The notes beneath the pieces were generated by a model. The model saw nothing but the letters and a program-made list of their open reading frames with translations, had not been told where the DNA came from and made no database searches. Shown here piece by piece: positions 1 to 8,103 of a stretch of DNA of 8,103 nt (positions within the stretch are counted from its first letter, which is position 1; the number at the start of each line of letters is the position of its first letter). The stretch lies in IMG/VR virus record IMGVR_UViG_2695420792_000011, positions 1-8,103 of that record. One strand, given 5' to 3'. This stretch comes from a virus. Lineage: Duplodnaviria > Heunggongvirae > Uroviricota > Caudoviricetes. A program made the translations under genes and the position numbers.

Positions 1-351
1 CCGTTCGCCGGTTGCCCCGACAGGGCCGGTGTCACCGCGCTCTCCCTTATCACCCTTCGGCCCCTGAGGACCCGCGGGCCCCTGCTCCCCCTTTGGCCCG
101 GGAGGTCCCACCACGGTGGGGATTCGGTTTACGGCGTCTTCCGCCGCTATCCTGCTTTGTTCCGCTGACTGTGCGCTTTCTGCTGACTCCCGGGCTTTTT
201 CTGCTGCGGTCGTTGCATCCCTGGCTGCATTACCGGCTGCACTTTCTGCCGTCTTTTTTGACAACTCGGCATCTGCTGCACTTTGTAATGACTCACTGGC
301 TTTTTGAGCGGCCGCAGAGGCCGAGGACGAGGACGCCTCCTCTGAGGGCAT
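1..351 (-). CDS. Partial CDS (5' part, continues past window start): phage side tail-fibre-like protein with Ala/Ser/Glu-rich region and collagen-like Gly-X-Y repeats; possibly an N-terminally truncated remnant
   Basis: Manual minus-strand translation from ATG at 351-349 (in-frame TAA immediately upstream at 354-352) gives MPSEEASSSSASAAAQKASESLQSAADAELSKKTAESAAGNAARDATTAAEKARESAESAQSAEQSRIAAEDAVNRIPTVVGPPGPKGEQGPAGPQGPKGDKGERGDTGPVGATGER with no stop before position 1. It is absent from the ORF track because it has no stop in the window. The 12 consecutive G-X-Y triplets and the A/S/E-rich stretch match the composition of enterobacterial Stf-type tail fibres. No convincing SD precedes the ATG. 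Confidence 0.6.
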   Translation of the reverse strand, partial: MPSEEASSSSASAAAQKASESLQSAADAELSKKTAESAAGNAARDATTAAEKARESAESAQSAEQSRIAAEDAVNRIPTVVGPPGPKGEQGPAGPQGPKGDKGERGDTGPVGATGER

Positions 352-713
352 TTATGGAGCCGCGACAAAGTGTGGTGCCGTAACTGGCTAAGTGCTCTCA
401 GCGTTGTGGTAATCCGCGAAATGGCGCGGCGGTAAGTATGGCGGGGTTACTCTTTCCCCGTTGAGGACACCGGATTGTCAGGTTGACCATACGCCTGAGT
501 GACAACCCCACCACAACAGCCACTGCTTTGGCGGTACCAGTTTGTACACTTGCTTCCGGCTGGTACCGCTCTTTTTACAAAACAGAGAAGAGCATCACCG
601 GACGACGGGCTCATAACCCAATCCACCCGGGCGGCTGCCACCGCAGGTGTTCTTCTCTGTTTTGTGGAGAAACCAACCGACCTTGCAGGGTCGATATGAT
701 GAGGAGCAGCAAA

Positions 714-1076
714 ATGGCTAGCGAACGCAGTACTGATGTGCAGGCATTTATCGGGGAGCTGGACGGCGGCGTATTTGAAACCAAAATCGGCGCAGTTCTC
801 AGTGAAGTCGCTTCCGGTGTGATGAACACGAAAACCAAAGGTAAGGTCTCGCTCAACCTGGAAATCGAACCGTTTGATGAGAACCGTGTGAAAATCAAAC
901 ACAAACTCTCATATGTTCGCCCGACTAACCGCGGGAAAATTTCCGAAGAAGACACCACCGAAACGCCGATGTATGTCAATCGCGGTGGTCGCCTGACTAT
1001 TCTGCAGGAAGACCAGGGACAATTACTGACTCTTGCCGGTGAACCTGACGGAAAACTCCGCGCAGCAGGTCATTAA
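714..1076 (+). CDS. yfdP: YfdP-like prophage protein (120 aa), unknown function
   Basis: ATG at 714 preceded by GAGGAG (700-705); product MASERSTDVQAFIGELDGGVFETKIGAV...GKLRAAGH. The track ORF 483..1076 is the same frame with an implausible N-terminal extension. Length and sequence match my recollection of CPS-53 YfdP. Confidence 0.7.
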   Translation: MASERSTDVQAFIGELDGGVFETKIGAVLSEVASGVMNTKTKGKVSLNLEIEPFDENRVKIKHKLSYVRPTNRGKISEEDTTETPMYVNRGGRLTILQEDQGQLLTLAGEPDGKLRAAGH

Positions 1077-1141
1077 TATCGTTCTTAATTAACTGATTAT
1101 TTATCTCATCACTGAATATCTTTATATAGTGAGGACTTATT

Positions 1142-1966
1142 ATGTCTCAGAACTTAGACGCAACCGCAATTAATCAAATCCATGCCCTTATTTCTGCTCA
1201 GGGTGTTAATGAAATTATCAGTAAGATTGGTGCCGATGCTGTGGCATTGCCTGAGAATTTCCGCATTCATGATCTGGAAAAATTTAATTTAAATCGCTTC
1301 CGTTTCCGTGGTGCGCTTTCCACTGCCAGCATCGATGACTTTACCCGTTATTCTAAAGATCTTGCAGATGAAGGCACCCGCTGCTTTATCGATGCCGATA
1401 ATATGCGAGCCGTCAGTGTGCTTAACCTGGGTACTATTGATGAACCAGGTCACGCAGATAACACCGCCACCCTCAAACTGAAAAAGACAGCACCGTTTTC
1501 TGCTCTGTTGTCTGTTAATGGCGAGCGTAACTCCCAGAAGTCACTGGCAGAATGGATTGAAGACTGGGCCGACTACCTTGTGGGCTTTGATGCTAATGGT
1601 GACACCATTCAGGCAACCAAAGCAGCCGCGGCAGTCCGTAAAATCACAATTGAAGCAAACCAGACCGCTGATTTTGAAGACAATGACTTCAGCGGCAAAC
1701 GCTCCCTGATGGAGTCTGTCGAAGCGAAGACCAAAGACATTATGCCAGTGGCATTTGAATTTAAATGCGTTCCGTTTGAAGGCCTGAAAGAACGTCCGTT
1801 TAAATTACGCCTCAGCATTATCACTGGCGATCGTCCTGTACTGGTTCTGCGCATTATTCAGCTGGAAGCGATGCAGGAAGAAATGGCTAACGAATTTCGT
1901 GATCTGCTTGTTGAGAAATTCAAAGACAGCAAAGTAGAAACCTTTATTGGTACTTTCACCGCCTGA
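1142..1966 (+). CDS. yfdQ: YfdQ-like DUF2303 family prophage protein (274 aa)
   Basis: ATG 1142 with GAGGA 6 nt upstream; long ORF with good codon usage; N-terminus [30 protein letters not shown] recognised as YfdQ (recollection). Confidence 0.85.
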
Positions 1967-1978
1967 TTTCATTACTGC

Positions 1979-2000
1979 AAATGCCCCTGCGGGGGCATTT
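1979..2000 (+). terminator. Hairpin aaatgcccc-tgcg-ggggcattt (9-bp stem, 4-nt loop) after yfdQ; possible intrinsic terminator or attenuator
   Basis: Perfect inverted repeat 1979-1987/1992-2000 lying 13 nt after the yfdQ stop. The trailing T-tract is only the ttt inside the stem, so termination efficiency is uncertain. Confidence 0.4.
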
Positions 2001-2094
2001 ATGGAAACGTAATTAACTCAATAATCACCGGATGGTGAGAGCTTCCTTTTAGCAGAATTCAGCGCGGTGCAGCGCATATAAAGTGGAGACCGAA

Positions 2095-2631
2095 ATGTCA
2101 TTTATTAAAACTTTTTCCGGGAAGCATTTTTATTATGACAAGATAAATAAAGACGACATCGTGATTAACGATATCGCAGTTTCCCTTTCAAATATCTGTC
2201 GCTTTGCAGGACATCTTTCACACTTCTACAGCGTCGCCCAGCATGCGGTGCTTTGCAGCCAGCTGGTACCGCAGGAATTTGCTTTTGAAGCGTTAATGCA
2301 TGATGCAACAGAAGCATATTGCCAGGACATCCCCGCTCCACTGAAACGCCTTCTTCCTGACTATAAACGGATGGAAGAAAAAATAGATGCCGTAATCCGT
2401 GAGAAATACGGGTTACCCCCGGTTATGAGCACGCCTGTGAAATATGCCGATCTCATCATGCTGGCAACCGAACGCCGCGATCTCGGGCTTGATGATGGCT
2501 CTTTCTGGCCTGTACTGGAAGGCATCCCGGCAACAGAGATGTTCAACGTGATTCCACTGGCACCGGGCCATGCCTACGGGATGTTTATGGAACGTTTTAA
2601 CGAGTTATCGGAGTTACGCAAATGCGCATGA
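2095..2631 (+). CDS. yfdR: YfdR-like HD-domain phosphohydrolase (5'-deoxynucleotidase family), 178 aa
   Basis: ATG 2095 (MSFIKTFSGKHFYYD...) with GGAG 7 nt upstream; the track start at 2083 is a GTG with no SD. HD motif visible in FEALMHDATEAY. Stop TGA 2629-2631 overlaps the next gene. Confidence 0.85.
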   Translation: MSFIKTFSGKHFYYDKINKDDIVINDIAVSLSNICRFAGHLSHFYSVAQHAVLCSQLVPQEFAFEALMHDATEAYCQDIPAPLKRLLPDYKRMEEKIDAVIREKYGLPPVMSTPVKYADLIMLATERRDLGLDDGSFWPVLEGIPATEMFNVIPLAPGHAYGMFMERFNELSELRKCA

Positions 2632-2984
2632 ATGTTTTCGAAATGGAAGGGTTTCTTCGCGGGAAATGTGTACCGCGAGATCTGAAAGTGAACGAAACAA
2701 ATGCTGAGTACCTGGTACGTAAATTCGATGCGCTTGAAGCTAAATGTGCGGCACTGGAAAACAAAATAATACCAGTGTCAGCTGAACTGCCACCAGCAAA
2801 TGAAAGTGTTCTGTTATTTGATGCTAACGGAGAAGGCTGGCTAATTGGCTGGCGTTCTCTCTGGTACACCTGGGGACAAAAAGAAACCGGAGAATGGCAG
2901 TGGACATTTCAGGTCGGGGACCTTGAAAACGTCAATATCACTCACTGGGCAGTAATGCCGAAAGCACCGGAGAATAAGAAATGA
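2622..2984 (+). CDS. yfdS: YfdS-like DUF551 protein (120 aa)
   Basis: ATG 2622; overlaps the yfdR stop; C-terminal motif ...ITHWAVMPKAPE is typical of DUF551 (W...THWMPLP-like). Confidence 0.8.
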   Translation: MRMNVFEMEGFLRGKCVPRDLKVNETNAEYLVRKFDALEAKCAALENKIIPVSAELPPANESVLLFDANGEGWLIGWRSLWYTWGQKETGEWQWTFQVGDLENVNITHWAVMPKAPENKK

Positions 2985-3184
2985 GCGTGATAAAAACTCA
3001 TACAGGAATTGTTATCACCCGAGACGGTCCGCAGGTAAAAAAACTGCACCAGACAAAGCGGATGTGGGTCGTCGGAAAAAACGAGTTTTACCACAAAGAA
3101 AACGGACGCCGCCACTTTGCAGAAAATACTCGCCGCCGACTGCTGATCGATACCATCAAGCCTATCGAGGTGAAGCATGTTTAA
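2981..3184 (+). CDS. Small hypothetical phage protein (67 aa), basic
   Basis: ATG 2981 overlaps the yfdS stop (ATGA); its stop TAA 3182-3184 overlaps the next ATG at 3177 (ATGTTTAAA). Coding-like composition. Confidence 0.6.
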   Translation: MSVIKTHTGIVITRDGPQVKKLHQTKRMWVVGKNEFYHKENGRRHFAENTRRRLLIDTIKPIEVKHV

Positions 3185-3415
3185 ACAGAACGAAAAATCT
3201 ATCGCTCAAATTGCTGAGTATATCCCGCGTGCGTGCCGGGGTATGCAGTTGCAGGAAGCCAAAGCACGCCTGGAGAAAAAATTGCGCTCTATATCGATGA
3301 CGGCTGTGATGCTGCCGTTCTTAACGCGGCGTTCGCGCCAGCTCTTAACAGTCATACGCGAGAGTCTTTTTTTTCGTGCATCGCTGCGCAGATCCGTAAA
3401 GGAGGCAACCAGTGA
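3177..3415 (+). pseudogene. Small phage gene whose reading frame appears to switch from frame 0 (start 3177) to frame 2 (stop 3413-3415); candidate frameshift at the A6 run 3276-3281
   Basis: The ATG at 3177 is translationally coupled to the upstream stop. The frame-2 stop TGA 3413-3415 overlaps the GTG start of the next gene (GTGA). Frame 2 has the better codon usage after about 3284 (IALYIDDGCDAAVLNAAFAPALNSHTRESFFSCIAAQIRKGGNQ), while frame 0 there uses rare ATA/AGA/CGG/TTA codons. Both frames are open across 3233-3415. Confidence 0.4.
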
Positions 3416-3810
3416 GCAAGATTGACTATCAGGCACTGCGTGAGGCGGCGGAACGTGCAATTCAAGCAATGGAACGCCTGTTAATGTTGCCAGCTGCTGA
3501 TGATTTGTTAAGTGAACAGGAACTTAAAGATTACGGTGTGGATATTGATGTGCTCAACGCCTTCAAATTTCTGACCGGACCAGAAACCGTGCTGGCGCTG
3601 CTGGATGAACTAGAAGCTAAAAACAAACGCATTACAGAACTGGAAGCGAGGGAAGTTCAATTACCGACTCGCTACGACCTTCGATATGGGCACCCAATAA
3701 ATGCTGATAAGCGACATGTCATGATACCTAAAGAAAATGGCAGTTGGCTTTGCCTGATTGACTTAGAACACGCACTACGCGTCGCTGGCATTCGCATCAA
3801 AGGAGAGTGA
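3412..3810 (+). CDS. Ead/Ea22-like phage early protein (132 aa), GTG start
   Basis: GTG 3412 preceded by AGGAGG (about 3400-3405); product MSKIDYQALREAAERAIQAMERL...ETVLALLDELEAKNKRITELEAR has the coiled-coil central segment typical of Ead/Ea22-like proteins. Family call is from recollection. Confidence 0.6.
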   Translation: MSKIDYQALREAAERAIQAMERLLMLPAADDLLSEQELKDYGVDIDVLNAFKFLTGPETVLALLDELEAKNKRITELEAREVQLPTRYDLRYGHPINADKRHVMIPKENGSWLCLIDLEHALRVAGIRIKGE

Positions 3811-3811
3811 T

Positions 3812-4012
3812 ATGGCAACTTTGACAAAAAAGGAACAGGCATGGTTGAGCGAATTACAGAACGTTCTTGATCGCTGCCCGTCACCGAAAAAAATTGGTTT
3901 TTACACCATTGGCGATAAAAGCATTTACCTGTATGACCTACGCCGCATGGATGAAATCATGGAGGCTCTTGATGATCGTTCGTCAATGGGATTGGTGTGT
4001 TGCTGTCCATGA
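3812..4012 (+). CDS. Small hypothetical phage protein (66 aa)
   Basis: ATG 3812 lies 1 nt after the upstream stop with GGAG just upstream; coding-like composition; the C-terminus ...GLVCCCP is unusual. Confidence 0.5.
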   Translation: MATLTKKEQAWLSELQNVLDRCPSPKKIGFYTIGDKSIYLYDLRRMDEIMEALDDRSSMGLVCCCP

Positions 4013-4076
4013 TATGAATGCCGGATTTGAAGAAAAGATTTTGTTCCCCTCGTCAGTTGAAAGCACTGCGGGTTAA
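3972..4076 (+). CDS. Candidate small overlapping ORF (34 aa) MIVRQWDWCVAVHDMNAGFEEKILFPSSVESTAG
   Basis: ATG 3972 with GGAGG at 3961-3965 (6-nt spacing); frame 0 is open to TAA 4074-4076 just before the SD of the next gene. Could instead be the tail of a frameshifted 3812 gene. Confidence 0.25.
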   Translation: MIVRQWDWCVAVHDMNAGFEEKILFPSSVESTAG

Positions 4077-4086
4077 GGAGTAACAC

Positions 4087-4665
4087 ATGACCACTATTAC
4101 CAAAGAACGTATTGAATTGTTCATTAAAAATCCGCTTGGAAACGGACTTACCCGTGGCGAACAAATGGAACTGGCACGAATTGCACTGGCATCACTGGCA
4201 GCAGTATCGGATGAACGAGCAGCCTATGAATTATTTATGGAGAAGCGTTTCGGGGAATCTGTAGATCGCCGCAGGGCGAAAAATGGCGATAGAGAATACA
4301 TGGCATGGGATATGGCGCTTGGCTGGATTATCTGGTGTCACCGCGCCGCCATGCTTCAGGCTGGAAACTTTCGGGAAAATAAGGATTCGTCAACCAATAA
4401 TTTTCGGGAAACCTCGGAAACGTCAACCAACTCTCCGGTAACTCCGGATAGTTGGATAAGCTGTAGTGAGCGAATGCCTGAGAAGAATCAGAACGTGCTC
4501 ATTTCGGTGAATTTCGATAGCTCTCTGGTTGAACCGCTAATATGCTCCGCACGCTATACCGGAAGCACTTTTCGGCGCGGAGATGCAACGATTAAGTCGG
4601 GTAATGGTATTGAGCAAGCAACTCACTGGATGCCGCTACCGGAACCGCCGCAGGAGGTGAAGTGA
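4087..4665 (+). CDS. DUF551-domain phage protein (192 aa) with N-terminal extension
   Basis: ATG 4087 with AGGAG at 4073-4077; C-terminal WISCSERMPEKNQNVLI...ATHWMPLPEPP is a DUF551-like signature. Paralogous to the YfdS C-terminus. Confidence 0.8.
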   Translation: MTTITKERIELFIKNPLGNGLTRGEQMELARIALASLAAVSDERAAYELFMEKRFGESVDRRRAKNGDREYMAWDMALGWIIWCHRAAMLQAGNFRENKDSSTNNFRETSETSTNSPVTPDSWISCSERMPEKNQNVLISVNFDSSLVEPLICSARYTGSTFRRGDATIKSGNGIEQATHWMPLPEPPQEVK

Positions 4666-5237
4666 TGAACAACTTAATGATCGACCTTGAGACGATGGGG
4701 AAAAATAAGGATGCGCCGATCGTTTCTATTGGCGCGGTGTTCTTCACTCCAGAAACCGGAGACATCGGACAAGAATTTTATGCGGTTGTCAGCCTGGACA
4801 GTGCTATGAAGCAAGGAGCTACACCTGACGGCGATACCATCCTGTGGTGGTTGAAACAAAGCCCTGAAGCGCGAGCTGCAATCTGTATTGATGATACTTT
4901 GTCGATCAGCGATGCTCTCTCAGAACTAAACCATTTCATTAACCGGCACGCAGACAATACGAAATATTTAAAAGTCTGGGGTAACGGGGCCACCTTCGAC
5001 AACGTAATTTTACGTGGAGCTTATGAGCGAGCAGGACAAATCTGCCCGTGGGCGTACTGGAATGACCACGATGTACGCACGATCGTTACGCTTGGGCGTT
5101 CCATCGGATTCGACCCCAAAATGGACATGCCTTTCGATGGCGAACGGCACAACGCCCTGGCTGATGCCCGTCATCAGGCAAAATATGTTTCCGCTATCTG
5201 GCAGAAATTAATTCCTGCCACCAGCACAGAATTATGA
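4665..5237 (+). CDS. DnaQ-like DEDDh 3'-5' exonuclease (phage exonuclease, Rv2179c-like fold), 190 aa
   Basis: ATG 4665 overlaps the upstream TGA, with AGGAGG at 4653-4658. Motifs visible: MIDLETMG (Exo I D-x-E), GNGATFDNVIL (Exo II D), GERHNALADA (Exo III H-x4-D). Confidence 0.85.
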   Translation: MNNLMIDLETMGKNKDAPIVSIGAVFFTPETGDIGQEFYAVVSLDSAMKQGATPDGDTILWWLKQSPEARAAICIDDTLSISDALSELNHFINRHADNTKYLKVWGNGATFDNVILRGAYERAGQICPWAYWNDHDVRTIVTLGRSIGFDPKMDMPFDGERHNALADARHQAKYVSAIWQKLIPATSTEL

Positions 5238-5273
5238 TTTTCCCGGGTGCAGCCGGTTTTGATGGAGAAAATT

Positions 5274-5546
5274 ATGAACACCTTGTTTTTACTGATGGCT
5301 GAATTCAATACCCCAAACATTGAACTCTCAGCAGTTAGCCAAAAGTACTTTGGCATGAGTCCAGCCACGGCAGAAGCAAAAGCAAACGCTTGTAAGTTGC
5401 CCGTTCCAACATATCGCATCGGCACATCACAAAAAGCAAAACGTTGCATCAATATTCAGGATCTTGCGGAATACATAGACAAAAGGCGAGAAGAAGGGCG
5501 TGCTGAGTGGGAAAAAGTCAGAACGGAAAAACAAAAATATAACTAA
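5274..5546 (+). CDS. PrtN-family / excisionase-like small DNA-binding protein (90 aa)
   Basis: ATG 5274 with GGAGA 5 nt upstream (the track start 5247 lacks an SD). Product MNTLFLLMAEFNTPNIELSAVSQKYFG...LPVPTYRIGTSQKAKRCINIQDLAEYID resembles the PrtN/Xis-like family motif (LP.P.FR.G.SQK...DLA..ID), from recollection. Confidence 0.7.
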   Translation: MNTLFLLMAEFNTPNIELSAVSQKYFGMSPATAEAKANACKLPVPTYRIGTSQKAKRCINIQDLAEYIDKRREEGRAEWEKVRTEKQKYN

Positions 5547-5561
5547 ACTAAAACTATGGAT

Positions 5562-5588
5562 AACCCGTATATGTACGGGTTATTTTTC
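5562..5588. terminator. Hairpin aacccgta-tatg-tacgggtt followed by atttttc; intrinsic terminator between convergent genes
   Basis: 8-bp perfect stem 5562-5569/5574-5581, 4-nt loop, T-run 5583-5587 on the plus strand. The minus-strand stop codon (5580-5582) lies inside the right arm. Confidence 0.6.
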
Positions 5589-6128
5589 TTTATCACTATC
5601 TTTTCTTGATTTGAACAATCCACTAACAACGAAACCAACCAAACCAACAATACTAATTGTACTTGTACCTAGTAATGCAACGATCGCTTCAACTGGAGGC
5701 TTTCCTTCATGTGCAATAAGAAACGATGTAAACATTGCGACAACGAATAAGCACCAACACGACATAAACCAAACCGTGAATGAGGCCATTTTTGTCCGAA
5801 GCTCATTGTCTATTTCTTTACCAGTTGCGTCAGCTATCTTATCCCGTACTTGTGATTTGAGCATATCAAGCTGAGCTTGAAGACTGTCCATTCTGTTCTG
5901 CTGCATAAACTCATGCAATGCACCAGTATTAGAACCAAACTCTTCTGCCTCCAGAATAGCTTTATTTTCTGAAGAAGAATCATCGTCGCTCTCATGATTA
6001 GACGGCTCAAATGCAGATTTAAAAACCTGTTCTTGACTGTCAGTAGAGTTTAAGGATGCTTCAGAGCGACCATTTTCAACACCTGCGGCCGCTCCGATAA
6101 GTTTATAGATATCTGAATTGTGAGACAT
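5580..6128 (-). CDS. 182-aa membrane protein: acidic disordered N-terminus, predicted coiled-coil, two C-terminal TM helices; candidate toxin/effector (PanT-like) partner of the upstream DUF4065 protein
   Basis: ATG 6128-6126 lies 22 nt downstream of the stop of the 6151-6624 gene. Hydrophobic segments MASFTVWFMSCWCLFVVAMFTSFLIA and IVALLGTSTISIVGLVGFVVSGLF (about 5613-5786) are followed by a basic tail KSRKDSDKEK. AT-rich codon usage. Confidence 0.7.
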   Translation of the reverse strand: MSHNSDIYKLIGAAAGVENGRSEASLNSTDSQEQVFKSAFEPSNHESDDDSSSENKAILEAEEFGSNTGALHEFMQQNRMDSLQAQLDMLKSQVRDKIADATGKEIDNELRTKMASFTVWFMSCWCLFVVAMFTSFLIAHEGKPPVEAIVALLGTSTISIVGLVGFVVSGLFKSRKDSDKEK

Positions 6129-6150
6129 GTCATCCCTGAATATTACTTTT

Positions 6151-8103: not shown

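Follow-up and report, generated by a model that had tools for sequence, protein, structure and literature searches.

The cryptic or defective lambdoid prophages of E. coli that originated by internal deletion include CPS-53/KpLE1 of strain K-12, in which yfdO adjoins yfdP, and e14. [quoted passage not shown] 2012, PMC3368898). Prophages and islands that integrate at dusA have also been described (Farrugia et al. 2015, PMC4482086). In this work, we have analysed a stretch of 8,103 nt, here called the window, which corresponds to bases 3-8105 of the draft contig CYEH01000029.1 (GCA_001284685.2, 55.7 kb). As occurs in the cryptic lambdoid prophages, yfdP and the early-left operon persist in this DNA beside an unrelated truncated late gene, but the breakpoints differ, and the exact junction of the window is present in no other record searched. 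As in the dusA-integrating elements (PMC4482086), a displaced dusA 5΄ end is found, although here the window does not reach the integrase end and the greater part of the prophage has been lost. When compared with the EPclA proteins, and in particular with the protein of strain D1 (RefSeq WP_073514734.1), the left end of the window is alike in its DNA (100% identical to D1 over 345 nt), its PCoil composition, its Gly-X-Y repeats and its PCoil/Col boundary, where …NRIPTVV is followed by GPPGPK. Unlike them, it has neither the PfN domain nor the first ~38 PCoil residues, and it takes its start codon from foreign DNA; the rest of Col (the C-terminal two-thirds) and the PfC domain fall beyond the contig end, and so are not visible.

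We propose, with a probability of about 0.8, that window 1-345 is the remnant of a 5΄-truncated EPclA-type fibre pseudogene, joined to the yfdP side by a single illegitimate deletion of ~37 kb. The features of the locus are the following (coordinates are those of the window, and the basis of each assignment is given in brackets):

1-108, minus strand: Col part of the remnant, 12 Gly-X-Y triplets equivalent to residues 251-286 of the intact fibre, cut by the contig and window end (translation, Pfam PF01391).
109-345, minus strand: PCoil part of the remnant, Ala/Ser/Glu-rich, equivalent to residues 172-250 of the intact fibre and ending in …NRIPTVV at the PCoil/Col boundary (DNA and protein alignment; domain names after PMC3368898).
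343-345: putative deletion junction with a 3-nt microhomology, TGA, where fibre homology ends (345) and yfdP-upstream homology starts (343) (genome searches, alignments).
346-354, minus strand: TAA-ATG-CCC from yfdP-side DNA, an accidental in-frame start with no Shine-Dalgarno (SD) sequence (translation, three-way alignment).
12-383 (plus strand), 116-307 (plus strand) and 147-368 (minus strand): frame-artefact ORFs on the same low-complexity DNA (ORF list).
343-713, plus strand: retained distal part of the cI(ymfK)-yfdP intergenic region (loci of relatives).
714-1076, plus strand: yfdP, 120 aa, first gene of the surviving early-left operon (ORF list, genome match, PF27127).
7396-8103, minus strand: yjbM, a host gene of 235 aa, DUF2713 (ORF).

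The minus strand of window 1-354 translates as a stop followed by MPSEEASSSSASAAAQKASES…NRIPTVV and then by GPPGPKGEQGPAGPQGPKGDKGERGDTGPVGATGER (in the longer reading, a stop, MPSEEASSSSASAAAQKASESLQSAADAELSKKTAESAAGNAARDATTAAEKARESAESAQSAEQSRIAAEDAVNRIPTVV and then GPPGPKGEQGPAGPQGPKGDKGERGDTGPVGATGER), this last part being a run of 12 unbroken Gly-X-Y triplets still open at the window start. An earlier note, made from the sequence alone, had described an Ala/Ser/Glu-rich segment and 12 such triplets on the minus strand from 351 to 1, and this is what the translation contains: the frame starts M-P-S-E-E…, goes on through the Ala/Ser/Glu-rich stretch into the triplets, and is intact across all of its 117 visible codons. 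The note was also right in stating that the ORF begins directly after an in-frame TAA and has no good SD. The TAA (352-354) is immediately 5΄ of the ATG (349-351) on the minus strand, more stops are found farther upstream, and no AGGAG-like motif is present in the 40 nt upstream of the ATG on this strand (…CACTTTGTCGCGGCTCCATAA). The three overlapping ORFs that are listed here are other frames of the same low-complexity DNA, and had correctly been taken for artefacts; exact look-ups with the products of the two that span the junction, 12-383 (plus) and 147-368 (minus), returned no record. The true minus-strand frame is absent from the ORF list because ORFs running past the window edge are omitted from it.

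In Pfam, the 117-aa fragment matches the Collagen family (PF01391) only, with 28.2 bits and an E value of 1.6e-6, just over the gathering score (cut-off 27.2 bits). This score, taken together with the 100% DNA identity to annotated fibre genes over window 1-345, which was found in strains D1 and MFDS1001074, means that the collagen signal is not a product of chance. GC content is 0.71-0.74 over the collagen repeats only, and the composition profile does not change abruptly at 343. Of 5,426 complete E. coli genomes, 1,929 match window 1-345 with genes annotated as 'prophage tail fiber N-terminal domain-containing protein', and a single genome may have as many as 15 of these EPclA-type fibre genes; the fibre homology ends at 345 in all the matches listed. 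The same segment is present in 320 phage records, mostly of Stx-converting lambdoid phages, and the alignments listed for these again end at 345. A collagen-like prophage (side) tail-fibre gene, as the sequence had suggested at first sight, is therefore what the segment derives from.

The fibre gene of strain D1 has 434 codons, of which window 1-345 corresponds to codons 172-286. The domains of the D1 protein are:

Residues 1-133: phage_tail_N (PF08400, PfN) (Pfam).
Residues 251-309: Collagen, best stretch (Pfam; 36 Gly-X-Y triplets from residue 251).
Residues 360-423: Phage_fiber_C (PF06820, PfC) (Pfam).

The fragment had been taken for the N-terminus of the fibre, but it is not, because the window sequence starts at residue 172 without the PfN domain (PF08400 was sought in the window ORF by Pfam and is absent), and the ATG belongs to yfdP-side DNA. 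The suspicion that the ORF may be a 5΄-truncated remnant, on the other hand, was well founded: 171 codons are gone, comprising the whole PfN domain and the first ~38 PCoil residues. Visible here are the distal 79 PCoil residues (345-109), which are identical to D1 residues 172-250 and amount to no more than the distal two-thirds of that domain, followed by the initial 12 of ~36 collagen triplets (108-1). The non-collagen part of the fragment contains 30% Ala, 19% Ser and 12% Glu. The window carries a fragment of an EPclA-type member gene, and no intact member; by likeness to the D1 gene, the frame would run for ~148 more codons to the Phage_fiber_C domain.

From position 343 onward, thousands of E. 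coli genomes match the window with the DNA upstream of their yfdP genes; the matches listed for this region all begin at 343, with a single exception that begins at 509. When the window was aligned with both the D1 fibre gene and the yfdP-upstream region of strain D97-1, a clean switch was seen at TGA, and the likeness between the two parents is limited to these 3 bases (343-345). Six intact loci, with 99.2-99.7% identity, run leftward past the equivalent of 343 into immunity-region DNA. The intact relatives have ymfK, which codes for a cI-like LexA/S24 repressor, on the same strand as yfdP, and the cro-like, replication and Q genes on the other; in them, the ATG equivalent to 349-351 opens a mini-ORF of only ~20 codons (judged by eye in the L002 row of the alignment). 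Since the ATG, the CCC and the TAA all come from yfdP-side DNA, the hidden ORF owes its start codon to a chance effect of the fusion. The distance from this ATG (351) to that of yfdP (714) is 362 nt, which agrees with the divergent arrangement and the spacing of about 360 bp first noticed, and the deletion or rearrangement junction of a defective prophage that had been suspected between fibre and yfdP can be placed exactly at 343-345.

The comparison with intact lambdoid prophages that the earlier note had recommended provides a model for the origin of this structure. In E. coli O26 RM10386, one intact lambdoid prophage contains both halves of the window, with the same strand and order. Window 1-345 corresponds to positions 9808-10152 of this locus (L027), with 93.9% identity and within a 437-aa EPclA-type gene, and window 343-1100 corresponds to positions 47474-48231, with 99.5% identity. 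The 37.3 kb between both segments hold the 5΄ part of the fibre gene, lom, J, and the tail, head, portal, terminase and lysis genes, as well as Q, the replication genes, ymfL/ymfT (cro-like) and ymfK (cI-like). The two flanks of the junction keep their order and orientation in this prophage and have phage genes between them, as expected of an internal-deletion remnant. Because its fibre part is only 93.9% identical, the RM10386 prophage is a model and not the direct ancestor.

As the halves are collinear in RM10386, one deletion reproduces the structure of the window, including the divergent orientation and the 362-nt spacing, and we infer that a single deletion, rather than several events, made the junction. 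In our model, an illegitimate deletion of ~37 kb at the 3-nt microhomology TGA would have fused fibre codon 172 to DNA 371 nt upstream of yfdP. This event would have taken the virion-attachment domain of the fibre, lom, J, and all the tail, head, packaging and lysis genes, together with Q, the replication genes, cro and the cI-like repressor, and ATG 349-351 would have arisen by chance in the fusion. The survivor would be a decayed prophage at dusA, which retains the att end, a Panacea-type toxin-antitoxin pair and, from yfdP to prtN, the early-left operon.

Could the junction be real but the product of recombination between two prophages of one chromosome, by inversion, translocation or inter-prophage deletion? 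The number of EPclA-type genes that a single genome may carry would favour such an exchange, and the 100% identical D1 copy (gene order J – lom – fibre – small PfC gene – nleH/nleF) belongs to a prophage located near yodB and not at dusA. This reading has to be weighed because the dusA prophage of strain STEC409, the closest whole-window relative inspected, has a fibre of a different, non-collagen type. However, the strand and order of the halves are exactly those predicted by a simple internal deletion of a known intact prophage, the dusA prophage of D97-1 carries lom and fibre remnants at its integrase end on the same strand, and recombination between prophages requires extra assumptions. 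We consider it unlikely, and the internal deletion of one prophage is the reading that we prefer.

The junction is supported by one assembly only, whose contig is recorded in 2 samples. It was not found in the 5,426 complete E. coli genomes, and exact scans gave 0 matches for a junction 27-mer in the GTDB representative genomes and 0 matches for a junction 22-mer in the JGI metagenome contigs. At the protein level, a search with the 117-aa fragment returned only matches of up to 205 aa, mostly contig-end partials, and none of the 8 that were fetched starts with MPSEEASS. A second query consisted of the hypothetical full remnant (MP plus D1 residues 172-434), with which a true remnant should rank top; no MPSEEASS… protein was obtained and all the high scorers have PfN, in a search that non-representative cluster members could escape. 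Five proteins of 230-320 aa without PfN (P0138, P0196, P0197, P0205 and P0206) were considered as candidates for the remnant and rejected, being frameshift, fusion or contig-end products.

One of these proteins, P0196 (E. coli MY011, MY011_28990), has an N-terminal integrase segment (Arm-DNA-bind_3) fused in frame to collagen repeats at …VGATGERGP…, and the fusion point is in the same repeat unit as the contig end of the window. It may be either another broken EPcl gene or an assembly join within the collagen repeats.

The source contig ends 2 bases past the window start, and for this reason the remnant ORF is not extendable on its source. This end is inside a multi-copy repeat, 347 nt past the junction, and the most likely reason for the stop is that several prophage copies share the collagen-repeat k-mers. 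A junction so close to a contig end within a repeat family, missing from all the other collections searched and next to a collagen region that is internally repetitive (79% self-match), might also be an artefact of a short-read assembler, namely a chimeric contig end at a multi-copy collagen-repeat gene. We find this quite improbable, because the parents have only 3 nt in common, far below what a chimera in a k-mer graph needs. Moreover, the 345 nt past the join reproduce a real gene variant perfectly (100% identity), and do so in frame and in the orientation expected from a deletion. At a real junction, an assembler would normally read through the unique join and halt where the collagen k-mers first become shared, as this contig does.

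A consensus scan of both strands of positions 1-1100 found no sigma-70-like promoter sites. Lacking a promoter-like site, an SD and the PfN domain, the remnant appears to be a pseudogene, most likely silent as judged from consensus scans only, and it should be unable to work as a tail fibre. The alternative is that the truncated ORF is a functional gene: translation from the new ATG would give a free, collagen-like PCoil-Col-PfC trimer that acts outside the virion. The intact frame over the 117 visible codons would be in line with this idea, as would the autonomous folding and trimerisation of the recombinant Col-PfC and PCoil-containing fragments (PMC3368898). We nevertheless judge it very unlikely: besides the missing SD and promoter-like site, there is a stop directly before the ATG, the start codon itself is a fusion accident, the junction is unique to one contig, and no conserved family of N-terminally truncated proteins exists, the variants in the databases being heterogeneous frameshifts and contig-end partials. 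That the fusion made a new expressed gene whose free PCoil-Col-PfC trimer, off the virion, was co-opted by the host, for instance to mimic collagen at the surface or in secreted form, is hardly to be believed.

The right end of the window locates the element. The displaced 5΄ end of the native dusA gene is found at 6929-7033 on the minus strand (MHGNSEMQKINQTS…APMLD, after which the sequence diverges); it is 100% identical to the annotated fragment of STEC409, and its position next to yjbM is the same as in the annotated dusA lysogens STEC409 and D97-1. Beyond yjbM, the relatives carry zur, yjbJ, dinF and lexA. As the displaced dusA 5΄ end marks the att end, the element is a dusA-integrated prophage, here reduced to its early-left arm. 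The end with the DusA-associated tyrosine integrase, beside the restored dusA gene, lies outside the window and contig; the integrase is present in the relatives STEC409 and D97-1. Both relatives were considered as the direct ancestor and rejected. The STEC409 dusA prophage has a non-collagen fibre, with no DNA match; the D97-1 dusA prophage keeps only partial lom and fibre genes, adjoining Q, and its remnant fibre does not overlap window 1-345. Though they are not ancestors, the two confirm the gene order and strand.

Other features of the window were observed along the way. A Panacea/SocA-domain protein is encoded at 6151-6639 (minus strand), followed at 5580-6128 (minus strand) by a protein of 182 aa with hydrophobic C-terminal helices; at this end of the prophage, the two probably form a pair of PanA-type antitoxin and membrane toxin. 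In the relatives L010 and L015, a YafO-type toxin takes the place of this Panacea-type pair. At 3812-4076 (plus strand), two ORFs of 66 and 34 aa represent a single 87-aa gene, intact in L019 (9727-9990), that a 1-nt insertion has interrupted. The 66-aa frameshift product occurs in only 3 contigs of the collection, the source contig and two grouped as similar, and it can therefore serve as a lineage marker for the source strain.

In STEC409 (L023, 7379-8619), the yfdP early region is part of an intact dusA-integrated Stx2 phage (e/i/l/k subtype) with a P2-like contractile tail, and the early-left module is thus common to prophages with very different late regions. In another contig (ENA ERZ28756471 contig_169; L011, 9542-10000), yfdP adjoins a truncated Mu-like tape-measure gene, in an element near an integrase and icd; here the homology to the window starts only at ~528, at an independent deletion joint upstream of yfdP. 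Decay joints of a similar type are common around yfdP.

What does this locus mean for the annotation and the biology of these prophages? A truncated fibre pseudogene at a prophage deletion joint is of an already known kind, and the exact breakpoint alone is new. The proper annotation of the segment is a tail-fibre pseudogene fragment, with its N-terminus missing and partial at the contig end, and not a gene start. Multi-copy EPcl collagen-repeat genes break short-read assemblies, and therefore caution is advised with ORFs at such contig ends. For the prophage itself, positions 343-345 would mark a deletion of ~37 kb, by which the element at dusA was left without the immunity, replication, lysis and structural genes of its intact relatives.

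Follow-up and report, generated by a model that had tools for sequence, protein, structure and literature searches.

A CPS-53-type yfdP-yfdQ-yfdR-yfdS module in the probable early-left operon of a cryptic dusA prophage, preceded by a candidate cis-acting leader RNA

The closest experimentally described system is the yfdP-yfdQ-yfdR-yfdS-yfdT cluster of the CPS-53 (KpLE1) prophage in Escherichia coli K-12. YfdR binds domain I of DnaA through Phe46 and competes partially with DiaA and DnaB (Noguchi & Katayama 2016, PMC4776307). Multicopy supply of yfdQ and yfdR together with yfdS or yfdT lowers initiation at oriC, while yfdP is dispensable for this phenotype (PMC4776307); the earlier sequence-only reading of the present DNA had given the DnaA binding and the multicopy inhibition correctly. 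The replication phenotype is known from multicopy supply only; deletion of yfdQRST has no effect, and the authors themselves allowed for an overexpression artefact (PMC4776307). K-12 YfdR is cited in that paper as an HD-domain dNMP phosphohydrolase with a low affinity for nucleotides, and the homologues in Shigella phage SfV (orf32-orf28) were noted there as well (PMC4776307). The phage context of the cluster is treated in a separate report (PMC12315714).

The window analysed here is the whole 8,103-nt stretch of the IMG/VR virus record IMGVR_UViG_2695420792_000011. All four K-12 orthologues are present in full length at 714-2984, in the order and on the strand known from K-12, and they are collinear and ungapped with 98.5 to 100% protein identity, which confirmed the proposed likeness to CPS-53 together with the coordinates given for it. 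The first gene, yfdP (714-1076, + strand), encodes 120 aa with 99.2% identity to K-12 YfdP and a match to phrog_204. The yfdQ product (1142-1966, + strand; 274 aa, 98.5% identity) is a DUF2303 protein, matching Pfam PF10065 over profile positions 2-269 of 269 with 307.7 bits against a cut-off of 26.6 (E=8e-92). The reported DnaA binder (PMC4776307) is encoded by yfdR (2095-2631, + strand; 178 aa, 99.4% identity), for which an alternative GTG start lies at 2083; it is a putative HD-domain 5'-deoxynucleotidase with the HD motif at residues 69-70, a His upstream and a phrog_318 match of E=4e-110, while its score against Pfam YfbR-like (24.2 bits) is under the 25.9 cut-off and its NCBIfam score is far under the corresponding cut-off. 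In yfdS (2622-2984, + strand; 120 aa, weak DUF551 match), 117 of the 120 residues are identical to K-12 (100% over this part) and only the last three differ.

At the DNA level, the identity to CPS-53 is 97.5%, collinear over window positions 695-2972. The homology stops at 2972 within yfdS, where many records also cease to match, marking a mosaic breakpoint relative to K-12 and the SfV-type phages, and the synteny with K-12 diverges past this point. Of 5426 complete E. coli genomes, 2446 (almost half) contain the block, as do 46 phage records at 95-99% identity. By these comparisons, the segment 714-2984 is a near-identical copy of a known, already studied and common E. coli prophage module and thus an ordinary finding; being a defective copy here, the flagged cluster itself adds little.

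Comparison with intact phages indicates where this module belongs. The arm recurs in the functional phages mEp460, phiSTEC1575-Stx2k, 1720a-02, PhiR47_1 and SfV, with a cI-type repressor upstream and xis/int downstream, and in mEp460, SfV and the STEC409 Stx2 prophage the genes lie on one strand between these two landmarks, as in the accessory region of a lambdoid early-left (PL) operon. The early-left operon of mEp460 and phiSTEC1575-Stx2k (also of 1720a-02 and PhiR47_1) shares its mosaic with the window over the leader, yfdPQRS, the small ea-type genes, the DUF551 gene, the exonuclease and the PrtN-type excisionase; in the Stx2k and PhiR47_1 type, the likeness extends to PanT/PanA and to the attachment end at dusA, whereas the Ea22/DUF551 segment at 3417-4445 differs from the mEp460/Stx2k type. 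SfV carries a yfdP-Q-R-S block of 97% identity behind the same leader RNA, but there the block leads straight into the yfdT-like orf28, xis and int, and the exonuclease is absent. Common to the CPS-53 cluster and the window are yfdQ, yfdR and yfdS, reported as the smallest combination that inhibits initiation. It differs in its integration site (argW, against dusA for the window prophage), in its upstream region, where the yfdO/yfdP spacer carries SrsR boxes and no structured leader while the window has the leader and SrsR boxes at chance level only, and in its downstream region, which holds yfdT, ypdJ (an excisionase remnant) and torI in place of five small genes, a DUF551 protein, the exonuclease and a PrtN-type gene.

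According to this analysis, we consider it likely (probability about 0.8) that 714-2984 represents orthologous CPS-53/SfV-type genes forming the promoter-proximal accessory module of a lambdoid early-left (PL-type) operon in a cryptic dusA prophage. The module would be at home in lambdoid phages that have neither an N gene nor a Rec module, such as SfV, mEp460, ST64B/LLS and several Stx phages, and the host prophage would be a dusA-integrated mosaic of the mEp460 / phiSTEC1575-Stx2k type that became cryptic by a large internal deletion.

The sequence-only reading had also described a longer, translationally coupled operon continuing into an intact exonuclease. Its same-strand array does extend into the exonuclease, with overlaps from yfdR on (stop/start junctions of -10, -4, -8, -14, +1 and -1 nt), but gaps of 65 nt separate yfdP from yfdQ and of 128 nt yfdQ from yfdR, and the array is not fully intact because two small genes carry single-base frameshifts relative to their homologues in intact phages. 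After a small early gene at 2981-3184 (+ strand; 67 aa, phrog_1226), the next one (3177-3425, + strand) has a -1 frameshift in an A-run at about 3280 compared with the STEC409 and mEp460 homologues; its protein departs from them past residue 35, and the phrog_1344 match is confined to residues 1-36. An Ead/Ea22-like protein of 132 aa follows at 3412-3810 (+ strand; Pfam PF13935, E=9e-22). In the second frameshifted gene (3812-4012/4076, + strand), alignment with gene 027 of Salmonella phage VSe13 revealed an extra G at about 3990 (+1), which cuts the product to 66 aa from the 87 aa of the intact form. The DUF551 protein (4087-4665, + strand) has 192 aa and shares 57% identity with K-12 YfdT over the N-terminal 89 residues. 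The exonuclease itself (4665-5237, + strand; 190 aa, phrog_255) is intact as claimed: it is an Rv2179c-like DEDDh 3'-5' exonuclease matching Pfam PF16473 over 177 of 177 profile positions (E=1.3e-75), with all catalytic residues present, namely D7/E9 in DLET, D112 in FDN and H162/D167 in HNALAD.

The upstream end of the window accounts for the cryptic state. Positions 1-345 (- strand) hold a 5'-truncated tail-fibre gene with collagen-like Gly-X-Y repeats, which represents a 434-aa protein from residue 172 on; these positions are 100% identical in DNA to the interior of the strain D1 gene for the tail-fibre N-terminal domain, and the translations agree. The deletion junction lies at 343-345, where the homology blocks overlap by 3 nt, as the tail-fibre block matches to 345 and the yfdP-upstream block from 343. 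This junction fuses the truncated tail-fibre gene with the yfdP leader, and the tail, head, lysis, replication, cro and cI genes are missing between them. The two blocks were contiguous in none of the complete E. coli genomes, while the undeleted layout is present in STEC409 and mEp460. Phages of the mEp460/Stx2k type are complete, with cI, cro, replication, lysis and morphogenesis genes, whereas the window lacks the interval from the tail fibre to the yfdP leader and has the two frameshifts in addition. The comparison thus indicates that the prophage is cryptic through a large internal deletion that removed the repressor and the promoter region. No sigma-70-like promoter was found upstream of yfdP on the + strand within the window, and since the operon is left without repressor and PL region, the window copy is probably poorly expressed or silent.

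An intact phage would express the genes early, once induced or after infecting a cell, and their products would hold back or divert initiation and DNA metabolism of the host to the benefit of the phage. Since none of the window proteins falls below 98.5% identity to its K-12 counterpart, overexpression of window YfdQ, YfdR and YfdS is expected to give the same phenotype as in K-12; Phe46-dependent binding of YfdR to DnaA domain I and fewer origins per cell upon overexpression are predicted accordingly from this identity, and a dNMP phosphohydrolase activity of window YfdR is inferred from its 99.4% identity to K-12 YfdR. Against this reading stands the distribution of the genes. In a synteny survey of 71 species loci, yfdP lies directly upstream of yfdQ in 69 and yfdR is present in 58, and in 27 the exonuclease follows yfdQ at a distance of up to 4 kb. 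By contrast, yfdS and yfdT, of which one is needed for the phenotype, are rare partners (5/71 and 6/71) that are not conserved with yfdQ/yfdR beyond Escherichia/Shigella, and yfdP, the gene most tightly linked to yfdQ, is dispensable for it. The conserved unit across the 71 species is yfdP-yfdQ(-yfdR), often with a DEDDh exonuclease, and not yfdS/T. It is a useful correction that this evolutionary unit is not the yfdQRST set of the K-12 experiments, so that any physiological role drawn from the DnaA result is tentative.

The real job of the module could instead lie in phage DNA or nucleotide metabolism, with DnaA binding as a side effect of overexpression. A dNMP-releasing DEDDh exonuclease and the YfdR 5'-deoxynucleotidase would together alter the nucleotide pools or break down nucleic acids that belong to the host or are tied to defence, in keeping with the probable membership of YfdR in the HD 5'-deoxynucleotidase family, with the 27 of 71 loci that have the exonuclease 3' of yfdQ and with the absence of a replication phenotype on yfdQRST deletion (PMC4776307). 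SfV and K-12, however, keep yfdPQR without the exonuclease, and the window proteins matched none of the PADLOC defence models save a weak generic DEDDh one. We regard this explanation as less likely than not.

YfdP and YfdQ might also work as a pair that binds DNA or modulates recombination, a functional analogue of RdgC, and the inhibition of initiation would be one consequence. An RdgC-family gene replaces yfdP-yfdQ between the conserved leader RNA and yfdR in several viral contigs, and this exchangeability in one slot is a useful correction in itself, but positional replacement is weak evidence for a common function. The adjacency of yfdP and yfdQ in 69 of 71 loci would fit a joint unit, as would the invariant C-terminal tail of YfdP, predicted to be disordered as in a partner-binding segment. 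A YfdQ homologue, roughly 45% identical by eye, is deposited as PDB 9o7m ('YfdQ Protein'), whose 36 chains suggest a large oligomer; we found no paper mentioning the entry. On the other side, neither YfdP nor YfdQ gave an informative fold match in a fold library without 9o7m, with no similarity to RdgC or to any DNA-binding protein, and Casjens and co-workers argue against a role in recombination, since the cluster coexists with complete Rec modules (PMC12315714). An RdgC-like unit is improbable.

The suggestion that the window holds a more complete, ancestral module, of which K-12 keeps just a decayed exonuclease (ypdJ) at the matching position, can draw on five extra genes and an intact exonuclease, all missing from K-12, that lie in the window after yfdS and before the excisionase-like gene, yet it is hardly tenable and these comparisons already refute it: YpdJ consists of the N-terminal 46 residues of an excisionase of the SfV type (91% identical to residues 4-49 of the SfV protein), ypdJ DNA aligns with orf28-xis in phages SfII, SfIV and SfV, the window exonuclease has no similarity to YpdJ or the CPS-53 locus by blastp and tblastn, the functional phage SfV has its genes in the K-12 order yfdP-Q-R-S-T-xis, and the window copy is itself damaged by the deletion and both frameshifts. 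That ypdJ is an excisionase remnant and not an exonuclease remnant is a useful correction. Because K-12 retains the functional SfV order, the window is better read as a different mosaic, an alternative of the mEp460 / Stx2k-phage type with its recombination breakpoint at 2972.

The early-left accessory module is preceded by the one new thing at the locus, a structured leader RNA. A terminator-like hairpin comes first (531-576, + strand), with a perfect 10-bp stem (531-540/560-569) followed by UCUUUUU, and it is kept in other genera with stem covariation among the upstream sequences of 34 loci. A leader peptide starting from a Shine-Dalgarno sequence and AUG in its loop was rejected, as its reading frame does not persist among the loci and the insert is missing from the window variant. 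The conserved but unannotated leader (571-695, + strand) spans 125 nt and folds into a 22-bp closing stem around a three-way junction (fold z-score -4.7). Its apical hairpin reads GGGCUCAUAACCC, the same as the initiator-tRNA anticodon arm when aligned with metZ, and a further hairpin stands directly before the yfdP Shine-Dalgarno sequence. Covariation analysis (RNAalifold, pair counts) found pairing in 97.8% of cells and changes on both sides of 15 pairs, a level reached by 0 of 500 shuffles. Covariance-model matches occur at other loci, including SfV, with a single copy per locus, and about every second complete E. coli genome carries the leader. K-12 is among these, with a copy in e14 that falls within the gene annotated as 'ymfH'.

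Known classes did not accommodate this RNA. In Rfam 15, no family reached its gathering score in the window, and two matches in 300-1150 (E<=5) were at chance level. ARAGORN found no tRNA or tmRNA in the window and the likeness to tRNA-fMet is confined to the anticodon arm, so a tRNA gene was rejected, and a DNA-level palindrome is disfavoured because the frequent G-U pairs exist on the + strand only. The nearest analogues are the HK022 put antiterminator RNAs, cis-acting structured RNAs of the early-left transcript in an N-less lambdoid phage, as is proposed for the leader, and a put-like mechanism has been suggested for the related phage LLS (PMC12315714). The put RNAs are about 70 nt long with two adjacent stem-loops and occur in both early operons, PL and PR (PMC9378689), whereas the leader has about 125 nt, the 22-bp closing stem, a three-way junction and one copy per locus; no second copy was found in the searched portion of the PR-side region of mEp460. 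With this different architecture and no detectable homology, an HK022-type put RNA was rejected, and the leader is set apart from putL by description.

We tentatively propose, at somewhat less than even odds, that 571-695 belongs to an undescribed family of cis-acting RNAs in N-less lambdoid early-left transcripts whose apical hairpin copies the tRNA-fMet anticodon arm. It could act in read-through of the 531-576 hairpin, in RNase III-type processing or at the point where translation of the first gene after it begins. It could otherwise serve to decoy or sense factors with specificity for the initiator anticodon arm, for example the 30S P site with IF3, MetRS or VapC-type anticodon nucleases. 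If functional, it would provide a handle on early-left operon control in N-less phages and a case of initiator-tRNA anticodon-arm mimicry testable in K-12 (e14), mEp460 and SfV, and it may matter more than the yfd cluster itself.

At the other end of the array, a PrtN-family, excisionase-like gene (5247-5546, + strand; Pfam PF11112, E=4e-23) is syntenic with mEp460 gp25, annotated as an excisionase. A bidirectional terminator-like hairpin (5558-5585) separates it from a convergent toxin-antitoxin operon on the - strand (5580-6639), made up of a PanT-like gene (5580-6128) and a PanA-like gene with a Panacea/SocA domain (6151-6639; Pfam PF13274, E=6e-18, with an NCBIfam SocA match), a pair annotated as PanT/PanA in phage PhiR47_1. 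Its consensus sigma-70 promoter at 6809-6782 agrees at 12 of 12 consensus positions. The prophage right end is marked by the displaced 5' end of dusA (6911-7039, - strand), identified from the RefSeq annotation of the syntenic locus, and attR lies at about 6930-6937, where the matches to phage records stop.

The cluster comprises yfdP (714-1076), yfdQ (1142-1966), yfdR (2095-2631) and yfdS (2622-2984), all on the + strand, which carries the entire coding capacity between positions 714 and 5546. Their products are 99.2%, 98.5% and 99.4% identical to E. coli K-12 YfdP, YfdQ and YfdR, respectively, and 100% identical to YfdS over 117 of 120 residues, while at the DNA level positions 695-2972 match the K-12 cryptic prophage CPS-53 at 97.5% identity. 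Because these protein and DNA identities match, the cluster and the span 714-2984 proposed in the sequence-only reading are verified. Pfam and PHROGs agree in assigning YfdQ to DUF2303 and YfdR, as a probable member, to the HD-domain deoxynucleoside-5'-monophosphate phosphatases, and YfdS gives a weak DUF551 match; Ea22-like, DUF551, exonuclease and PrtN-family genes follow 3' of the cluster. The downstream DUF551 protein shows a strong family match with a YfdT-like N-terminal half, and the exonuclease (4665-5237, +) is a full-length Rv2179c-like DEDDh protein that retains its catalytic motifs. At a coverage of at least 80% and an identity of 95-99%, 2446 of the 5426 complete E. coli genomes contain the 714-2984 block, as do 46 phage records. 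The cluster is a known and very common prophage module residing in a decayed prophage, real but ordinary, and the structured leader RNA directly 5' of yfdP (571-695, +) is the sole element of this analysis that may be new.

Beyond position 2972, the CPS-53 match is limited to one 157-nt stretch inside yfdT (window 4179-4335, 81%), and the same breakpoint recurs in many other records. The sequence-only reading takes K-12 ypdJ for a decayed exonuclease, which is a factual error: YpdJ shares 91% identity with residues 4-49, the N-terminal part, of the SfV excisionase, ypdJ aligns at the DNA level with the orf28-xis region of phages SfII, SfIV and SfV, and neither YpdJ itself nor anything in the entire CPS-53 locus resembles the window exonuclease. 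Judged by these sequence matches, K-12 YpdJ is an excisionase remnant. The gene order of the functional phage SfV (cI, orf33, yfdP, yfdQ, yfdR, yfdS, yfdT, xis, int) is identical to that of CPS-53; therefore, K-12 and the window represent two mosaics with a common block up to 2972. Neither arose by decay of the other, and presenting the window copy as a more complete version of the module misframes their relationship.

To define the conserved unit, we compared 71 loci from 71 species collected through a YfdQ search, all from Enterobacterales except for one Hahella. yfdP lies directly upstream of yfdQ in 69 loci, the remaining two being truncated, and yfdR follows yfdQ in 58 of the 71. The exonuclease occurs within 4 kb of yfdQ in 27/71 loci, and yfdS and a YfdT/DUF551 protein accompany yfdQ in only 5/71 and 6/71, respectively. 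The evolutionary module is therefore yfdP-yfdQ(-yfdR), often with the exonuclease, and not yfdQRST. Casjens and colleagues (PMC12315714) list yfdP, yfdQ and yfdR as common early-left genes of lambdoid phages, leave their function unassigned and find them not limited to phages that lack a Rec module.

The connection to replication initiation comes from Noguchi and Katayama (PMC4776307), who found that yfdQRST suppresses hda-185 in multicopy; the minimal set was yfdQ and yfdR with either yfdS or yfdT, yfdP being dispensable, and initiation was inhibited on multicopy supply. Deletion gave no phenotype, and the authors allow for an overexpression artefact. The statement in the sequence-only reading that YfdR was reported to bind DnaA and the overexpressed cluster to inhibit initiation agrees with this paper, and the minimal inhibitory set is present in the window at an identity of at least 98.5%. 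The most likely role builds on the K-12 proteins, for which it was shown that YfdR binds DnaA domain I and that overproduced YfdR, together with YfdQ and YfdS or YfdT, lowers oriC initiation; in an intact phage, the early-left genes would then target host initiation and DNA or nucleotide metabolism soon after induction or infection. That the enzymatic activities are the true function and DnaA binding is incidental is a less likely but plausible alternative.

YfdP and YfdQ were modeled by AlphaFold2 (pLDDT 79 and 70, respectively), and neither model had meaningful structural neighbors in a fold library that lacked PDB 9o7m. This entry, "YfdQ Protein", is a solved YfdQ homologue with an identity of about 45% as judged by eye, and its 36 chains suggest a large oligomer; a literature search found no publication on it. 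The YfdP model packs a long helix against a three-stranded sheet and ends in an invariant C-terminal tail modeled at low confidence. Its most conserved stretch, residues 78-104 (EEDTTETPMYVN..GG.L....QEDQGQL), overlaps residues 90-106, where the pLDDT falls below 50, which fits a segment that might fold only on a partner, possibly YfdQ. PADLOC defence models gave no match beyond a weak, generic DEDDh hit. In nine IMG/VR contigs (L084, L089, L109, L111, L118, L123, L125, L126 and L132), an RdgC-family gene (PF04381) directly follows the leader RNA in place of yfdP-yfdQ; yfdR lies further downstream in most of them and was not detected in L111 or L132. By analogy, this replacement is a weak hint that yfdP-yfdQ may have a similar DNA-related role.

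The best matches of the window are lambdoid prophages at dusA, adjoining yjbM and zur, such as the STEC409 Stx2 prophage, and the sequenced phages phiSTEC1575-Stx2k, 1720a-02, PhiR47_1 and mEp460 match as well. In these genomes, the cluster follows the cI-type repressor and precedes the excisionase, which places it in the early-left (PL-type) operon. The window begins with a 5'-truncated tail-fibre gene with collagen repeats (1-345, −; from residue 172 to the end of a 434-aa protein), fused at 343-345 to the DNA preceding yfdP; the resulting deletion junction was found in none of the 5426 complete E. coli genomes and supplies an in-frame ATG (351-349) to the truncated ORF. Since these two points are separated in intact relatives by the tail, head, lysis, replication, cro and cI genes, the repressor and the PL region have been lost through a large deletion. 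No sigma-70-like promoter was predicted on the + strand upstream of yfdP in the window, and the cryptic copy is probably expressed weakly at best. Two small early genes on the + strand are also frameshifted: 3177-3425 by a single-base deletion in an A-run (−1, shifted after codon 35) relative to its STEC409 and mEp460 homologues, and 3812-4076 by an extra G near 3990 (+1), which, compared with gene 027 of Salmonella phage VSe13, shortens the product from 87 to 66 aa. Both single-base indels could be sequencing errors, the former either true decay or a homopolymer error. This copy of the prophage is defective. At its right end, a convergent gene pair (5580-6639, −) encodes a PanT-like toxin (182 aa, no confident family match) and a PanA-like Panacea/SocA-domain antitoxin behind a perfect consensus promoter (TTGACA-16-TATAAT, 6809-6782). 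The displaced original dusA 5' end (6911-7039, −) marks the right attachment site; the prophage ends near 6930, phage-record matches stop at 6930-6937, and yjbM is also contained in the right part of the window.

The leader RNA has never been annotated and has no match in Rfam 15. Between the junction and yfdP lie 371 nt whose predicted folding is much better than that of shuffled controls (z = -4.7). Prophages from other genera, with YfdP proteins only about 60% identical, share positions 562-679 at 80-94% identity. In the consensus from 31 aligned loci, the closing stem spans 22 bp; an inner hairpin whose loop hardly varies, one hairpin of variable length and an additional hairpin directly 5' of the yfdP Shine-Dalgarno sequence complete the structure. 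In the proposed structure, 97.8% of cells form standard pairs and 15 pairs are changed on both sides, versus 43-58% and 2-8 in slid-partner controls, and none of 500 shuffles reached the observed values. These counts support the structure, and frequent G-U pairs indicate that the + strand is the one that folds. Searches with a covariance model gave precisely one copy at each locus, among them mEp460, SfV and, at greater distance, prophages of Yersinia, Serratia, Rahnella and Proteus, and none in K-12 CPS-53, whose homology begins at 695, the exact 3' end of the element. The initiator tRNA-fMet anticodon arm is reproduced exactly by the apical hairpin GGGCUCAUAACCC, with three G-C pairs and the loop CUCAUAA, of which CUCAU is kept in loop variants; ARAGORN found no tRNA. 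This hairpin is a specific and testable feature. In seven distant leaders from the latter four genera (L072, L040, L049, L070, L062, L032 and L063), the long closing stem and the GUGUGGAGA segment are retained, and the inner core differs and has no tRNA-like hairpin; stem and core thus appear to be separable modules.

Just 5' of the leader RNA lies a terminator-like hairpin (531-576, +), a perfect 10-bp stem followed by UCUUUUU that is conserved with covariation, and its U-run is predicted to pair as the base of the closing stem; upstream, a variable hairpin precedes a conserved CACCACAAC motif (~470-515). For this phage group, which has no N homologue, a put-like RNA mechanism has been suggested (PMC12315714), whereas the leader RNA differs from HK022-type put RNA in size, architecture and copy number. 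We consider control of the early-left operon at the transcript level, through read-through, processing or translation start, its most likely function. The element is not bound to yfdP, since in viral contigs it also stands directly 5' of yfdR, rdgC-like or other genes. In the K-12 lineage, e14 carries a copy (86.6 bits; comparison locus L200, 3501-3624) directly upstream of xisE, with its tRNA-like loop altered to UUAAUAA. Because this copy lies inside the annotated hypothetical gene ymfH (b1142; 5070-5381 of the e14 locus L201), "ymfH" may represent an RNA element and not code for a protein.

Follow-up and report, generated by a model that had tools for sequence, protein, structure and literature searches.

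A conserved small prophage gene of the phrog_1344 family, split between two reading frames by a probable one-nucleotide deletion in an adenine run

How does a small phage gene come to start in one reading frame and stop in another? The stretch of DNA analyzed here (the window; 8,103 nucleotides) corresponds at 100% identity to positions 3-8105 of the Escherichia coli draft contig CYEH01000029.1 (GCA_001284685.2), and at 3177-3415 it holds a locus whose start codon is joined to the upstream gene in frame 0 and whose apparent stop codon is joined to the downstream gene in frame 2. A first-pass annotation, which had only the letters and their open reading frames (ORFs) to work from, proposed that one gene of about 79 codons has been interrupted at a run of six adenines (A6) by a one-nucleotide indel, either a frameshift or a sequencing error. 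Comparison with orthologs, which carry a single 79-amino acid frame, bears out the disrupted gene, and the question becomes whether the missing nucleotide is missing from the isolate and whether the two frames are still joined during expression.

The layout of the locus, all of it on the plus strand, is compact. The ATG at 3177-3179 lies inside the 3′ end of a 67-amino acid ORF (2981-3184, stop TAA 3182-3184), as the first-pass annotation had described, with an overlap of 8 nt, ATGTTTAA. This upstream ORF matches the phrog_1226 profile, and its 204-nt gene is also annotated in phages mEp460 and 1720a-02 and in E. coli UPEC129. Direct reading places a Shine-Dalgarno-like GAGGTG at 3167-3172, 4 nt 5′ of the ATG. 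Codons 1-35 (MFKQ...RLEKK; 3177-3281) are identical to those of orthologs and end in the A6 tract, whose position at 3276-3281 is correct as first reported. Codons 36-79 (IALYIDDGC...KGGNQ) follow in frame 2, with the TGA at 3413-3415 (3281-3415 in all), and A 3281 is the base that would be read twice in the event of a -1 slip. The TGA does overlap the GTG start (3412-3414) of an Ead/Ea22-like gene, in a GTGA junction that, with the AGGAGG Shine-Dalgarno at 3400-3405 (3400-3415 together), is common to the orthologs. The Ead/Ea22-like gene itself (3412-3810, 132 amino acids; Pfam PF13935, E = 8.7e-22) is coupled to the ancestral stop of the target gene.

In its present state, the ORF that opens at the ATG continues to 3425 and encodes 82 amino acids (CTY12632.1), comprising 35 native and 47 out-of-frame residues, and its stop (TGA, 3423-3425) lies 8 nt beyond the last base of the downstream start codon. 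The frame-2 ORF extends from a GTG at 3233 to the TGA at 3413-3415. The ORF list confirms that both frames are open over 3233-3415. The pattern at 3177-3415 is more than chance, as the profile matches given below show. The second homopolymer of the region, a run of eight thymines (T8), had been placed two nucleotides too early, at 3365-3372; it occupies 3367-3374, where it has the consensus length, and T6, T7 and T9 forms occur in a few relatives.

Alignment to related loci had been suggested as the way to learn whether the intact gene carries seven adenines (A7), and it does: the extra A is present at 97 of 100 related loci. A 240-nt A7 gene encoding 79 amino acids, with ...EAKARLEKKIALYIDDGCD... 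across the run, is found in phages mEp460 and 1720a-02 and in the E. coli strains UPEC129, YD786 and GF4, and STEC409 has the same 240-nt, 79-amino acid gene with matching start and stop junctions. In the alignment, A7 versus A6 is the only length difference between the window and its orthologs. The closest complete-genome alleles, those of YD786 and E423, are separated from the window by a single base, the missing A, and the protein obtained by restoring it is identical to one recorded on at least 1000 public contigs.

The family profile leads to the same place. The product predicted after one added A matches the 79-position phrog_1344 profile end to end (E = 3.7e-53). The unrepaired sequence gives no single-frame end-to-end match; instead the match is split, with frame 0 covering positions 1-36 and frame 2 positions 34-79, which sets the frame change exactly where the A run encodes Lys-Lys-Ile. 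Because the match is split and becomes whole only with the added A, we conclude that the window holds a disrupted phrog_1344 member. The neighborhood is also that of the family, with the phrog_1226 67-amino acid gene 5′, the Ead/Ea22-like gene 3′ and an overlap at both the start and the stop.

The disruption falls in front of the most conserved part of the protein. In a set of 41 homologs from Escherichia, Klebsiella, Salmonella and Raoultella, conservation extends over residues 1-66 and the tail (67-79) is variable, and I36, Y39, D42, F53, A56 and L57, all of them downstream of the run, are invariant. The length of the A run in distant homologs was inferred from protein sequences; the locus search from the family alignment gave close relatives only. 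The 79-amino acid frame has a pN/pS of 0.26 over 28 intact haplotypes (0.23 upstream of the run and 0.28 downstream), compared with 0.9-2.0 for the other two frames (0.9-1.7 downstream of the run), and it is the only one under purifying selection. The repaired protein has no match in sequence searches of Pfam, NCBIfam and the PDB. An AlphaFold2 model of the 79 residues has four helices and is confident (pLDDT 87), and the phrog_1344 product is accordingly predicted to be a small four-helix protein; Foldseek finds nothing significant for the model in the PDB (best E = 1.6) and only uncharacterized phage proteins in BFVD (E = 0.15).

The surroundings give the gene its context. The order of genes is yfdP, yfdQ, yfdR, a DUF551-like gene, the 67-amino acid gene, the target, the Ea22-like gene, a small gene, a DUF551 gene, a 3′-5′ exonuclease gene and a PrtN-like gene, a cluster of early (non-structural) genes of a lambdoid prophage, mEp460-like or CPS-53-like, which adjoins a DUF2713 gene and a fragment of dusA. 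No known RNA was found when the whole window was scanned against Rfam. At the other end, positions 1-345 are up to 100% identical to an internal segment of a ‘prophage tail fiber N-terminal domain’ gene, and this fragment joins the region 5′ of yfdP directly at about 345, where a CI-like repressor gene of the XRE or LexA family is found in relatives. The fragment forms the very beginning of the source contig, and it reflects either a genuine rearrangement or deletion within the prophage or an artifact of the contig end.

A second frameshifted gene lies just downstream of the Ea22-like gene, at 3812-4076 (plus strand). Its intact form, phrog_1714, has 87 amino acids (e.g. WP_000224220.1); here an extra G in 3988-3990 (GGG, where 12 of 12 relatives have GG) splits it into ORFs at 3812-4012 (66 amino acids, CTY12671.1) and 3867-4076 (69 amino acids), which match positions 1-63 and 58-87 of the 87-position profile. 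From this private frameshift and the tail-fiber fragment at about 345, it follows that the prophage is degraded; the second frameshift and the rearrangement both fit prophage decay. We had also considered that loss of the repressor drove selection to inactivate these genes, and dropped the idea because a promoter scan of 300-1200 found nothing.

Several other features of the window deserve mention in their own right. On the minus strand, a Panacea/SocA-domain antitoxin-like gene (6151-6639; Pfam PF13274; NCBIfam SocA_antitoxin at 96.8 bits, below the 190-bit cut-off) is directly followed by a hypothetical gene for 182 amino acids with a hydrophobic C-terminus (5580-6128), and the pair (5580-6639) looks like a putative toxin-antitoxin pair at the prophage end by the dusA fragment. 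The DUF2713 gene (7396-8103, minus strand) is split into ORFs of 235 and 84 amino acids, which we take to be the yjbM/yjbL arrangement of E. coli K-12; the gene is labeled ‘frameshifted’ in STEC409 and GF4 and is intact, with 338 amino acids, in YD786. Finally, positions 2080-2082, just 5′ of the yfdR GTG at 2083, read AAA here and AA in 40 of 82 relatives, a common 1-nt length polymorphism that may affect the annotated yfdR start, given that the annotation in relatives has 178 amino acids and not 182.

Based on the alignment, the profile matches and the decayed setting, we propose the following course of events. The sequence at 3177-3415 is a single conserved 79-amino acid gene of the early, non-structural cluster found in lambdoid and P1-like enterobacterial prophages. 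The isolate would then have lost one A of the A7 run, most likely by replication slippage, within a prophage that was already decaying. Translation from the ATG at 3177 is expected to leave the native frame after Lys35, to add 47 unrelated residues and to end at 3423-3425, which would destroy the most conserved part of the protein and leave a frameshifted pseudogene allele. Since the A6 product exchanges the conserved core for unrelated sequence, the 82-amino acid protein is most likely non-functional. A frameshifted pseudogene is recognized by just such a difference, a one-base indel at a mononucleotide run (A7 to A6) set against intact orthologs under selection, and we consider it probable that the isolate itself carries the deletion.

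The case for a real deletion is drawn chiefly from two observations. The 82-amino acid product has been recorded from both NCBI and Logan, on 3 contigs, and the 66-amino acid product of the second frameshift has been recorded likewise. In addition, 14 of the 15 homopolymers of at least 6 nt in the window, including T8 at 3367-3374 and the A7 runs at 3037-3043 and 3887-3893, have the consensus length of relatives, and the A6 at 3276-3281 is the sole deviant. Taken together, the Logan record of both truncated products and the consensus length of the other runs make a real mutation likelier than an error. The degraded state of the prophage, seen in the tail-fiber fragment, speaks for a real mutation as well.

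The most serious alternative is that the isolate truly has A7, and GG at 3988, and that two short runs were miscalled in the draft. We judge this unlikely, though it has real arguments behind it. Over 6182 comparable positions the window has two private 1-bp indels against one private substitution, a ratio that is high for ordinary evolution and that would be expected either from assembly errors or from a mutator lineage. The draft contig starts within a repeated tail-fiber gene, many odd indel variants of the phrog_1344 protein occur in Logan only, and other A6 records, discussed below, have the appearance of errors. Against a miscall stand the presence of both truncated proteins in Logan and the correct length of the longer runs (T8 and two A7), which are all as in relatives. 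Moreover, the second indel adds a base to a GG dinucleotide, and homopolymer-length errors are not typically of this kind; inherited A6 alleles demonstrably exist. A literature search on the assembly and protein accessions found nothing.

How rare are such alleles, and what is their history? Complete E. coli genomes were screened with a 44-nt query able to seed on A6 only, and A6 was present in 3 of the 506 that hold the gene (~0.6%); in PGAP annotation it is labeled ‘frameshifted’ in each of the three. A6 was also found in 1 of 89 phage records, in none of 109 IMG/VR contigs and on two metagenome contigs. About 99% of related E. coli prophages have the gene in its intact form. The A6 alleles fall on several haplotypes, namely the window’s own, an SW070917-like one, one that is 90%-diverged, one from a P1-like phage and the clade of protein P0008, and A6 arose several times. 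The P0008 clade has 8 contigs, which come from a number of unrelated Logan (SRA) runs and from two NCBI assemblies; it also includes strain 48 and Z1323MEC0001, and the flanks within it differ by up to 1.8%. Because A6 is shared across these diverged flanks, it must have been inherited, so that real A6 alleles exist; the P0008-clade allele, which is distinct from that of the window, is clearly inherited in at least 8 isolates.

Other records call for more caution. Phage vB_EcoM-813R1 combines A6 with T6, strain 48 combines A6 with T9, and SW070917 has a second ‘frameshifted’ gene beside its A6 allele; several of the database A6 records look like long-read homopolymer compression. The frequent on/off variation in tract length that marks phase-variable (contingency) genes is not seen here, given that A6 is present in ~0.6% (3 of 506). 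Other runs of 7-8 nt in the region show comparable low-level length variation, and the A run is absent in some homologs.

The public records also hold variants of the gene in which the other homopolymer has changed. The T8 tract is length-variable, and T-run indel alleles (P0075, P0077, P0085 and P0096) swap the last 13 residues, replacing the poorly conserved C-terminus to give products of 82-96 amino acids; one such cluster has 61 member sequences. Double indels that compensate each other are found as well, A6+T6 (net -3) and A6+T9 (net 0), at L130:987-1223 (vB_EcoM-813R1) and L119:2921-3160 and in P0144-P0152 and P0158. These alleles encode 77-79-amino acid proteins in which the middle 30 residues are out of frame, with one Klebsiella cluster of 19 sequences, and they could be either correlated long-read errors or real compensated alleles. 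A scan of species-representative genomes gave one A7 match only, on a 1374-nt contig (L004, CAJKAP010000027.1) of a metagenome-assembled genome (MAG) named ‘uncultured Sutterella sp.’, where the prophage gene has A7 and T9; this contig is probably a binning contaminant.

If the deletion is real, the allele might still yield some intact protein. Frame 0 reads GAG-AAA-AAA-TTG across the junction, and a -1 slip of tRNA-Lys would continue as ATT-GCG-CTC, the exact wild-type 79-amino acid sequence. Considered as a slippery heptamer of the form X-XXY-YYZ, G-AAA-AAA allows perfect re-pairing in the A site, keeps two of three pairs in the P site and resembles C-AAA-AAA, which when in frame gives 25-60% -1 frameshifting in E. 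coli over-expression, whereas single-tRNA slips on A-AAA give 0.3-1% (PMC1851650). By analogy with these sites, a low-level -1 leak on GAG-AAA-AAA is plausible. That slippage on GAG-AAA-AAA-T reaches a few percent or more, so that the A6 allele would not be null, we find quite unlikely. If it did, the leak would explain why a different A6 allele persists in a diverging prophage clade, and the A7 and T8 tracts would amount to a crude expression dial.

We find it very improbable that the two frames are joined into one protein during expression, whether by -1 ribosomal frameshifting on G-AAA-AAA or by insertion of an A by RNA polymerase, and whether as a programmed event or as an adventitious leak that would leave the allele partly functional. 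The restored sequence, the efficiencies of the related slip sites and the persistence of one A6 allele would all suit it. The two-frame architecture, however, is not conserved in orthologs: the single-frame A7 form makes up about 99% of alleles, A6 being rare and derived. Thus the suggestion that a genuine A6 might serve as a programmed -1 site finds no support, the two-frame state being a rare derived allele. Some homologs even replace Lys34, the first Lys of the run, and so shorten it (‘ATKIALY’). Nor are the usual stimulators in place, since the downstream RNA fold (3282-3370) is no better than that of shuffled sequence (z = -0.55) and the only Shine-Dalgarno-like element, GGAG, lies directly against the run. 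In dnaX the stimulatory Shine-Dalgarno sequence sits ~10-14 nt upstream. As for transcriptional slippage, the run of 6 nt is far shorter than the runs of 9 A or T at which selection against such slippage is typically evident (PMC1088944).

The remaining possibility, that the locus comprises two independent genes, or that the 82-amino acid frame-0 ORF or a 60-amino acid protein from the GTG at 3233 is the true product, is extremely remote, for although both ORFs are open and the source record annotates the longer as a protein (CTY12632.1), no ortholog keeps these ORFs or conserves the 82-amino acid frame (3177-3425) as such, no annotated ortholog uses the GTG counterpart as its start, that GTG has no Shine-Dalgarno sequence before it, and the frame-0 tail has no family match and lies in a frame where pN/pS downstream of the run is as high as given above for the non-79-amino acid frames.

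For annotation, the preferred reading of a frameshifted pseudogene has simple consequences. CTY12632.1 and several other database entries present as an 82-amino acid ‘protein’ what is a frameshift artifact, for which the proper label is phrog_1344 pseudogene, and CTY12671.1 (66 amino acids) needs the same relabeling. The 82-amino acid protein also falls into one 90% cluster with Ea22-like proteins of 205-239 amino acids, which suggested a fusion of the two; we rejected it, the apparent link being a mis-called 239-amino acid ORF that reads the alternative frame. In some E. coli records, P0004 (239 amino acids) and P0012 (224 amino acids), the Ea22-like gene has been given an N-terminal extension in the alternative frame of the phrog_1344 gene (MPPFLTRRSHQLLTVIRESLFF...), and this mis-call probably explains why the artifact clusters with Ea22-like proteins. 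The case illustrates cleanly how a 1-nt indel is exposed when the coupled start and stop of a gene lie in different frames, and it shows that the rare homopolymer variants on public record are a mixture of real inherited alleles and long-read errors. In itself, the locus is a routine frameshifted pseudogene of a small conserved prophage gene, broken at the very run that the first-pass annotation had named, and it has little significance outside annotation.

It is useful, lastly, to set the locus beside systems that are already described. It shares with the C-AAA-AAA of pDEST17 attB1 and the A-AAA slip of IS1 insAB′ an in-frame AAA Lys pair after a non-A base, at which a -1 shift would restore the frame; unlike those sites, it has no conserved two-frame architecture and no stimulator, and the values for pDEST17 come from T7 over-expression (PMC1851650). 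With the 9A/9T slippage genes (IS elements, Thermus dnaX and Shigella mxiE) it has in common a homopolymer at a two-frame junction, but its run has only 6 nt and its orthologs are single-frame (PMC1088944). The phrog_1344 genes for mEp460 gp30 (YP_007112104.1), 1720a-02 AGR48390.1 and E. coli WP_000476211.1 and WP_000476215.1 are 96-99.6% identical to the window in DNA, with the same phrog_1226 and Ead/Ea22-like neighbors, overlapping start and GTGA junction; they have A7 and 79 amino acids in one frame, whereas the window has A6 and is split. Parallels are also found in the RefSeq pseudogenes ACVF33_RS19780 (SW070917), WHU19_RS13940 (Z1323MEC0001) and IM34_RS13350 (strain 48), which carry the window’s A7-to-A6 change in the same gene and at the same site. 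They differ from it in haplotype and in prophage, and strain 48 in having T9 as well, and because they lie on different haplotypes and in different prophages we regard them as independent events. The record of the window calls its 82-amino acid ORF a protein, whereas these three RefSeq loci call theirs a pseudogene.

Follow-up and report, generated by a model that had tools for sequence, protein, structure and literature searches.

The question raised by this locus is what a 182-aa protein with two hydrophobic segments does at the end of a prophage. An original prediction, made from the sequence of the window (that is, of the whole 8,103-nt stretch of viral DNA that was analysed), had read the protein as a holin or other membrane effector, possibly coupled to a sensor through a long acidic N-terminal region. 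Our analysis indicates, with a probability of about 0.9, that the protein is the toxin PanT, which together with PanA makes up a type II toxin-antitoxin pair (PanA-PanT, or PanAT_Esc.col.). The identity of PanT and its pore-former phenotype are already known; the one point that is possibly new is a cluster of LexA-box-like sites between the promoter and the first gene of the pair.

The 182-aa protein and its Panacea-domain partner

The panT gene (positions 5580–6128, minus strand; 182 codons plus stop) encodes allele WP_021563277.1 of a two-TM membrane toxin, and its product is 100% identical to an annotated CDS in NZ_AP022261. A match to PHROG 13343 spans the full length of the protein (E 2e-113), phmmer with the protein as query finds 67 homologous clusters, and a profile search finds 320 representative clusters at E ≤ 1e-3. 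The PHROG match, the homologous clusters, and the near-invariance of the second transmembrane helix described below mark the reading frame, on sequence comparison, as no chance ORF.

The gene directly upstream, panA (positions 6151–6624, minus strand), lies 22 nt from panT on the same strand and encodes a 157-aa standalone Panacea-domain antitoxin (WP_000287252.1, an accession taken from a 100%-identical E. coli record). Translation from an in-frame ATG at 6639 would yield a PanA of 162 aa; an AGGAGG is present 6 nt ahead of the ATG at 6624. PanA matches Pfam SocA_Panacea with E 6.2e-18 and 66 bits (cutoff 25.7) and matches NCBIfam SocA_antitoxin with E 1e-27 and a score of 96.8, under the equivalog cutoff of 190. 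In 24 of 24 fetched loci, and on one metagenomic contig, the gene immediately upstream of the toxin homologue encodes PanA, and the linkage to a Panacea gene holds in every PanT homologue examined, down to 34% identity and including homologues from non-enterobacterial metagenomes. A scan of genome contigs with narrow peptide patterns yielded three loci, and the linkage statistics therefore draw on some ten independent contexts rather than on hundreds. The identities of the two partners fall in parallel (PanA/PanT identities of 75/67, 59/48, 44/34, and 42/40%). We conclude that PanA-PanT linkage is strict, with co-divergence, across the family examined.

The locus has the organization of a PanAT pair: that is, an adjoining Panacea (PF13274/DUF4065) gene in a same-strand, two-gene order with a short gap that is kept across homologues. 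The protein has the architecture of PanAT toxin cluster T3: that is, a net charge of −10 in aa 1–79, hydrophobic segments at aa 114–139 and 149–172, and a hairpin in the AF2 model. Kurata et al. (2022; PMC8832971, Table 1) report PanA WP_000287252.1 as validated with toxin WP_000019185.1, labelled 'Membrane', from E. coli STEC O31, and the dataset of the same paper gives the pair as antitoxin then toxin, with a 22-nt gap and with the toxin in cluster T3. According to that work, PanA neutralises its two-TM partner PanT, independently of ClpXP and Lon; E. coli PanT halts replication, transcription, and translation; and PanT depolarises the membrane (DiSC3(5)) and admits SYTOX Green, which the authors read as large-pore formation, in a phenotype that resembles that of HokB. 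Pull-down evidence is provided there for five pairs, the E. coli pair not being among them; direct PanA:PanT binding is likely for the E. coli pair as well.

The toxin tested in that work is probably a near-identical allele of the window toxin, because the two share PanA, the same 22-nt gap, and the same described architecture, because the accession numbers are neighbouring, and because the alleles examined are 93–99.5% identical. Our allele survey covered ten complete-genome records and seven allele classes (WP_000019186.1, WP_000019187.1, and five other accessions). WP_000019186.1 and WP_000019187.1 are, respectively, 97.3% and 99.5% identical to the window PanT, and both are paired with the same PanA. 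Differences among the alleles affect up to 12 of the 182 residues and fall in the N-terminal part and in TM1; since TM1 substitutions occur, an allele-specific loss of toxicity is formally possible. The sequence of WP_000019185.1 is absent from the ten complete-genome records and from the supplements of PMC8832971, a gap probably explained by the draft status of the STEC O31 assembly. A phage record from 2025 (PV340566) carries a 99.5%-identical copy annotated as PanA antitoxin and 'PanT toxin'. The part of the original prediction that called the protein a membrane effector is thus borne out, since the same PanA was studied with a near-identical toxin allele that depolarises and permeabilises the membrane (PMC8832971). 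In genome annotation, the pair should be entered as PanA/PanT and not under "hypothetical protein" or "holin".

Anatomy of PanT and proposed mode of action

The original prediction was placed at positions 5613–5786, which correspond to PanT aa 115–172, the hydrophobic hairpin. Kyte-Doolittle hydropathy (19-residue windows >1.6) yields two blocks in PanT and, with the AF2 hairpin, confirms the proposed arrangement of two TM helices separated by a short loop. TM1 (aa 114–139; positions 5712–5789, minus strand) has a hydropathy peak of 2.15, a pLDDT of about 78–85, and conserved residues A115, T118, F121, M122, W125, C126, F128, and V129. The loop HEGKPPVEA (aa 140–148; positions 5685–5711, minus strand) is probably periplasmic. 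TM2 (aa 149–172; positions 5613–5684, minus strand) has a hydropathy peak of 2.22, contains the near-invariant ALLGTSTISIVGLVGFVVSGLF, and displays a Gly/Ser/Thr stripe; it is near-invariant across 31 sequences with overall identity down to 31%, and shows zero substitutions among the E. coli alleles. The tail, KSRKDSDKEK, had been described as Lys-rich; it is basic, but it is of mixed charge (5 basic and 3 acidic residues) and is not purely Lys-rich. The positive-inside count (K/R of 3 before TM1, 1 in the loop, and 5 in the tail) favours a predicted N-in/C-in topology.

Upstream of the hairpin, PanT has two segments of different character. The segment comprising aa 53–113 (positions 5790–5972, minus strand) is predicted, from AF2 helices and the family alignment, to be a conserved cytoplasmic helix that runs into TM1: AF2 gives a near-continuous helix from 53 to 139 (53–66 and 68–139) that enters TM1, and the alignment gives an invariant E60 and a motif G103-x-x-I-D-N-x-L-R. 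An amphipathic helix (MDSLQ...RTK, from M80) had been proposed here; it is plausible, with a moderate hydrophobic moment, but is not a distinctive feature. The segment comprising aa 1–52 (positions 5973–6128, minus strand) is acidic and of low complexity, with a short helix (aa 4–21) followed by a disordered stretch. The predicted acidity of the N-terminal region is confirmed (15 D+E vs. 5 K+R over residues 1–79, with 26 S/T/N/Q). The proposal that this region is a sensor-coupled domain does not hold up: aa 1–52 are hypervariable, with indels in the family alignment, aa 19–53 have AF2 pLDDT <50, and the segment is absent from distant relatives of 110–150 aa. The proposal is also countered by the related Bartonella pair, in which the equivalent unstructured N-terminus and pre-TM helix form the predicted PanA docking surface, with support from mutations (PMC10440598). 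PanT appears, by sequence comparison, to consist of a conserved core of ~110 residues, made up of the pre-TM helix and the hairpin with its near-invariant TM2, and a disposable, fast-evolving N-terminus, a division that can directly guide experiments on truncations and on the interface.

The AF2 model is moderately confident (mean pLDDT 59.6, pTM 0.28). In the structural check that had been suggested for the protein, AF2 returned the hairpin, and a Foldseek search of the model against the PDB returned no match (best E 5.7), as expected with a helical hairpin and a low-confidence N-terminus.

We propose the following mode of action. The panA and panT genes would be co-transcribed from their own consensus sigma-70 promoter, and PanT would insert into the inner membrane as a helical hairpin with both termini on the inside (N-in/C-in). 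PanT that is not neutralised would oligomerise, with the invariant Gly/Ser/Thr face of TM2 as the probable contact surface, and would form pores wide enough for the membrane potential to collapse and for SYTOX Green to enter, whereupon replication, transcription, and translation would stop. PanA, a standalone Panacea domain, would bind PanT directly and so neutralise it; the most likely contact sites are the N-terminal segment on the cytoplasmic side and the pre-TM helix. By analogy with the Bartonella PanT:PanA interface, aa 53–113 may be the docking region; the predicted interface in Bartonella (N-terminal unstructured region and pre-TM helix) is mutation-supported for the Bartonella pair only (PMC10440598). 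The biological role is likely to be that of an accessory prophage module that serves phage competition, abortive infection, or addiction.

Prophage setting, promoter, and LexA-box-like sites

The panAT genes form an accessory operon of two genes in a lambdoid prophage that has integrated at dusA; the operon lies at the far end of this prophage, with panT at the end opposite the integrase. The junction between prophage and chromosome is marked by a displaced 5' fragment of dusA (positions 6929–7033, minus strand) that points toward panAT; it was recognized from its ORF translation and from a RefSeq pseudogene at the equivalent position ('tRNA-dihydrouridine synthase, missing C-terminus'). On its other side, panT shares with a convergent xis-like gene a hairpin (positions 5558–5585) that overlaps the panT stop codon. 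The stem comprises 12 pairs, with a T-run, on the plus strand, against 10 pairs on the minus strand; the structure resembles a terminator that works in both directions.

The predicted panAT sigma-70 promoter (positions 6782–6809, minus strand) consists of TTGACA, a 16-nt spacer, and TATAAT, and matches consensus at 12 of 12 positions. The promoter of the STEC313 locus (L004) likewise matches at 12 of 12 positions, and loci L008, L011, and L020 have promoters with 11 of 12 matches, 114–180 nt upstream of panA. A promoter alignment across six contexts was uninformative (spacing differs). Between the −10 element and the panA start codon are three LexA-box-like sites of 16–19 bits. Site 1 (positions 6746–6765; 18.0/17.5 bits) starts 16 nt 3' of the −10 element, has the core CTGT-N8-ACAG, of which it is the only instance in the window (0.09 expected), and aligns to a 22-bit box in the Enterobacter locus (L008). 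Site 2 (positions 6723–6742; CTG-N10-CAG; 18.8/18.0 bits) is 23 bp from site 1, centre to centre, and site 3 (positions 6642–6661; CTG-N10-CAG; 16.1 bits) is just upstream of the panA Shine-Dalgarno sequence. The three sites are the only matches of at least 8 bits in the window, and three of the window's six CTG-N10-CAG cores fall within 120 nt (1.43 expected per whole window). A control matrix, trained with the host lexA boxes left out, recovers those boxes at 18.2 and 18.8 bits and recovers nothing else in 41 kb. The LexA-box-like sites score like the host's own lexA boxes.

A reading of the leader repeats as integrase arm-type sites of attP was rejected as the main reading, in view of the LexA geometry and of scores equal to those of real lexA boxes; it is also countered by the Enterobacter locus, in which the aligned box is in the leader, with small ORFs upstream and host-type genes on the panT side. 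The leader also contains a palindrome, AACAGT-N6-ACTGTT, that does not have LexA geometry.

The arrangement of promoter and sites leads us to favour, at slightly better than even odds, the hypothesis that the LexA/SOS regulon includes panAT of this prophage lineage: that is, that the consensus promoter is shut by up to three LexA operators, and that toxin and antitoxin are induced with the prophage after DNA damage. In P2-like, Erwinia, and Pectobacterium elements, panAT is just downstream of a small gene headed by a LexA box, and P2-like elements additionally have dinI, which suggests that panAT is recurrently associated with SOS-controlled prophage regions. In the PanAT papers (PMC8832971, PMC10440598), both genes were placed on heterologous promoters, and the activating cues are described as unknown. 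No paper linking LexA with Panacea operons was found in the literature searched, and SOS control of PanAT appears to be unreported there. If the hypothesis is correct, a PanAT system would have SOS as a concrete natural cue, and a type II membrane toxin would be tied to SOS in the manner in which TisB, DinQ, and HokE are for type I toxins. The LexA-box cluster provides a cheap, testable hypothesis on the timing of PanAT expression.

Alternative readings and closest known systems

According to the holin reading, the 182-aa protein is a prophage holin or auxiliary holin that sets the moment of lysis by opening the inner membrane to an endolysin. Like class II holins, the protein has two TM helices, a charged C-terminal tail, and a probable N-in/C-in topology; these features are consistent with this reading, as is the published large-pore phenotype, and LexA-box control would mean expression at prophage induction. 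Class II holins are roughly 65–95 aa. PanT, with 182 aa and a 113-aa cytoplasmic N-terminal part, is far above that size; moreover, PanT matches no holin family in Pfam (E ≤ 0.01) or PHROGs, its PHROG matches all being of 'unknown function', and panAT is on its own predicted sigma-70 promoter, outside the late operon. The search for a nearby endolysin, which had been proposed as a check, finds only PanA and the xis-like gene as neighbours of panT, the lysis genes of the phage being 14–19 kb away: S holin, R lysozyme, and Rz of PhiR47_1, a prophage of the same type, are at 15796–17383, about 14 kb from panT, and essD, rrrD, and a lysis protein are about 19 kb from the 100%-identical chromosomal copy. 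A Providencia prophage has a panT homologue upstream of a separate Phage_holin_2_1 and lysozyme. Wherever the sequence shows a complete phage or a lysis module, a separate holin and endolysin are encoded there, PanAT pairs occupy variable prophage positions, and the partner at the loci examined is always a Panacea antitoxin and never an endolysin. The holin half of the original prediction is accordingly very improbable. The reading as a Hok-type (type I) toxin under antisense RNA would account for a membrane-depolarising toxin with a HokB-like phenotype. Hok-type toxins, however, are roughly 50 aa with one TM helix, against 182 aa and two TM helices for PanT; a validated protein antitoxin gene is directly upstream; and Rfam and tRNA scans of the window find nothing, Sok included, so that an RNA antitoxin is not indicated. 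This reading is effectively refuted. There is also little probability that the adjacency to PanA is incidental and that the protein has a non-toxic, structural or regulatory role in the membrane. The absence of a curated family is in line with such a protein (Pfam searches with PanT and ten distant relatives give only membrane DUFs, all sub-threshold, namely DUF2207_C at 16 bits for PanT and DUF2975 for relatives, and NCBIfam and PADLOC give no PanT match), but linkage and co-divergence with PanA extend to 34% identity and to non-enterobacterial metagenomes, and published work shows both toxicity and neutralisation with the same PanA and a near-identical allele.

The reading as PanT leaves room for a further proposal, which concerns biological role and is compatible with a toxin-antitoxin mechanism: that PanAT is primarily an abortive-infection or superinfection-exclusion module, in which a phage inactivates, depletes, or triggers PanA, and PanT kills the cell by depolarisation. 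Homologous pairs are present in the gpA-gpQ interval of P2-like prophages, an established anti-phage hotspot for which published tables list 'DUF4065 + hypothetical' cassettes (PMC9122126); one copy is between Q and the lysis genes, beside restriction-modification-type methylase and specificity genes; and the window panAT directly precedes the att junction as the final operon, which is where morons are typically found. In addition, RmrT of phage Kita is membrane-depolarising and defends against phages, and Panacea has been hypothesised to be a sensor (PMC10440598). On the other side, PADLOC gives no match for PanT and only a spurious 11-bit match for PanA, no defence assay or phenotype for this pair was found in the literature searched, and LexA-box control points to DNA damage, not infection, as the transcriptional cue. 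We regard this role as a tentative possibility, held at clearly less than even odds.

The closest known system to the window PanAT is PanAT_Esc.col. of STEC O31 (PMC8832971), which has an identical PanA and the same gene order, 22-nt gap, species, and described architecture (charged N-terminus, then two C-terminal TM helices). The toxin tested there was WP_000019185.1, vs. WP_021563277.1 in the window, the comparison being made through the description and other alleles, and the STEC O31 locus was labelled 'NotPhage' by the pipeline of the paper, whereas the window copy is clearly at a prophage end. The Bartonella choladocola (apis) PanT_D11:PanA pair likewise has a standalone Panacea antitoxin and a toxin with a charged or unstructured N-terminus and a C-terminal TM region that depolarises and permeabilises the membrane (Kurata et al., 2022, PMC8832971; Ernits et al., 2023, PMC10440598); PanT_D11 belongs to a separate sequence cluster and is likened by description, although homology between clusters T3 and T12 is mentioned by the authors as a possibility. 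The type VI system SocAB of Caulobacter shares the antitoxin domain (SocA/Panacea, PF13274), but SocA serves as a ClpXP adaptor and promotes the breakdown of SocB, a replication-clamp inhibitor, whereas PanA needs neither ClpXP nor Lon (Kurata et al., PMC8832971) and scores below the SocA equivalog cutoff (96.8 vs. 190), and PanT targets the membrane.

Class II holins and pinholins (e.g. phage 21 S68) resemble PanT in having two TM helices, a probable N-in/C-in topology, a charged tail, and inner-membrane permeabilisation; PanT differs in having no sequence or family match to them, a long cytoplasmic N-terminal part, no endolysin or spanin beside it, a protein antitoxin in place of an antiholin or dual start, and a prophage that has its own holin. 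SOS-induced E. coli membrane toxins include TisB/IstR-1, DinQ/AgrB, and HokE, which are type I toxins of 29–50 aa with RNA antitoxins, and colicin operons are LexA-controlled, with a strong promoter and tandem LexA boxes just 3' of the −10 element. PanT, with 182 aa, a protein antitoxin expressed from the same promoter, and LexA sites that are predicted, differs from the SOS-induced type I toxins, but panAT would share with these toxins and with colicin operons the placement of a membrane-depolarising toxin behind LexA boxes, the candidate boxes of panAT also being just 3' of the −10 element.

PanT identity and phenotype

The 182-aa protein is encoded by an ORF at 6128..5580 on the minus strand, and a gene for a SocA/Panacea-domain protein (PF13274; Pfam E = 6e-18), with a likely ATG start at 6624 after AGGAGG that yields a product of 157 aa, precedes it on that strand, 22 nt away. 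Positions 5400-6800 are 100% identical to a complete E. coli chromosome, in which the two products are annotated as WP_021563277.1 (the 182-aa protein) and WP_000287252.1. The latter accession is exactly that of the antitoxin in the validated E. coli STEC O31 PanA-PanT pair, whose toxin, WP_000019185.1, is assigned the mode of action "Membrane", and which is listed under toxin cluster T3 with the antitoxin gene before the toxin gene and 22 nt between them (Kurata et al., 2022; PMC8832971). Expression of WP_000019185.1 inhibited replication, transcription and translation indiscriminately, depolarised the membrane, as reported by DiSC3(5), and let SYTOX Green enter the cells, a result that the authors read as the formation of large pores; neither ClpXP nor Lon was needed for neutralisation by PanA (PMC8832971).

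Two further toxin accessions with the same PanA as partner, WP_000019186.1 and WP_000019187.1, share 97.3% and 99.5% identity with the protein encoded here, all PanT alleles examined are 93-99.5% identical to it, and a 99.5%-identical copy labelled "PanT toxin", beside a "PanA antitoxin", is carried by PhiR47_1, an inducible phage of ECOR13 (2025 GenBank record). The shared PanA, the sibling-allele identities and the PhiR47_1 annotation indicate, indirectly, that WP_021563277.1 is a near-identical allele of the tested WP_000019185.1. We conclude that the 182-aa protein is already known: that is, it has an identical antitoxin, a near-identical allele with a tested phenotype, and a PanT label in a phage record. 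The original prediction of a membrane effector or pore former was right, and, for the near-identical allele, had already been demonstrated experimentally by depolarisation and SYTOX Green entry (PMC8832971).

Prophage setting and alternative functions

The window is the end of a dusA-integrated lambdoid prophage: panA is followed by a 105-nt displaced dusA 5' fragment and then by the host DUF2713 gene. The dusA fragment (6929-7033, minus strand), which marks the prophage junction, is oriented toward panAT (the panA-panT operon) with no terminator predicted between them, and the host dusA promoter might therefore read through into panAT. On the other side, panT and a convergent gene of xis-like type (PrtN family) share a terminator-like hairpin (5558-5585) that overlaps the stop codon of panT. 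PhiR47_1 represents the whole element, in which panAT occupies one end and the integrase the other. The STEC O31 PanAT locus was tagged 'NotPhage' by the original pipeline (PMC8832971, supplementary dataset); genomic context and the inducible PhiR47_1 show that, contrary to this tag, the locus is prophage-borne. Among 5426 complete E. coli genomes, panT is present in 79, in single copy and always on the chromosome.

The holin named in the original prediction fails on context and on family, despite the class II holin-like topology inferred for the protein: holin and lysozyme genes are separate, and there is no holin family match in Pfam or PHROGs. The lysis genes of PhiR47_1 itself (S holin, R lysozyme and Rz) lie at 15.8-17.4 kb, and the 100%-identical chromosomal copy has essD, rrrD and a lysis protein gene ~19 kb away. 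A Panacea gene lies directly upstream of every PanT homologue with readable context. These homologues include those in an Enterobacter prophage remnant (67% identical; near a Phage_holin_3_1 gene), in a lambdoid prophage of Providencia (48%; with the Q antiterminator on one side, a separate Phage_holin_2_1 and lysozyme on the other, and methylase and specificity genes next to it), in P2-like prophages of E. coli (40%; flanked by gpA/DinI and the portal gene), in Erwinia, Pectobacterium and Buttiauxella, and in two metagenomic short relatives (141 and 123 aa). PanA and PanT identities drop in parallel (75/67, 59/48, 44/34 and 42/40%). Because a holin would travel with an endolysin, and PanT travels with a Panacea gene, the pattern does not match a holin.

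The linkage is what would be expected of a mobile accessory module of toxin-antitoxin or defence type. The P2-like gpA-gpQ interval is an established anti-phage hotspot, and "DUF4065 + hypothetical" cassettes appear in the tables of the hotspot study (PMC9122126). A role in abortive infection is plausible from the positions of the panAT genes; PADLOC, however, has no model for the pair, and a literature search found no defence assay of it. A Hok-type toxin fails on size, on number of TM helices, on the presence of a protein antitoxin and on the lack of any Rfam match in the window.

Domain organization of PanT

The comparative data provide a clear domain dissection of PanT. Kyte-Doolittle averages over 19 residues exceed 1.6 in two blocks, corresponding to TM1 (~aa 114-139; peak 2.15) and TM2 (~aa 149-172; peak 2.22), separated by the loop HEGKPPVEA; the interval highlighted in the original prediction, 5613-5786, corresponds to aa 115-172. 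Residues 1-79 contain 15 acidic vs. 5 basic residues and 26 S/T/N/Q. An AlphaFold2 model from a 31-sequence alignment, of moderate confidence overall (mean pLDDT 59.6, pTM 0.28), begins with a short helix (aa 4-21), drops below pLDDT 50 across aa 19-53, and continues as a near-continuous helix that runs into TM1 (aa 53-139; H53-66, H68-139), followed by a loop (aa 140-145) and a second helix (aa 146-179); the hairpin is the best-predicted region (pLDDT ~78-85). Hydropathy, composition and the model thus bear out the predicted two-TM hairpin and acidic N-terminus. The predicted amphipathic helix is present as a helix, although as part of one long pre-TM helix rather than as a separate unit, and the tail, KSRKDSDKEK, described as Lys-rich, does carry basic residues (5 basic, 3 acidic) but is of mixed charge.

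PanT homologues form 67 clusters across Enterobacterales (phmmer) and 320 clusters at E<=1e-3 in a profile search of 1.8 billion representatives, and most of the distant clusters are of 110-150 aa and match only profile positions ~60-175. In the alignment TM2 (ALLGTSTISIVGLVGFVVSGLFK) is nearly invariant, a juxtamembrane motif G-x-x-IDN-x-LR and portions of TM1 are conserved, and aa 1-52 are hypervariable and rich in indels. The alignment pattern and the span of the distant short relatives thus indicate that pre-TM helix and hairpin together make up the conserved unit. The long, acidic N-terminal stretch is a lineage-specific appendage, probably disordered, and not a conserved sensor domain; the suggested sensor coupling finds no support in a region that is hypervariable, poorly predicted and beyond the reach of the distant matches. 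[quoted passage not shown]

Across six loci representing E. coli allele classes (L002-L007), PanA is invariant as a protein in five, with <=11 synonymous and no non-synonymous changes, and non-synonymous changes in PanT are about as numerous as synonymous ones (12/12 in L006). The PanT changes fall in the N-terminal part and TM1, never in TM2; among them is W120C + C124W, a reciprocal swap of two residues separated by one helical turn. This pattern points to covariation in packing or to diversifying selection acting on PanT.

The panAT promoter and LexA-box-like sites

A perfect sigma-70 promoter, TTGACA-16-TATAAT (12/12 consensus; 6809..6782, minus strand), lies ~150 nt upstream of panA, and three sites with LexA-box geometry (consensus taCTGtatatatataCAGta; PMC7556043) lie between the -10 element and the panA start codon: site 1 (6746-6765; 18.0 bits), site 2 (6723-6742; 18.8 bits) and site 3 (6642-6661; 16.1 bits). 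Scores are from a weight matrix trained on known E. coli SOS boxes (training sites, 12.9-27.3 bits), with which these are the only positions of at least 8 bits in the 8.1-kb window, the 95th percentile of the shuffled-window maximum being 14.2 bits. Site 1 has the only CTGT-N8-ACAG core in the window (0.09 expected), and the matrix-independent core CTG-N10-CAG occurs six times vs. 1.43 expected, with three occurrences inside 120 nt of the leader. As a specificity control, the matrix was retrained without the two lexA-gene boxes and used to scan 41 kb of real chromosome; at >=13 bits it detected nothing but the two lexA operators of the host (18.2 and 18.8 bits) and, with similar scores, the three sites of panAT.

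Site 1 recurs at the corresponding position in each of the six further E. coli allele-class loci checked (L002-L007), in the identical chromosome (L001) and in PhiR47_1, and aligns with a 22-bit box in the Enterobacter leader, where no ORF intervenes between box and panA. In Buttiauxella a box of 21 bits lies 228 nt upstream of panA; the scan found none in the Providencia or metagenomic panAT loci. The P2-like, Erwinia and Pectobacterium elements have a box of 24-26 bits at the head of a conserved ~61-aa ORF (MQDYFLESLKLQRIDFF...SELTDEL...; L011-L013, 2863-3051; L019, 1864-2049; L020, ~2100-2295) directly upstream of panAT, which has its own promoter; in the P2-like elements dinI lies between. 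By its position this ORF is reminiscent of an SOS-controlled antirepressor. Tandem boxes directly upstream of a dinI-like gene are likewise detected by the matrix in PhiR47_1. The strongest site in that phage (L016, 6512-6531; 25.2 bits; TACTGTTTTTACATACAGTA) lies inside a gene annotated as a cI-like repressor (6048-6740, minus strand); either the annotated start of this gene may be wrong, or the gene may contain an internal SOS-controlled promoter.

Two other leader features could bear on regulation. The -10 element is followed by a GC-rich discriminator (TATAATTCGCCACC, 16-bp spacer; 6773-6787, minus strand), which resembles that of rrnB P1 (TATAATGCGCCACC), and Erwinia and Pectobacterium have TATAAT(T/G)CGCGCGC; panAT transcription could thus be ppGpp/DksA-sensitive, and a multi-locus promoter alignment was uninformative on the discriminator. 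A palindrome, AACAGT-GATGAT-ACTGTT (~6653-6670, minus strand), overlaps site 3, lacks LexA geometry and is conserved in the leader of Enterobacter (ATAACAGTGATTATACTGTTT); it might form a hairpin in the RNA or serve as the operator of a different factor.

From these sequence matches we consider it somewhat better than an even chance (about 0.55) that LexA represses the panAT operon. Neither PanAT paper (PMC8832971, PMC10440598) mentions LexA, SOS or native regulation, no paper in the literature searched links LexA to a Panacea operon, and SOS control of such an operon appears unreported there. Two other sequenced phages carry panAT (PanT identity 94.5-96.2%): the Stx2k-converting phiSTEC1575-Stx2k (OQ243220), in which it occupies the same genome-end position as in PhiR47_1, and the STEC phage 1720a-02 (KF030445). 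These phages tie the panAT module to SOS-inducible Shiga-toxin phages.
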